Shown here: positions 1-64,000 of the stretch, one piece after another
How positions within the stretch are numbered: the first letter of the stretch is position 1
Layout: each line of letters starts with the position of its first letter
Assembly: GCA_034520945.1 (NCBI GenBank)
Contig: JAXHNB010000006.1
Coordinates: 416,001 to 480,000, forward strand
Length of the DNA: 64,000 bases
Source: Trueperaceae bacterium
GTDB taxonomy: Bacteria; Deinococcota; Deinococci; Deinococcales; Trueperaceae
Direction of reading: 5' to 3'
Position numbers and translations under genes: made by a program
The notes under the pieces: model-generated
Database searches by the model: none
What the model was told of the DNA's origin: nothing
The model's input: the letters and a program-made list of their open reading frames with translations, nothing else

Positions 1-657
1 CCCCTGGGTCGAGAACGTGGCGCAAACGTAGGTGTGGAGGTCGTTGAGAAAGGTGCAAGCCTTCTCCGATTGCGACAAGGCGGCGCTGCGCAGCAGCCAT
101 GTGGCGATGTCCATGCGGTAGGAAATCTCGAGCAAGAACCCTGCGTGCCTGAGCCGGTGTGCCTCGGCTGGGTCGAGGCTCGATGGTGGCTCACCGTTGG
201 GTGTGAGGTAAACGAGGCACCAGTTCTGTTGATGGCGAGCTTCGAGGTAGGCGACGTAGTCCTGCAACTGCTCCGGTTGTTCTGTCGCAAAGGGCTTGTT
301 CTCGATTGCGAGTGCCGACCGTCCGAGGTCCACAACAAGATCGAGGCTTCGCCTGTAGGCGTCGATGCGGGTCGTTGGAACCTCGTAGGCGATGCGAGCG
401 CGTCCTTCGATCGTCAGGTGCGGACAGTTGACCGTCTGCAGAAACGACAGGAGAAGCTCGTCGCCCTGTCCGTGCGTGCCTGCAGGGTCAAGCAAGTCGC
501 CGAGCACCTTGCTGAGCTGCAGCTCATTGGGCTGCAAGACAGCAAAGGCGTTGAGCCTTCTGGAGGTCTGCCGATCGAGGTCCGCCTGCAACTCATCGTA
601 GAGCTTCAGCTTGCTAGCCAGCTCGTGCGTGAACGCTTGTAGGGCCCGGTCTAGGCT

Positions 658-2118
658 CAATGCCGTTCACTTAGTCTTGACGGGGTGGGTTTGGGCTGGT
701 AGCTTGCGGTGTGGCGAAGCCCGGTCGTGCGAAGAAGGTGGAGCGCGAGTTCGGGGTTGCGGATTTGGTGGGGTTCGGGTTTCTGGCGGCGTTCTTTCCG
801 CCGGTGCTGGTGGATCGGGTGTTGCGGGAGTGTGGGCGTCTGGAGCAGCGTTCGCGGCTTTTGCCCTCGCGGGTGGTGGTGTATTACGTGCTGGCGATGG
901 GGTTGTTCGCGTCGGCGGGGTACCGGGAGTTGTTCCGGTTGTTGGTGGAGGGGTTGCGGTCGTTCGATCCGTCGGTGCCGGTGGTGATTCCGCAGAAGTC
1001 GGCGTTTTCGAAGGCGCGGGCGCGGGTGGGGTCGGAACCGCTGCAGCGCTTGTTCGAGGAGACGGTGGCGCCGATGGCGCAGCCGGAATCGCAGGGCGCG
1101 TGGTATCGCTCGTGGCGGTTGATGAGCGTGGATGGCAGCACGCTGGAGGTGCCGGACACGCCGGAGAACGCCGAGGAGTTCGGTCGTCCGGGCGTGTCGC
1201 GGGGTGAGCGGAGCGCGTACCCGCGGGTGCGGTGGGTGGCGCTCGGCGAGGTGGGCACGCGCGCCATCGTGGGCCTGTCCGCGGGGGCGTACGGGGTTTC
1301 TGAGTTGACGCTTGCGAAGCCGTTGCTGGCGCACTTGCAGCCGGGGATGTTGTGCCTGTGCGACCGGGCGTACTTCGGGTTTCACGCCTGGCAGGAGGCC
1401 CACGCGAGTGGTGCTGAACTGTTGTGGCGCCTCAAAGGCAACGCAGTGTTCCCCGTCGATAAGCGCCTGCCGGACGGGTCGTTCTTGAGTCAGGTGTTCG
1501 AAAGCCCGAACGATCGCCGCAAGGGCCTACCGGGCGTACCGGTCCGGATCCTCGAGTACGCGCTCGACGATCCCGGCAGGCCGCAGGCGGCGCAGCGGTA
1601 CCGCTTGGCGACCACGATCCTGGACCCCAAGGAGGCGCCGGCGCACGAGTTGGCTTCGCTGTACGCGAAGCGTTGGGACATCGAGATCAGCATCAAGGAG
1701 GTCAAGGCCAGCCAGGGCGGCACCCACCTGGTGCTGCGCAGCCGCAAGCCCGACGGTGTGATCCAGGAACTCTACGGCTTCGCCTGCGTCCATTACGCCA
1801 TCCGCTGGCTCCTCCACCAGGCCGCGCTCGGCAGCAACGTCGACCCCGACAGGCTCTCCTTCACGGGCGGCCTGCGCGCCATGCGACGCAAACTCTCCAG
1901 ACCCGAGAGCTTTTCCCCCCACGACCCGAACCACGCTGATTCATGAAGCGATCCACGAAATCCTTTCCGAACCGAATCCCGCACGACTCCGCTCCTGCCC
2001 CCGCGTCGTCAAGCGCGCCGTCACGTACTACCCACCCAAACGCACCAAGCACGCCAACTGGCCGCAACCCACCAAGACGCCCGACCAAGCCATCACCATC
2101 CTTAAGTGAACGGCATTG
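658..2118 (+). mobile_element. IS4-family insertion sequence
   Basis: Terminal IRs CAATGCCGTTCACTTA (658) and TAAGTGAACGGCATTG (ends 2118); 10-bp direct repeat GGTCTAGGCT at 648-657 and 2119-2128. Confidence 0.95.
711..1946 (+). CDS. IS4 family DDE transposase (possible frameshift extension to 2109)
   Basis: SVDGS, LCDRAY, YAKRWDIE motifs; lies within the IRs. Confidence 0.93.
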   Translation: MAKPGRAKKVEREFGVADLVGFGFLAAFFPPVLVDRVLRECGRLEQRSRLLPSRVVVYYVLAMGLFASAGYRELFRLLVEGLRSFDPSVPVVIPQKSAFSKARARVGSEPLQRLFEETVAPMAQPESQGAWYRSWRLMSVDGSTLEVPDTPENAEEFGRPGVSRGERSAYPRVRWVALGEVGTRAIVGLSAGAYGVSELTLAKPLLAHLQPGMLCLCDRAYFGFHAWQEAHASGAELLWRLKGNAVFPVDKRLPDGSFLSQVFESPNDRRKGLPGVPVRILEYALDDPGRPQAAQRYRLATTILDPKEAPAHELASLYAKRWDIEISIKEVKASQGGTHLVLRSRKPDGVIQELYGFACVHYAIRWLLHQAALGSNVDPDRLSFTGGLRAMRRKLSRPESFSPHDPNHADS

Positions 2119-2228
2119 GGTCTAGGCTGGGCTCAGTCATCGCTACCTCCGCCTTCTAGTGGCACTCCGTCGCGTGCGCTAGCCGGTTTCGGTGTTGGCG
2201 TCGAGGTGCGTAGACGTACAGGCCGGCG

Positions 2229-2972
2229 TTACTTCCAGTTGAAGTCGATCGGTGGCCCTTCAGGGCTGTACATCGTGTCGAGGTAGCACGTGATGCCATA
2301 GTCCGTCATATAGGGGAAGCCGTCGGCGTAGGGCACGCGAACGGTCTGGGAGCCTGGGTCGAGATCCACGATCGTCCAGAAGTCCATCGGGAGGTTCTCG
2401 AACGTATCCTCGATGCACTCGAGGCCGATTCGGACGGCTTCGATTGTCTCGTCTGCCTCGACCGTCACGTTGTACATGGTGAGGGTTGGGTAGTCCGTGT
2501 ACCGAGGGATCGAGAAGCCCGTTGACGTCACCGTCACCGTTTCCTGTACAGTCTGGAACGCAAGTGAGAAGGGCGAGCCAAGGAAGTTGCCTGCTTCGTC
2601 CTTCGCAGCTCCATCGATACGTAGGCGGTAGGTGGTGTCGTGGCTGAGTTGTTGGGCGGGATTACATGTCACGCGCGTGGCGCTCGCATTCCAGAGGTAG
2701 CTGCATGCTAGCGCGGTTTGGTCGAGCGTTTCTGTCTGGGGTTCGATGGTGATCGCGCGCTCGACGCTGGCCTTATCCATCGCTTCAGTGAACGTGATCT
2801 GTATGGAAGAGCCGACAGGCACGTCGCCTGAGCCGTTCGCTGGGCTCGTGAAGCTCACGCTCGGCGGGGTGTTATCCACTGGCGGGGTTGGCGATTCGCT
2901 AACGGAGTTGCATGCGGATAGGACAAGTAGTCCTGCCGAAATGCCGGTCAACAACACGCTTCGCATGCCCAC
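2229..2972 (-). CDS. Lipoprotein with bacterial Ig-like (Big_5-type) domain
   Basis: Lipobox LSAC; DNTPPSV..SP.NG..V...I.ITF.E.M and KDEAGN pattern. Confidence 0.75.
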   Translation of the reverse strand: MGMRSVLLTGISAGLLVLSACNSVSESPTPPVDNTPPSVSFTSPANGSGDVPVGSSIQITFTEAMDKASVERAITIEPQTETLDQTALACSYLWNASATRVTCNPAQQLSHDTTYRLRIDGAAKDEAGNFLGSPFSLAFQTVQETVTVTSTGFSIPRYTDYPTLTMYNVTVEADETIEAVRIGLECIEDTFENLPMDFWTIVDLDPGSQTVRVPYADGFPYMTDYGITCYLDTMYSPEGPPIDFNWK

Positions 2973-3352
2973 AGCCTACCTCCCCGTCTGATGTGGAGGC
3001 ATGATGCCACGCCGGTGTCGGCGTGTCACGGGACAATTGCACCTAGGTTTACGGCTTCAGCTACCGTGGTGCGCAGGTACGTTCGTAGGGATCCAGAACG
3101 ACCGCGATATCGAGTCCCGATGTCGAGATCGCGCGAACGGTGTCGGCGGTGGGCGGGTCACCCAATGGGTGGCACGCGGGATGTAGAACGAGCCTCTGAG
3201 CAAGTGGCGTCCCGCAGGTTCTGTAACTTCCCCCACCTGGGGGAAGTTACAGATGGGATGTAGAGGCCGCCCTCCGCCTGACGCAGTCACCCGTCGCGGG
3301 GCTGCTCTACCCTGTGGTGACGGGCTGGGTTGGCCCGGAAGGGAGGACGGCC

Positions 3353-4429
3353 ATGATCCAGGATACGTCTTCGGTTTCGCCTTGCATCGCAGGGGTCGAC
3401 ATTGGGGACGACACCTCCAGCGTGTGCATCTTGGATGCGGCATCGGGAGACGTGCTGGAGGAAACCCGCGTTCGGACGCGCGTGGCGGACGTGGAGCGGT
3501 ACTTCGCGCGGTTGGACCCATTGCGTGTCGCCATTGAGACCGGGACGCACTCGTCGTGGATCGCGCGCGCCATCAGCGACGCGGGGCAAGACGTCACGAT
3601 CGCCAACGCCGCGCACGTCCGGTTGATTCACGGCAGCAAACGCAAGAACGACCGGCTGGACGCCGAGAAACTCGGGCGCCTCCTCCGGTACGACCGGGCG
3701 TTGCTCGCGCCCATCACGCACCGGGGTCGCGCCGCGCAACTGGACCTTTCCGTTCTCCGTGCACGGGACGCGCTGGTCAGGGCGCGCACGCTCCTGATCA
3801 ACCACGTGCGCGGGGTGGTGAAGTCCTACGGGCAGCGCATCCCCAAGTGCGAGACGAGCGCGTTCTCCAAGCACGCCGCCTCGCACGTTCCCCCGGACCT
3901 GCTGCCCGCCCTGCAACCGCAGATCGAGGCGATCGCGCACCTCACAGAGCAGATCCGCAGCGCCGATCGGCGCGTAGCGGAGCTGTGCCGCACGACCCAC
4001 CCCGAGACGGCCGTCCTGACGCAAGTACACGGCGTGGCCGAAACCACCGCCTTGACGTACGTCCTCACTCTCGAAGACCCCAACAGGTTCCACCGCAGTC
4101 GCGACGTCGGCGCGTACCTCGGTCTCACACCCGGCCAACGACAATCCGGCGGCAGGGATCCCGATAGGCACATCACCAAGGCCGGCGATCGTGCGCTACG
4201 CAGGCTGCTGATTCAGTGCGCCCAACGCATCCTCGGCAAGCGCGGCATCGACAGTGACCTCAAGCGGCACGGGCAACGCATCATGCAACCCGGCACCAAG
4301 GAGGCGAAACGACGTGCCGTGGTCGCCGTCGCCCGCAAGCTCGCCATCCTCCTGCATCGACTCTGGATCACCGGCGAGGTGTACGAACCGCTCCACAACA
4401 ACCAACCGAAACCGACCCCCTTGACGTGA
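3353..4429 (+). CDS. IS110 family transposase (DEDD recombinase)
   Basis: AGVDIG, AIETG, KNDRLDA, GLTPGQRQSGG motifs; GGAGG RBS. Confidence 0.95.
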   Translation: MIQDTSSVSPCIAGVDIGDDTSSVCILDAASGDVLEETRVRTRVADVERYFARLDPLRVAIETGTHSSWIARAISDAGQDVTIANAAHVRLIHGSKRKNDRLDAEKLGRLLRYDRALLAPITHRGRAAQLDLSVLRARDALVRARTLLINHVRGVVKSYGQRIPKCETSAFSKHAASHVPPDLLPALQPQIEAIAHLTEQIRSADRRVAELCRTTHPETAVLTQVHGVAETTALTYVLTLEDPNRFHRSRDVGAYLGLTPGQRQSGGRDPDRHITKAGDRALRRLLIQCAQRILGKRGIDSDLKRHGQRIMQPGTKEAKRRAVVAVARKLAILLHRLWITGEVYEPLHNNQPKPTPLT

Positions 4430-4489
4430 GTTGAGTTCGCGCTCGGCGCGCGGCACGGACGAGGATCGCACCTGGGGCGTGCCCACCTT

Positions 4490-4700
4490 CCGGGACGGGT
4501 GACTGCGACGGCTGGCTCTGGCTCTACGAAGCCGCTTTACAGAGTGCAGCACCCAACTTGGATGTACCCCACCCTGCACCGAGCCGACCTACCGGCTCAC
4601 CACGAGTGCGCATGGAAGAACAAGGCAAGGGCACCCCCGCATCAAGGCGCGCACCCCGCCCGCCACCGCCAGGCGCGACCGGCCCGTCAAGAACTACAAA
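4490..4700 (+). ncRNA. Putative bridge/seek RNA of the IS1111 element (boundaries approximate)
   Basis: Non-coding right end contains TTACAGA (4537-4543, equal to target flank plus core) and CATGGAAGA (4611-4619, equal to IS right end plus core); stem GTGCAG/CTGCAC. Confidence 0.6.
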
Positions 4701-5078
4701 CCGCACCCAAGCAAACGCGGCGAAAACCACACCCCCCGCGTCGGCGCCAACCTACGTTGACACGAAGCGGCCTCAACATGGAAGAACCTGCGGGACGCCA
4801 CTGCATAATCGCTTCGTCAATCAGGGCTCGAGCTTCAGCCTCATCTTCAGCTACGAACTCGAAGCACATGGGGTCCCGGATATCGCCACGGCACTCGTCA
4901 AGCACGACCCCACTCGTATGGCTCGCAGCAGAATAGACGAGGTCCCGCGGCGACCACGCAACGAGGAAGAAGCAACTTAAAGCCACAAGTACGACGCGCA
5001 CGGCTTCTACGTTAGCCGGGGCATGTAGCCTTGGGCGCCATAGCTGCCGGCACATTAAGATTAGTTGTCATTTGGACC

Positions 5079-6209
5079 CTAGTGGAGAGCCGTGCGCGGC
5101 TGCTCGCCCGGAGCCGTCTCCGCCTCGGCTACCGCCCTAACTACATTGGCGACATGAGTGGCCACTTCGTCCAGTGGGGCGTTACGCTCGAACCGGGCGG
5201 TCACAGGACGACTGCCATTCAAGGCCGTCGTGCCGGCCTCTACCAAGAACGGCGCGTCGCGCTCCGCCAACCACTCAGCCAGTTCATTCGCAGCCAATTT
5301 CTCGCCGATTGCGCGTCGCTGGAAGACCGTCACCTCCCAACCGTACGTGCCGATCCAAGCGTCGATCGCCACCACCGCTCCCGACTGAAAGTCGATGTCG
5401 TATACCGAGGAGCCTTCCAACTCGCCGGGCACGCGCCAGTACCGCGTTTGCAGTTTGTTACTCACCTCCGCGGTCACCAGTTCCTCGACGTGCGCCCGGA
5501 GTTCATTCCCCTTCAAGCGATTCTCGCTCGCAAAGGAGTCCGCAGCGCGGAGTAAGGCCAAGACGTCATCCTCACGCTTCTTCAGGAGTTCGAGCACGGC
5601 TGGATTCATCCGGATTCCCTTTCGTAGATTCTCCATGGTCTTCAAGAAGTCGAGTGTGAACGTCACGTACTGCGCAGGCACGTCGGCCGCGTGCAAACCA
5701 AGATCCCGTCGTACGCGACCCATCAGCTGCGCGTAGGTGACCACCACAACCCCCGCTGGCACCTGCTTCTGGGGCTCGTGCAAGCACAACAGGATCAATG
5801 CCACCTGGCGCCCCTTAGCCTTACGCTCCAAGTGACCTAGGTACTCGTCCATCGGGTTGTAGACCGGCGCAAAGACCTTGTTCTCCACACCAATCAGGTG
5901 AGCATCCGCGTCGATCACCAGGTCGATCCGGTAGCCGCTGGACGTCCCCACCTCACGCTCCACCCCCAAGACCGAGACCCCCTCGAAACCCAACGGTTCC
6001 GTCAACGCCTCGAGGAACAAGCCCTCCAGGCCATGCCCCTCCGCCGGGTCCAGGAAGTACCGCAAGAGGTTGCTTGCGACGTTCTCGTAGCTCGGGTAGC
6101 CCGCCGCTTCGAGAAGCGTTGAGGGTGTGGCGCTCGCACCACGGATCCGCCCAAACTCCTCCAAGAGCGACTCAAATCGAGTAACGTCGTCCACCTCGGT
6201 AGTTTTCAT
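5079..6209 (-). CDS. PD-(D/E)XK nuclease family protein
   Basis: ENVASNLLRYFLDP..GHGL..LFL and RIDLVID...GVENKVFA motifs. Confidence 0.85.
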   Translation of the reverse strand: MKTTEVDDVTRFESLLEEFGRIRGASATPSTLLEAAGYPSYENVASNLLRYFLDPAEGHGLEGLFLEALTEPLGFEGVSVLGVEREVGTSSGYRIDLVIDADAHLIGVENKVFAPVYNPMDEYLGHLERKAKGRQVALILLCLHEPQKQVPAGVVVVTYAQLMGRVRRDLGLHAADVPAQYVTFTLDFLKTMENLRKGIRMNPAVLELLKKREDDVLALLRAADSFASENRLKGNELRAHVEELVTAEVSNKLQTRYWRVPGELEGSSVYDIDFQSGAVVAIDAWIGTYGWEVTVFQRRAIGEKLAANELAEWLAERDAPFLVEAGTTALNGSRPVTARFERNAPLDEVATHVANVVRAVAEAETAPGEQPRTALH

Positions 6210-6444
6210 TCATGCCTCCAACAACACGGCGACACTAACACCGCTCCACTAACGACAAATGCACGCGCCAGGGCTCGAACTGGGGTGGAATGGCGCACTG
6301 GTGCGAAGCCTCTAGAAGATCTCTTTGGGTAGCTGACGATGGTTCCGATACGGCCTGCCGACCCTGGGGGTCGCCGGCACGATGGACTCCGAGACGTGCC
6401 ATTGCCGCGGCGATACGCCCGAGTTGTGCATACCCACCCCCTAG

Positions 6445-7393
6445 GAGGCTGTGTGCGTACCTGCCCGCATTATGCATGAAGGGGCGGGGGTGTCGGGGCC
6501 GTCCGGTCCGGGGGTCCGGGGTGCCTTGAAGTGGTAGGATGTTCGTACTGGACGTTGTTCTTTCCGTCTCGTGCGTGTGTTTTTGGGGGTGTCGTGAAGC
6601 GTTTCCTTCCCTTCGATCCGGACCAACCATTGCTGTTGCCGCCCGACCTTCGTGAGGCCCTGCCGGACGGCCATCCGGCATTGCTGATCGACGAGCTGGT
6701 GGACCAGCTGGACTTGAGCGAGATTTACGAGGGGTTGCAGGACGGCGAGTGGGGCGGGAAGCCGGGGTTCGACCCGCGCGTGATGGTCCGCATTTGGTTG
6801 TACGCCTACCTGCTGGGGATCCGGTCGTCGCGGCAGGTGGCGAAGGCGACGGTGGAGAACATCGCGTTCCGCGTGATCGCCCGCAACCAAACGCCCGGGC
6901 ACTGGGCGTTGAACCGGTTCCGGACACGCCACCGACAGGCATTGGGGAATCTGCTGACGCAGAGTGTGCAGGTCGCTGCGAACCTGGGGCTCGTGAGCCT
7001 CGCGAACGTCGCGATCGACGGCACCAAGATCAAAGCGAACGCCAGCAAGCACAAGGCGATGAGTTACGGCCGCATGGACGCCACCGAGGAACGCTTACGG
7101 ACCGAGATCGAGGGGTTCCTTGACGAGTGCGACGAGCAGGACGAGAAGGACGAGGAGACGTACGGTCCTGAAGATGACGGCATGAGCCTGCCCGAGGGCT
7201 TGCGGGACAAGCAGGCGCGCCGCGCCAAGATTGCGCAGGCGAAACGGCAGTTGGAGGAACGCGCGAAGGACCACAAGGAACGCGAGCAACAGAAACGCCG
7301 GGACGCCGCGAAGCGAGAGGGCAAAACGTACACGCCCCGCACCAGTGCTGAGGACGCCACCCCCCAGGATTCCGACCAGATCAACTTCACCGA
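6445..7393 (+). pseudogene. Truncated IS1182-family element (transposase from 6594, cut at QINFTD)
   Basis: PLLLPPDLREALP, GIRSSR, AIDGTKIKANASKHK motifs; similarity stops at 7393 where the RIT end begins; likely left end GAGGCTGT after CTAG. Confidence 0.85.
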
Positions 7394-7483
7394 TAACGTT
7401 GAGCGTGCAGTTATGTTGAGTGTCGGCGTCGATATCCGTTCTTGACGGGATTCTGCGCTGGGACACTCAACATCACGTTGTGC

Positions 7484-8494
7484 TTACAGTTGTTCGAGCC
7501 AGGTGAGGAGGTCGGGAGTCTGCTTCCATGAAGCGGTGCTGTACTCGGGGGTCTTGCCGTTTGGTGCGCAGGTTTCGATGGCTTTGCGTTTGGTGTTGAG
7601 ATCTATTTCTGCGTAGATGTTGGTTGTGCGGAGGTCCACGTGTCCGAGCCAAGCGCGGATGACGTTGATGTCGACGCCTGAATTGAGGAGATGCACGGCG
7701 CTGGTATGACGGATTGTGTGCGGTGAGATGCGTTTCCTGGCCAGTGTCGGGAGTTGCTGTGCTGCTTTGGTGGCATGCTTCTTCAGGATGTGGTCGACGC
7801 CGAAGCGGGTAATGGCCTGCTTGCGGTCGTTCAGGAATACGCGCGCGTCGCTTTGGGCGGGGATGCGGTTATCGTTGAGCAGGGTGTTCAGTGTGTCGGC
7901 AGTGGTTTGCCAGAGCGGGCAAATGCGTTCTTTGCTGCGTTTACCGTAGAGAAGTACCTGCCGGGGTCGCGTGAGCTGCAGGTCGCGAGCGCGTACGGTG
8001 GTCAGCTCCTGCACGCGGGCACCGGTATTGTAGAGGAAGAGAAGCATAGCGTGATCGCGACGTCCTGAAGGTGTGTTGCGGTCGGGTGTGGCGAGAATGG
8101 CCTGCATCTCGTTTAGTTCGAGGTAGTCGATGGTTTGAACGGGTGCTCGTTTTCGCGGCAGGGTGCAGATTCGTCGGCATTGCTCGGCGAGGGTTGGCTC
8201 TTCGGCGGCGGCGTAGTGGAAGAAGCTGCGCAGCGCGGCGAGACGGTTGTTCCTGGTGATGATCTGGTTACCGCGATCGCGTTCGAGGTGGTCGAGGAAG
8301 CCTGCGATCATGTTCACATCGAGATCGTTGAAGGTGAGCTTGACGACGGGCCGGTTCGTTCGTTGGGAGGCGTAGCGCAGCAGCAGTTTGATTGCGTCAC
8401 GGTAGCTGTGGAGGGTCTGGGCACTGAAGCCGCGGCGTGGCAGGACGAGAGTGAAGTAGCTCTGGATCAGTTCTGTCAGTCCCCTCGTCTTCAT
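7484..8494 (-). CDS. Tyrosine recombinase (RitC-like)
   Basis: RNNRLAALRSFF, NTGAR, HTIRH, WLGH..TTNIY catalytic set intact; ATGA overlap with the upstream gene. Confidence 0.9.
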   Translation of the reverse strand: MKTRGLTELIQSYFTLVLPRRGFSAQTLHSYRDAIKLLLRYASQRTNRPVVKLTFNDLDVNMIAGFLDHLERDRGNQIITRNNRLAALRSFFHYAAAEEPTLAEQCRRICTLPRKRAPVQTIDYLELNEMQAILATPDRNTPSGRRDHAMLLFLYNTGARVQELTTVRARDLQLTRPRQVLLYGKRSKERICPLWQTTADTLNTLLNDNRIPAQSDARVFLNDRKQAITRFGVDHILKKHATKAAQQLPTLARKRISPHTIRHTSAVHLLNSGVDINVIRAWLGHVDLRTTNIYAEIDLNTKRKAIETCAPNGKTPEYSTASWKQTPDLLTWLEQL

Positions 8495-8697
8495 GGCGCA
8501 CATCGGGAAGGCGGAGCGCAATTGTCCTCGAAGCGGCGACCGGCCTGAACCAGCGTGTCGCTGGTGATCGTGGCGTAGTACTGGGTGGTGGTGATGTCCT
8601 TATGCCCCATGTAGGTAGCCAGTAGGGGCAGGAGGTTCTGAACATCGCGGCCTTGTTCGTACCATCGGGCGATCCTGTGCGCGGCAAACGTGTGACG
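8491..8697 (-). pseudogene. C-terminal fragment of tyrosine recombinase (RitB-like)
   Basis: RHTFAAHRIARWYEQG...LLATYMGH...TQYY; begins abruptly at the catalytic RH. Confidence 0.85.
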
Positions 8698-8719
8698 GTT
8701 ATCCCGCGCGCGGGATAAG

Positions 8720-8920
8720 CGGCATTCCTGCGCGACCCTGATGCTGGAGAACGGCGCGCACCCGAAGATCGTCGCCGAACGCCTCGGGCACAGCTCCACA
8801 AAGTTGACGCTGGACACGTACTCGCACGTCACGCCGACCGTGCAGGACGCCGCGACGAAGCAACTCGGCGGCCTTGTCTATGCCACCCCTGACAGTGAGG
8901 AGGTGAGGCCCGTAAACTGA
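8720..8920 (+). pseudogene. C-terminal fragment of phage/island-type integrase
   Basis: RHSCATLMLENGAHPKIVAERLGHSSTKLTLDTYSHV; ends ~100 bp from the tRNA 3' end. Confidence 0.88.
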
Positions 8921-9024
8921 GCCCGGAAGGTGTGCGCACACTATGCGCACACAAAGGCCGATGCGCGGCCTCCGGCAAGAGACTCCGCGCATCGACGTTC
9001 CAGCGTCCTGGACGGACTTTCTGG

Positions 9025-9100
9025 TGGTGGGTCGTGTAGGACTCGAACCTACAACCAGCTGATTAAGAGTCAGCGGCTCTACCAATTGAGCTAACGACCC
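9025..9100 (-). tRNA. tRNA-Lys(CTT)
   Basis: GGGTCGTTAGCTCAATTGGTAGAGC...CTCTTAA...GGTTCGAGTCC...ACCA, 76 nt. Confidence 0.97.
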
Positions 9101-9476
9101 GCGCGCACGCGGCGAGTAGTGTAGCGCATGCCGGCGCTGCGCGGCAATGCTCTGCATGCCAAATGCGACGCGCGCCAGCGGGACACCGGTCGCCCACGAG
9201 GCTGCGTCGCTACACGGCTCCGCCGCCCTGTTGCGAGCTCACCCACGCCACCCCGTCGCCGGTGGCGCCCCGCACGCGGTCGGCGAACTGCGCAGCGTGC
9301 TACGGCGTCGCGGTGCATGGCCAGGGCTGCGTGTTATTCGCGCTGGAGGGAGGTGCGAAGGTGGTCGAGGGGCTCGCGCATACGCCGAGGATGGCACGCA
9401 CACGGCAGGCGGGCGGACCCGACGGCGAATGACTAGACTCGTGGACGAAGTCCAGGCGGGCGTGTAGGCTTGCATC

Positions 9477-9707
9477 GTGGCGGAAGTGGGAATTCGCGAG
9501 GCCAAGACGCACTTGTCGCGTCTATTGCGGCGTGTCGAGGCGGGCGAGGAGATCGCGATTCGACGGGGTAACACCGTCGTGGCCCGTTTGGTGCCCGCCG
9601 TGCCCGCGGGCAAGCGAATCTTGGGGATGGATGCGGGGCGCTACCAGGTTCCCGAGGACTTCGATGCGCCGCTCGACGAGGAGACGCTCGCGAGCTTCGC
9701 ACATTGA
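9477..9707 (+). CDS. Phd/YefM family antitoxin
   Basis: VGIREAKTHLSRLLRRVEAGEEIAIRRG...VPEDFDAPL; -10 TAGGCT 6 nt before the GTG. Confidence 0.9.
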   Translation: MAEVGIREAKTHLSRLLRRVEAGEEIAIRRGNTVVARLVPAVPAGKRILGMDAGRYQVPEDFDAPLDEETLASFAH

Positions 9708-9970
9708 CGATACGCCTCGACACCCATGTCTGGTTGTGGATGTTCACCACCCCGGAGCGGCTCGGGGGCCTCGCGGTGTGGTGGAAGATGCGTCAGCGAC
9801 GTTGCTGTTTGCGGCCGCATGGTCGTGGGAACTTGCCATCAAGCATTCGATCGGGCACCTGACACTACCCGAACCTCCCGAGCGCCATTTGCCGTCGCGC
9901 ATCCGTTCCTCGCAGGTGACGCCGGTCGGGGTGGACCACGCGCACGCGAGGAGGCTATTCCTCGACCGCA
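9704..9970 (+). pseudogene. vapC: Degraded VapC (PIN) toxin
   Basis: LDTHVWLW...PERL, then frameshift to WELAIKHSIGHL; C-terminal HRDPFDR region deleted. Confidence 0.8.
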
Positions 9971-9999
9971 GTCCCGCCCCCGCGCTATCTTGGCCCCCA

Positions 10000-10752
10000 A
10001 TGGACGCCGCGCTCGTAGGCACCCTGGCCGTCGCGATCCTCCTCATCGCGGCTCTGTACTCCGCCGTCGGGCACGGTGGCGCATCGGGCTACCTGGCGGC
10101 GATGGCGCTGTTCGGCCTGGCCCCGGAGGTGATGAAGCCGACGGCGTTGGCGCTGAACGTGCTGGTGTCCGGCCTGGCGTTGTGGCGTTTCTCCCGGGCG
10201 GAGGGGTTCGCGTGGCGAACGTTCGCGTTGTTCGCAGCGACCTCGGTGCCCATGGCGTTCGTCGGCGGGCGGGTGCTGCCGCCCGAACGGCTGTACCTGG
10301 CGCTAATCAGCGTGGCGCTGATCGTGGCGGCATTGCGGCTCTTGTTGCGTGCGCCGGCGGCGGATGCGCAAGGCGCGGCGCGGCGGGTGCCGGCGGGACC
10401 CGGGCTGGCGTGGGGCGGGGGCATCGGCTTCCTGTCGGGTCTCACGGGCGTCGGGGGCGGGATCTTTCTCCACCCGCTGCTGCAGATTACGGGTTGGGTG
10501 TCGCCGCGCAGGGCGGCGGCGGTGGTGGCGGCCTTCGTGCTGGTGAACTCGCTGGCGGGGCTGGCGGGCTACTGGAGTTCGCTACGCACCATTCCCGTCG
10601 CCATCGCCGTGTGGGCGCCCGCGGCGCTGGCCGGTGGCTTGGTCGGTACGGGGCTCGGCGCGCGCCGTTTCGGGACCGCGGCGCTGCAGCGGACCCTGGC
10701 GGTGGTGCTGCTGTTGGCCGCGACGCGGCTGGGGATTGGCGCGGCGACCTGA
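10000..10752 (+). CDS. Sulfite exporter TauE/SafE family membrane protein
   Basis: YSAVGHGGASGY and SGLTGVGGGIFL repeats; hydrophobic. Confidence 0.88.
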   Translation: MDAALVGTLAVAILLIAALYSAVGHGGASGYLAAMALFGLAPEVMKPTALALNVLVSGLALWRFSRAEGFAWRTFALFAATSVPMAFVGGRVLPPERLYLALISVALIVAALRLLLRAPAADAQGAARRVPAGPGLAWGGGIGFLSGLTGVGGGIFLHPLLQITGWVSPRRAAAVVAAFVLVNSLAGLAGYWSSLRTIPVAIAVWAPAALAGGLVGTGLGARRFGTAALQRTLAVVLLLAATRLGIGAAT

Positions 10753-10855
10753 ACGGCTCACGAGGGGGTGCGCTGCGCGTCTCTCGCTCGCGTCCGGGTG
10801 TCTTCGGCGCGGATGACGGCGGCCGGGCCGCGCGCCCGGACCGCCCGCGCGAGGA

Positions 10856-12535
10856 TCAGTCGATCCGCACGCGCGCCGGATCCACCAGCCACGCCTGCTC
10901 GCGCAACAACGGCGTGAACGCTCGCGCGAGCGTGGTGGGGTCCTGCGTGTTGGGCAGGACCGGGGCCTCCGGCGCCTGGACGTTCCAGGTCGGCGCGTCG
11001 GGGTGCAGCCCCGCGCGTTCCTTGGCGAGGGCGACGGCCGTCGCCACGTCGCCGAGCTCGTCGACGAGGCCTACGTCGAGCGCGTCGCGGCCGGACCAGA
11101 GGCGGCCCCGGCCGATCTCGTTCACGCGCGCGGGCGACAGGCCCCGGCCGTCGGCCACGCGGTTCACGAAACGCTGATAGATCGCGTCGTTGTGCCGGTG
11201 CAGCAGTTCCCGTTCGTCGGGGTCCCAGCCGCGCGCCGAGGTGGTGAGGGTGGCGAAGCGGCCACGCTGCAGCGTCTCGGGGTTGAGGCCGTAGCGGGTG
11301 TTGAACTCCTCGAACACGAACTTGCCCATCACCACCCCGATCGAGCCGGTGATGGTGGTCGGCCCGGCCAGCACGCGGGTGGCGTGTGTGAGAACGTAGT
11401 AGCCGCCGCTCCCCGCCACCGCGCCCATTACCGCCACGACCGGCTTTCGCGCGGCGAGGCGCTGCACCGCGCGCCAGATCAGGTCGCTGGCCAGCGCCGA
11501 CCCGCCGCCGGAGTCCACGTACAGCACCACCGCGGCCGTGGTGGGGTCCCGCTCGGCGGCGCGCAGGGCCCGCACCAGCGTCTCGCTGCCGGCCAGCGCC
11601 CGGCCGAGCAGCGGGACCGGCACGGGCAGCCGCCGAGAGGTGCCCGGCACGATGGTGCCCTCCAGCGACACCACCGCGACCCGCTCCGGGGCGCGCGGAG
11701 GAACGCGCGCCGGCAGGAAGCGTGCCGCGCCGGCGTACTTCGCGTGGCGCTCGCCGATGGCCTCGTCCTCGTAGGCGACGCGGTCGATCATGCCGAGGTC
11801 GCGGGCCTCCTCTGCCGAGGGGACGCCGCGATCGATCCAGTCGCGCACCGCCGCCGGCGTGTGGCCTCGGGCCGCGCCGACCGTCTCGAGGTAGCTTTGC
11901 TCGATGCTGTCGAGGAGCGCGTCGGTCTGCGCGCGTTGCGCCTCGCTCATGGCGGGCAGGGCGAAGGTGTCGCCGGCGTTCTTGAACTCCTCGATCGCGA
12001 GCTTCTCGAAACGCACCCCGAAGCGGTTCAGGCCCTCCGCCATGAACGTGTTGGTGACGGCCATACCGGTCACCTGCATGGTGGCGCCCTCCGGCGCGAT
12101 GATTTCGTCCGCGGCGGTGGCGAGGAGGTAGCTCGCGTGGTTCAGCTCGGCGGCATGAACGATCAGCCGCTTGCCGCCGGTGCGCAGGCGCTCGAGTTGG
12201 GTCCGCAGCGCCAGGGCCGTGGCCAGGCCGACGGAGAGGTCGCCGAGGCGCACCACCACGCCCTCCACCCACGGGGCGTCCAGCAGGGCGGTGACCTGCG
12301 CCTCGAAGGCCTCTTGCGAGACCTCCTGCGCGGATCCCAGGAACCGGTCGGGGGAGAGGAGCCGGCGCGTGCGCCGCCGGGCGGGGAAGGCGCCGTGCAA
12401 CTCGAGCACCACCCATGCCGGGCGGTCGCCGGGCAGGAAACGCACGACGGCGTTCTGCAGGCGCGCTGCGGCGTTGCGAAGGCGGGCGGCGCCCGTGGGG
12501 ACGGCGCGCTTCCATGCGTTCGGGGGTCGTGCCAT
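10856..12535 (-). CDS. sppA: Signal peptide peptidase SppA (S49)
   Basis: FKNAG, VDSGGGSALASD, AGSGGYY, TGSIGV, GRLWSG motifs. Confidence 0.92.
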   Translation of the reverse strand: MARPPNAWKRAVPTGAARLRNAAARLQNAVVRFLPGDRPAWVVLELHGAFPARRRTRRLLSPDRFLGSAQEVSQEAFEAQVTALLDAPWVEGVVVRLGDLSVGLATALALRTQLERLRTGGKRLIVHAAELNHASYLLATAADEIIAPEGATMQVTGMAVTNTFMAEGLNRFGVRFEKLAIEEFKNAGDTFALPAMSEAQRAQTDALLDSIEQSYLETVGAARGHTPAAVRDWIDRGVPSAEEARDLGMIDRVAYEDEAIGERHAKYAGAARFLPARVPPRAPERVAVVSLEGTIVPGTSRRLPVPVPLLGRALAGSETLVRALRAAERDPTTAAVVLYVDSGGGSALASDLIWRAVQRLAARKPVVAVMGAVAGSGGYYVLTHATRVLAGPTTITGSIGVVMGKFVFEEFNTRYGLNPETLQRGRFATLTTSARGWDPDERELLHRHNDAIYQRFVNRVADGRGLSPARVNEIGRGRLWSGRDALDVGLVDELGDVATAVALAKERAGLHPDAPTWNVQAPEAPVLPNTQDPTTLARAFTPLLREQAWLVDPARVRID

Positions 12536-12584
12536 GGGTCAATCTACCGGAGCAGGCGCACCCTGGCACGCAGTCGCGGGCGAT

Positions 12585-13262
12585 TCAGAACTGAATGGTT
12601 CTGCCCGGCAGCACGCCCACGCGCTCGATCACGAAGGTCTGCTGATCGAAGTCGAAGTGGGCGATCAGGTGCAGCACGGCCGAGCCGGTGGCGTTCGCGA
12701 ACCGGCCGGCACCACCATCGAAGGCGATCTCGGCGAACACCTCGATGCCGTCGCCCTCCTGCTGCACGTCCAGGCGGTGGGTCTCGCCCCCGGTGAAATG
12801 GCCGACGAGCCGGTCGCCGTTGGTGCCGGTGAGCAATGCCTCGCCCGTGGCGCGCACGGTGGGTTGGCAGGCGTCCGCCAACGAGGAGGCGAACGGGTTC
12901 GCCTCGAACGCGTAGGGGTACGCATCCTGCCCCAGCACGGGGGCGAACGGCCCGGCGGCGTGGGGCGACCTGGGCGTGTACGTGGCCCGACCCGCATCGG
13001 GCTCGGTCGCGCCGACGTCCCAGGCGGCGGAGAGGGTGACGTCGAACGTGCCGAGGTCGACGAGCGAGGCCTCGCCGCCGATCTCGCCGCCCTCCATTTC
13101 GGCACCCCCGCAGAGGCGCTCGTGATCATGGGGGACCGCCCACGCCATGGCGAGGTCGTGATGATCGAGGGTGAAGCCTCGTGCGGTGGGGTCTTGGCTC
13201 TGGCATCCGGCCGCGATCAGCACGAGCGCCGCGAGCATGACCAGAATCTGAAACCTGTTCAA
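12585..13262 (-). CDS. Hypothetical lipoprotein
   Basis: TTG start after an AAAGGA RBS; signal peptide ending IAAGC. Confidence 0.65.
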   Translation of the reverse strand: MNRFQILVMLAALVLIAAGCQSQDPTARGFTLDHHDLAMAWAVPHDHERLCGGAEMEGGEIGGEASLVDLGTFDVTLSAAWDVGATEPDAGRATYTPRSPHAAGPFAPVLGQDAYPYAFEANPFASSLADACQPTVRATGEALLTGTNGDRLVGHFTGGETHRLDVQQEGDGIEVFAEIAFDGGAGRFANATGSAVLHLIAHFDFDQQTFVIERVGVLPGRTIQF

Positions 13263-13415
13263 GGGTCGTCCTTTCTTGGGGCGCCATGGTGCGTCGCATG
13301 GGCGCCCATGCTCATATGCACGAGTCGAAGTGCGTACCTCCATCATGGGCGTTTCCCAGCGCCGCGTCAATGCCGCGTGTCGGTCCTGGGGTTGCATGTC
13401 CCGGCCGGCCGCGGG

Positions 13416-13450
13416 TATGGTTCAACGGTGGTTGAGTCAACGGACGTTGA
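13416..13450 (+). promoter_or_regulatory. -10 box and two tandem TCAAC-N4-GTTGA palindromes (likely ArsR operators)
   Basis: TATGGT 13416; TCAACGGTGGTTGA 13422-13435; TCAACGGACGTTGA 13437-13450. Confidence 0.65.
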
Positions 13451-13460
13451 AACGACGGAT

Positions 13461-13769
13461 ATGAGGGCCCAGCGCTTCAAGGCGCTGGGCGATCCCACTC
13501 GGCTTCGCATCCTGTCGTCGTTGCAGGACTGCGAGCACTGCGCCTGCGAGCTGCAGGTGGCGGTCGACGTGCCCGGGAACTTGCTCTCGCACCACCTCAA
13601 GGTGTTGCGGGAAGCGGGTTTGGTGACGGCGACACGGCGCGGCCGCTGGGTCGACTACCGCATCGAGCGTGGCGTACTGGCCGGGCTCGCCGCCGATCTC
13701 GCGGAGGTGGCGGACGGGCCGGCGTCGTGCCGGATGGACGACACGCGCGAAGGGGCGTGTGGCGGATGA
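13461..13769 (+). CDS. ArsR/SmtB family regulator (alternative GTG start at 13428)
   Basis: FKALGDPTRLRIL, EHCACEL, SHHLKVLREAGLV. Confidence 0.92.
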   Translation: MRAQRFKALGDPTRLRILSSLQDCEHCACELQVAVDVPGNLLSHHLKVLREAGLVTATRRGRWVDYRIERGVLAGLAADLAEVADGPASCRMDDTREGACGG

Positions 13770-14830
13770 GGGCGCACGCACCCGCTCGGTGGCGGTTCCT
13801 GGGCCTCGCACCCGAGTGGGTCGCGGTGATCGCGGCCGGCGTCACCTGGGTGGCCCTCTACCTCACCATCCTGCCGTTCTGGAACTGGGTCGTGTACGAC
13901 CTCCTGACGCTCGACCCGAGCGGCCACTGGGGACAGGCCGCCCACTTCTTCCTCTACGACACGACCAAGATCCTGTTGCTGTTGGGCGGCATCATCTTCG
14001 TCGTGGCGGTGCTGCGCAGCTTCATGAGCGTGGAGCGCACCCGGGCGGTGCTCGGCGGGAAGCGACAGGGCGTCGGCAACGTCCTGGCCTCGGTGCTCGG
14101 CGTGATCACACCGTTCTGCTCGTGCAGCGCGGTGCCCGCCTTCATCGGGTTCGTCTCCGCGGGGGTGCCTCTGGGCGTGACTCTGTCGTTCCTCATCGCA
14201 AGCCCGATGGTCGACGCCGTCGCGGTGACGCTGCTCTACGGCCTGTTCGGATGGCAGATCGCCGTGCTCTACGTCGCGTCGGGACTGATTCTCGCCACCC
14301 TGGCGGGGTTCGTGCTGGGCAAGATGAACCTCGAGCGCCATGTCGAGGCGTTCGTATACGAGACACGGGTCGGGACCCGCGGGAACGCCGGCGATCCGGC
14401 CGACGGCCTGTCGTGGCGCGAGCGGTTCGAACTCGGGCTCGACGAGGTCAAGACGGTCGTCGGCAAGATCTGGCCGTACCTGCTGGTCGGCATCGGTTTG
14501 GGGGCCGCCATCCACGGCTGGGTTCCCGAGTCGTTCTTCGCCGCGGTCGCCTCGCCCGGCAACGTCTTCGCCGTCCCGTTCGCGGTGCTGTTGGGCGTGC
14601 CGCTCTACAGCAACGTCGCGGGCATCCTGCCGCTCGTCGGCGCACTGCAGGCGAAAGGCCTGGCGATGGGCACGCTGCTCGCGTTCATGATGGCCGTGGT
14701 GGCGCTGTCGCTTCCGGAGATGATCCTGTTGCGGCGAGTCCTGAAGTGGCGCCTCATCGGCGTCTTCGTCGCCGTCGTCGCGGCCGGCATTCTGTTCACC
14801 GGCTACCTGTTCAACGCCATCTTGGGCTGA
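13766..14830 (+). CDS. ArsP/DUF318-type permease
   Basis: TPFCSCS, GVPLY, LSLPE motifs. Confidence 0.88.
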   Translation: MRAHAPARWRFLGLAPEWVAVIAAGVTWVALYLTILPFWNWVVYDLLTLDPSGHWGQAAHFFLYDTTKILLLLGGIIFVVAVLRSFMSVERTRAVLGGKRQGVGNVLASVLGVITPFCSCSAVPAFIGFVSAGVPLGVTLSFLIASPMVDAVAVTLLYGLFGWQIAVLYVASGLILATLAGFVLGKMNLERHVEAFVYETRVGTRGNAGDPADGLSWRERFELGLDEVKTVVGKIWPYLLVGIGLGAAIHGWVPESFFAAVASPGNVFAVPFAVLLGVPLYSNVAGILPLVGALQAKGLAMGTLLAFMMAVVALSLPEMILLRRVLKWRLIGVFVAVVAAGILFTGYLFNAILG

Positions 14831-14849
14831 GGCCCGAAGGGAGATTCGC

Positions 14850-15083
14850 ATGACCATTCGAGTACTGGGACCCGGCTGCGCCAACTGCAAGGCCACCGTG
14901 ACGCTGATCGAAGACGTCGCCCGGAGCATGGGCGTGGACGTGAGCGTCGAAAAGGTCGAGGACATGCGCGAGATCATGAGCTACGGCGTGATGTCCACGC
15001 CCGGCGTCGTCGTCGACGACACGGTCGTGCACGCCGGCGGCCGGCCGAGCCGCGACAAGGTCGCGACCTGGCTCGGCGCCTGA
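14850..15083 (+). CDS. Small thioredoxin-family redox protein
   Basis: VLGPGCANC...YGVMSTPG. Confidence 0.88.
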   Translation: MTIRVLGPGCANCKATVTLIEDVARSMGVDVSVEKVEDMREIMSYGVMSTPGVVVDDTVVHAGGRPSRDKVATWLGA

Positions 15084-15099
15084 AGGGGAGGGAACGACC

Positions 15100-15633
15100 A
15101 TGGACTTCACGAACCCGTCCAACGACCGCACCGACGCCCGGCGCGAGGCTCTTCCCGAAGCCTCTCAGATCGGTCCGACCACGGCCCTGCGCAGAATTCG
15201 GGACGAGGGGGCACTCCTCGTCGACGTGCGTGAACACGCCGAGGTCGACAGGCTCGCCTTCGACGTCCCCGGCGCGGTGACCGTCCCGATGAGCGAGTTC
15301 GAGCGGCGCTACGCCGAGCTCCCGCGCGACCGCGAGCTGGTTCTCGCCTGCGCGGTCGGGCAGCGTAGCCTCAAGGCGACCTACTACCTGATGTTCCAGG
15401 GGTACGGTCGCGTCGCCAACCTCTCCGGCGGAATGGCCGAATGGAGCCGCAATGGCTTCCCCGCGATCGGGGAGGCCGGAGCTGCCGTCGCGGCCGAGGC
15501 CGGAGGCTGCTGCTCGCCCGCGGCCGTGTCGAACGTGACCTTCGAGGCCGACGGCTGCGGCGCCCCTGCGGAGGCGGCCCCTGAAAGCTCGGCATGCTTC
15601 GGGCCGAGCGCCGGCTCTTCGTCGTGCTGCTGA
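15100..15633 (+). CDS. Rhodanese-domain protein with Cys-rich tail
   Basis: LVDVRE, CAVGQRS, NLSGGMAEW; tail GCC...SSCC. Confidence 0.85.
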   Translation: MDFTNPSNDRTDARREALPEASQIGPTTALRRIRDEGALLVDVREHAEVDRLAFDVPGAVTVPMSEFERRYAELPRDRELVLACAVGQRSLKATYYLMFQGYGRVANLSGGMAEWSRNGFPAIGEAGAAVAAEAGGCCSPAAVSNVTFEADGCGAPAEAAPESSACFGPSAGSSSCC

Positions 15634-15691
15634 GCGCTCGCCGTCCAGGTGGCGAGGACGGTGCGCCTCGCCGCCGAACTGGGGCTGGCCG

Positions 15692-16117
15692 ATGAGCGAC
15701 GACGCCTCCGGGAAGATGACCTTCGACGTGACCGCGCGGCGCGTCGACGCGCACGGCAGCCGCGCGGCTTGCAAGGACGCCGCGATCACGCTCGACACCG
15801 ACCTGGACGGCCGCCGCGACGCGTTCAATCCGGCCGAGTTGTTGCTGGCCTCGCTGGCGGCCTGCATCCTGAAGGGGATCGAGCGGGTCGTGCCGATCCT
15901 CGAGTTCGACGTCCGTGGGGTCGAGGTCGGCGTCCACGGCATTCGTCAGGACGTGCCGCCGCGGATGGAATCGATCCGCTACGAAATCGTCGTCGACAGC
16001 GACGAGGACGACGACCGCCTCGAGCTCCTCCACCGCAACGTTCGGAAGTACGGCACGGTGTTCAACACCGTGACGCCGGGAACGGACCTGTCCGGGAACC
16101 TGCGTCGGAAGGGCTGA
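15692..16117 (+). CDS. OsmC family protein
   Basis: FNPAELLLASLAAC; second Cys absent (KYGTVFNT). Confidence 0.85.
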   Translation: MSDDASGKMTFDVTARRVDAHGSRAACKDAAITLDTDLDGRRDAFNPAELLLASLAACILKGIERVVPILEFDVRGVEVGVHGIRQDVPPRMESIRYEIVVDSDEDDDRLELLHRNVRKYGTVFNTVTPGTDLSGNLRRKG

Positions 16118-16394
16118 CGCCCGGGACGGCAAACACGGCCGCATCTCGCATGACCCTGCGGATGGCGTGGTGCGTAAGGCGCTGGCCAGACGCTTCCTGC
16201 ATCACGCCGACCGGCGTCTCCGCGCGCGGTATACACGCGGCCGCCCCGTCCCTGGTAGGGCCGTGGAAGCGTGCGTCGTCGCATCATGTGTCCTACGCTG
16301 TGGTCCCGGCGCGCGACGCCGGGCCGGCGTGGGAGGAGCGCATGATCATGAACCGTCTCGGATTCGATCGTTGCCCAGCGGGGAGGTCCCGTCC

Positions 16395-17213
16395 ATGAAC
16401 GGCCGCCCGACGCTGATGGCGGTATTGGCCCACCCCGACGACGAGTCGTTGGGCACCGGCGGGGTGCTGGCGAAGTACGCCGCCGAGGGCGCGGAGGTGC
16501 ACCTGGTCACCGCCACGCTCGGCCAGCGCGGCTGGAAGGGGGCCAAGGAGGCTTACCCTGGTCCTGACGCGCTCGGCGAACTGCGCGAAGACGAGCTGCG
16601 GGCCGCCTGCGCGGCGCTTGGCGTCCACGAGTTGACGCTGCTGCGCTACATGGACGGCGCGCTGGACCAGGTGGAGCCGGCAGACGCGCAGCGGCGCATC
16701 GCAGGCGCGATCCGAAGCGCACGTCCCGACGTGGTGATCACCTTCGGTCCCGACGGCGTGTACGGCCACCCCGACCACATCGCGGTGTCGCAGTTCACGA
16801 CGGCCGCCTGTCTGGAGGCCGCCAGCGAGGCGGGCGCCGAGGGAACGCCGGCGCATCGCGCCGCCAAGGCGTACTACCTAGCCCCGCCCGAGGACGAGTT
16901 GGCCAGCTACCAGGCGGCGTTCGGCGACCTGAAGAAGCGGGTCGGCAATGTGGAGCGGCGTTTTCCCGGCTGGAAAGACTGGGCGATCACCACGCGCGTG
17001 GACACCTCCGCGTACGTGTCCAAGGTGTGGGACGCGATCCGTTGCCACCGTTCGCAGTTGCGGGACTTCGAGAAGCTGATGAACCTGCCCGACGAACAGC
17101 GGCAGCGCATTTTCGGGCAGCAGACCTACTACCGGGCGTTCAGCCTCGTGAACGGCGGCAGCGCACGCGAAACCGACCTGTTCGCGGGCATCGCCGAAGC
17201 GACGGAGGCTTGA
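16395..17213 (+). CDS. PIG-L/LmbE family N-deacetylase
   Basis: AHPDDES, YGHPDH, HRSQ motifs. Confidence 0.9.
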   Translation: MNGRPTLMAVLAHPDDESLGTGGVLAKYAAEGAEVHLVTATLGQRGWKGAKEAYPGPDALGELREDELRAACAALGVHELTLLRYMDGALDQVEPADAQRRIAGAIRSARPDVVITFGPDGVYGHPDHIAVSQFTTAACLEAASEAGAEGTPAHRAAKAYYLAPPEDELASYQAAFGDLKKRVGNVERRFPGWKDWAITTRVDTSAYVSKVWDAIRCHRSQLRDFEKLMNLPDEQRQRIFGQQTYYRAFSLVNGGSARETDLFAGIAEATEA

Positions 17214-17217
17214 CGCC

Positions 17218-18741
17218 ATGGACGGACACGAACCCACCCTCGCCCGCCGCAGGACCGCCCCGATCGAGATGGACCCCGACGCGTTCCGCGCGGCCGGCCA
17301 CCAGTTGGTGGACCGACTGGCGGACTTCCTGGCCACGCTGCCGGAGCAGCCGGTCTCACCCGGCGCCGCCCCGGCCGAAGTGCGTGCCTTGCTTTCGCCA
17401 CGGCCGTTGCCGGCGGAGGGCGAAGACCCGGCTCGGCTGGTGGAGGAGAGCGCCGAGCTGTTGTTACGACACTCGTTGTTCAACGGGCACCCGCGCTTCT
17501 TCGGCTACATCACCTCCTCCGCCGCGCCGATCGGGGCGTTGGGCGACATGCTGGCGGCGGCGGTGAACCCCAATGTCGGGGGTTGGCCGCTGTCGCCGAT
17601 GGCCAGCGAGATCGAGGCGCAGACGGTGCGGTGGATCGCGGAACTGATCGGCTACCCGGTCGAGGCGGGCGGCCTGCTGGTCAGCGGCGGCAACGCCGCC
17701 AACCTGGTGGGGTTCTGGACCGGGCGCCACGCCATGCTAGGGCGGGTCCGCACGGGCGACGCCGCGGCCGATGCGGCGCTGCCGTCCAAGCTCCGCGCGT
17801 ACGTCTCGGCCGAGACGCACACCTGGATCGACAAGGCGGCCGACCTGTCCGGCCTGGGGCGCGACGCCGTCCGCTGGGTGCCCACCGACGCCGAGCTCCG
17901 CATGGACCTGGACGCCTTGCGCGAGATGATGCGCCAGGACGAGTCGGACGGCCTGCGACCGTTCCTGGTGGTCGGCACGGCCGGCACCGTCAGCACCGGC
18001 GCGGTGGATCCCCTCCGCGCGTTGGCCACGCTCTGCCGCGAGAAGGGCCTGTGGTTCCACGTGGACGGGGCCTACGGCGCGCCGGCGGCGGTGCTTCCGG
18101 GCGGGCCCGAAGACCTGGCGGCACTGGCGCTGGCGGACTCGCTGGCGGTGGATCCGCACAAGTGGCTGTACGCCCCGCTGGAGGCGGGCTGCGCCTTCGT
18201 GCGCGATCCGGGCGCGCTGCGAGACACCTTCACGTACCACCCGCCGTACTACCCCGACGAGTGGACGCGCGAGGACGCGCCGATCACGTACAGCGCGTAC
18301 GGTCCGCAGAACTCACGCGGCTTCCGCGCCCTGAAGGTGTGGCTGGCGCTGCGACAGGTCGGCCGCGAGGGGTACGTGCGGATGATCGGCGACGACGTGG
18401 CACTGGCCGGCGCGTTGCGCCAGCGGGTCGAGGAGACGCCCGCGTTGGAGGCGGGGCCGGGGGACCTCAGCATCTGCACCTTTCGGTACGTGCCAGGCGA
18501 TCTACGAGGCGACACGGCCGCACACGCGGTGTACCTCGACGACCTCAACCGGACGGTGCTGCAGCGCATGCAGGACGGCGGCCAAGCGTACCCGTCGCAC
18601 GCCGTGGTGGACGGCCGCTTCCTGCTGCGGGCCTGCATCGTCAATTTCCGCACGGACACGCCCGACGTAGAGGCGCTGGCCGAACTGACGGTGCGGCTGG
18701 GGCGCGAGGTGGACGCGGAGATGCGCGGCGCGGGCGTGTGA
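17218..18741 (+). CDS. Group II PLP-dependent amino acid decarboxylase
   Basis: HPRFFGY, HVDGAYG, DPHKW, SRGFRALK. Confidence 0.92.
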   Translation: MDGHEPTLARRRTAPIEMDPDAFRAAGHQLVDRLADFLATLPEQPVSPGAAPAEVRALLSPRPLPAEGEDPARLVEESAELLLRHSLFNGHPRFFGYITSSAAPIGALGDMLAAAVNPNVGGWPLSPMASEIEAQTVRWIAELIGYPVEAGGLLVSGGNAANLVGFWTGRHAMLGRVRTGDAAADAALPSKLRAYVSAETHTWIDKAADLSGLGRDAVRWVPTDAELRMDLDALREMMRQDESDGLRPFLVVGTAGTVSTGAVDPLRALATLCREKGLWFHVDGAYGAPAAVLPGGPEDLAALALADSLAVDPHKWLYAPLEAGCAFVRDPGALRDTFTYHPPYYPDEWTREDAPITYSAYGPQNSRGFRALKVWLALRQVGREGYVRMIGDDVALAGALRQRVEETPALEAGPGDLSICTFRYVPGDLRGDTAAHAVYLDDLNRTVLQRMQDGGQAYPSHAVVDGRFLLRACIVNFRTDTPDVEALAELTVRLGREVDAEMRGAGV

Positions 18742-18825
18742 GGCGCGCGGCGCCCGTCGGTATCGCGCGCTTCCATGCGTTCGGAGGTCGTGCCATGCGT
18801 GAATCTACCGGAGCGGGCCTGCACC
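18742..18825 (-). repeat. Degenerate copy of the sppA promoter and first ~18 codons (matches ~12481-12562)
   Basis: GCGCGCTTCCATGCGTTCGG(G/A)GGTCGTGCCATG...AATCTACCGGAGC in both copies. Confidence 0.85.
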
Positions 18826-18839
18826 GACTGGGTGGTGCT

Positions 18840-20141
18840 CTACCGCACGTCGTACGCCCGCACGAAGCCACCGGCCCCGATGACGCCGACGGTGGCGCCT
18901 TGAATCGGACCACGCGCGGTTCCGACGACGCGAAGGCCGTCGCGGGTTGCAACGACGCCGTGCGCACCGTCGAACGCGTCGCTGCCGAACTGGCTGTCCC
19001 AGCGAAGCTCGCCGTTCGGGTCCAGGGCGATCAGGAAGGCGTCGGCGATGCCTCGCACCTCCCCGGCCACGTCGCCCTCCGTTCCGCCGACCACGAAGGC
19101 GCTGCCGTCCGCCGTGACCGCGAGCCCGTAGCGCATGTCACGACGGGTAGGCCCAAAGGCGTAGCTCCAGCGCTCGCTGCCGGCCGGGTCGAACGCGCGG
19201 ACGAACGCCGGTTCGGCCCCGCGATCGTCCTCGCTGGATGGGCCCGCGCCCGCCGCTACCAGGCCGCCGTCTGGACCGAACGCCACGGCGTAGGCGTACT
19301 CGTGGAGTTCGCCCCCGAACTGGTTCGTCCCGATCGGCGCGCCGTCGGCATCGTGGCGCCGCAGGAAGGCGTCCCAGCCGCCGCCGGGCGCGCCGCCCAA
19401 CGCGCCGCGCGTCTGGCCCGCGACGGCGACGACGTCGGTCTCGTCGGTCGCGACGTCGCGAAGGCGGTCGTCCTCGGCGCTACCGAACTGCCGACGCCAG
19501 CGTTCCGCGCCACCTTCGTCGAAGGCGATCAGGAAGGCGTCCTCACCCCCCGCCGAGGGTCCGGCAAAGTCGCCGCCCGTCCAACCGGCGACGACGAGCG
19601 ACCCGTCGGACCTGAACGTGACGGCGCTTGCAACGTCCTCGGCGGGCGTCCCTAGCGTGTGCTCCCAAAGCGTGACGCCCTGAGCGTCCAGGACGACGAG
19701 GAAACCGTCGGTCTGGCCCGCGGATGGGCCGGCGAGTGCGCCGTCGGTCTGTCCGACTACGGCGATCCTCCCCTCGGGACCGATCGCGATCGCTTCGGCG
19801 AAGTCCTCGTCGCTGGACCCGAACTGTCGCGCCCAAGACGGGGCGCCGTCGGGTCCGATCGCTTGGACGAAGACGTCGAAGCCGCCAGCCGCCACGCCGT
19901 CCTCGAGCTCGCCCATGGTGTAGCCGGCGGCGAAACTCGTGCCGTCGTTTCGCACGGCGATGCCGGCCGTGAAGTCCACCTCCGTGGTGCCGAACTGGTG
20001 GGTCCAGGTGACCGCGGGGGGATCGGCGGCGAAGGCGGCCATTCCCCACGTTGCGGCCAGCGCCAGCATCGTGAGCGAGCGCAGGAGATCGATGGGTACG
20101 ACGGGTAGCGTGGCGTGCGAATCGACGCGCGATGTTCGCAT
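18840..20141 (-). CDS. Secreted beta-propeller repeat (SBBP-like) protein
   Basis: Repeated W..QFG...D....A....DG...V.G.T.G...DAF units. Confidence 0.8.
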   Translation of the reverse strand: MRTSRVDSHATLPVVPIDLLRSLTMLALAATWGMAAFAADPPAVTWTHQFGTTEVDFTAGIAVRNDGTSFAAGYTMGELEDGVAAGGFDVFVQAIGPDGAPSWARQFGSSDEDFAEAIAIGPEGRIAVVGQTDGALAGPSAGQTDGFLVVLDAQGVTLWEHTLGTPAEDVASAVTFRSDGSLVVAGWTGGDFAGPSAGGEDAFLIAFDEGGAERWRRQFGSAEDDRLRDVATDETDVVAVAGQTRGALGGAPGGGWDAFLRRHDADGAPIGTNQFGGELHEYAYAVAFGPDGGLVAAGAGPSSEDDRGAEPAFVRAFDPAGSERWSYAFGPTRRDMRYGLAVTADGSAFVVGGTEGDVAGEVRGIADAFLIALDPNGELRWDSQFGSDAFDGAHGVVATRDGLRVVGTARGPIQGATVGVIGAGGFVRAYDVR

Positions 20142-20232
20142 CGAGGACCTCCTGGACGGGGAAGCGAAGATGGTGGACAACGTGGCGTGCCGAGCGGATC
20201 GTACCAGCGATGGCTCCCCAACTCGCGCGCGG

Positions 20233-22308
20233 CTACAGGTCATCCAACAGCAGTGCCCCGCCCAACGCCACCTGCCCGAAGGTGGCGGACGGCATCGGCC
20301 GGCCGAAGTGGAAGCCCTGCAGCCAGTTGGCGCCCTCCCAGTACAGGAAGTCGGCCTGGGTCTTGGTCTCGACCCCTTCGGCGATGATGCGCAGGTCCAG
20401 CGACTGCGCCATGGCGATGATGGTGCGCACCAGCGCGAAGTTCCGCTGGTTCTCCGGCACGTCGCGCAGGAAGCCGCGGTCGACCTTGACGATCTCGAAC
20501 GGGAGGTGCTGCAGCTGCCCCAGGTTGGAGTAGCCGGTCCCGAAGTCGTCGATGGCCAGGGACACGCCCAGCTCGGACAGGCCGGTCAGGACGCGCGCGG
20601 CCTCGCGCGGGTAATGCATGGCGAAGGTCTCGGTCACCTCGGCGATCACGTTGGCGGGCTCGACGCCGGTGTCTTCCAGCAGGGTGGCGAAGCGCGCCAC
20701 GAAGTCGGGCCGTTCCAACTGCCGCGCGGAGAGGTTCATCGACAACGTCAGCTCGGGCTTGGCGCGGTTCCACTGCCGGAGCTGCGTCATGGCTACGCGT
20801 TGCAGCCACGTCTCCATCTCGACGATCTGGCCGCTGCGTTCGGCCTGGGGGATGAACTCGGCGGGCGGCACCAGGCCCCGGTCCGGGTGGTGCCAGCGCA
20901 TCAGCGCTTCGGCGCCCACCACCTGCTGGTTCTTGGCGTTCACCAGCGGTTGGTAATACACCTCGAGCTGATCCAGTTCGGTGGCGCGCGCCAACTCGGC
21001 CTCGATGCCCTGCTGGCGCACCTGTTGGCGGCCGAGCTCCTCATTGAAGGCGGTCCAATGCCCGCGCCCGTGGCGCTTGGCATGCGCGAGGGCGTAGTCG
21101 ACCTCGCGCATCAGGTCCTCGCCCGCCTGGCCGCTCCGGGCGTGAGCCAGGCCCATGCTGGCGCCGACCTCGATGCGTTGCCCGCCCACGCGTGGCGCAC
21201 CGTCCAACTGGTTGCGGATCCGCTCGGCCACCTGCCGCGCGGCGTCCTCGTCCTGCACGCCGCGGAGGAGGAGGGCGAATTCGTCGCTGCCCAGGCGTGC
21301 CGGCATGTCGTCGGGGCGGATGGCACGCTCGAGCTGCCGCGCGACCCAGCGCAGCAGCCGGTCGCCGATCTCGTGCCCGTGCAGGTCGTTGACCTGCCGG
21401 AAGTGGTCCAGGTCGAGGCCCAGCACGGTGAGGGGTTCGCCGGCCGCCAACGACCGGTCCAGTTCGGCGAAGAACGAGGCGCGGTTGGCCAGGCCCGTCA
21501 GCGGGTCCAACTGCGTGTTGTGTTCGATCAACCGCCGTTGGCGGCGTAGTTCGGTGACGTCGCGGTAGAGCGCGACCACGCCGTGGGGTGCAGAGCGGTC
21601 GGGGTGATGCAGCGGGTGGGCGTCGACCCGCAGCCAGGTGGTGCCGTCGCCACGCGTGAGACCGATGACGACGTCCAACACGGGCCGTCCCGCGTCCAGG
21701 GCCCGGGCGGGCGGAGCCTCCCGGTCGGAGAGGGACTGCCCGTCCTCGTCGATCACCGAGCCGTCGCACTGCAGGATCGCGTCGGGCGCATCCAACAGCG
21801 TGCGGGCGGCGCGGTTGGCGTGGCGGATGGACAGGTCGGGGGCGTGCACGACCACGCCCACCTCGAGGGCCTCGAAGATCGCGTCGTGGTCGCGTTTCAG
21901 GTCGCGCAGCTCGCTGAGGTCGCGCCCCTCCAAGATGAGCAGGGTCGGGCTTCCCTCCGCGTCCCGGTAGGCACGCAGGGTGAGGTCCAGGCACCTGAGG
22001 CCACCGTGGCCGTACACGTCGCTGATCGTCCGCATCTCCTCGCCGCTGCTGACCAACCCGGTCGACTGCCGCAGTTGCTCCCGTAGCGTGGGGTCGCCCG
22101 CGAACCAGGGCGTCTCCCACACCGGCCGCCACACCACCGCGTCGCGCGCGCTGTCGATCGCGCTCAACGCCAGGTCGTTGACCTCGACCAGCACGCCGTC
22201 GGGCGTGAGCAACCACGTCCACAGGTACCGGCTCTGGAACACGGCCTGGAAGTGGTTGCCGAGCGAGGGCGTGCGGCCGCTGCGGGTTCGATGGTCGTCG
22301 GTCGGAAT
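20233..22308 (-). CDS. PAS-PAS-GGDEF-EAL c-di-GMP enzyme (start either ATT 22308 or GTG 22242)
   Basis: DPLTGLANR, RPDD I-site, GSDEF, EAL, DDFGTGYS, EGVE. Confidence 0.92.
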   Translation of the reverse strand: MPTDDHRTRSGRTPSLGNHFQAVFQSRYLWTWLLTPDGVLVEVNDLALSAIDSARDAVVWRPVWETPWFAGDPTLREQLRQSTGLVSSGEEMRTISDVYGHGGLRCLDLTLRAYRDAEGSPTLLILEGRDLSELRDLKRDHDAIFEALEVGVVVHAPDLSIRHANRAARTLLDAPDAILQCDGSVIDEDGQSLSDREAPPARALDAGRPVLDVVIGLTRGDGTTWLRVDAHPLHHPDRSAPHGVVALYRDVTELRRQRRLIEHNTQLDPLTGLANRASFFAELDRSLAAGEPLTVLGLDLDHFRQVNDLHGHEIGDRLLRWVARQLERAIRPDDMPARLGSDEFALLLRGVQDEDAARQVAERIRNQLDGAPRVGGQRIEVGASMGLAHARSGQAGEDLMREVDYALAHAKRHGRGHWTAFNEELGRQQVRQQGIEAELARATELDQLEVYYQPLVNAKNQQVVGAEALMRWHHPDRGLVPPAEFIPQAERSGQIVEMETWLQRVAMTQLRQWNRAKPELTLSMNLSARQLERPDFVARFATLLEDTGVEPANVIAEVTETFAMHYPREAARVLTGLSELGVSLAIDDFGTGYSNLGQLQHLPFEIVKVDRGFLRDVPENQRNFALVRTIIAMAQSLDLRIIAEGVETKTQADFLYWEGANWLQGFHFGRPMPSATFGQVALGGALLLDDL

Positions 22309-22417
22309 GAGGACCCCCTTTCGTCAGGGAGGCCAGGGTAGGCGGTCGGACCCCCGGGGCGCCGCCGATTGCCTCACACCCGAGCGTGCAGTACGTGGAT
22401 GCGCCGGGCGCGGCGCC

Positions 22418-22621
22418 TCAGTGCCCGTCGTCCTCCGCGCCCGCGTCCTCTTGCGACCGTGTGGTGCCGTTCGGGTACTGGTTCGGCACCTCGGTGTCGT
22501 CGCGGATGCTGTTGCGCCACACGTCGACGTCGGTCGTTCCCTTCGGGAACGACTGCGGCGGCGTGCAGGCGGCGAGGGCGAGGGCGAGCGGCAGCAGGAT
22601 CACGAGGATGCGTCGGCGCAT
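22418..22621 (-). CDS. Small lipoprotein
   Basis: GGAGG RBS; MRRRILVILLPLALALAAC. Confidence 0.7.
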   Translation of the reverse strand: MRRRILVILLPLALALAACTPPQSFPKGTTDVDVWRNSIRDDTEVPNQYPNGTTRSQEDAGAEDDGH

Positions 22622-22732
22622 GGGCGTACCTCCCGGGAGTCGCGCCCGAGGCTACCACCGCCCAGGGGCGCACGAGCGGGGCCGACCGCGCGCGTCGGTC
22701 GGCCCCGGCCCGTCGTTGCCTGCTGCGTGGTG

Positions 22733-23620
22733 TCAGCCGGCGCGGCGCTCGGCTTCATTGCGGAAGTACCGGTAGGTGTCGTTGCCGGGCGCCAGCTCGG
22801 CGGCGCGCTCGTAGTGGCGCTGCGCCACCCGCCACGACTGGCGTTCGAACGCGACGCGCCCGCGCCAGGCCCACGCTTCGGGGTAGTCGGCGTTCGCATC
22901 GGTGGCGCGCTCGAACGAGCGAGCGGCGCCGTCCAGGTCGCCGTTCTCATAGCGCCGCACGCCTTCCCGGAAGGCGTTGACGGCCTGAACGCCCCATTCG
23001 GCCTGGTCCTGCGCCAGCCGCAGGAAGTACGAGGCGCGGGCGTCGTCCGAATCCTGCTCCGCAGCAGCCTCCCAGTAGGGGATCGCGTCGACCGGCCGGC
23101 CCTGCTCCATGCGGATGCGACCCATCCACACGCGCGAGGCGCGATGGAAGGAGACGGCGTCCAGGACGTCCATGTGGATGCTGGCGGCCTGCTGGAGGTC
23201 CCCGCGCTGGTAGGCGGCGTACGCCATCTCCTCGCCGGCACCTGTGAACAACGGCGTCCACTCGGGCGTCAGGTCATGGCCTTCGGCCAGGTAGCGGTTC
23301 CAGGTGCGCCACGCGGGCCCGTAGAAGTTGGTGCGGCTGTAGATCTCGGCCAGGAGGCCGAGCGTCTCACGGTCGTTCGGCGCCAACTCCACGGCGCGCC
23401 GGGCGTGCGAGATCGCTTTGGACCAGTTCGGCCGGTCGGGGTAGGGCGCCTCATTCGCGGCGATGGCGTCCTGCATGGCGGTGCGGGCGGCGTTCACCGC
23501 TTGCTCGCGCGGGGTGGCGTCCTGGTCCTGCGCGAAGCCTGTGCCCGTGGCCAGCAAAAGGCCCAGAAGCAAGGCGAGGACGCCTCGGCTCCATGGTGTG
23601 GGTGCAGCATGATCGGACAT
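22733..23620 (-). CDS. Secreted tetratricopeptide-repeat protein
   Basis: Signal peptide; TPR-like units such as AWAWRGRVAF..YERAAELAP. Confidence 0.8.
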   Translation of the reverse strand: MSDHAAPTPWSRGVLALLLGLLLATGTGFAQDQDATPREQAVNAARTAMQDAIAANEAPYPDRPNWSKAISHARRAVELAPNDRETLGLLAEIYSRTNFYGPAWRTWNRYLAEGHDLTPEWTPLFTGAGEEMAYAAYQRGDLQQAASIHMDVLDAVSFHRASRVWMGRIRMEQGRPVDAIPYWEAAAEQDSDDARASYFLRLAQDQAEWGVQAVNAFREGVRRYENGDLDGAARSFERATDANADYPEAWAWRGRVAFERQSWRVAQRHYERAAELAPGNDTYRYFRNEAERRAG

Positions 23621-23725
23621 CGGGTGCCTCCGTTTCGAAGCGGGCGGCGTGCCGCCGCCCTGCACCACTCATCCTAAAGGCCCTCTCATGGGGGACGCGT
23701 GATGGGGCCGCAAGAAGTGTGAGCG

Positions 23726-24406
23726 TCAGGGAGGGCCGCCGCCGGGTTCCGGCGATGGTTCGGCGACGACGCGGGCGCCCTCGGGGCCGTCCAGCCACGC
23801 CAGCAGGGCGTCCACCGCCCGGCCGCGGTGGCTGACGGCGCGCTTCTCTTCGCGCGTCGCTTCGCCGAAGGCGCGGCCGAGCTCCGCGCTGTAGAACACG
23901 GGATCGTAGCCGAACCCGCCCTGCCCGCGCGGCCCCTGCAGGATGCGCCCCTCGCAGCGCCCCTCGAAGGTGCGCACCTCGCCCGCGGGGGTGGCCAGCG
24001 CCAGCACCGACACGAACCGTGCCCCCCGGTCGCCTTCGGGCACGTCGCGCATGCGCGCCAACAGGTGGGCGATGCGCTCGCCGGGGCTGAGCCCTTCGCC
24101 CCCAAAGCGCGCCGAGTACAGGCCGGGCGCCCCGCGCAGGGCGTCCACCTCGAGGCCGGAATCGTCGGCCAGGGCCGGCAGGCCGGTGGCCGTGGCCACG
24201 TGGGCGGCCTTGATCAACGCGTTCGCTTCGTAGGTGTCGCCGTCCTCCGCCGGGAAACGCACCACGCCTACGTCGCGGGCGCCGAGGAGCTCGAACGGCC
24301 GGTCGCCGAACGCCGCGCGCAACTCCAAGACCTTGTCGGGGTTGCCCGTGGCGATGATCAGTCGGGTGACGCCGGGCGCAGGGGGGCGGTCCGGCCAGGC
24401 GCTCAC
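23726..24406 (-). CDS. rdgB: Non-canonical purine NTP pyrophosphatase
   Basis: ATGNPDK, ADDSGL, GFGYDP, SHRGRA; overlaps rph. Confidence 0.93.
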   Translation of the reverse strand: MSAWPDRPPAPGVTRLIIATGNPDKVLELRAAFGDRPFELLGARDVGVVRFPAEDGDTYEANALIKAAHVATATGLPALADDSGLEVDALRGAPGLYSARFGGEGLSPGERIAHLLARMRDVPEGDRGARFVSVLALATPAGEVRTFEGRCEGRILQGPRGQGGFGYDPVFYSAELGRAFGEATREEKRAVSHRGRAVDALLAWLDGPEGARVVAEPSPEPGGGPP

Positions 24407-25113
24407 GGCAGGCTCCCTTGAACGGCGGCCAGCACGTCGGCGACGCCGCGCACGCCGCGACCGATCAGGCCGACGTAGGTCTCGGCGTCGATCGCCTCGC
24501 CCTCGGCGCCGCCCTGCACCTCGACGATGCGGCCGTCGCGGGTCGCCACCACGTTCAGGTCCAAGCTGGCGGCGTCGTCCTCCTGGTAGTCCAGGTCGGT
24601 GCGGGCCTCGCCCTCGACCAGGCCGACGCTGATGGCGGCGACGTCGGTGCGCAGCGGCCATTCGGACAGCTCGCCGTCGCGGATCATGCGGTCGGCCAGT
24701 TGCCGCAGGGCGGCGTAGCCGGCGAGGATGCCGGCGCAGCGCGTGCCGCCGTCGGCCTGCAGCACGTCCACGTCCACGGTCAGCGTCTTCTTGGGGAAGG
24801 CGTCCAGGTCGACCGCGGTGCGCAGGGCGCGGCCGATCAGCCGCTGGATCTCCAGGCTGCGCCCGCCGGCGTAGAGCCGCTCGCGGGGGCGGCGTTCGCC
24901 CGTGGCGCGCGGGAGCAGCGCGTACTCGGCGGTCAACCAGCCGCCCCGGGCCTTCCCGCCCCGCAGGTGCGGCGGCAGCCGCGCCTCGACCGAGACGGTG
25001 GCCTGCACCTGCGTGTCGCCCCAGGTGACGCGCGCCGACCCTTCGGCCCAGCGGTTCACGCCGACCTCGAGTGCGATGGGGCGGAGTTGCGTCGCGCTGC
25101 GTCCCTCTCGCAT
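24403..25113 (-). CDS. rph: Ribonuclease PH
   Basis: EIQRLIGRALR, QADGGTR, DLDYQED. Confidence 0.95.
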   Translation of the reverse strand: MREGRSATQLRPIALEVGVNRWAEGSARVTWGDTQVQATVSVEARLPPHLRGGKARGGWLTAEYALLPRATGERRPRERLYAGGRSLEIQRLIGRALRTAVDLDAFPKKTLTVDVDVLQADGGTRCAGILAGYAALRQLADRMIRDGELSEWPLRTDVAAISVGLVEGEARTDLDYQEDDAASLDLNVVATRDGRIVEVQGGAEGEAIDAETYVGLIGRGVRGVADVLAAVQGSLP

Positions 25114-25182
25114 GGACGGGAGGGTACCACCGGCGTGGGGAGCGCTTCACGCGTGCGGACGCGGGCTCGTGCCCCCGGTTAC

Positions 25183-25209
25183 ATACCCCATGGGGGTATA
25201 TGCTAGGCT
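25183..25209 (+). promoter_or_regulatory. CsoR/CstR-type operator next to -10 TAGGCT
   Basis: ATACCCCATGGGGGTAT pseudo-palindrome with G/C tracts. Confidence 0.7.
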
Positions 25210-25241
25210 GCGCCCAGATGAAGAGGGAGGTAACCTAGACC

Positions 25242-25907
25242 ATGGCGTTCTTGAACGAAGAGATCCAAGCACAGGTCCGTCCGCTCCTCGAGGAGCTAAC
25301 CAACCCGGTCGAGATGAAGGTCTACACCGGCGGCAAGGTCGTCGTGCCCGGACGAGACGCGACCGGCCACCAGGAGGAGACGCTGGGCCTGCTGCGCGAA
25401 GTGGCCGAGTTGTCGGACAACGTCACCGTCACTGAAGCGCCGCTGGCGGGCGACGAGGAGGCGCTGGCCGCCGGCATCACGCGTGCGCCGACCATCGTGT
25501 TCCGCCGTCAGGGCGAGGACCGGACCAACCTGCGATTCGTCGGCCTGCCCAGCGGGTACGAGTTCACCACCGTCCTGGAGGCGTTGCGCCTGGTGGCGTC
25601 GGACGACGACAGCGACGACCTCGTCGGGGACCTGAACGATCCGCTGCTGCTGCAGACCTTCGTGACCCCCAGCTGTCCGCACTGCCCTCGGGCGGTGCTC
25701 ACCGCCTTCGAGCTGGCGCTGGCCAACGACAAGCTGGTGGCCGAAGGGATCGAAGCCAGCGAGTTCCCCGTGCTGAGCCAGCAGTTCCGCATCTCCAGCG
25801 TGCCCGACACCATCATCGGGCAAAGCGCCAACGCCCGCGTGTTGGGCGCGCAGCCCAAGCGCCAGTTCGTCGACGCGATCCGCAACGCGGCGGGCGTCGC
25901 CGCCTGA
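25242..25907 (+). CDS. Two-domain protein disulfide oxidoreductase (AhpF-NTD/PDO-like)
   Basis: GLPSGYEF, VTPSCPHCP; N-terminal CxxC absent. Confidence 0.85.
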   Translation: MAFLNEEIQAQVRPLLEELTNPVEMKVYTGGKVVVPGRDATGHQEETLGLLREVAELSDNVTVTEAPLAGDEEALAAGITRAPTIVFRRQGEDRTNLRFVGLPSGYEFTTVLEALRLVASDDDSDDLVGDLNDPLLLQTFVTPSCPHCPRAVLTAFELALANDKLVAEGIEASEFPVLSQQFRISSVPDTIIGQSANARVLGAQPKRQFVDAIRNAAGVAA

Positions 25908-25932
25908 ACGCCGCCCCGAACGGCGCAACACA

Positions 25933-25963
25933 GGACGCCCCCTCCGATCCAGGAGGGGGCGTC
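25933..25963. terminator. Hairpin between convergent genes
   Basis: GACGCCCCCTCC / GGAGGGGGCGTC stem. Confidence 0.6.
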
Positions 25964-25997
25964 GACATGTCGAGGGACGTGCGCGGGTCGTGTCCGC

Positions 25998-27746
25998 CTA
26001 CGACGCGACGTGCGTCGCCTGGCTGGCGACGATGTACCAGGTCACGAACAGCGCCGACGTGAATGCACCGGCCCAGACCCGTCCGGTCAGGCGGAACAGG
26101 TAGGTCGACAGCATCCCGGCCAGCGGCAGCAGCACCACGATCTGGAACGCCACGATCGTCAACAGCGGCTCGCCGAACGGCAGGGGATGGCCCGACAGCA
26201 ACGGCACGTACTGGATCAGCAGCAGGGCCGCCATCCCCGCCGCCATCAGCACGCCGTTGCCGATCACCGCCGCCGCCATCGAGGTGCGTTCCCGGGGTCG
26301 CAACTGCCCGTGCAGGACCAACGCCAGCACCAGGAAGAACGCCGCGAACGCCGCCAGGTAGGGCAGCGCGACCTGCGCCTGCCACGCCTCGAGCGGGTCG
26401 ACCCCCAGCACCCAGAACCGCGCGTCGGTGCCGAACAGGGCCTCGACGCCCCACAGCGCCAGGTAGGCGGTCCCGACGCTGAGCACCGCCAGCAGGACCG
26501 AGCGGAACAGCCCGCCGCCCAGGCCGGCGCCGCCGGCGCCGGCGCGAATGCCGGTCATCAGGAACCACACCAGCCACCCGAGCAGGGCCACCGCGCCGCT
26601 GCCGAGCGCCCATACCACCAGCCCGTTGGTGATCTCTTGCGGGAAGCGGGCGCTGTTCGGCAGCCACTCCGCCGCCTGGTTCTGAAGCCAGAAGTACGCC
26701 ACCGTCGGGACGGCCATCAGCATCAGCGCGCCGATCCACCAGCCCAGGCCGTCGGCGCCCGCCGCGGGCTCCGGGTCGCGCCGCAGGCCCGCCAACAGCG
26801 GCATGCGCATCCACAACCCGCTCAGCGCGAACAACGACACGAACAGCCCCAGCAGCGTCAGCGTCGTGCCGGCCTCCTTCTGGAACCACACCTGATCATC
26901 GGGCGGAAGCGGATTGGGGGCGGTCGTGGTGCGCTGCAGCCACTCCAGCGTCGGCGCGATCCCGACGCGCGTGATGTGATTGGCGGGGTGCGTGGTGGCG
27001 GGCTGCGCCAGCCAGCGCGCGGTCCCCTCCTCGATCTGACCGTAGATGGTGCCGACCTCGACGGGCGGGTCGGTGTCGAACAGGGTGGCCAGCTTGTCGG
27101 TCTGCGTGATGGCCGCCCCAATCGGCGCGCCCCACATCAGCTCCGAGAACTCGTCGAAGCGTCCGTACACCAGCCCCAGGTTGCGCGGGAAGGTGGCCGT
27201 CCCCTCCGGCGCGCCGAACGTGCCGGTGGAGGCGCCGGAGATCACCACGGAGGCGTAGTCGTCCGGGGCCTGGCCCGCGGCGATCAACACCGCCCAGCCG
27301 CCCATGGAATGCCCCTCCAGCACGATCTGCTCGGGGTCCACCATGGGGAGGCTGCGCAGGTACGAAAGCCCGGCCGGCCCGCCGAACCCGCCGGCGAAGG
27401 CGGGCGGATCGCTGTCGCCGTGGCCGCTCTGATCCAACGCCAGCACGACGTACCCGCGCCGGGCGTACTCGGTGGCGTACGGCGACTGCGTCCGCTTGTC
27501 GTTGATGTAGCCGTGCACGGCCAGCACGCCCGGCGCGGGCGAATCGGCCGTCGCGGTGCGCGGGCGGTACAGCTCGGCGGCCATGGTGCGGCCGTCCTCC
27601 GCCTCGAACCGGACGGTGCGCACCTCCACCTCGCCGTTCGAGGTTTGCACCCGCTCGGCCCAATACCCGCCCCCGAACATGAGCAGGAGCGCCAGGACGA
27701 GCAGAACCACGGAACCGGGAGGGCGGGTGCGGACGGGTGCGTGCAT
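25998..27746 (-). CDS. Alpha/beta hydrolase with multi-TM C-terminal domain
   Basis: VHGY, GHGDS, GHSMGG nucleophile elbow. Confidence 0.85.
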   Translation of the reverse strand: MHAPVRTRPPGSVVLLVLALLLMFGGGYWAERVQTSNGEVEVRTVRFEAEDGRTMAAELYRPRTATADSPAPGVLAVHGYINDKRTQSPYATEYARRGYVVLALDQSGHGDSDPPAFAGGFGGPAGLSYLRSLPMVDPEQIVLEGHSMGGWAVLIAAGQAPDDYASVVISGASTGTFGAPEGTATFPRNLGLVYGRFDEFSELMWGAPIGAAITQTDKLATLFDTDPPVEVGTIYGQIEEGTARWLAQPATTHPANHITRVGIAPTLEWLQRTTTAPNPLPPDDQVWFQKEAGTTLTLLGLFVSLFALSGLWMRMPLLAGLRRDPEPAAGADGLGWWIGALMLMAVPTVAYFWLQNQAAEWLPNSARFPQEITNGLVVWALGSGAVALLGWLVWFLMTGIRAGAGGAGLGGGLFRSVLLAVLSVGTAYLALWGVEALFGTDARFWVLGVDPLEAWQAQVALPYLAAFAAFFLVLALVLHGQLRPRERTSMAAAVIGNGVLMAAGMAALLLIQYVPLLSGHPLPFGEPLLTIVAFQIVVLLPLAGMLSTYLFRLTGRVWAGAFTSALFVTWYIVASQATHVAS

Positions 27747-27998
27747 GGCCACCTCCAAGCGGGGCGCGCCTCGTGGGCGCGATGCCTGCGCCAGCCCACC
27801 CGTCCCGCCCGGCACGCGGCGAGGCGGCGCGGATGAGACGGAAGGCCGCTGGCGAGGTCACGCTAGCATTCCGGCGCGGGTGGGCGCGCGGCGAGTTTCG
27901 CACTTCGCCGTCGTGCGGGGCGGGGCGCCGGCATCCTCGGCGCCCCGCCCCGCGCAAAAAACGACCCGCTGTACCTCAGCGCATCGTAGCGCCGAACA

Positions 27999-30905
27999 TC
28001 AGCACAACGTCCAGATGAAGATCGTGCGGGTCGCGCTGGACGGGTTGCCGTCCGTGTCGGTGGCGGTCAGCCGCACTAGGTGTTCGACGCCGGTACAGGT
28101 GTCCGAGTACAGGCGGGCGGTGATCGACCCGCCGGCGCCCAGGTCGACGTCCTGAAGGTCGGAGCGGTCGGTGGTCCAGCGGAGCGCGCCGCCCGTCAGA
28201 TCGCCGTCTTCGGGGTCGGTCGCCTCGCCCGCGAGGGCCACGTCCGTGTACCACTGGCCGCGTTCCTCGTCGAAGCCGTCGTATTGGTAGTCGAGGTCGT
28301 TTGGACCGTCCGACTCCTCGGCCGGTTCGGTGATCTTTACCTCCGGCGCGGCCCCGATCGGCTCCGTGCTGCACGCCGGCTCCCAGTAGACGTCGCCGCC
28401 CAGGGTCGGGGTGATGGTGTCCAGCGCGCTGGCGAGGGGCTGGCCGCTCGTGTCCTCCGCGAAGGCGCGCACGTCGTACGCCGGGCCGGCCTGCACGGTG
28501 TAGACCCGGTCGGGCTCGCTGCTGGTGTGCGTGCGGGTCCCGAGCGTGGCGGTCTCGCCCGATTCGCGAAGGGTGGTCCGTACCGAGACGGCCCCCTCGG
28601 CCTCGTCGAGGCAGCGCGTGGCGCGGACGTGGATGTCGCTTGAGTCGATGAGACCCGGCAAGGCGTCCGCGCCGTAGTGGGCGTCGTCGAAGCGGCTCTG
28701 CAGCACCTCCAGGTCGGTCATGTTCGCACCGTACTGCCCCGGCACCAGGGCGGTCGCGCCGCGGGACAGATCTCCGTCGCCGTTGAAGTCGCCCAGGGGG
28801 TAGAGGTTCTCGTCGCCGGGACCGTCCACCTCGCCGTCGAGGTTGACGTCCTTCTTGGGATGATCGGCCGAGCCGTCGAGGTCCAGCCCGGGGTCGTCCT
28901 CGACCTGTAGGAGCAGGTCCCGCCAGCGTCGGAAGTCGGGCATGCTCACGTTGCCGTCGCCGACGCCGCCATCGCCGTCGGCGTCCGTGCCCGTGAAGTC
29001 GTCACTGGTGCCGAACGCGATGCGCATGTTGCCGTCCGCGGTCCCGTCATCGATGTCCAGCAGCTGGTCGACGACGTCGGGGAAGCCTCGGTACGCGTCC
29101 AGCTCGAGGGCCGCGGCGAAGGCGTCGATGCGATCGCTGGCGCCTCCCGCCACGGGAAGGGCGCTGTCCTGCAGGATGTCGCGGAGCGCGTTGGCGCTCA
29201 GGTCGGGGCGCGGCAGGCCGGGGTCGAGGCTGTACAGGTAGCTCACCAGCCCCGTCACGTGCGGTGCGGCCATCGAGGTGCCGCTCTTGTCGTCGTAGCC
29301 GTCGGACAGTACGGTCGACACGATGTCGCTGCCGGGCGCCGAGATGTGCCCGTTCACGTTGGAGAAGCCCGAGCGGGTCGCGCCCCCGGGGCTGGCGGGC
29401 GCATCCGCGAGGGACTCGACCACGATGATGTTGGCGATGCCGTGTTCGAGGGCGGCATTGGCGAAGGGACTGCTGTACCTGGCCTCCTGCGTGGGGCCGG
29501 TGCCGGGAGGCAGGCTGGGGTGGCCGGAGTCGTTGCCGGCGGCCGCGACCACCACGGGCAGCTCGCCCCCCGTCGCGACGCGGATCAGCTCGGCCAAGCC
29601 GAACAAGGCGCCGTGCCGGTTGGCGATGCGTTGGGCCGCCGTGTTGGTGTCGGCATCGATGCCGGCGTTGGGGGCCCAGTTGTACCCCAGGCTGATGTTG
29701 ACCACCCGGACCTCGGGGTGGTCGGCGAGAAGGTTCCCGAAACTGGTGATCATCACCTGGCCGGCGCTCCGGAACCAGTTGCCGCCGCTGCTGATGGCGC
29801 CGACGGCCCGCACGTGCAGCTCCGCGAAGGGCGTGACGCCGTCCACCCCTTCGCCGTCGTCGAAGTCCGCGCCGATCGTGCCCGTGACGTGGGTGCCGTG
29901 CGAGCGGGCGGTCGAGGAGGCGATGCTCTCGTAGGCGAGGTCGTCGTGGCTGGCGGCGAAGCCCGTATCCAGCACGCCGGTGGGGGTGGTCGCGCCGTTC
30001 TTCTCCACCGCGCCGTTCAGGTTCCATGTCTGGGGCGCGCGGATGCGTTCCAGCCCCCAATTGCCACCGTTCGGGGTGGCGTCCCACGTCCAGGTGGAGG
30101 GGATCCCCCCGTTGGGGCCGGGGATCATCTGCGTCTCGATGCCGTCCTCGTTCGGGACGGATTCGGGCAGAAGCACGTCCTGCACCACGATGTCGACGTG
30201 CGCGTTCGCGTCGAGCGACGCGATCATCGTGATCAGCTCTTCGTGCGTGTCGGTGGGGACGCGCAGCACCAGGATCCCAGACGCCTCGCCGGTGACGCCG
30301 GGCACGCCGCCGACGATCTCGGCGTCGATGTCGGCCAGCACCGCGTTCGCCTCCGCGACGGTCGTGTCCAGCGTGAAGGCCAGCAGAAGCGTGTCGTGCG
30401 ACACCAGCATGCCGCCGAGTTCCGGGTGGTCGTCGCTGTAGTCTTCGATGCTCGGTTCGAAGTCGATCTGGGGGATGGCTTCGGTGGCCGGATCGTCCGG
30501 ATCGCCCGCCAGTTCGTCGGCGGCTTGGGGCCCGACGGTCACCTGCTCGGCGCCGTCCACCCCGTCGCTGGAGGCGATGAGTGTGACGTCGCCCGTCGTG
30601 CCCGACACGGTCGCGGCCACGGTGCCGGTGCCGCTGACGAGTTCGACGCTGGGCGGCGAGATCGTCCCGTCCGAAACGGTGAGGTCGACCGTACCGCTGA
30701 AGGCCGTGAACGGCGTGGTTCCGCTGCTGCCGACCGCCTTGACGGTGAGGCCGAACGACTGCTCGCCCTGCACGGTCGCCGGCAACGTCAGGCGAAACGA
30801 CGCGAGGCTCTCGCCGTTCTGCCCTCCGTTGCACGCCACCGTCGTCAGGGCGAGGACGAGAAAGCCTGAGATCCACGCAAAGGGTGTTGTGCCGTACCTA
30901 TTCAC
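27999..30905 (-). CDS. S8 subtilisin-like serine protease, lipoprotein, multidomain
   Basis: LDTG, HGTHVTG, AAAGND, GTSMAAPHV; lipobox TVAC; DxNxDG Ca-binding-like motifs. Confidence 0.9.
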   Translation of the reverse strand: MNRYGTTPFAWISGFLVLALTTVACNGGQNGESLASFRLTLPATVQGEQSFGLTVKAVGSSGTTPFTAFSGTVDLTVSDGTISPPSVELVSGTGTVAATVSGTTGDVTLIASSDGVDGAEQVTVGPQAADELAGDPDDPATEAIPQIDFEPSIEDYSDDHPELGGMLVSHDTLLLAFTLDTTVAEANAVLADIDAEIVGGVPGVTGEASGILVLRVPTDTHEELITMIASLDANAHVDIVVQDVLLPESVPNEDGIETQMIPGPNGGIPSTWTWDATPNGGNWGLERIRAPQTWNLNGAVEKNGATTPTGVLDTGFAASHDDLAYESIASSTARSHGTHVTGTIGADFDDGEGVDGVTPFAELHVRAVGAISSGGNWFRSAGQVMITSFGNLLADHPEVRVVNISLGYNWAPNAGIDADTNTAAQRIANRHGALFGLAELIRVATGGELPVVVAAAGNDSGHPSLPPGTGPTQEARYSSPFANAALEHGIANIIVVESLADAPASPGGATRSGFSNVNGHISAPGSDIVSTVLSDGYDDKSGTSMAAPHVTGLVSYLYSLDPGLPRPDLSANALRDILQDSALPVAGGASDRIDAFAAALELDAYRGFPDVVDQLLDIDDGTADGNMRIAFGTSDDFTGTDADGDGGVGDGNVSMPDFRRWRDLLLQVEDDPGLDLDGSADHPKKDVNLDGEVDGPGDENLYPLGDFNGDGDLSRGATALVPGQYGANMTDLEVLQSRFDDAHYGADALPGLIDSSDIHVRATRCLDEAEGAVSVRTTLRESGETATLGTRTHTSSEPDRVYTVQAGPAYDVRAFAEDTSGQPLASALDTITPTLGGDVYWEPACSTEPIGAAPEVKITEPAEESDGPNDLDYQYDGFDEERGQWYTDVALAGEATDPEDGDLTGGALRWTTDRSDLQDVDLGAGGSITARLYSDTCTGVEHLVRLTATDTDGNPSSATRTIFIWTLC

Positions 30906-31218
30906 GGGTCGAACCTCCAAGGGGCGAAGCCAGAACGCGTCGAGGACACCGTGCGTGAAGCTGCACCTCCTCTCCATCTCCGGGCCGGACGCGGGCGAGA
31001 CGTGCGGCGCGCATTGGCGCATGCATAGGGCGCCCCTCCCGTACGAGCCGGCATGCTCGAGAATAGGCGTCGTCACCCCCGCGCGCAAGCTTCGAGCACG
31101 CCGCCCGCGCCCGAACACGCACGGTCGCTCAGCCCGTGATAGAACCTCCCGTCGGCCCGGAGTCGTGGACCGCTGGCCCGCGACCCTCCGGGCGCCGACC
31201 CGAACCGAGGAGGGACGC

Positions 31219-32190
31219 ATGGATCCGGACCGTCGCGACGCAGCGCAGAAGAGGCCATGGGCGCACGCGCGGCTGGGCGCGCACGGGGTGCATCAGGCAC
31301 GCCGGGCGCGCCGTGGCGCCGCGAACCTGATCCGCCACGAAGCCGTCAACGCCGCCTTGTTGACGCTCGGGGCGATGTTGGCGGCGGTCGGCTTCAACCT
31401 GTTCCTGGTCCCGGGCGACCTGGCGCCGGGCGGCGTGAGTGGACTCACCCTGGTGGTCAAGCAGCTGGTCGCGCTCCCCGTGCCCAACGGCGTGCTGATG
31501 ATGATCCTGAACGTGCCGTTGCTGTACCTCGGCTACCGAACCCTCGGCGGCACGACCTTCGTGGTGCGGACCGTGTACGTCGTGGTGGTGATGACGGTCT
31601 CGATCGACGTGACGGCGCCGATGCTTCCCGCCGGCGGCATCACCGAGGACGGGCTCCTCAACGCCCTGTACGGGGGTGGGCTCATGGGGGCAGCCAACGC
31701 GATGATCATCCGCGCGTTCGGCAACATGGGCGGGACCGGCATCGTGGCGCGCCTCATCCAACGTTTCAACGGCGTGCCGATCGGACAGATCTACCTCCTC
31801 AGCGACGGGGCGATCGTGGTCCTGCTGGGGGCGGTGTTCGGCTGGGAGCACGCCCTGTACTCCATGGTGGCGGTGTTCGTGGCCGGCATGGTGACCGACT
31901 ACGGCATCGAAGGGCCCTCGATCGTACGGACGGTGTTCATCGTCACCGACCACCCCAACGAGGTGGCCGAGGCGTTGCAGGTTCGGCTGCGCACCGGCGT
32001 GACCTCCTGGGAAGGCAAGGGCATGTACCGCGGCGGGCAGCGGACCGTGCTGTTCTGCACCGTCAACCGTGCCGAAGTCCGCGAGCTGGGCCGCATCGTG
32101 CGGGAGGCGGATCACCACGGGTTCATGGTGATCGGGCAGGGCCAACGCGCCTCCGGCGGCACCATCGGCCAGAGCGATGCGCCTGGGTGA
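31219..32190 (+). CDS. YitT family membrane protein
   Basis: LAPGGVSG, LNVPLL, GGT, GVT.W.GKGMY. Confidence 0.9.
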   Translation: MDPDRRDAAQKRPWAHARLGAHGVHQARRARRGAANLIRHEAVNAALLTLGAMLAAVGFNLFLVPGDLAPGGVSGLTLVVKQLVALPVPNGVLMMILNVPLLYLGYRTLGGTTFVVRTVYVVVVMTVSIDVTAPMLPAGGITEDGLLNALYGGGLMGAANAMIIRAFGNMGGTGIVARLIQRFNGVPIGQIYLLSDGAIVVLLGAVFGWEHALYSMVAVFVAGMVTDYGIEGPSIVRTVFIVTDHPNEVAEALQVRLRTGVTSWEGKGMYRGGQRTVLFCTVNRAEVRELGRIVREADHHGFMVIGQGQRASGGTIGQSDAPG

Positions 32191-32312
32191 GGGGGCGTCG
32201 CGCGATCATGAGGCGCACGCACGTAGAATGAGGTCGAGGCGTACGCACGCATCGTCACGCTGGGGCCGTCCGTCGCGCAGCGACACGGGCGCCCCGAATC
32301 GGAGGGAGACAC

Positions 32313-32690
32313 ATGCGCGATGCACCATCCCTACCCCAGTCGGTCGCCACGTGGATCGTGGTACTGGTCCTCGTCACGGCCGGCATCCACTTCTACCGGG
32401 CGCTCGTGAACGACATGACGGTGCTGATCTTGTTCACCCTGAACGCGATCGGCTACCTGGTGCTCCTGGCCGGCATGTTCAGGGCCCCGACCCAACGCAC
32501 CCGGCGCCTCGCCCGGCGCGTCTTGATCGGCTACACCGCGGTGACCGCGATCCTCTACGTGGCGTACGGGCTCGCCGGGGGCGGCTGGAAGTTGCCCTGG
32601 GGGCCGACCAAGGAGATCGCCGAGATCGCGCTGCTGGTGCTGCTGTTCCGGGTCGAGAGGGCCGAGCGCACGGAGGTCGCTCAGGCCTGA
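32313..32690 (+). CDS. Small 4-TM hypothetical protein
   Basis: GGAGG RBS; hydrophobic helices. Confidence 0.7.
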   Translation: MRDAPSLPQSVATWIVVLVLVTAGIHFYRALVNDMTVLILFTLNAIGYLVLLAGMFRAPTQRTRRLARRVLIGYTAVTAILYVAYGLAGGGWKLPWGPTKEIAEIALLVLLFRVERAERTEVAQA

Positions 32691-32765
32691 TCGGTCGTTC
32701 GAGCACCAGCGGCCTCGCCGCCGCCCCCGTTCCCCGATAGGTTCGAACCGCGCACCAGCGTGTCG

Positions 32766-33464
32766 TCAGGAAGAGGCGTCCATGCTGCCGTCGTGGGCGT
32801 CGACACGGAGGCCCTCCAGGAAGTGCGTGACGATGCGTCCGGCGTCGTCCAGTGCGCGCGCCGCGTCCTCGGCGTGCGCGACCTCCATGCATGCTTCGTG
32901 AAGGGCGCCCGACAACATCGTCGCCAGCAACGGAAGCGGCAATCGACGTATCAACCCGCGATTCATCGCGCGGCGCAGGTCCGCACGGAGCAGCAACGTG
33001 CCGTGCTCCTGCTCGACGCGATGCCACTGCTCCCAGCTCAAGACGGATCTCGGGTCCAGCAGGGCGATGCGTTGCACACGCGGGTCGGTTTGCAGCTCGA
33101 TGAACAGTCGGCAACGTGCGATCAACTCCTGCCAAACCTCGTCGTCGGTCTGCTGGTGCAGCAGCTTGATGCCCTTCTGCCCCAACGTTCGCGCCTGCGA
33201 TCCGGTGAAGGCGTCGTGGGAGGTGTGCACGATGAACGCGGCCCGTCCGAGGTTGCGCTTGACCCGCTCGTAGACCCGCAAGAAGATCTCGTCCTTGCCG
33301 CCGAAGTGATGGTAGAAGGCGCCCTTCGTCACCCCGGCGGTGCGGACGATCGCCTGTAGGGACGTCCCCGCGTAGCCGAATTCCCCGAACAATCTCTGCG
33401 CAGCCGTCAGGAGTGCTTCGCGGGTGGCCTCGCCTTGCTCCACGCGCTTCGATTTGACCGTCAC
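32766..33464 (-). CDS. TetR family regulator
   Basis: TREALLTAAQRLF...GVTKGAFYHHF.GK. Confidence 0.9.
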   Translation of the reverse strand: MTVKSKRVEQGEATREALLTAAQRLFGEFGYAGTSLQAIVRTAGVTKGAFYHHFGGKDEIFLRVYERVKRNLGRAAFIVHTSHDAFTGSQARTLGQKGIKLLHQQTDDEVWQELIARCRLFIELQTDPRVQRIALLDPRSVLSWEQWHRVEQEHGTLLLRADLRRAMNRGLIRRLPLPLLATMLSGALHEACMEVAHAEDAARALDDAGRIVTHFLEGLRVDAHDGSMDASS

Positions 33465-33503
33465 TGCGTCAACGTCTCCATCAGGACGAACGGTACCTGA
33501 TCC

Positions 33504-33549
33504 TTGACAGAGCATACCAGCGGTACGTAACATACATACCAGCGGTATG
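33504..33549 (+). promoter_or_regulatory. Promoter with tandem TetR-type operators
   Basis: TTGACA 33504, TAACAT 33528; CATACCAGCGGTA(C/T)G at 33513 and 33535. Confidence 0.75.
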
Positions 33550-33573
33550 GACCGTTGGAAGGGAGCGTCGAGC

Positions 33574-33840
33574 ATGCCCAAGTACGTCATCGAACGTGAG
33601 GTCGAAGGGGTCGGGCGCCTGTCCCCTGCCGAGCTCCGGCAGGCCGCGAGGGAGTCGGACACGGTCATCCGGGAACTCGGCATTCAATGGATCACCAGCT
33701 ATGTCACCGACGACAAGCTCTACTGCGTCTACGTGGCGGAGAGCGAGGAGGTGATCCGTGAACACGCCCGGTGCGTCGACGTCCCCGCGAACCGTGTGTC
33801 CAGAGTGGTGACGAACATCGATGCGGTGACGGCCGAGTAG
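33574..33840 (+). CDS. DUF4242 family small protein
   Basis: MPKYVIERE...IQWITSYVTDDKLYCVYVA...IREHA...PANRV. Confidence 0.82.
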   Translation: MPKYVIEREVEGVGRLSPAELRQAARESDTVIRELGIQWITSYVTDDKLYCVYVAESEEVIREHARCVDVPANRVSRVVTNIDAVTAE

Positions 33841-34036
33841 CCGAAGGACGACGCAGGGCGCTTCGCTCCGTTCTCGGAGGCCGACGTACGGGCGATCTTC
33901 GGTGCACGGTGCACGGCGGGCACCATCGAACCGTCTCGGGTCGCTACGGCGCACGAATGTCGTTTCGAGCCGGCGGCGCACCCGCGCGCGGACGCGCCCC
34001 GCCGCCTCCCGTCCATCGCGACGTACAATGGTCGGA

Positions 34037-36526
34037 ATGCAGAGTTCCACGGGGCGGGGGTACTACGCTGGAAAAACGATCCTTCTGACCGGCGCGACGG
34101 GGCTGGTGGGGAAGGCGCTGATCGAAGCCATCCTGCGAAAGCTGCCGGAGGTCGGGCGTGTCTACGTCCTGATTCGCGCACGAACCGACGCGGCGGGGCG
34201 CACCGTCTCCGTCGCGCGGCGGTTTCGCGAGGAGGTCCTGGCCTCCTCGGCCTTCGACGAGCTCCGCGCCCAGCACGGCGAGGGGTTCGAAGCGTTCGTG
34301 CACGACAAGGTCGAAGCCGTCGGCGGCGAGTTGTCGCGCGAACGGCTCGGCCTGGCCCCCGAGCTCTACCGGCGTTTGCAGGAGGAGGTCGACGTCGTCA
34401 TCGGCAACGGTGCGTTGGCCGTGTTCGACGCGCCGCTGGACCAGGCCGTCCACACCAACGCGCTGGGGCCGCAGCGGATCCTGGACTTCGCCCGCGGCGC
34501 GGCCAAGCGGCCGTTCGTGGCGCACGTGTCGACCTGCTACGTCAGCAACGTGGCGGGACCGGTGTTCGAGGCGCCTCTGCCGCCCGACTGGACGCCGGCC
34601 GGTCCGGACGCCGCCGACCCCTACGACGTCGACCGGGAGCTCGAACGGCTGCTGGCGCACGTCGGCCACGTTCGTAGCGGCGACCCCAGTGAAACCACGT
34701 CGCCGTGGTGGCAGGACCTCCTGACGCGCATCGGCGGGGACGGCCGCCCCGCGGGAAACGGCAGTGCCGGCCGGGCGGTCGACCCTGGCGAGCGGGCGGT
34801 GACGCAGCGGCTGGTGAACGACGGCCTTCGCTGGGCCCGCCGGCGCGGTTGGCGCGACACCTACACCTTCACCAAGGCGATGGGCGAACAGCTGTTCGCC
34901 CGCCACGGCGGCGACGTGCCCGGCCTGATCCTGCGTCCCTCGGTGATCGAGAGTGCGCTGGCGACGCCGACGCCCGGCTGGATCGACGGCTACCGGATGC
35001 TGGACCCGTTGATCGTCGGCTTCGCCCGCCGGCAGTTGACCGAGTTTCCGGGCAACCCCGAAGCCGTGTTGGACGTCGTGCCGGTGGACGTGGTGGTGAA
35101 CGCGCTGCTGATGGCCATCCCCTACACGCATGGGGGCGAGGGGCCCGACGTGTACCAGGTCGCGTCCGGCACCGAGAACCCGCTGCTGGTCAAGGAGTTC
35201 CGCGACTACGTCCGCGAGCACTACCAACGCGCGCCGCTCCGCCGCGCACGCGCGGGCCAGGACGACGACCTTCCCGAGTTGGCGTTCCCCGCGGTGGGTC
35301 GCTTCCTGCGCGGCCTCGAGTACGGCTACCTGCTTCCGGTGCGAGCGCTGGAGGCCGCGTACCGCCCGTTGGCGTTCACGAACTGGGGCCGCAAGCGGCG
35401 CGCCACCCTGAGCGCGCGACGGGCCCGGCTGACGTGGCTCCGCGACATGGCGGAGATCTACGGTCCCTACGGGGAGAGCCGCGCGCGCTTCCTGACGTAC
35501 AACGTGCGCCGGGCGTGGCGGGCGTTGCCCGCGGCGGAGCGCGCGGCGTTCCCGTTCGACGTGCGGGCGTTGGACTGGAAGCGCTACGTGCAGGAGGTGC
35601 ACCTGCCGGGCGTGGAGCGCTACCTGTTGGGGTTGCGGGGACGCCGTGCCGCGCCGGTCGCGCTGAGCGACGACGACGCGGCGGCCGGGGGGTGCCCCGC
35701 ATCGGTCGCAGCCGACGCCGGAACGCACGGAGAGGAGTTGGAGCCCGAGGTGCCCCGCGGCGCGCGCTCGAACTGGCGGCGGGCCGAACAGGTCCTCACC
35801 CTCACCCGCGCGACCTCCGCGGCGGAGGCGACCACCTGGACCACGCCGACGTATAAGCGGCTCATCCGCTGGGCCAGCATTCACGCCATCCACCTGGTCG
35901 CGCGCCTGCGCCTGGAGCTGGCGTGGGACGGCCGCGAGCACGTGCCCGAACGCGGCCCCTTCATCGTGGTGTCCAACCACACCAGCCACGTCGACACCGG
36001 CGTGCTGTTGGCCGCACTGGGGCCGCACGCGTCGCACACCTACCCGACCGCCGCGGCGGACTACTGGTTCAGCCGGCCTGCCGTGGCTTGGCTGCTGCAC
36101 GCCACGCTGGGCGGCATTCCCTTCGACCGGCACCGCCCCAACGTGGCACGCGCCCTGGCGCTTCCCGCGCAGGTGCTTCGCAACGGCCACTCGCTGATCT
36201 TCTACCCCGAAGGGACGCGCAGCCCGGATGGAACACTCCAGCCCTTCCGCAGCACCGTCGGCCTGCTGGCGCTCGCGTCGGCCGCACCGATCGTGCCCGC
36301 CTACGTTACCGGGGCCGCGCAGGCGCTCCCCAAAGGACACGCGGTGATCGCCCATCATCCCGTCCACGTCCGGTTCGGCCCGCCCACCCCGATCGAGGCG
36401 TACCTGGCGCGGCTGGACTACGAGAGCGTCTCCAGCGTGTCCCGGCGCTTGGCGCAGGACACGCACGCCGCCGTGGCGCGGCTGGCGCCCCCAGGCGCCC
36501 TACCGGCCGGGGAGGCACGGCCATGA
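34037..36526 (+). CDS. Fatty acyl-CoA reductase fused to a PlsC/LPLAT-type acyltransferase
   Basis: TGATGLVG, HVSTCYV, YTFTKAMGE, RPSVIES, DVVPVD, sterile-like FDVRALDW; C-terminal NHTSHVD and FYPEGTRS; leaderless (TACAAT at 34024). Confidence 0.9.
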   Translation: MQSSTGRGYYAGKTILLTGATGLVGKALIEAILRKLPEVGRVYVLIRARTDAAGRTVSVARRFREEVLASSAFDELRAQHGEGFEAFVHDKVEAVGGELSRERLGLAPELYRRLQEEVDVVIGNGALAVFDAPLDQAVHTNALGPQRILDFARGAAKRPFVAHVSTCYVSNVAGPVFEAPLPPDWTPAGPDAADPYDVDRELERLLAHVGHVRSGDPSETTSPWWQDLLTRIGGDGRPAGNGSAGRAVDPGERAVTQRLVNDGLRWARRRGWRDTYTFTKAMGEQLFARHGGDVPGLILRPSVIESALATPTPGWIDGYRMLDPLIVGFARRQLTEFPGNPEAVLDVVPVDVVVNALLMAIPYTHGGEGPDVYQVASGTENPLLVKEFRDYVREHYQRAPLRRARAGQDDDLPELAFPAVGRFLRGLEYGYLLPVRALEAAYRPLAFTNWGRKRRATLSARRARLTWLRDMAEIYGPYGESRARFLTYNVRRAWRALPAAERAAFPFDVRALDWKRYVQEVHLPGVERYLLGLRGRRAAPVALSDDDAAAGGCPASVAADAGTHGEELEPEVPRGARSNWRRAEQVLTLTRATSAAEATTWTTPTYKRLIRWASIHAIHLVARLRLELAWDGREHVPERGPFIVVSNHTSHVDTGVLLAALGPHASHTYPTAAADYWFSRPAVAWLLHATLGGIPFDRHRPNVARALALPAQVLRNGHSLIFYPEGTRSPDGTLQPFRSTVGLLALASAAPIVPAYVTGAAQALPKGHAVIAHHPVHVRFGPPTPIEAYLARLDYESVSSVSRRLAQDTHAAVARLAPPGALPAGEARP

Positions 36527-38391
36527 CGAGACACGACGGGCAGCACCGCGCACGCGGCCGGCGGCGTGCCGCGGCGGAACGCCCCTACGACCCTGCGCCC
36601 GGCCAGCGCGACCCGCACCTGTGGGGCTACCTGGACACGCGCTTCGAGTTCGTCGACGCCCGCACCGTGCGCCTGACCGGCGACCGCTACCCGCTGGCGG
36701 GCATGCCGCTGCCGCACTTCATGCCGTTCGTGGAGGAGCTGCTGGGCGTCCCGGTCGGGCCGGACCACCTTCAGGAGCCCGTCCCGCCGCCCGCGTTGCC
36801 GGCGCCGGTTCGGCACGAGGCCTTCCTGGCGGACCTCCGTGACGCCCTGCCCGAAGACCGGCTGGACGATGGCGAGGAGGCGCGGTTGGTGCACAGCCAC
36901 GGCCAGCTCAGCGTCGAGGAGATCTACCGTCTGCTGGGCGGCAACATTCCGGAGCGGATCGTCGACCTGGTGGTGCACCCCCGCGACGAGGACGAGGTGC
37001 AGACCCTGGTGCGCCTGGCCCATGAACACGGCGTGGTGCTCATCCCCTACGGCGGCGGCACCAACGTCTCGGGCGCGCTGACCTGCCCGCCGCACGAGAC
37101 GCGCATGATCGTGTCGGTGGACATGCGTCGCATGGACCGCATCCTGGAGATCGACCGGGCCAACGGCTGGGCCGTCGTCGAGGCCGGCATCACCGGCAAG
37201 GAACTCGAGACCCGCCTGGAGGCGGAAGGACTGACGACTGGACACGTGCCCGACAGCATCGAACTGTCCACGCTGGGCGGGTGGATCGCCACCCACGCCA
37301 GCGGCATGAAGAGGAACCGCTACGGCAACATCGAGGAGGTCGTCCTGGACGCCGTCCTCGTCACCCCCCGCGGGGTGGTCCGCGCCGTCCCGGTCGTGCC
37401 GCGCAGCGCCACCGGCATCCAGCCGCAGCGGCTGGCGTTCGGGAGCGAGGGCGGCCTCGGCATCGTCACCCGCGCCGTGCTGCAGGTGTGGCCGCTGCCC
37501 CCCGTGCGCCGGTACGCCTCGTTCGTATTCCCGGACTTCCAGGCCGGCGTGCGCTACCTGCGGGCCGTGCAGGCCGCCGGCGTGCGTCCGGCCAGCATCC
37601 GCCTGACCAACAACACCGAGTTCCGCCTGGGCCAGGCGCTGGGCCCCGCGCGTCACGGCACCAGCGCGTGGGTGTCGAAGGCGAAGCGGTGGTACGTCAC
37701 GCGCGTGAAGGGGTTCGACCCGCAGCGCATGGTGGCCTGCACGGTCGTGATGGAGGGCACCGCGGCCGAAGTCCGACAGCAGACGCGGGGCCTGTTCGGG
37801 CTGCTGAAGGATCATGGCGGCCTCTCGGGCGGCGCCGAGAACGGCAGGCGCGGCTACGCCGTCACGTTCGCGATCGCGTACATTCGCGACTTCCTGAACA
37901 AGCTGGGCATTCTGGGCGAAACGTTCGAGACATCGGCCCCGTGGAGCCGCATCCACGACATCACCAGCAGCGTCCAAGCCGAGCTGCACCGCCTCTGCGC
38001 CGAACGCGGCGTGCCCGGCCGGCCCTACCTGTCGTACCGGGTCTCACAGAGCTACCGGACCGGCGTGTGCATCTACTTCACGATGGGGTTCTGCGCGCGC
38101 GGCCTGAACGAACCCGAGGCCACCTTCCAGGAGATCGAGCACCGCCTGCGCGAGGTCGTCCTCGAGCAAGGCGGGTCGCTGTCCCACCACCACGGCGTCG
38201 GCAAGGTCCGCCAGGACTTCGTCCCCCGCGTCCACTCCGGCGCATCGATCCGCGCCGCCCAAGGACTGAAGCGTTCCCTGGACCCCAACGACGTGTTCGG
38301 CGCCGCCAACCACCTCTTCGGTGCGCACCTTGCCGAGACCGACGCGGTGGCACCCCAGCGCGAGGAGGGCCGCGCGGAGGGGACGCCTTGA
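36523..38391 (+). CDS. Alkyl-dihydroxyacetonephosphate synthase (AGPS)-like FAD enzyme
   Basis: PYGGGTNV, GHVPDSIELSTLGGWIATHASGMK.N.YGNIE, GSEGGLG, IAYIRD, ETFETSAPW, CIYF, SLSHHHGVGK. Confidence 0.9.
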   Translation: MTRHDGQHRARGRRRAAAERPYDPAPGQRDPHLWGYLDTRFEFVDARTVRLTGDRYPLAGMPLPHFMPFVEELLGVPVGPDHLQEPVPPPALPAPVRHEAFLADLRDALPEDRLDDGEEARLVHSHGQLSVEEIYRLLGGNIPERIVDLVVHPRDEDEVQTLVRLAHEHGVVLIPYGGGTNVSGALTCPPHETRMIVSVDMRRMDRILEIDRANGWAVVEAGITGKELETRLEAEGLTTGHVPDSIELSTLGGWIATHASGMKRNRYGNIEEVVLDAVLVTPRGVVRAVPVVPRSATGIQPQRLAFGSEGGLGIVTRAVLQVWPLPPVRRYASFVFPDFQAGVRYLRAVQAAGVRPASIRLTNNTEFRLGQALGPARHGTSAWVSKAKRWYVTRVKGFDPQRMVACTVVMEGTAAEVRQQTRGLFGLLKDHGGLSGGAENGRRGYAVTFAIAYIRDFLNKLGILGETFETSAPWSRIHDITSSVQAELHRLCAERGVPGRPYLSYRVSQSYRTGVCIYFTMGFCARGLNEPEATFQEIEHRLREVVLEQGGSLSHHHGVGKVRQDFVPRVHSGASIRAAQGLKRSLDPNDVFGAANHLFGAHLAETDAVAPQREEGRAEGTP

Positions 38392-39221
38392 CGACGCGCC
38401 CGGCGACCCAGGCGTTCGCCGGCCAGGTCGTGATCGTGACGGGCGCATCCTCGGGCCTCGGTGCGGCCCTCGCTCGGGCGTTGGCGGCCGCCGGCGCGCA
38501 CGTCGCCCTGTTCGCCCGCTCCCAGGCCGAACTGGCGCGCGTGGCGGACGACTGCCGCCAGGCCGGCGGCGAGGCGCTGGTGGTGCCCGGCGACGTGACC
38601 TCACCGGACGCGTGCGCCGCGCTGGTGCAGCGCACCACCGAACGGTTCGGCCGCCTGGACGCGGCCGTGGCGTGCGCCGGCCTCGGCATGTGGGCCCGCT
38701 TCGACGAACTGGACGATCCCTCGGTTCTGCGACGGCTGATGGACGTGAACTACCACGGCGTCGCCAACCTGTTCCTGCCCGCCTTGCCGCACCTCACCGC
38801 GAGCGGCGGCATGCTGGTGGCGATCTCCTCGGTGCAGGGCGTCGTCGGCGTCCCCCATCACAGCGGCTACGCCGCGTCGAAGCACGCGGTGCAGGGCCTG
38901 TGCGACTCGCTCCGGATGGAGCTGCGCGGCAGCGGCGTCGGCGTCCTGACGGTGATGGCGCACTGGGTGCGCGGCACCGACCTGCGCGCCCGCGCCCTCG
39001 GTCCGGACGGCGCACCCCGAGGCAGCGCCGCCCCGCGTCACGGCGGCGGCGCCACCGATGTGGACACCATGACGCGCGCCGTGCTGAACGCCATCCACAG
39101 GCGCAAGCGGCGGGTGTTCGTGCCCGGGTGGCTGCGCTACCTGGCGTTGCTGTCGGAGGTCGCGCCCGGGTTGGCGGACCGGGCGATCGCGGGGCGGGTG
39201 GCGCGGGAGGGGAAGGAGTGA
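38388..39221 (+). CDS. Short-chain dehydrogenase/reductase (DHRS7B-like)
   Basis: TGASSGLG, SSVQG, YAASKHA...DSLRME; TTGA overlap with the AGPS stop. Confidence 0.88.
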   Translation: MTTRPATQAFAGQVVIVTGASSGLGAALARALAAAGAHVALFARSQAELARVADDCRQAGGEALVVPGDVTSPDACAALVQRTTERFGRLDAAVACAGLGMWARFDELDDPSVLRRLMDVNYHGVANLFLPALPHLTASGGMLVAISSVQGVVGVPHHSGYAASKHAVQGLCDSLRMELRGSGVGVLTVMAHWVRGTDLRARALGPDGAPRGSAAPRHGGGATDVDTMTRAVLNAIHRRKRRVFVPGWLRYLALLSEVAPGLADRAIAGRVAREGKE

Positions 39222-39225
39222 AGCC

Positions 39226-39623
39226 ATGACGCAGAACGTCATGACCTACAGGGGATACGCAGCCAGCGTCGCGTATGACGACGGCGATGGGGTGTTCACA
39301 GGGAAGGTGCTGGACATCAGTGACACGCTGTTGTTCTCCGGGGAATCCGTGGATGAGCTGCGCAGCAGTTTCCGTAGCCTCATCGACGACTACCTCGCGT
39401 ACTGCGAACGAACCGGCGCACCTGCGGACCGCCCGTTCTCGGGTCGCGTGCAGCTTCGCCTTTCACCTCAGCATTGCATCGCGACGCGGTCGTCGCTGCT
39501 GCCAGCAGGGATCAGAGCCTCAACGCCTTTCTCGTCGATGCCGTGAGCTCGTTCCTGACCTCGCTTGACGACGAAGCGCGCGAAGGCGGTACCGTCATAG
39601 ATTTCCAACGACTGGCGTCGTAG
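39226..39623 (+). CDS. hicB: HicB family antitoxin, frameshift near 39469
   Basis: MTYRGY...DDYL..C...RPFSG..LRLSP, continuing ALHRDAVVAAASRDQSLNAFL in another frame; no hicA. Confidence 0.8.
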
Positions 39624-39670
39624 TACGCGACCGCTGCACAGTGGGACGCAAACCGATGAGGCCGAGCGCT

Positions 39671-39895
39671 TCACCCCAAGCGTGCTCGTACGGCGCGAAA
39701 CACATCCCGCGCCGCGGTGCCTGAATCACCGCTTTGGTCCCATGCCGCATCCCGGCGCGCGGCCTCTTCGGCCCACAGAAGCGCGTTCTCTTCTTCGGAT
39801 AGTTCCTCGAGGCTGGCGAGAAGCTTCTGCGCCAAACGAGCCCGCTGACGCAAATCCAACTTCAGGATTTCCGCCTCCAACTCGTCGACGCCCAT
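39671..39895 (-). CDS. Putative addiction module antitoxin (TIGR02574-like), orphan
   Basis: L..RQRARLAQKLLASL...WAEEAARR. Confidence 0.75.
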   Translation of the reverse strand: MGVDELEAEILKLDLRQRARLAQKLLASLEELSEEENALLWAEEAARRDAAWDQSGDSGTAARDVFRAVRARLG

Positions 39896-40176
39896 GCTGG
39901 AACGGTACCGCGTATCGACGTGCTGGAGCGTGCCAGAGCCCGCAACGCTACGAGAAGGGGAAAGGGGAGGACGGCAGCACGGCCGAATCGAGCAGCAGCC
40001 GAGCTACGAGAAGCGGCAGCAAGAGTACGGCCGGATCCTGGGCTTCGCAAGGGGCAACGTCGTACAGGAGGTCGCGAACGCCGAAACGCAAGGCGCGGAG
40101 GGGATTGACAACGGTAAGAGAATCTTGACGCACCCCTGGGGAGGCGTGTTGTCACTTGGCAGGTTGTCTCAGGGCC

Positions 40177-40271
40177 ATGACAATCGTCCACCTAGGGCTA
40201 GAATACGAACAGATCCCCCCTGATTCTTCGGAATCAGGCCGCGGCGCCCCTTCATTGGGGCGCCTGCTTTT
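40177..40271 (+). promoter_or_regulatory. Promoter and two-hairpin leader/terminator upstream of the NYN gene
   Basis: ATGACA-N16-TAGAAT; CCTGATTC-TTCG-GAATCAGG; GGCGCCCC-N6-GGGGCGCC-TGCTTTT. Confidence 0.6.
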
Positions 40272-40290
40272 GTGGCACGATCGGTTGGTG

Positions 40291-40913
40291 ATGCGAACAC
40301 GCGTGTACGTGGACGGATTCAACCTCTACTACGGGGCACTTCGTGGAACGCCATACAAGTGGCTCGACTTGTCGACCTTGCACGGGCGCCTACTTCCCAA
40401 GAATCGGATCGACCCTATCTACTACTGCACGGCCCGTGTGACAGGCCGCGCTCATGATCCAGATCAGCCGGTGCGCCAGGACGTCTACCTGCGTGCACTG
40501 CAAACGATCCCAAACCTCACGGTCGTCGAGGGTACGTTTCTCTCGCAAGAGAAGAAGATGCCTCTCGTGTCGCCTTGGTCAGGAGGACAACGGTTCGCAA
40601 CGGTCATCAAGACGGAGGAGAAGGGTCTGACGTGAACCTCGCCAGTCTGATGCTCCGCGACGGGTTCTTGGGCCTCTATGACGTTGCCGTACTCGTGTCG
40701 AATGACTCTGACCTCGCATTGCCCCTCAAGATCGTGCGTAACGAGATCGGCAAGACCGTTGGCATTCTCAATCCCCACAAGCGCGCGAGTAAGGAATTGA
40801 ATCTGCACCGCGACTTCTACAAGCCGATCCGGAAGGGCGTCCTTGCCGCAAGTCAGTTCCCGCACGAATTCCGAGAAGGAAACGGCCTTATCGCGAAACC
40901 AACCGAGTGGTAG
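40291..40913 (+). CDS. NYN/LabA (PIN-like) RNase, frameshift in a G run near 40625
   Basis: VYVDGFNLYY, EEKG/SDVNLA, VSNDSDL. Confidence 0.85.
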
Positions 40914-41063
40914 AGGTAGTCATGTTGCGAGGACGGTGCCGCTTCTTCAGCCACCCAAGGCGCCCGAGCCCGGTCCACCTCGCCGGGGGAGGTCCAGTGG
41001 GAACACTTCGCCGACACGCTGCAACGGCACGCCCCGAACGCGCTCCTCGAGCACGCCCTCGAA

Positions 41064-41754
41064 ATGCCGAACGACGAAGCGACCGCCCGAGCGTTGCAAC
41101 GCGAGTACGACCTCGACGCGCTCGACGCGTGGATCGCGTCCCTACCCGACGATGCAGGCATCACCCCCGACCCGGACGCACCGCCGGACCTGACCCGCTG
41201 GCCGGCCAACCTGCCACCCCCACCGCCCGAACCGCCCGGCGTGTGGGAAGCCCTGCAACACCTCGAAGCGTCCGGCCGGGAACCTGACGCCGCGTTCGCC
41301 GCTGGCGCCCTGTTCCATCTCGCCATCGCGCGCACCGTTCGGGAGGTCCAAGCGTGAAGCACCTACACCCCCGCCTCGCCCGCCTCGAGGCCGCCAGTCG
41401 CCAGCCGTCCCGCGCCAGGACCAACGCCCGCGACCAGCTTCTCGACCGCGTTACGGACCTGGTCGAAGCGGGCGACACCGCCACGCTCGACCGGCTCGCC
41501 CACCGTGCGCGCGAACTGCGGGCCGCGAGGAACGCGTGAGCCGCGCCCTCGCACGCATCGCTGCCCTCGAGCGGCAAGCCTGCCGCGAAACGGGCGTGAC
41601 CGTGTGGAACCAGGACCCGACGGGCGCGGACACCTTCACCAGCTCGAAGCATCCGGGCGAAGCGCTCGTCCGCGCGCAGCTCGCTGACCGGCCGGGACCG
41701 ACCGACGCCCTCCGCATCGTCGTCGAATACGTGACCGCTACGCCTCGAGACTGA
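41064..41754 (+). other. Three short overlapping phage/satellite-like ORFs (41064-41357, 41354-41539, 41536-41754)
   Basis: GTGA overlaps; RLARLE / RIAALE N-termini; first ORF open further upstream. Confidence 0.5.
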
Positions 41755-41883
41755 CGGCCTGCGGCCGGCTTGCCTTCGCAAAGAACAGGCCCGGCCCGGG
41801 ATGGGGAGCGGGCAGTCGGGGGTGACGCGCTGGAGGCATTCACAGCGGCGCACAGCGGTGGACCCTATGTGTTGGACAGTTAG

Positions 41884-42195
41884 CCCTTGGTCCTCTACTT
41901 CGTCATCATGTTCACCGTCAGCTTCTTCATGGGCAAAGCGTTCGGTGCGGACTACCCACGCTCCGCGACGCTCGCGTTCACGGCGTCTGGTAACAACTTC
42001 GAGCTTGCGCTCGCGGTCGCGATCTCGGTCTTCGGTCTCAGCTCAGGCGTCGCCTTTGCAGCCGTCATCGGGCCGCTGGTCGAGGTGCCCGTGCTGATCT
42101 CGCTCGTGTGGGTGGCGCTCTACTTCCGCAAGCGCTTCTTCGCTGAGGCACATGCTTCGGCCGCCGCCGTCGAGGGTAGCCGGGAACGTCAGTGA
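41884..42195 (+). pseudogene. acr3: Acr3 arsenite exporter, C-terminal fragment
   Basis: [15 protein letters not shown]...[10 protein letters not shown]. Confidence 0.85.
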
Positions 42196-42343
42196 TCGAC
42201 GGGAGAGCGAACCCAAGCGAAGGGACCCACCCATCCTCCGCGACCGCGATCTCGCCGCAACGCTCGAGCGCGCCCAGCTCGACAGTGCATACGTCGGAGC
42301 GCTCGCGTCCTCGATCTTCACGAGGCCGATCGGGCTCCGGTGT

Positions 42344-42670
42344 TCAAGACTCCGGATCCGAGAGCCACGCAAGAGCGTCGGCGGCCGTGTCCTGCACAGT
42401 CGCCATCTTCATGAGCCGGGCTACCAGGATTGCTTCGATGATCTCCGCGTCGCTGACGCCGGCCTTCCGAGCCTGCTTCGTCCACATGAGCGTGCAGGTC
42501 GACGACTGCAGGGCGGCGGCGACGCCGATGCCGATGAGCAGCTTCTGCGTCAGCGGCAACGCCTGCAACGCCGGGTTCTCGAGGGTGGCGGCGCGGTGGT
42601 CCATGTAGGTACGTGCGCCTTCGGGGGATGCGGTGCGAAGGATGTCCATTGGGGCGGCGGATGAGTTCAT
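42344..42670 (-). CDS. Carboxymuconolactone decarboxylase/AhpD-like protein
   Basis: KLLIGIGVAAALQS.TC...ARKAGVSDAEIIEA; GAGGAG RBS. Confidence 0.75.
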   Translation of the reverse strand: MNSSAAPMDILRTASPEGARTYMDHRAATLENPALQALPLTQKLLIGIGVAAALQSSTCTLMWTKQARKAGVSDAEIIEAILVARLMKMATVQDTAADALAWLSDPES

Positions 42671-42912
42671 TGTGTCTCCTCTTCGAAATGGGGTGGAGAG
42701 GTGCGCGGAGAACGCCGTCACGAAGGGAGTGAGCAACGACTCGCAACACCGCGGCACACCTTGCGACGTGATCGTCGGCACGGCTTAATCGCGGCGCACC
42801 TAAGGGCACCACCGCCCACGATGTCGTGAAACTGGCAGGTCACCAAGGGCCATTCGTCCGTGGCCCGCCGCGGCTCCGACGAAGACCGTGCGACCTGCCC
42901 GACCCGTGAAGC

Positions 42913-43010
42913 TTCGACCTGGTGCTGACCGTGTGCGACGCGGCCGCCGAGGCCTGCCCCGCCTACCCTGCGCGCACCACGCGCCTGCACGTGCCGTTCG
43001 ATCGCTGGAC
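42913..43010 (+). pseudogene. arsC: LMWP-type arsenate reductase fragment
   Basis: FDLVLTVCDAAAEACPAYP...LHVPFD. Confidence 0.7.
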
Positions 43011-43078
43011 GATCGATCGCCGGCGCGTCGCGCGACTCAGTCGAACGCCGCCGCCGCCGGCACGCGCGCCGGCGTGTT

Positions 43079-43826
43079 TCACGGCATCCCCTCCTCGAAC
43101 AGGGCACGCTCGTCCTCGGGCAGGCGAGCACGCGCAAGGTCCCGAATCCCGTTCACGCCGATGAAGAACTCGCGCATCATCACGACCAGCAGGTACCGGC
43201 CGCTCTCGGTCAGCTCGAGCGCCTCGGCGTCGTCTCTAGAGAACGCACACGAGCCTTTCAGGAACAGGTACTCCGCCCACAGCGCACGCTCCACCGGCGC
43301 ACCGGTGCGCTCCGCGAAGGCGCGCTTGTCCAACCGCAAACCGAACAGGTCCATCATCAGCCGGTACCGCCAACGATCTGCTCGACTGAGCGGCATGTGA
43401 GCATCGACGCTGAGCCGTCCCTCGCCGATCGCTTCGGAATACGCTCGCAGGCTGAACGGATTGGCGTAGAGCTCGTCGCGTAGATAACTGAACGAACCGC
43501 TACCGATCCCCACGTACTGGTCGTGGTCGACAATGTACTCGTCGATCATCGTCGCGGCCTTACGTGAGAACGCCCACGCCGAGGTGGGCTCGAAGGTGTC
43601 GGACAACGCCCGGGAGAGCTCGCGGTATTGCCGCTCCTCGCGCGCGTAGTCGACCTTCCCGAGGGCACGCTCGAGCGGCTTCTCGACCGAGGGCGACACC
43701 ATCAGCGGGTAGTAGGTCACCTGATCCGCGCCGGTCGCTTTCAAGGTCTCGATGTCGCGCTTTAGCACAGCGTCCGTCAGGGACGGAAGGTTGAAGATCA
43801 TGTCGACGTTGAGCGTCGTGAGGCGG
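43079..43826 (-). pseudogene. C-terminal half of a HemN-like radical SAM protein (MenK/MqnK-like)
   Basis: NVDMIFNLP, QVTYYPLM, IDEYIVD..YVGIGSGSFSY; no CxxxCxxC region. Confidence 0.75.
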
Positions 43827-43919
43827 CCGGCAGCGCGACCTTCGCCTTGAACGCGGGAGCATGATTCCGACGGTTCTTCTTCACTTCAATCCCCATTCCG
43901 GAAGCCGAACGCTTCCTAC

Positions 43920-44423
43920 CTAAGGGAACTGTCCAAGATCCGGGGTCCAGCTCTCCCCCGCACGCACCCAGGCCCGCAACCTGATCTTTGATGAGTCTGA
44001 CGCATTGAGCACATCTCGTGCCATGTAGTGGAGTTCGTGCGCGAGGCCGCCACTCTGTTTCGGAGGGATTGTCTTAGGTGGCGCGAGCCCGGCGCTGCGC
44101 GCCAACTGGGAAGCGATGAGGGTGAAGTGGGGTCGCGTGCGTCGGGGCCATAGCCGCCAGAGAGGGCCACGTGCCTCAATGGCAATTCCGAAACTAAGGA
44201 CCTGGGCGCCATGCTGACTTCTGTTCATCACCTCTGCCATGAGCACGTCAGCTTTGAGGGGCGGTGTCAGCATCCCGAGTTGCGTGATGATCTTGAGTCG
44301 TGTGGACTCTCCAATTCGCCACTGGATGACGTTCCACACTAGAGACAGGACGGCTAAAATTGCGCCGATCAGGCCGACGGGTTCGCGTTCCCAGGCGCCG
44401 CTTAGCGCTTCCAAGAGATTCAC
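43920..44423 (-). CDS. Hypothetical protein with N-terminal TM helix; 3' end runs into the IS3 IR
   Basis: ORF with lower GC and a hydrophobic N-terminus. Confidence 0.5.
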   Translation of the reverse strand: MNLLEALSGAWEREPVGLIGAILAVLSLVWNVIQWRIGESTRLKIITQLGMLTPPLKADVLMAEVMNRSQHGAQVLSFGIAIEARGPLWRLWPRRTRPHFTLIASQLARSAGLAPPKTIPPKQSGGLAHELHYMARDVLNASDSSKIRLRAWVRAGESWTPDLGQFP

Positions 44424-44488
44424 TGTACTGAGTGTAAGTGTGCCGGCCGAGTTGTTGTCAAACTGCTGTCAGCGACGCTTCACAAAGC

Positions 44489-44513
44489 CGCCCCCGCGAC
44501 TTGAGCGGGGGCG
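44489..44513 (-). terminator. Terminator after tRNA-Ser
   Basis: CGCCCCCG/CGGGGGCG stem with adjacent T-rich tract on the minus strand. Confidence 0.65.
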
Positions 44514-44526
44514 ATTCTTACGTCTC

Positions 44527-44616
44527 TGGCGGAGGGAGAGGGATTCGAACCCTCGATACGGAAAACCGTATACACGCTTTCCAGGCGTGCTCCTTCAACC
44601 ACTCGGACACCCCTCC
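44527..44616 (-). tRNA. tRNA-Ser(GGA)
   Basis: GGAGGGGTGTCCGAGTGG...CTGGAAA, long variable arm, GGTTCGAATCC...GCCA, 90 nt. Confidence 0.97.
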
Positions 44617-44742
44617 AGGGCCGCCGCGTGCGCACGAGAGTCTAGCAAGCCCGGGAGAGGCGGTCAACGCGGCGCGGCGCCGTGGTTTCACGGCGACATC
44701 CGACGGCGGCGGCCGCACGTACCATGCGTACGTGGAGGCGTC

Positions 44743-45399
44743 ATGTTGAGAGAGAGAATCGTGAACCTGTCGAGTCCGGACGAGGTGGATGCGTTCCTGG
44801 ACCAGAACCCGTCCAGCGTCGTGTTCAAGGCTGGAACGTGCCACAAGACCATGCAGGGGTTCGGCTTCCTGCAGGAGAAGGTCGAACCGCGCGAGGACCT
44901 GAAGGTCGGCGTGATCCGCGTCGTCGAGGCGCGCGCGGCCAGCAACCAGGTCGCCCAGCGTACCGGCATTCGCCACGAGAGCCCGCAGGTGATCGTGTTC
45001 AAGGACGGCCAGCCGGTCTTCGACCTCGACAATTGGGACATCACGCCCGAAGCCCTCGAGGGCGGCTTCCGCGAGCTGCCCGAGACCGGCGCGTCGGCGG
45101 CGGGGCCCTCGGCGTCGGGCAGCGACGAATTGGCGCCGTACCTGCAGGTGCTGGAGCAGTACCTGAACGGCGACATCGACGATCGCGAGTTCGAGTTCAA
45201 CTACACCACCATGTTCCGCGACGACGCCAGCCTGCGCGGCAACCGCGAGGTCGAGATCCTGAACTCCATCTTCGGGGACGTCGACCAGCACGTGAACATG
45301 CACATGATGATGGCGGGGCGGGGCCAGGATCCGAATCTTCGTGAGCGGGCGGATTCCGCGTATCGCGCGCTCAAGGAGCTTACCGCCCGTCCTGCCTGA
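44743..45399 (+). CDS. BrxC/YtxJ monothiol bacilliredoxin with extra C-terminal helical domain
   Basis: [20 protein letters not shown]. Confidence 0.8.
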
Positions 45400-45599
45400 C
45401 GGCGGGACCGGATCGGGGGAGCGAGCCACCGTACGGAGAAGTCCCCTGCGAAGACGAAGCCGACCGCGGGCGTTCCCAAAGGAACGCCCGCGGTGTCGTG
45501 AGGGGCCCGTCGGCGCGAGGTTCCGACGCTTCGAACCGGTCGTTCGGTCCGCCCAGCGACCGTGAGCGCGGGGGGATGACCCGGGATGCGTGCAACGCC

Positions 45600-45690
45600 T
45601 TGACGAATCACGCATACCGGGCTATGTTGAGAGATAAGAAACGAACTCATGGCAGGGCCGCCCACCGGTAGGTGGGCGCGTTTCATGTTC
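45600..45690 (+). ncRNA. Candidate small RNA gene, copy 1
   Basis: TTGACG-N17-TATGTT, AAGAAACG, hairpin CGCCCACC-GGTA-GGTGGGCG, TTTCATG. Confidence 0.45.
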
Positions 45691-45852
45691 GGTGATGCGC
45701 GGGTGCCTCGGCGTGCGCTCCGTCCAACGTGCCCACCATCCTCGGCACGCCGCACGGGCCTTACGCACCAGGTGGTCGCGCTGCGCTTCGCGGATGTGAT
45801 CATTGGCGTCTTCCCGGGCCAGTCGGAGCAACAGATCGGGGTGGGACTGCAT
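45622..45852 (-). CDS. Small hypothetical protein
   Basis: AAGGAGG RBS; MQSHPDLLLRLAREDANDHIREA. Confidence 0.55.
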   Translation of the reverse strand: MQSHPDLLLRLAREDANDHIREAQRDHLVRKARAACRGWWARWTERTPRHPRITEHETRPPTGGRPCHEFVSYLST

Positions 45853-45987
45853 GGGGAACCTCCTTCGGTTCCCGAGCATGCGTCCAGCAGGCGCCTGCCG
45901 CCATCGGGCGTCGGCCCGAGCCGGGACTGCGACCAAGGTCGCAGGGCGCCGGGCGATCTACACGCAATGCCGCCCCGCGGCGACGCG

Positions 45988-46430
45988 TCAGATGCCCGCT
46001 CCCGCGCCCAGCGCGCCGCTTGCGTGCGGCGGTCGACCCTCAACTTGGCGTACACGTTGCCGGCGTGCGTCTTGACGGTCTTCTCGCGAATGCCCAGCCG
46101 CGTCGTGATCTCGCGGTTGGTGAGCCCCTCGGCGATGGCGCGGAGCACCTCCCGCTCGCGCGCGGTGAGGTCGCTCAGCGGATCGGGGGCGGCGGGGCTG
46201 CTCAACGCCCGCACGGCGCCCGGCGCCAGGGGGAGCTCGCCCCGCATGGCGCCCCGGATGGCGTCGGAGAGGGCCTCGGGGCCCTGCTGCTTGTCCAACC
46301 AGCCGTGCGAGCCGGCCGCCATCGCCTCCCGCACGGCGTCCTCCTCCAGGAAGCTGGACAACACCAGGATGCGCGCCTCAGGTACGTCGCGGCGGAGCTC
46401 CGGGATCAGCGCCAAGCCTCGTCCGTCCGG
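45988..46430 (-). pseudogene. NarL/LuxR response regulator lacking the N-terminal receiver half
   Basis: LTAREREVL..IAEGLTN.EI...TVKTH; begins at PDGRGL, so no phospho-Asp. Confidence 0.75.
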
Positions 46431-46447
46431 TCCACGCCCACCTCCGC

Positions 46448-46834
46448 TCAGCGATCGAAGTCCTCGCGCTGCCGGCGTCCCGCGTCCAGGAACCGTTCGA
46501 ACGGGTCCTCGCCCCGCTGGGCGCGCTCCTCGCCCGCGTCGCGTACCTGCACCGAGCCTGCACGCTCGCGGGTCGCACGTTCGGCCCGGCTTTCCTCGCG
46601 CGGCGCCAGCCGGTCCGGGGCGGCCGGCGGGAGGTCCTGCCTCTCGTGGGAGGCGTGGGCGCCGCGCACCACGTCGTTGCTGACGTCAGGCCGTGTGCGT
46701 GTGGGTCGCTCGGGGGGACGGGATTGGTCGATGCGGCGCGCCCGCTCGCGGGCGGTGAGCGTCAACCACGTCAGCATCAGCAGGCCGATCAACAGCCCGA
46801 ACGCCAGCGCGATCAACGTCACCAAGGAGGACAT
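46448..46834 (-). CDS. Hypothetical membrane-anchored protein
   Basis: N-terminal TM helix, charged tail. Confidence 0.6.
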   Translation of the reverse strand: MSSLVTLIALAFGLLIGLLMLTWLTLTARERARRIDQSRPPERPTRTRPDVSNDVVRGAHASHERQDLPPAAPDRLAPREESRAERATRERAGSVQVRDAGEERAQRGEDPFERFLDAGRRQREDFDR

Positions 46835-46843
46835 CGCTTCATG

Positions 46844-47851
46844 CTACCCCAGGGGCCGGGCCTCCCCAAGTGAGCTCAGCACGGCCTCGTCGACGTTCCC
46901 ACCGCTGATCATCAGCACGGTCCGGCCGGGTGCCAATCGCACCTCGTCGCTGGCGCCCGACGTCAGGCGGTGCCACCCCGCCAACGTCAGCGCCCCGGTC
47001 GGCTCCACCACCAGCCGGGCGTGCCGCGCCCACCACCCCAGGGCCGGCCGCAGGGCCTCCTCGGGCACGGTCACGATCCCCTCCAGGCGCTGCGACAGCA
47101 GCCGGAACGGCAGGTCGCCCAGTCGTTGCGTCTGCACGCCGTCCGCCCAGGTGCGGGTGGTCTTCTCGGCGGGCCACGCGATCGGCTCGCCGCGGCGCAG
47201 CGACTCCTGCGCGTCGGCCGCCAACGCCGGCTCCACCCCGATCACCCGCGCGCGGGGCGCCAGCGTCTCCAACGCCAGCACCGTGCCGGCGGACAGCCCG
47301 CCCCCACCGACGGGCACCAGCACGTTGGCGATGTCGTCCAGGTCCTGCGCGATCTCCAGCGCGGCGGTGGCCTGCCCCGCCACGATCCACGGGTGGTCGA
47401 AGGGCGGCACCAGCGTCGCCCCCTCCCGCTGCACCACCTCGTCGGCGCCTCGTGCGCGATCACTGGCGGTATTGGCGCAGCGCAGCACCGTCGCGCCCCA
47501 CCCCTGGGTGCGGGCGACCTTCACCTCCGGCGCGCCCTCGGGGATGACCACGGTCGCGGGCACGCCGAAGGCGTGGGCGGCGCACGCCACCGCCTGGCCG
47601 TGGTTGCCGCTGGAGTGCGTCACCACCCCCCGCGCCCGCTGCGCCGGGTCCATCGCGGCCAGGAAGTTGGTCGCGCCCCGCAGCTTGAACGAGCCGGTGC
47701 GCTGCAGGTTCTCGGGCTTGGCCCACAGGTCGGGGCCCAGCGCGCCGGGGCCGACGTCGTCCAGCGGGAGGAGGGGCGTGCGGCGCGCGCGGCCGGCGAT
47801 GCGTTCGGCCGCGGCCCGTACGTCCGCGAAGGTGGGATCCGGGGGCGTCAT
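46844..47851 (-). CDS. Threonine/serine dehydratase (fold II PLP)
   Basis: KPENLQRTGSFKLRG, SSGNHG, VGGGGL, ISGGN. Confidence 0.92.
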   Translation of the reverse strand: MTPPDPTFADVRAAAERIAGRARRTPLLPLDDVGPGALGPDLWAKPENLQRTGSFKLRGATNFLAAMDPAQRARGVVTHSSGNHGQAVACAAHAFGVPATVVIPEGAPEVKVARTQGWGATVLRCANTASDRARGADEVVQREGATLVPPFDHPWIVAGQATAALEIAQDLDDIANVLVPVGGGGLSAGTVLALETLAPRARVIGVEPALAADAQESLRRGEPIAWPAEKTTRTWADGVQTQRLGDLPFRLLSQRLEGIVTVPEEALRPALGWWARHARLVVEPTGALTLAGWHRLTSGASDEVRLAPGRTVLMISGGNVDEAVLSSLGEARPLG

Positions 47852-48024
47852 GCCGCGCATGATGCCACGCGTTCGTGCCGGCGGGCGCCGAGGGCCCGAG
47901 TGACACGGACCTGCAGCGGCGGAACGTGGCTCGCCCCTCGCGTCCGTGGAGCGACCGAGATGGGCCGCGAGTGGGGCAGGGGGGCCCGGTTCACGCAGGA
48001 ACCAGGCCACCTGGCTGCAAGGCC

Positions 48025-48108
48025 TTGACGAATCCCGCATACTGCCGTATAGTAAGGACAATCAAACGAAGAAACGGATCGCGCCCGCTTCGGCGGGTGT
48101 TCTTCATG
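48025..48108 (+). ncRNA. Candidate small RNA gene, copy 2
   Basis: TTGACG-N17-TATAGT, AAGAAACG, hairpin GCGCCCGC-TTCG-GCGGGTGT, TCTTCATG. Confidence 0.5.
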
Positions 48109-48172
48109 GCTTACGATGCGTCGTTCGGGCCGATGTCGCCCTGTCGCCCGCGCCGCCCCTCGCACCGCCGCC

Positions 48173-49126
48173 TCAGCCGGCCGCCACGAACCCCGCCAGC
48201 GCCTCCCGGGTCGGCAGGCCCGGTATGGCGCCGTGCCGCGTGGTGGTCAACGCCGCGTACGCGTTGGCGCGCCGCAGCGCCTCCGTGAGGGCCTCGCGGT
48301 CCTCGTACAGGCGGGGCGCCCGCACGCACGCGGCCAGCATGGCGGCCATGAACGCGTCGCCCGCCCCGGTGGTGTCGACCGGTTCGACGCGGACGCCCGG
48401 CTCCTCGCCCTCGTCGTTCCGCGTGAACCACGCCACCCCCTCCGCCCCGCGCGTCACCATCAGCAGGCGCAGGTCGTCGTGCATCAGCTCGCGCGCCGCG
48501 GCCGGCTCGCGCGAGCCGGTCAGGAACGCCAGTTCGTCCTCGCTGACCTTGATCAGGTGCGCCCGTGGCCACGCCTCCAGGATGGCCTGGCGGGCCGAGG
48601 CGTCGTCCGGCCACAACGCCGGACGCAGGTTCGGGTCGTAGCTGATCGTGCGTCCCGCCGCGCGCGCCACCTCCACGGCGTGCAGCGTCGCCTCCCGCGA
48701 GGGGGACTGGATCAGGCTGATGCTGCCGTGGTGCAGGATGTCCGCCGAGGCGACGGCCTCGTCGTCGATCTCGCCTGGACGGTGCAGCTGGTCGGCCGAG
48801 GGGTGGCGGTAGAACATGAACTCCCGTTCCCCCTCCGCCGTCAGCGTCACGAACGCCAACGCCGTGCGCGCGGCGGTGTCGAAGCGCAGCTGGCGCACGT
48901 CGACGTCGTCGGCCCGCAGCACCTCCGCCAGCCAATGGCCGAACGGGTCGTCGCCGACCTTGCCGATGAATCCGCTGGCGACGCCGAGCCGCGACACGCC
49001 GACGGCCACGTTGGCGGGGGCGCCCCCCGCCGCCTTGATGAAGCGGTCCGCCTGCGCCAGCGTGACGCCCGAGCGGTCGGGCACGAAGTCGATCAGTAGC
49101 TCCCCGAGCGTCCACACCTGGGTCAT
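48173..49126 (-). CDS. PfkB family kinase (fructokinase-like)
   Basis: GGAPANVA, YDPNLR, DTTGAGDAF. Confidence 0.92.
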   Translation of the reverse strand: MTQVWTLGELLIDFVPDRSGVTLAQADRFIKAAGGAPANVAVGVSRLGVASGFIGKVGDDPFGHWLAEVLRADDVDVRQLRFDTAARTALAFVTLTAEGEREFMFYRHPSADQLHRPGEIDDEAVASADILHHGSISLIQSPSREATLHAVEVARAAGRTISYDPNLRPALWPDDASARQAILEAWPRAHLIKVSEDELAFLTGSREPAAARELMHDDLRLLMVTRGAEGVAWFTRNDEGEEPGVRVEPVDTTGAGDAFMAAMLAACVRAPRLYEDREALTEALRRANAYAALTTTRHGAIPGLPTREALAGFVAAG

Positions 49127-49364
49127 GCCCCACGCTACCCCAGGGCCCCGGCAGCGGGCTCCGTGTGCCGCGCGCCGTGCGTGTCCCTCCGTGCGGGGCC
49201 GCGCATCGAGCCGTGGTACAACGGCGGACGGCATGAAGGCCCCTCGGGCCGCGCCGGAGGGCGCCTGGGACGCGCCCCGCTTCGGCCTGCGGGGCCGCGA
49301 CGCGACACCGAACGGACGGGCGCTCCGCGTGCGCCCGCGAATTCGCACGAGGTAGGCGGTGGCG

Positions 49365-52148
49365 ATGCACGACACCAACGAGGCGACGGCCGTCCTGAAC
49401 GGGTCCAGCCTGGCGTTTGCCGAGGAGATGTACCTGGCGTACCTCCGCGACCCAGGCTCGGTCCCCGAATCCTGGCGGCGCTACTTCCAGCAGGTGCCCA
49501 GCAACGGCCAGACCGGGCGTGAAGCGCTGGCCCCCAGCTTTGGGCGGCGGAGCCTGTTCCGCGGCGGCGCGGCGGCCGCCGCGACCGATGCCGGCACCGC
49601 GGTGCAGCACCGCGCCGACAAGTTGATCCGCAACTACCGCGTCCGCGGCCACCGCGTGGCCGACCTCAACCCGCTGGGCAGCACCATGATCGAGGTGCCG
49701 GAACTGGACCCGGCGCACTACGGCCTCACCGACGCCGACATGGATGCGCCGGTGCTGGAGAGCAGCTTCCGCAACGCCCACACCCTGGGCGAGGTGATCG
49801 AGGGCCTGCGCGAGACGTACACCCGCTCGATCGGCGCGCAGTTCATGCACATCGACGACCTGTCGGTGCGCCGCTGGCTGCAGGAACGCATGGAGTCGGA
49901 ACGGAACCGCCGCGCCCTGTCGCGCGAGGTGCAGTTGCGGATCCTCACCAAGCTGACCGACGCCGTCATCTTCGAGGAGTTCATCCAGAAGAAGTTCATC
50001 GGCGCCAAGAGCTTCAGCCTGGAGGGCGGCGAGAGCCTGATCCCGCTGCTGGACATGGCGATCGAGAAGGCCGGCCAGCAAGGCGTCGTCGAGATCGTGT
50101 TCGGGATGGCGCACCGCGGCCGCCTGAACGTCCTCGCCAACATCCTCGGCAAGAGCCCCCGCACCATCTTCCGGGAGTTCGAGGACGTCGACCCGGAGAT
50201 GAACCGCGGGCGCGGCGACGTGAAGTACCACCTGGGCTACTCCAGCGACTGGACCACCGAGGAGGGCCGCTCGGTCCACCTCAGCCTCACCTTCAACCCC
50301 AGCCACCTGGAGTTCGTCGACCCGGTCGTTCTCGGCCGCGTGCGGGCCAAGCAGGATCGTGGCCGCGACGTGGACCGCACGCGGGTATTGCCGATCCTGA
50401 TCCACGGCGACGCCTCCTTCATCGGGGAAGGCATCGTGCAGGAGACCCTCAACATGTCCGAACTGCCGGGCTATCAGGTCGGCGGCGCGCTGCACCTGAT
50501 CGTCAACAACCAGCTCGGCTTCACGACGTCCTCTCGGCAGAGCCGCAGCACCACCTACGCCAGCGACGTGGCCAAGATGCTGCAGGCGCCGATCTTCCAC
50601 GTGAACGGCGAGGATCCCGAGGCGGTCGCGCAGGTGATCGAGCTCGGCATGGACTTCCGGCAGCGCTTCCGGCGCGACGTGGTGATCGACATGTACTGCT
50701 ACCGACGGCACGGCCACAACGAGGGCGACGAGCCGGGCTTCACGCAGCCGCAGATGTACGAGGTGATCCGGGCGCGCGAGAGCGTGCGCGAGGGCTACCT
50801 TTCGCGCCTGCAGACCCTCGGCGAGGTCGGGCGCGAGGAGGGCGACCGCATCGCCGAGAAGCGACGCGAGCACCTGGAGCAGGAGCTCTCCGTCGCCCGC
50901 AGCGACGAGTTCAAGCTGCAGTACTCCGCCGGCGAGGGCGTGTGGGCGCCGTACGCCGGCGGTCCCGACGGCGCCGTCCCGGACGAGGAGACCGGCATCG
51001 CCGAGGAGGACGCGGCGCGCCTGCTGCGCGCCCTGTTCCGGGTTCCCGAGGGCTTCACCATCAACCCCAAGATCGCGCGCGGCCTCGAGCTCCGCGAAAA
51101 GATGGCGAGGGGCGAGCGGCCGCTGGACTGGTCGGCCGGAGAGGCGCTGGCGTTCGCCAGCCTGGTGGACGAGGGCGTGCGGCTGCGCATGAGCGGGCAG
51201 GACACCGAGCGGGGCACCTTCTCGCACCGCCACGCCGTGTTGCACGACCCGGAGACCGGCGAAACGTTCATGCCGCTGGCCAACCTGAGCGAGGCGCAGG
51301 GACCGGTCGAGATCCACAACAGCCCGCTGTCCGAAGCGGGCGTGCTGGGGTTCGAGTACGGCTACAGCCTCGACATGCCGGAGGGCCTGGTGGCGTGGGA
51401 GGCGCAGTTCGGCGACTTCGCCAACGCCGCGCAGGTGATCATCGACCAGTTCATCGCCAGCGGCGAGGACAAGTGGCGACGCCTCAGCGGACTGGTGATG
51501 CTGCTGCCCCACGGCTTCGAGGGGCAAGGACCGGAGCACTCCTCCGCGCGGCTGGAGCGGTTCCTGCAGTTGTGCGCCGAGGACAACATGCAGGTCGTCA
51601 ACCCCACCACGCCGGCGCAGATGTTCCACCTGCTGCGGCGGCAGGTGCATCGGACCTGGCGCAAGCCGCTGGTGATCATGACGCCCAAGAGCCTGCTGCG
51701 CGCCAAGGAGGCCGTCTCGGCGTTGTCGGACTTCACCTCCGGCCGCTTCCAGCGGGTGTTGCCCGACACGGTGGACCCAGGGTCGGTGACGCGGATCCTG
51801 CTGGCCAGCGGCAAGGTGTACTACGACCTGGCCGCCGAACGGACGGAACGCGGCCGGGACGACGTCGCCATCGTGCGGATGGAGCAGTTGTACCCCCGCC
51901 CCGACGAGCTGCTGGCGCAGGCGCTGACGCCCTACCCCGAAGGCGCGCCGTTGCTGTGGGTCCAGGAGGAGCCCGAGAACATGGGCGCCTGGCGTACCCT
52001 GCGGGTCGCGTGGGGCGCCGAGGCGTTCGGGCGGCGCTTCACGGGCGTGACCCGGCCCGCGTCGGCGAGCCCCGCGACCGGTTCGCGCAGCAGTCACGAG
52101 TTGGAGCAGAAGGAACTATTGCGCGACGCCTTCGAACGCGAGGCGTGA
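49365..52148 (+). CDS. sucA: 2-oxoglutarate dehydrogenase E1
   Basis: [31 protein letters not shown]. Confidence 0.97.
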
Positions 52149-52212
52149 GGCGCGTGGAGCCGACATCGCGGAACGGGCGCCGACGTCGTCGCGCGGCCCG
52201 GGAGGAGTAGGT

Positions 52213-53517
52213 ATGGCCGACGTCAAGGTGCCCTCGGTGGGCGAATCGATCAGCGAAGTGTTCATCGGAAGCTGGCTCAAGAAGCCCGGCGAACGCGTCG
52301 AACGGGACGAAGCGTTGGTCGAGGTCGAGACCGACAAGGCGTCCCTCGAGGTGCCCGCGCCCGAATCGGGCGTGCTGGCGGAGATCCTCAAAAAGGAGGG
52401 CGACGAGGCCGAGGTGGGCGAGGTGATCGCTCGCATCACGGCGGGCGAAGGCGCCGCCGCCTCCGGCGCCGACGAGGCCACGGACGAGGCCACCGCCGAG
52501 GAGACGGCCGACGACGAGGCGCCGGAGGCCGAACAGGCCCAGCCGTCCGGCTCCGCTGCGCAGGAAGGGGAGGCGCCCTCCGCCCCGGCCACCAGCGGCG
52601 ACGGCGAGGCCGACGGTGGCGTCATGCCGGCCGCCCAGCGCATGTTGGACGAGCACGACGTCGACGCCGGCGACGTCCGCACCTCGGGCCCCGGGGGGCG
52701 TTTGTTGAAGGAGGACGTGCAGCGGCACCTGGACGAAGCCGACGCGGAGGCGGAGCCTGTGCAAGCCGAGCAGGCGCAGGCGTCCCCGCAGGCCCCGCCC
52801 CCCACCAGCGCCGGCACGCGCCACGAAGAGACCGTCAAGATGAGCCCGCTGCGGCGCACCATCGCCCGGCGCCTGGTGGAGGCGCAACGCTCCGCGGCCC
52901 TGCTGACCACCTTCAACGAGGTCGACATGCAGCAGGTCATGGCGTTGCGCAACGCGCACAAGGAGGCGTTCGAGAAGCGCTACGGGGTGCGGCTGGGCTT
53001 CATGAGCTTCTTCGTGAAGGCGTCGATCGACGCCCTGAAGACCATCCCCAGACTGAACGCCGAGATCCGAGATCAGAGCGTGGTGTTCAAGGACTACTAC
53101 GACATCGCGGTGGCCGTGTCGACCGAGCGGGGCCTGGTCACGCCGGTGATCCGCAACGCCGAAGCGCTGAGCTTCGCGGAGATCGAGACCACCATCGGCG
53201 ACTTCGGGCGGCGCGCGCAGGACGCCTCCCTCACGCCGGAGGAGTTGCAGGGCGGGACCTTCACCATCAGCAACGGCGGCGTGTTCGGCAGCCTGTTGTC
53301 CACCCCGATCGTGAACCCGCCCCAATCCGGCGTGCTGGGCATGCACACCATTCAGGAACGCCCGGTCGCGATTCAAGGACGCGTGGAGATCCGCCCCATG
53401 ATGTACCTGGCGCTCACCTACGACCACCGCATCGTCGACGGACGCGAGGCGGTCACCTTCCTGAAACGCATCAAGGACGCCATCGAGCAACCCGCGCGGA
53501 TGCTCGTCGAGATTTGA
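52213..53517 (+). CDS. sucB: Dihydrolipoamide succinyltransferase E2
   Basis: ETDKA lipoyl motif, YDHRIVDG. Confidence 0.96.
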
Positions 53518-53530
53518 GGAGGCGACGCCC

Positions 53531-54929
53531 ATGCCACGACACGATCTGCTGATCATCGGGGCCGGCCCCGGCGGGTACGTTGCGGCGATCCGCGGCGCGC
53601 AACTGGGCCTGAACGTCGGGCTGGTCGAGAAGGAGCCCACCCTGGGCGGGACCTGCCTGCGGGTCGGCTGCATCCCCAGCAAGGCCCTGCTGGAGTCCAG
53701 CGAGCGCTACGCCGAAGCCCAGCACGACCTCGAGGCGCACGGCATCACGGTCTCGGACGTCACGCTGGACCTCGCCACCATGATGAAGCGCAAGGACGCC
53801 GTGGTGAAGGCGAACACCGACGGCGTCGCCTACCTGATGAAGAAGAACCGGATTGCCCGCTACACCGGGACCGCCGAGATCACCGCACCCGGCACGGTGG
53901 TCGTGCACGCAGACGACGGCGACAGCGAGGCGACGGCAGAACACGTGGTGATCGCCACCGGCTCCCGGGTGTCGACCCTGCCCGGCGTCGACATCGACGG
54001 GGACGCCGTGGTCGACTCGACGGGCGCGCTGTCGTTCGCCGAGGTGCCCCGCCGCTTGGCGGTGATCGGGGCGGGCTTCATCGGCCTGGAGCTCGGCTCG
54101 GTGTGGGCCCGCCTCGGCAGCGAGGTCACCGTCCTCGAGTACATGGACCGCATCCTGCCGGGGATGGACGCCGAACTCGCCCGCGACGCCCACAAGGCGT
54201 TCGAAAAGCAGGGCTTGACCTTCCAGCTTGGGCGCGAAGGTGACCGGCACCGAGGTGCGCGGCAAGGGCAAGAAGCGCACCGTGCGGGTGCACGCCGAAG
54301 GCCAGGACCCCCTCGAGGCCGACACCGTCCTGATGGCGGTCGGCCGCCGTCCCAACGTGGAGGGACTGGGCCTGGACGCGGTCGGGGTCGACACGGACGA
54401 GGCCGGCCGCGTCCGCGTCGACGGCGCGTACCGCACCAGCGTGGACGGCATCTACGCCATCGGCGACGTGATCCAAGGCCCCATGCTGGCCCACAAGGCG
54501 ATGGAGGACGGCGTGGCGGTGGTCGAGCGGATCGTCCGCGGCTTCGGGCACGTCGACTACGACCTGGTGCCCGGCATCGTGTACACCGAGCCCGAAATCG
54601 CGACGGTGGGCGCGTCGGAAGACGACCTGAAGGACGAGGACATCCCCTACCGCAAGGGCGTGTTCCCGTACCAGGCCAACGGGCGCGCGCGCGCCATGGG
54701 CCGCACGGACGGCAAGGTCAAGATCCTGGCGCACGCGGTGACCGACCGCATCCTGGGCGTGCACATCATCGGTGCCCGCGCCGGCGACCTCATCGCGGAG
54801 GCGGTGACCGCCATGACCTTCCACGCCAGCGCCGAGGATCTCGCCCGCACCGTGCACGCCCACCCGACGCTGTCCGAAGTGGTCAAGGAGGCCGCCCTGG
54901 ACGTCGAGGATGCCGCCCTGCACATGTAG
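53531..54929 (+). CDS. lpdA: Dihydrolipoamide dehydrogenase, with an apparent 1-nt frameshift near 54230
   Basis: GGTCLRVGCIPSK in the first frame; MLAHKA and HAHPTLSE in the second. Confidence 0.93.
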
Positions 54930-55028
54930 GGCGGCCGCCGCGGCGTGTAGCGCGTGAAGCCTCTTGTGAACTCGGTCACTGGCACCCTGTGCAACGGAAT
55001 GGGAGGGGTTCCCCATGAAAGGAGCACC

Positions 55029-55577
55029 ATGACCACGGTTTCTCACGCAAGCAAGCACCTTCGCTTCGTCGCGGCGCTCGCCGCGATCGTCACGGTCGTC
55101 GCCGCGCTGGGCCTGGGCGCGGCCGTCGCGCAGGACGGCGAGGTCGTCGAAGTCGAGATGACTGCCAGCGACGGCGTCTACTACTTCGATCCCGTCGGCC
55201 TGCACGTCGAGCCGGGCACCACCATCCGCTTCGTCAACGTCCGCGACGTGCACAACACCCTCAGCTACAGCGAGGACAACGGCAAGCCGCAGCGGATCCC
55301 CGACGGGGCGGACGGTTGGGCCTCCCCGATGTTCACCGAGGAGGGCGGCACCTTCGAGGTGACCTTGAGCGAAGAGGGCGTGTACGACTACTTCTGCCAG
55401 CCGCACGAGGCGCTGGGCATGGTCGGCCGGATCGTGGTCGGCGATCCCGAAGCGTTCCCGGCCCGTGATCCGGGCGAGCTGCAGTTCGACGCCGCCGCCG
55501 ATGCGCTTCCCTCCGTCGACGCCATCATGGCCGACGAGGACGGTCGCTTGACCTTCGAGGAAGCGAACGCCGACTGA
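55029..55577 (+). CDS. Secreted blue copper (plastocyanin/halocyanin-like) protein
   Basis: Signal peptide; HN...CQPHEALGM ligands. Confidence 0.85.
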   Translation: MTTVSHASKHLRFVAALAAIVTVVAALGLGAAVAQDGEVVEVEMTASDGVYYFDPVGLHVEPGTTIRFVNVRDVHNTLSYSEDNGKPQRIPDGADGWASPMFTEEGGTFEVTLSEEGVYDYFCQPHEALGMVGRIVVGDPEAFPARDPGELQFDAAADALPSVDAIMADEDGRLTFEEANAD

Positions 55578-55674
55578 GCCCGGTGCGGGCCACCGGCCCG
55601 CGCACCGGGCGGCCCCGAGCAGCGAGGCCCCGCGCGACCGTCGCGTCGGGGCCTCCCTGCTATCTTGGGCGGCA

Positions 55675-56823
55675 ATGAGCGTCGCCAGCGTAGCCGACTT
55701 CCAGATCCGCGATCCCGCCCTCGAGCCCGTTGCCGACAAGGTCATGTCGGGGGTCCGCCTCACCTTCGAGGATGGCATGATCCTCTACCGCACGCCGGAC
55801 CTTCCGGCCCTGGCGGCGCTGGCCGACCAGGTGCGCCGCCGCACGGTGGGGGACAAGGCCTACTACGTCCACAGCCTGCGCCTGTCGCAGACCAACGTCT
55901 GCTACGTCGGCTGCACCTTCTGCGGCTTCCAACGCAAGATCGGCGAGGAAGGCGTCTGGGACATGGACCTCAGCGACGTGTGGGCGTACGTCGAGGAGCA
56001 CGGCCATCCCGACCTGACCGAGATCCACATCAGTTCCGGCCACCACCCCAAGCGCGGCTGGGACTACTACCTCGACCTGACGCGCGGCTTGACCGAGCGG
56101 GGCTACCAGGTCAAGGCCTGGACCGCGGCCGAGATCCACCACTTCGCGCGCATCGCGCGGCCCAAAGGCACCACCGCGCCCGTCCCCTACCGCGAGGTGC
56201 TGCGCGAACTGCAGGACGCCGGTCTGGTCGCCCTCCCCGGTGGCGGCGCCGAGATCTTCGCGGAACGGGTCCGCCGGCGCATCGCCGCCGCCAAGGTCGA
56301 CGCCGACGGTTGGCTCGAGATCCACCGGGCCGCGCACGAACTCGGCATCCCCACCAACGCCACCATGCTGTACGGCCACATCGAGACGCTCGAGGAGCGC
56401 TTGGACCACATGATGCGCCTCCGCACCCTGCAGGACGAGGCGCCCGGGTTCATGAGCTTCGTGCCGCTGGCGTTCCAGCCGGACAACAACCAGCTGGCCC
56501 GCGAACTCGACAAGACCGAGTTCACCACCGGCGTCGACGACCTCCGCAACCTCGCGGTGGCACGGTTGGTGCTGGACAACGTGCCCCACATCAAGGGGTA
56601 CTGGATCATGATCACGCCCGAGCTGGTGCAGGTCACCCTCTCCGCCGGCGTGAGCGACGTGGACGGCACCATCAAGGACGAACGCATCGCGCACGCCTCC
56701 GGCGCGCGCACCGAGAAGGGCATGACCGAAGCCGAGCTGATCCGGCTGATCCAGGACGCCGGCCGGGTGCCGGTCAAGCGCGACGCGCTGTACGCCGAGC
56801 TCGAGGTGCACCCCCGCGCATGA
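55675..56823 (+). CDS. mqnE: Aminofutalosine synthase (radical SAM)
   Basis: TNVCYVGCTFCGF, PGGGAEIF, ATMLYGHIE, HIKGYW; coupled to mqnA. Confidence 0.9.
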   Translation: MSVASVADFQIRDPALEPVADKVMSGVRLTFEDGMILYRTPDLPALAALADQVRRRTVGDKAYYVHSLRLSQTNVCYVGCTFCGFQRKIGEEGVWDMDLSDVWAYVEEHGHPDLTEIHISSGHHPKRGWDYYLDLTRGLTERGYQVKAWTAAEIHHFARIARPKGTTAPVPYREVLRELQDAGLVALPGGGAEIFAERVRRRIAAAKVDADGWLEIHRAAHELGIPTNATMLYGHIETLEERLDHMMRLRTLQDEAPGFMSFVPLAFQPDNNQLARELDKTEFTTGVDDLRNLAVARLVLDNVPHIKGYWIMITPELVQVTLSAGVSDVDGTIKDERIAHASGARTEKGMTEAELIRLIQDAGRVPVKRDALYAELEVHPRA

Positions 56824-57707
56824 CCGGCGATCCGAACCCCGCGCCCGGCGACGGCGCGCGCCCGGCCCCGCAGGGCGCCCAGGCCGGCCCGCGCGAAGAG
56901 CGCCTCGGCATCGTGTCGTTCACCAACGTGGCGCCCCTCCACCACGGGCTCGAGCCGTGGGACGAGGACGGGCACCGCGCCCGCTTCGTCCGTGGCGTCC
57001 CCAGCGAGCTGAACCGCCTGCTGCTGGAGGGCGAGATCGACCTCACCCTGATCTCGTCGATCGAGTTCCTGCGCCACGCGGACCGACTGCGCGCCCTCCC
57101 GGACTTCTCCATCGCCACCCTCGGCCCGGCCTACAGCGTGACGCTGTTCCACTGGCGACCGTGGGCGGAGCTGCAGGGCGCCCGCATCGCCGTCAGCACC
57201 GACTCCGCCACCAGCGTCCGCCTGCTGGAGGTCCTGCTGGAACGCGACGGCATGCGGGCCGAGATGGTGCCCACGCCGCCCGACCTGCCGCACATGATGC
57301 GCAGCTACGACGCCGCGCTGCTGATCGGCGACGCGGCGTTGCGCGAAGGGGTGGCCCGCCGCCGCATCGGCGGCCGTGCCCCAGGCATGACCGACCTGGG
57401 CGAGGCGTGGTACGCCCGCACCCGCCTGCCGTTCACGTTCGCGGTGTGGGCCTCGCCGGCCGACCGGCCCCCCTCGGCGCGGATGGTCGCCAAGCTGCGC
57501 GCCGCCCGCGAGCACGGCTTGGGGCACCTCGAGGAGGTGGCCGCCGCAGCCGCGGACCGCATCGGCGTGAGCCCCTCGGTGATGCTGCGCTACCTGGCGA
57601 ACTTCCGCTACCACCTGCTGCCGCCGGACCGCGACGGCCTGGCCGCCTTCGGCCAGTGGGCCATTCCAGGGTTCCGCCCCGAACGGTTGCGGTACTTCGC
57701 CAGGTAG
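56820..57707 (+). CDS. mqnA: Chorismate dehydratase
   Basis: FTNVAPL, SATS..L, LLIGDAAL, DLGEAW...LPFTFAVW. Confidence 0.9.
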   Translation: MTGDPNPAPGDGARPAPQGAQAGPREERLGIVSFTNVAPLHHGLEPWDEDGHRARFVRGVPSELNRLLLEGEIDLTLISSIEFLRHADRLRALPDFSIATLGPAYSVTLFHWRPWAELQGARIAVSTDSATSVRLLEVLLERDGMRAEMVPTPPDLPHMMRSYDAALLIGDAALREGVARRRIGGRAPGMTDLGEAWYARTRLPFTFAVWASPADRPPSARMVAKLRAAREHGLGHLEEVAAAAADRIGVSPSVMLRYLANFRYHLLPPDRDGLAAFGQWAIPGFRPERLRYFAR

Positions 57708-57758
57708 ACCCGTCACGGCCGGGACGGCCCACCACGCGTTAGACTCCGCTGGGTCGAC

Positions 57759-59906
57759 ATGAGCCACGACACGATGGAACGCCCTTCTCTGCCTACCACC
57801 TCACGACTCCTGCCCGGACGCCCTCATCCGCTGGGGGCGAGCTTCGACGGTCAGGGCGTGAACTTCGTGTTGGCCTCCGAACGGGCGGAGGGGGTGGAGC
57901 TGTTGCTGTACGCCGACCCCGAGGACGCCGAACCGTCGGCGGTCCTGCCGCTGCGTGAGCGGACCGGCCCCGTGTGGCACGGCTACCTGCCGGGCGCCCG
58001 CCCCGGCACGTTGTACGCCTACCGTGTTCACGGCCCGTGGGACCCCGCCCGCGGGCTTCGCTTCGACCCCGCCAAGGTGTTGTTGGACCCCTACGCCCGC
58101 GCGTTGGGGCGGACGCTCCGCTGGCACGAGAACTTCCTGCCCCGCGACCCCTACGGGCCCGAGCCCGACGGTCGCTCCACCGCCGCGTGGGCGCCGCTCG
58201 GGGTGGTGACCCACGACCGCTTCGATTGGGGCGACGACGCGCGCCCCGACGTGCCGTGGACCGAGACGGTGATCTACGAGACGCACGTGCGCGGCCTCAC
58301 CATGCTGCACCCGGACGTTCCCCCGGAGCTACGGGGGACCTACCTGGGCCTGGCCAGCGAACCGGTGACCCAGCACCTGCGCGCGCTGGGGGTCACCACC
58401 GTCTCGCTCCTCCCGGTGCACGCCTTCACCACCGAGCCGCACCTGCAGGACAAGGGCCTGACGAACTACTGGGGTTACAACTCGCTGTCCTACTTCGCGC
58501 CGGAGCCCCGCTACGCCGCCGGCGATCCGACCGAGGCGGTGAACGAATTCAAGCGCATGGTGCGGGCGTTGCACCGCGCCGGCCTCGAGGTCCTGATCGA
58601 CGTGGTGTACAACCACACCGCCGAAGGGGGGCCGGACGGCCCCACGCTGTCGTGGCGCGGCATCGACGACCTCGGCTACTACAAGCACGCCCAGGGCGAC
58701 CCCGGCCGGTACATGGACTACGCCGGGACCGGCAACACGCTGGACGTCGGCGACCCGCACGCGCTGCGGATGGTGACCGACAGCCTGCGGACGTGGGCGC
58801 AGGAGATGCGCGTGGACGGCTTCCGCTTCGATCTGGCGCCGGTGTTGTCGCGCGCGTCGCACGAGGTGGACATGGGTTCCACCTTCTTCGACGTCGTGCA
58901 GCAGGACCCCGTCCTGAGCGGCCTCAAGCTGATCGCCGAACCGTGGGACATCGGGCCGAACGGCTACCAGGTCGGCAACTTCCCCTGGCACTGGGCGGAA
59001 TGGAACGGCCGCTACCGGGACGCGGTGCGGGCGTACTGGCGCGGCGAGGGCGCCCTGGTCGGCGAGCTCGCCACGCGCGTGGCCGGCAGCTCCGACCTGT
59101 TCGACGCCCGGGGGCGCCGGCCGCACGCCTCGATCAACTTCGTCACCGCGCACGACGGCATGACGATGCACGACCTGGTGTCGTACGCACGCAAGCACAA
59201 CGAAGCCAACGGCGAGAACAACCGCGACGGACACCAACCGCCCCTGTCGCAGAACTTCGGCGTGGAGGGCCCCAGCAGCGACGCGCGCGTGCGGGCGCGC
59301 CGGATGCGCGCCAAGCGAAGCCTGATGGGCACGCTGCTGACGTCGCAGGGCGTTCCCATGCTGCTGGGCGGCGACGAGCTGTCCCGCACCCAGCAGGGGA
59401 ACAACAACGCCTACTGCCAGGACAACGAGCTCAGCTGGTACCACTGGGAGCTCGACGACGACGGCCGCGCGTTCCTCGACTTCGTGCGCCGCATGATTGC
59501 GTTCCGGCGGTCCCATCCCGTGCTGCACCAGCGGGACTTCCTGACCGGCGAAGCTGGACGCGCACGGACGCAAGGACGTCTCCTGGTGGAGCGCCACCGG
59601 CAAGGAGATGACCAAGGCCACCTGGCGTCAAACGGCGCGCACCTCGCTCGGCATGATGTTGTGCGCGTGCGCGCGCCGCGGGACGTGGACCCTTCGGAGC
59701 CGGCGGAGCAGACGGTGCTGGTGGTGTTCCACGGGCGCCGGCCGTCGTGGTTCACGTTGCCCGCCCCGCCGGCGGGCGTGGCGGGGTGGCGGTTGGCGTT
59801 CGGCCCGAACGGCGAAGCGCCCGGCCGGAGCTACGACCCCGGGGAGAAGCTGCGCGGCGTCGTGGACGGCCTCACGGTGTTGACGGGCGTGCCCGACGAC
59901 GGCTGA
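57759..59906 (+). CDS. glgX: Glycogen debranching enzyme
   Basis: [39 protein letters not shown]. Confidence 0.93.
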
Positions 59907-59954
59907 GAAAGCCTTCGCGGGGCCCGCTCCCCCCGGCCCTGCACGGCCGGTCGC

Positions 59955-61442
59955 TCAGAACGTCCGGCTCCACTGCTTCGGCCAGCGCTCGATGACGACC
60001 TTGGTCTCGGTGTAGAACTCGATCCCGTGCGCGCCCTGCGCGTGCAGGTCGCCGAAGAACGACTCGCGCCAGCCGCTGAACGGGAACGGCGCCAGCGGCG
60101 CGGCGACGCCGAGGTTGATGCCGATGTTGCCGGCCTGCACGCCATACCGGAAGGCGCGGGCCGCCGCGCCGCTGGAGGTGAACAGGCACGCCTGGTTGCC
60201 GTAGGGGCGGTCGTTGCACAGCGCGATCGCCTCCTCCAGCGTCTCGGCGTGCATCACGCTCAGTACGGGTCCGAAGATCTCGGTGCTGGACAGCGTGCCG
60301 TGCGGGTCGACCTCGTCCAGGACGGTGGGGTGCAGGAAGTAGCCGTCGGCGTAGCCGTCCACCTGGCGGCCGCGGCCGTCGACGACCGGGCGCGCGCCCT
60401 CCTGCACGCCGGTGTCGATCAGGCCCTCGATGCGCGCCTTGCTCTCCGCGCTGATGACGGGCCCCATCTGGACGTTCTCGTCCAGGCCGTACCCGACGCG
60501 GCGCGTGGCGGCGTCGTCGGCCAGGCGCGGCACGATCTCGTCGTGGGCGCTACCGACGGTGATGGCGACGCTGGTGGCCAGGCAGCGTTGCCCCGCGCAG
60601 CCGAAGGCGCTGTCGCCCATGATGCGGCTGGTCATGTCCAGGTCGGCATCCGGCAGGATGATGGCGGGGTTCTTGGCGCCGCCCTGGCACTGCGCGCGCT
60701 TGCCGGCTGCGGTGGCGCGGGCGTACACCGCGCGCGCCACGGGGGTGCTGCCCACCAGGCTGAGGGCGCGGACGTCGGGATGGTCGCACAGCGCCTCGAC
60801 GGCGTCCTTGGCACCGTTCACCAGCGACAGCACGCCCGGCGGGAACCCGGCGCGCTCGATCAGGCCGAACAGCGCCTGCGTGGTCATGGGGACGCGCTCG
60901 CTGGGCTTCAGGACGAAGCAGTTGCCGGTCGCCACCGCGTACGGCAGGAACCACAGCGGGATCATGCCGGGGAAGTTGAACGGGGTGATGGCGGCGACGA
61001 CGCCCAACGGCTGGCGGATCATGTGCTCGTCGATGCCGCGCGCCACGTCCTCGTTGTTGATGCCCTGCATCAGGCTCGGCGCGCCGCAGGCCACCTCGAC
61101 GTTCTCGATGCCGCGCCGCAGCTCCCCGGCCGCCTCGGCGTGGGTCTTGCCGCACTCGTTCACGATCACTCGGGCCAGCTCGTCGAGGTTCTCCTCCAGC
61201 AGGCCCTTGAGGCGAAACAGGGGCTGCACGCGTTCGGTGACCGGCGTGGCGCGCCAGTCCGGGAACGCCGCCGCCGCGGCGCGGACGGTGGCGTCCACCT
61301 CGTCGGCGGCGGCCAAGGGCACCTCGGCCAGCGTCTCGCTGGTGGCGGGGTTGCGCACCTCGCGCCGCTCGCGCGCACTGGAACGCACCCACGCCCCCGC
61401 GACGTAGTTCAGCAGTTCGCTCGGGCCTCGAACGGTGGTCAC
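59955..61442 (-). CDS. mmsA: CoA-acylating methylmalonate-semialdehyde dehydrogenase
   Basis: [37 protein letters not shown]. Confidence 0.9.
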
Positions 61443-61491
61443 GGTGATACCTCCTCCCGGCGGGCCGGCCGCCGGCACGGGAACGAAGGGC

Positions 61492-62820
61492 CTAGAGGAC
61501 GTAGCGGCGCAGGTCTTCGTCGCCCGCGGCGTCGTCGACCTTGTCGCGCACGTACGCCCCGTCGATCACGACACGCCCCAGCGCCGTGCCGAAGGCGATG
61601 TCCTCCAGCACGCGCTCCAGAATGGTGTGCAGGCGCCTTGCGCCGATGTCCTCCACGTCGCGGTTGACCTGCTCGGCCAGCTCGGCGATGGCGACGACGC
61701 CGCTCTCGTCCCACACCAGTTCGGTGCCGTCGACGCGCAGCAGGTCGGCGTACTGGCGCGTGAGGGCGTACTGCGGTTGCGTCAGGATCCGCTGCAGGTC
61801 CACGGCGGTCAGTTCGTCCAGCTCGACGCGAATGGGGAAACGCCCCTGCATCTCCGGGATCAGGTCCGACGGTTTGGCGGTGCTGAACGCGCCGGCCGCG
61901 ATGAACAGCACGTGGTCGGTCCGCACCGCGCCGTGCCGCGTCTGGACCTGGGTGCCCTCCACGATGGGGAGCAGGTCGCGCTGGACGCCCTCGCCCGACA
62001 CGTCCGCGCCCCCGCCGCTGCCTTCGCTCTCGGCGATCTTGTCGACCTCGTCCAGGAACACGATGCCGCGGTTCTCGGCCCGGTCGATCGCTTCGCGCCG
62101 GACCTCCTCGTCGTCCAGCAACGCCGTGGCCTCCTGGTCGTGCAGGATGCGGCGCGCCTCGCGAACGGTGGTCTTGCGCGTGGCGGTCTTGCCGGGCGCG
62201 AAGCGGGAGAACATCTCCTGCAGGTTGCGGCCCATCTCCTCCATGCCCGGCATGCCCATCCCGATCTGGGGCGGGTCCTCCTGCACCTCGATCTCGACGG
62301 TGCGGTCCTCCATCTTGCCGTTTTGCAGCAAGGCGCGCATCTTCTCGAGCCCTTCGTGGGTGCCGCCCGGCAACAGCGCCTCCAGCAGGCGTTCCTCCGC
62401 GGACTCGGCGGCACGGCCTGCGACGCCGGCCTTCATCTCCTCCTCCACCATGGCGTAGGACGACTGCGCCAGGTCCCGGACGATCGAGTCGACGTCGCGA
62501 CCCACGTAGCCGACCTCGGTGAACTTGGTGGCCTCCACCTTCAGGAACGGCGCGCGGGCCAACTTTGCCAGGCGGCGCGCGATCTCCGTCTTGCCGACCC
62601 CGGTCGGACCGATCATCAGGATGTTCTTGGGCGTCACCTCGGCCTGCTCCTCCGGCGGCAGCCGGCGCCGGCGCACGTGGTTGCGCAACGCGACCGCCAC
62701 GCTGCGCTTGGCCTTGTGCTGCCCGATGATGTGCGCGTCCAGCGCCTCCACGATCTGGATGGGCGTCAGTTCGGACAGTTCGGGCAGCGCGAGCGCGCCG
62801 CCGCCGTCGCTGGGGGGCAT
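61492..62820 (-). CDS. hslU: ATP-dependent protease ATPase subunit
   Basis: [32 protein letters not shown]. Confidence 0.96.
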
Positions 62821-63398
62821 CAGAAGTCCTCCGTGTCGTCCGCCTCGTCCGCCTCGTCCGCGTCCGGGACGGACAGGACGGTGGCGGTGCCGCTGGTGTA
62901 CAGGTCGATGTCGCCGGCGATGCGGATCGCCTCCCGGGCGATCTCCGGCGCCGCCAGGTCGGTGTGGTCCAGCAGCGCCTGCGCGGCCGCCAGGGCGTAC
63001 GCGCCGCCGCTGCCGACCGCGGCGGCAGGGATGTCGGGCGCGACCACGTCGCCGGCGCCTGAGAGCGTCAGGATCTGTTCGTGGTCGGCCACGATCAGCA
63101 TCGCCTCCAGGTTGCGAAGCGCGCGATCGGTGCGCCATTCCTTCACGGTCTCGACCGCCGCCTTGAGCAGGTTGCCCTTGGCGGAAGAGAGGTAGCCCTC
63201 GAACTTGTCCAACAGCGTGAACGCGTCGCTGACCGCCCCGGCGAACCCCGTCAGGATCCGTCCGTCCTGGAGGGTGCGGACCTTGATCGCGCCGCGTTTG
63301 ACGATCTGCTCGCCCAGGGTGACTTGGCCGTCGCCGGCGATGGCGGAGACGCCGTCTTTGTGCACCGCAATGATCGTGGTGCCGTGCATGCGTGTCAT
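62820..63398 (-). CDS. hslV: ATP-dependent protease peptidase subunit
   Basis: [17 protein letters not shown]. Confidence 0.96.
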
Positions 63399-63513
63399 GA
63401 GGGGGAGCATAGCAGCGGCGTCCGGACCGGACGTGTCCCGCGCGGCCCGATCTCATCGGGATTCGGACGCGGTTCGGGAGGGGGCGGGGGGCGACTGCGG
63501 TAGGCTCCTTGGC

Positions 63514-64000
63514 ATGCAGGCGTACCCGTTCGGTGGAGGATGGCTCGAGGTCGTGGTCGGCCCCATGTTCAGCGGAAAGTCGGAGGAGCTGATCCGCCGC
63601 GTCACACGCGCTGTGCTGGCGCGACAGTCGGTCCAGGTGTTCAAGCCGGCCATGGACGATCGCTACGATCCGCTCCAGGTGGCCAGCCACGCCGGACGGA
63701 CGGTTCACGCCGAGGCGGTGCGCAGCAGCAGCGAGGTGCGCGGCCGGGTGCGGGACACCACCCAGGTGGTGGCGGTGGACGAGGCGCAGTTCTTCGATAC
63801 GGACCTGCCGCGCTTGGCCGAAGACCTTGCCGATGAGGGCTTGCGCGTGATCGTGGCTGGGCTGGACCTCGACTTCCGTGGCGAGCCGTTCGGGCCGCTG
63901 CCCACCCTGTTGGCGCGCGCGGAGGCGGTGGAGAAGCTGACCGCCATCTGCGGCTGTGGCCGCGCGGCCACCCGCACGCAGCGCCTCATCGGCGGGCACC
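63514..64000 (+). CDS. tdk: Thymidine kinase (runs off the window)
   Basis: [30 protein letters not shown]; leaderless after TAGGCT. Confidence 0.93.

Follow-up and report, generated by a model that had tools for sequence, protein, structure and literature searches.

Do three adjacent genes in the genome of a Trueperaceae bacterium encode a self-contained route to ether glycerolipids of the kind found in animals and protists? The host, which is related to Deinococcus, favours saline and alkaline conditions, and the genes lie within the 64,000-nt stretch of DNA analysed here (the window; Table 1). We consider it probable from the sequence data that the operon specifies the DHAP-dependent ("aerobic", animal/protist-type) pathway through four predicted activities. 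The FAR domain of gene 1 would convert a fatty acyl thioester and NADPH to a fatty alcohol, and the HX4D acyltransferase domain of the same protein would provide 1-acyl-DHAP. The flavoenzyme AGPS (gene 2) would then put the alcohol in place of the acyl group, yielding 1-O-alkyl-DHAP, and the SDR (gene 3) would reduce the C2 keto group, so that 1-O-alkyl-sn-glycerol-3-phosphate could be passed on to the cell's ordinary PlsC-type and head-group enzymes. We infer all of these substrates and products, the DHAP specificity of the acyltransferase and the SDR step from the observed gene structure, domains, motifs and catalytic residues, AGPS clade membership and co-conservation.

Table 1. Features of the operon, in window coordinates.
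Feature	Coordinates	Strand	Description	Remark
gene 1	34037..36526	+	FAR-acyltransferase fusion (FARAT), 829 aa	open frame throughout
gene 2	36523..38391	+	alkyl-DHAP synthase (AGPS) homologue, 622 aa	full-length AGPS similarity
gene 3	38388..39221	+	classical SDR, 277 aa, TTG start	candidate acyl/alkyl-DHAP reductase (EC 1.1.1.101, the activity of DHRS7B/PexRAP and Ayr1)
TACAAT	34024..34029	+	-10-like hexamer, candidate promoter of a leaderless transcript	inference only

As the original prediction had it, the three genes are co-directional and coupled by overlaps, ATGA between genes 1 and 2 (36523-36526) and TTGA between genes 2 and 3 (38388-38391), both read directly in the sequence. SD-like stretches stand upstream of gene 2 (GGGGAGG) and gene 3 (GGAGGGG), and we regard the genes as one translationally coupled operon that is presumably co-transcribed. 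The gene 1 ATG at 34037 agrees with the called N-termini of 16 homologues, and an additional in-frame ATG occurs at 34028. The operon had been placed from 34024 onwards, which is the first base of TACAAT and not a gene start. Between this hexamer and the ATG are 7 nt, and three relatives from Trueperaceae (L005, L008, L071; L004 was ambiguous) likewise have -10-like hexamers at a distance of 6-10 nt from the start. A consensus promoter scan upstream of gene 1 returned no full -35/-10 sigma-70 site. The leaderless -10 claimed earlier is plausible. GC3 is 0.91-0.94 across the three frames. Base composition gave no sign of transfer, as the operon GC content (72.6%) is not distinctive against the window mean (69.4 ± 2.7%).

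Judged by its sequence, gene 2 genuinely belongs with AGPS and is a predicted alkyl-DHAP synthase (EC 2.5.1.26). It carries the Pfam domains FAD_binding_4 and FAD-oxidase_C, and aligns with guinea-pig AGPS (4bby) at 469 bits (E 1.6e-139; query 33-596 on chain 95-656), including a part N-terminal to the FAD domain. Similarity to Dictyostelium AGPS reached 292 bits, and that to 2uuu an E-value of 7.5e-86. The best VAO-type match outside AGPS, 3pm9, covered the FAD domain only (90 bits, E 9e-25), and elsewhere in the genome there was a single other VAO-type match to the gene 2 protein, a weak one (E 2e-9). The motifs first quoted for the three proteins are all present; those of gene 2 are STLGGWIATHASGMK (aa 249-263), YGNIE, IAYIRD, FETSAPW, CIYF (aa 516-519) and HHHGVGK (aa 555-561). 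Residues H555-H557 align to AGPS chain residues 615-617, in what we take to be the AGPS loop close to the flavin, and the HHH is unchanged in 13/13 aligned bacterial AGPS homologues. R360, R455 and Y518 of gene 2 align to the catalytic Arg, Arg and Tyr of AGPS, and the mutant chains 4bca and 4bc7 depart from wild-type 4bby precisely at the columns of Y518 and R360. The counterparts of these conserved residues in the guinea-pig enzyme are Y578 and R419. For Dictyostelium AGPS, a figure legend (Fig. 5 of PMC3509576) describes R352, R447 and Y508 as catalytically important; mapping them to R360, R455 and Y518 presumes a 3-residue offset in chain numbering.

Gene 1 joins in one polypeptide an N-terminal alcohol-forming FAR (~aa 1-560) and, after an Ala/Arg-rich linker, a C-terminal LPLAT/PlsC-type acyltransferase with HX4D and PEGTR motifs (~aa 620-800), which is how we delimit a FARAT. 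Pfam recognises NAD_binding_4 (PF07993, 9e-57), Sterile (PF03015, 4e-09) and Acyltransferase (PF01553, 3.5e-20; aa 631-757), and the same three domains occur in 120/120 of the homologues listed (39-77% identity). The FAR part contains TGATG (aa 18-22), the GxxGxxG nucleotide motif as GATGLVG (aa 19-25) and YxxxK as YTFTK (aa 276-280), and it matches a solved fatty acyl-CoA reductase (PDB 7eoz, E 5e-76). The acyltransferase part contains NHTSHVD (HX4D; aa 647-653) and PEGTRS (aa 724-729). A genome search gave four Acyltransferase matches including gene 1, with at least one separate PlsC-like gene elsewhere, so that the gene 1 domain is an extra acyltransferase. Gene 3 is a classical SDR with the TGxxxGxG motif and the Ser...YxxxK catalytic set (TGASSGLG, aa 18-25; SSVQG, aa 147-151; YAASKHA, aa 161-167). 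It matches adh_short (PF00106, 6e-48), and Epimerase only at 8.6e-06; its Atlas look-alikes were bacterial SDR clusters throughout.

The linkage of these genes was surveyed in 80 AGPS loci from genome contigs of several phyla, with SDR counts restricted to the 72 loci that have at least 900 nt downstream and FARAT counts to the 68 with at least 4 kb upstream. In 66/72 loci an SDR stands downstream of AGPS in the same orientation (within 200 nt in 51), and a fused FARAT lies immediately upstream in 8/68, plus three shorter loci; these counts overstate independence because close relatives, mostly Latescibacterota, make up many of the 80 loci. No SDR was nearby in the other 6/72, among them a locus of the FARAT type (L007). 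In the window's own family, the 11 AGPS-bearing genomes fetched comprise eight with FARAT-AGPS (the SDR is seen in seven, and the eighth contig ends before it), two with FAR-unknown-AGPS-SDR and one with acyltransferase-AGPS-SDR; overall the SDR follows AGPS in 10/11 loci, the remaining contig ending first. The predicted "Deinococcota-like" host agrees with the closest named homologues and tree neighbours, which are Trueperaceae. Gene 2 is related to AGPS, the genes are co-conserved across phyla, and each of the tests made here speaks for the proposed function; the predicted four-activity route to 1-O-alkyl-glycerol-3-phosphate is therefore well supported in silico.

The modules seen before AGPS-SDR were the fused FARAT and a FAR with an unknown 649-aa protein bearing HX4D; further modules with this pair were an HMG-CoA-reductase-like gene plus an acyltransferase, and a membrane protein of 350 aa that is rich in His. 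Trueperaceae alone has three of these four modules. The FARAT-AGPS-SDR cassette was also found in Gammaproteobacteria, Phycisphaeraceae and Hydrogenedentota, and the AGPS proteins of the fused cassettes from these groups and Trueperaceae form one clade. One AGPS clade in unrelated haloalkaliphilic lineages, together with differently built cassettes in other Trueperaceae, suggests that the cassette is transferred whole and that its genes seem to travel together from lineage to lineage. AGPS-like genes (45% identity) also occur in another family of this order and served solely as an outgroup. Of the 12 genomes, five were fetched; no FAR, acyltransferase or SDR was near these genes in them, and the one neighbourhood inspected held no lipid genes; they may not be ether-lipid enzymes.

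With regard to the surroundings, the upstream TetR and SCO4226-like genes and the downstream HicB-like ORF were not companions of the cassette in 90 related loci, where the sole flank match was a TetR fragment in one locus (35% identity; L053). The flanking genes therefore lie outside the system, and a conserved flank or regulator among them was rejected. The only RNA element found between 33 and 46 kb was a tRNA-Ser. A 19-kb DNA query against the genus gave only scattered matches and no uninterrupted empty site; this comparison therefore demonstrates neither a gain nor a loss of the cassette. The PEDS1/CarF family (PF10520) had no match in the genome and none in 14/14 control genomes with the same search, which therefore says nothing on plasmalogen (vinyl ether) capacity.

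Were gene 2 instead an oxidoreductase of the GlcD/D-lactate dehydrogenase type, the cluster would make fatty alcohols or wax esters and not ether lipids. Its best NCBIfam match is in fact GlcD (149 bits, cut-off 568, in a collection without an AGPS model), and public annotations read mostly "FAD-binding oxidoreductase". However, the AGPS alignment is full-length, N-terminal part included, and scores ~380 bits above any dehydrogenase, and gene 2 retains the HHH loop together with the Tyr and Arg residues that are catalytic in AGPS. A GlcD identity was rejected on these grounds and is very improbable; as predicted, gene 2 groups with AGPS by full-length score and catalytic residues. The acyltransferase of gene 1 is classed by sequence as a generic PlsC/LPLAT domain whose NCBIfam matches (AGP_acyltrn and Aas-type) all fall far under their cut-offs, and its DHAP specificity is for that reason a guess from architecture. 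It could be an sn-2 (AGPAT-like) enzyme that acts on 1-O-alkyl-glycerol-3-phosphate, as proposed for ElbD, with acyl-DHAP coming from another enzyme. This would be consistent with those matches, with the best solved match (the 1-acyl-sn-glycerol-3-phosphate acyltransferase PlsC 5kym, E 4e-17), with the annotation of several homologues as "1-acyl-sn-glycerol-3-phosphate acyltransferase" and with the nearest long relatives being ElbD-type, the ElbD acyltransferase being termed AGPAT-like in the text of PMC9131029. Yet AGPS requires acyl-DHAP and the operon has no other candidate DHAP acyltransferase, an HX4D-type protein stands directly before AGPS in other cassette types too, and protist FAR-AT fusions are reported with DHAP acyltransferase activity (as described in PMC13012113). 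We find an sn-2 role quite unlikely and favour an acyltransferase that acts on DHAP.

The SDR leaves somewhat more room for doubt, although we still think it unlikely that it serves another redox step (e.g., aldehyde to alcohol beside the FAR, or an unrelated substrate) while a housekeeping enzyme performs the keto reduction. The family is very large and without a specific functional model; the NCBIfam entry PRK06181, which gene 3 matches at 271.9 bits (cut-off 215), is named just "SDR family oxidoreductase", and the best solved structures are unrelated SDR reductases. Against such a role, the SDR stays beside AGPS whichever module supplies the alcohol or acyl-DHAP, which fits the step after AGPS, and alkyl-DHAP reductases of eukaryotes are likewise SDRs (according to PMC13256971). 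Because the AGPS-SDR pair is kept across phyla, gene 3 is a concrete candidate for a bacterial alkyl-DHAP reductase. A broader proposal, on which our judgement is evenly balanced, is that PRK06181-type SDRs are the bacterial acyl/alkyl-DHAP reductases and that AGPS and SDR form a mobile core with interchangeable feeder modules.

With this operon, the bacterial DHAP/AGPS pathway to ether lipids gains an example from Deinococcota (Trueperaceae); the pathway has been discussed so far chiefly for myxobacteria and as the origin of the eukaryotic pathway; the general picture of ether-lipid synthesis is unchanged. The cross-phylum AGPS-SDR pair and the single AGPS clade of the fused cassettes go slightly beyond what we found in print. 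If the broader proposal is true, 1-O-alkylglycerol lipids in sediments would in part come from sources so far overlooked, namely Trueperaceae that are aerobic and haloalkaliphilic and the bacteria that share soda lakes with them. To lipid geochemists, the operon suggests aerobic producers of monoalkyl glycerol ethers. Our literature search found no assay of a bacterial FARAT or operon-linked SDR, no lipid analysis of cassette-bearing Trueperaceae and no report of ether lipids in Truepera or Deinococcota. For Truepera radiovictrix, the sections of PMC3072082 consulted describe glycolipids, phospholipids and long-chain diols and mention no ethers, which is relevant only if the strain carries the cassette.

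The suggestion that an operon of this kind was undescribed was wrong. In Myxococcus xanthus, MXAN_1676 (AGPS), MXAN_1675 (a FAR and GNPAT-like fusion) and MXAN_1674 (an NAD-dependent reductase-type protein) form an operon whose similarities have been remarked since 2006 (as stated in PMC9131029) and which PMC13012113 depicts in its Fig. 1; Trueperaceae FAR and acyltransferase fusions and AGPS are among the entries of Datasets S4 and S5 in this 2026 PNAS paper. Both three-gene operons combine AGPS, a FAR-acyltransferase fusion and a gene of the NAD(P)-dependent reductase type. They differ in order (AGPS-FARAT-NAD there, FARAT-AGPS-SDR here), in host phylum (here Deinococcota) and perhaps in the third gene, described as NAD-dependent reductase-type for MXAN_1674 and a classical adh_short SDR here. 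Deletion of the M. xanthus AGPS lowered ether lipids slightly, and the AGPS route is presented as only a minor contributor there (text of PMC9131029).

PlsA/PlsR and Ger, which carry out anaerobic ester-to-ether conversion, have only the product class, bacterial ether glycerolipids, in common with the operon; their enzyme families and logic are unrelated (see PMC13159169), and the three operon proteins matched none of these families in Pfam or NCBIfam. The earlier statement that myxobacterial ElbD uses other enzymes was too strong. ElbD (FAR - acyl-CoA synthetase - ACP - acyltransferase) is homologous to gene 1 at its FAR and acyltransferase ends, and among long proteins those of its type are nearest to gene 1: many proteins of 1,400-1,700 aa match in at least two stretches, and 8/9 of those scanned have NAD_binding_4, AMP-binding and Acyltransferase, seven of these also PP-binding. 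Gene 1 is not itself ElbD-type, as it lacks the central AMP-binding and phosphopantetheine carrier domains in Pfam, and it is coupled to AGPS, an enzyme that the ElbD route is believed to do without. The predicted chemistry is that of the eukaryotic peroxisomal enzymes (FAR1, GNPAT, AGPS, DHRS7B/PexRAP), with AGPS conserved over its full length and the FAR domain similar to the solved reductase noted above, but here in a bacterial operon without the organelle. The fused FAR-AT architecture recurs in protists (Tetrahymena, Dictyostelium, Discoba), and the Tetrahymena FARAT, a protein of 1,140 residues that is ~300 residues longer than gene 1, is described as experimentally bifunctional (text of PMC13012113).

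The operon is real. Its three frames (coordinates and domains in the table) are coding, as judged by a GC3 of 0.91-0.94 in a 3.47-Mb genome of ~69% GC. Reading the window directly, we recovered the ATGA (genes 1/2) and TTGA (genes 2/3) stop/start overlaps and all the motifs quoted in the original prediction, and found SD-like purine runs preceding genes 2 and 3. The start at 34024 had to be corrected: a TACAAT hexamer begins at this base, and gene 1 most likely starts at ATG 34037, since that position agrees with the N-termini of 16 homologues. In three Trueperaceae relatives, -10-like hexamers are placed 6-10 nt 5' of the start, so the proposed leaderless transcript from the gene 1 start is plausible, but a consensus scan found no complete promoter there. 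Between 33.5 and 39.7 kb there is a single full sigma-70-like site (TTGACA-18-TAACAT, 33504-33533), which directly precedes a small SCO4226-like gene (33547-33840) upstream of the operon.

Features of the operon, its surroundings and the alternative upstream genes (L-handles denote related AGPS loci from other genomes)
Feature	Position	Strand	Details
Three-ORF operon	34037-39221	+	ORFs all co-directional
Gene 1	34037-36526	+	829 aa; Pfam NAD_binding_4 (aa 17-356, 9e-57), Sterile (469-531), Acyltransferase (631-757, 3.5e-20)
Gene 2	36523-38391	+	622 aa; Pfam FAD_binding_4 and FAD-oxidase_C
Gene 3	38388-39221	+	277 aa, TTG start; adh_short 6e-48; NCBIfam PRK06181, 271.9 bits (cut-off 215)
TetR-family gene	32766-33683	opposite	upstream of operon
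tRNA-Ser (GGA)	44527-44616	-	5.3 kb downstream of operon
649-aa protein	L065:5016-6965		P0123
350-aa hydrophobic His-rich membrane protein	L011:5842-6894		homologues in 20/80 AGPS loci
HMG-CoA-reductase-family gene (PF00368, 4e-118) and separate acyltransferase	L079:4582-6876		another Trueperaceae genome

Gene 2 was classified as an alkyl-DHAP synthase (AGPS). Among all solved structures its best match was guinea-pig AGPS (4bby; E 1.6e-139, query 33-596 against chain 95-656), followed by Dictyostelium AGPS (2uuu; E 7.5e-86), while the top non-AGPS protein of the VAO family aligned across just the FAD domain (E 9e-25). Dictyostelium residues R352, R447 and Y508, reported as important for catalysis (PMC3509576), correspond to window R360, R455 and Y518, provided that the chain numbering offset is three. 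The mutant chains 4bca and 4bc7 depart from wild type at columns aligned with window Y518 and R360, and the HHH loop (H555-H557) is invariant in 13/13 diverse bacterial homologues. By structure matches and catalytic residues, gene 2 thus belongs with AGPS rather than with GlcD/D-lactate dehydrogenases; a place outside the AGPS clade had been named as grounds for abandoning the prediction.

Gene 1 was assigned as a bacterial FARAT, a fusion of a fatty acyl reductase (FAR) and an acyltransferase. Its FAR part matched the solved fatty acyl-CoA reductase 7eoz (5e-76) and its C-terminal part the PlsC acyltransferase 5kym (4e-17). The same three Pfam domains occurred in 120/120 homologues among the matches listed from a 5.8-billion-protein collection (39-77% identity), the named ones being Opitutales, Aquisalimonas and Dehalococcoidia. 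An exhaustive search of cluster representatives gave 691 at E <= 1e-30, many of which were 1,400-1,700-aa proteins aligning to gene 1 in at least two stretches. NAD_binding_4, AMP-binding and Acyltransferase were present in eight of the nine long matches scanned, seven of these eight also carrying PP-binding; the ninth was without the acyltransferase. The full four-domain set (NAD_binding_4, AMP-binding, PP-binding, Acyltransferase) is the architecture of the multifunctional myxobacterial enzyme ElbD, and gene 1 thus corresponds to both ends of ElbD with the middle absent. Because the genome encodes at least one other PlsC-like gene, the acyltransferase of gene 1 is an extra one. Gene 3 falls among the classical short-chain dehydrogenases/reductases (SDR). 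The operon is quite likely to encode a DHAP/AGPS ether-lipid route, with support near the limit of sequence analysis; least secure are the DHAP specificity predicted for the acyltransferase and the step predicted for the SDR.

The operon does not represent a new type of system, contrary to the suggestion that it was undescribed. According to a 2022 review, M. xanthus has a three-gene operon of MXAN_1676 (~42% identical to human AGPS), MXAN_1675 (a FAR1-like N-terminal and a GNPAT-like C-terminal domain) and MXAN_1674 (NAD-dependent epimerase/dehydratase family), a similarity noted in 2006; disruption of MXAN_1676 only slightly lowered ether lipids (PMC9131029). A 2026 PNAS paper depicts the same operon, names the fusion FARAT, derives the eukaryotic FARAT from Myxococcota and shows a collapsed, wholly bacterial clade of 361 sequences in its FARAT tree (PMC13012113). 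Its main text contains neither 'Deinococc' nor 'Actinobacteri'. The type is already catalogued for Trueperaceae in its public datasets: of the five FAR entries from this family in Dataset S4, three are FAR+Acyltransferase fusions (781-831 aa), and Dataset S5 holds six Trueperaceae AGPS. Agps homologues were also tallied across Black Sea MAGs from many phyla (e.g., Latescibacterota 67/92; PMC11868695), and are noted by Sahonero-Canavesi et al. (PMC13159169). Our literature searches turned up nothing about ether lipids or AGPS for Truepera or Deinococcota, and the genome paper of T. radiovictrix, in its available text, mentions only glycolipids, phospholipids and long-chain diols (PMC3072082). 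The window operon is therefore best described as a further, Deinococcota member of the operon type described in myxobacteria.

Trio synteny, proposed as a check, was surveyed by scanning one genome per species with a pattern, which gave at least 558 AGPS-encoding stretches, of which we retained the best 80 (Latescibacterota, Gemmatimonadota, Trueperaceae, Gammaproteobacteria, Phycisphaeraceae, Planctomycetota and Hydrogenedentota), and as many of these are closely related the counts are not independent events. A same-strand SDR lay downstream of AGPS in 66 of the 72 loci having at least 900 nt downstream (51 within 200 nt) and was absent in six (L007, L041, L058, L070, L074, L080). This near-universal AGPS-SDR pairing is mildly new, as are the modular 'feeder' genes upstream of it. 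In the 68 loci whose sequence extended 4 kb or more upstream, we found the fused FARAT in 8 (plus 3 shorter loci), a stand-alone FAR followed by a ~2-kb gap in 28, an acyltransferase only in 2, and neither in 30.

The ~2-kb gap is filled by a 649-aa protein, which occurs in 29/80 AGPS loci (e.g., L018, L057) and in every case lies between a stand-alone FAR and AGPS. It had no match in Pfam or NCBIfam, and is a candidate divergent DHAP acyltransferase because of an HX4D-like motif in its C-terminal half. In 20 other loci, from Latescibacterota and Gemmatimonadota and with no FAR or acyltransferase nearby, a His-rich 350-aa protein directly precedes AGPS-SDR; it had no Pfam match, and we take its histidine clusters to be reminiscent of membrane desaturases or hydroxylases. 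At L079, the HMG-CoA-reductase-like gene and the acyltransferase precede AGPS-SDR in the place that FARAT occupies in the window, and the former may supply fatty alcohol as a non-orthologous alternative. In one Trueperaceae cassette, the SDR is followed by a gene of the fatty-acid desaturase family (PF00487, 5e-40; L065:10086-11129).

AGPS (E <= 1e-100) occurred in 2/10 other genomes of the genus, 13/128 of the family and 25/364 of the phylum (12/127, 12/19, 0/125, 0/23, 0/68 and 0/1 per family-level group, window genome excluded). Eleven AGPS-bearing family genomes were scored for arrangement, with AGPS-bearing G036 left out: eight had FARAT-AGPS (SDR visible in seven, the contig of the eighth ending first), two FAR-649aa-AGPS-SDR and one acyltransferase-AGPS-SDR. 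A quick maximum-likelihood AGPS tree (LG+G4, 87 rows, several long branches; 4 rows omitted for stops or truncation) placed FARAT-linked AGPS in one 14-row clade (SH-aLRT 100) of nine Trueperaceae-type, three Gammaproteobacteria, one Phycisphaeraceae and one Hydrogenedentota rows, and the remaining Trueperaceae AGPS branch outside it. Cassette type thus tracks the AGPS tree rather than the organism tree, a pattern that fits transfer of whole cassettes between lineages; a cassette clade common to haloalkaliphilic lineages is also mildly new. The within-genus DNA comparison revealed no empty site for the cassette, and operon GC is unremarkable against the window. In a second family of the same order, AGPS-like genes (L097-L101) are ~45% identical to gene 2, some matches having in-frame stops, and no FAR, acyltransferase or SDR adjoins them.

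Conservation of the cassette does not extend to its flanks, including the TetR-family and SCO4226-like genes. A HicB-like ORF (weak, E 0.001; 39226-39546) begins 5 nt past the gene 3 stop after an SD-like GGAAGGAG, GC drops to ~59-62% after it (39500-41000), and the ORF at 40575-40913 gave a weak match to the NYN domain; the 39226-41000 region might be what is left of a mobile or toxin-antitoxin element. Within 41900-43840, where ORFs had no Pfam match and the region no Rfam match, two stretches (~42345-42895 and ~43037-43835) match sequences in most genus genomes at 79-92% identity, and one of these genomes carries two copies.
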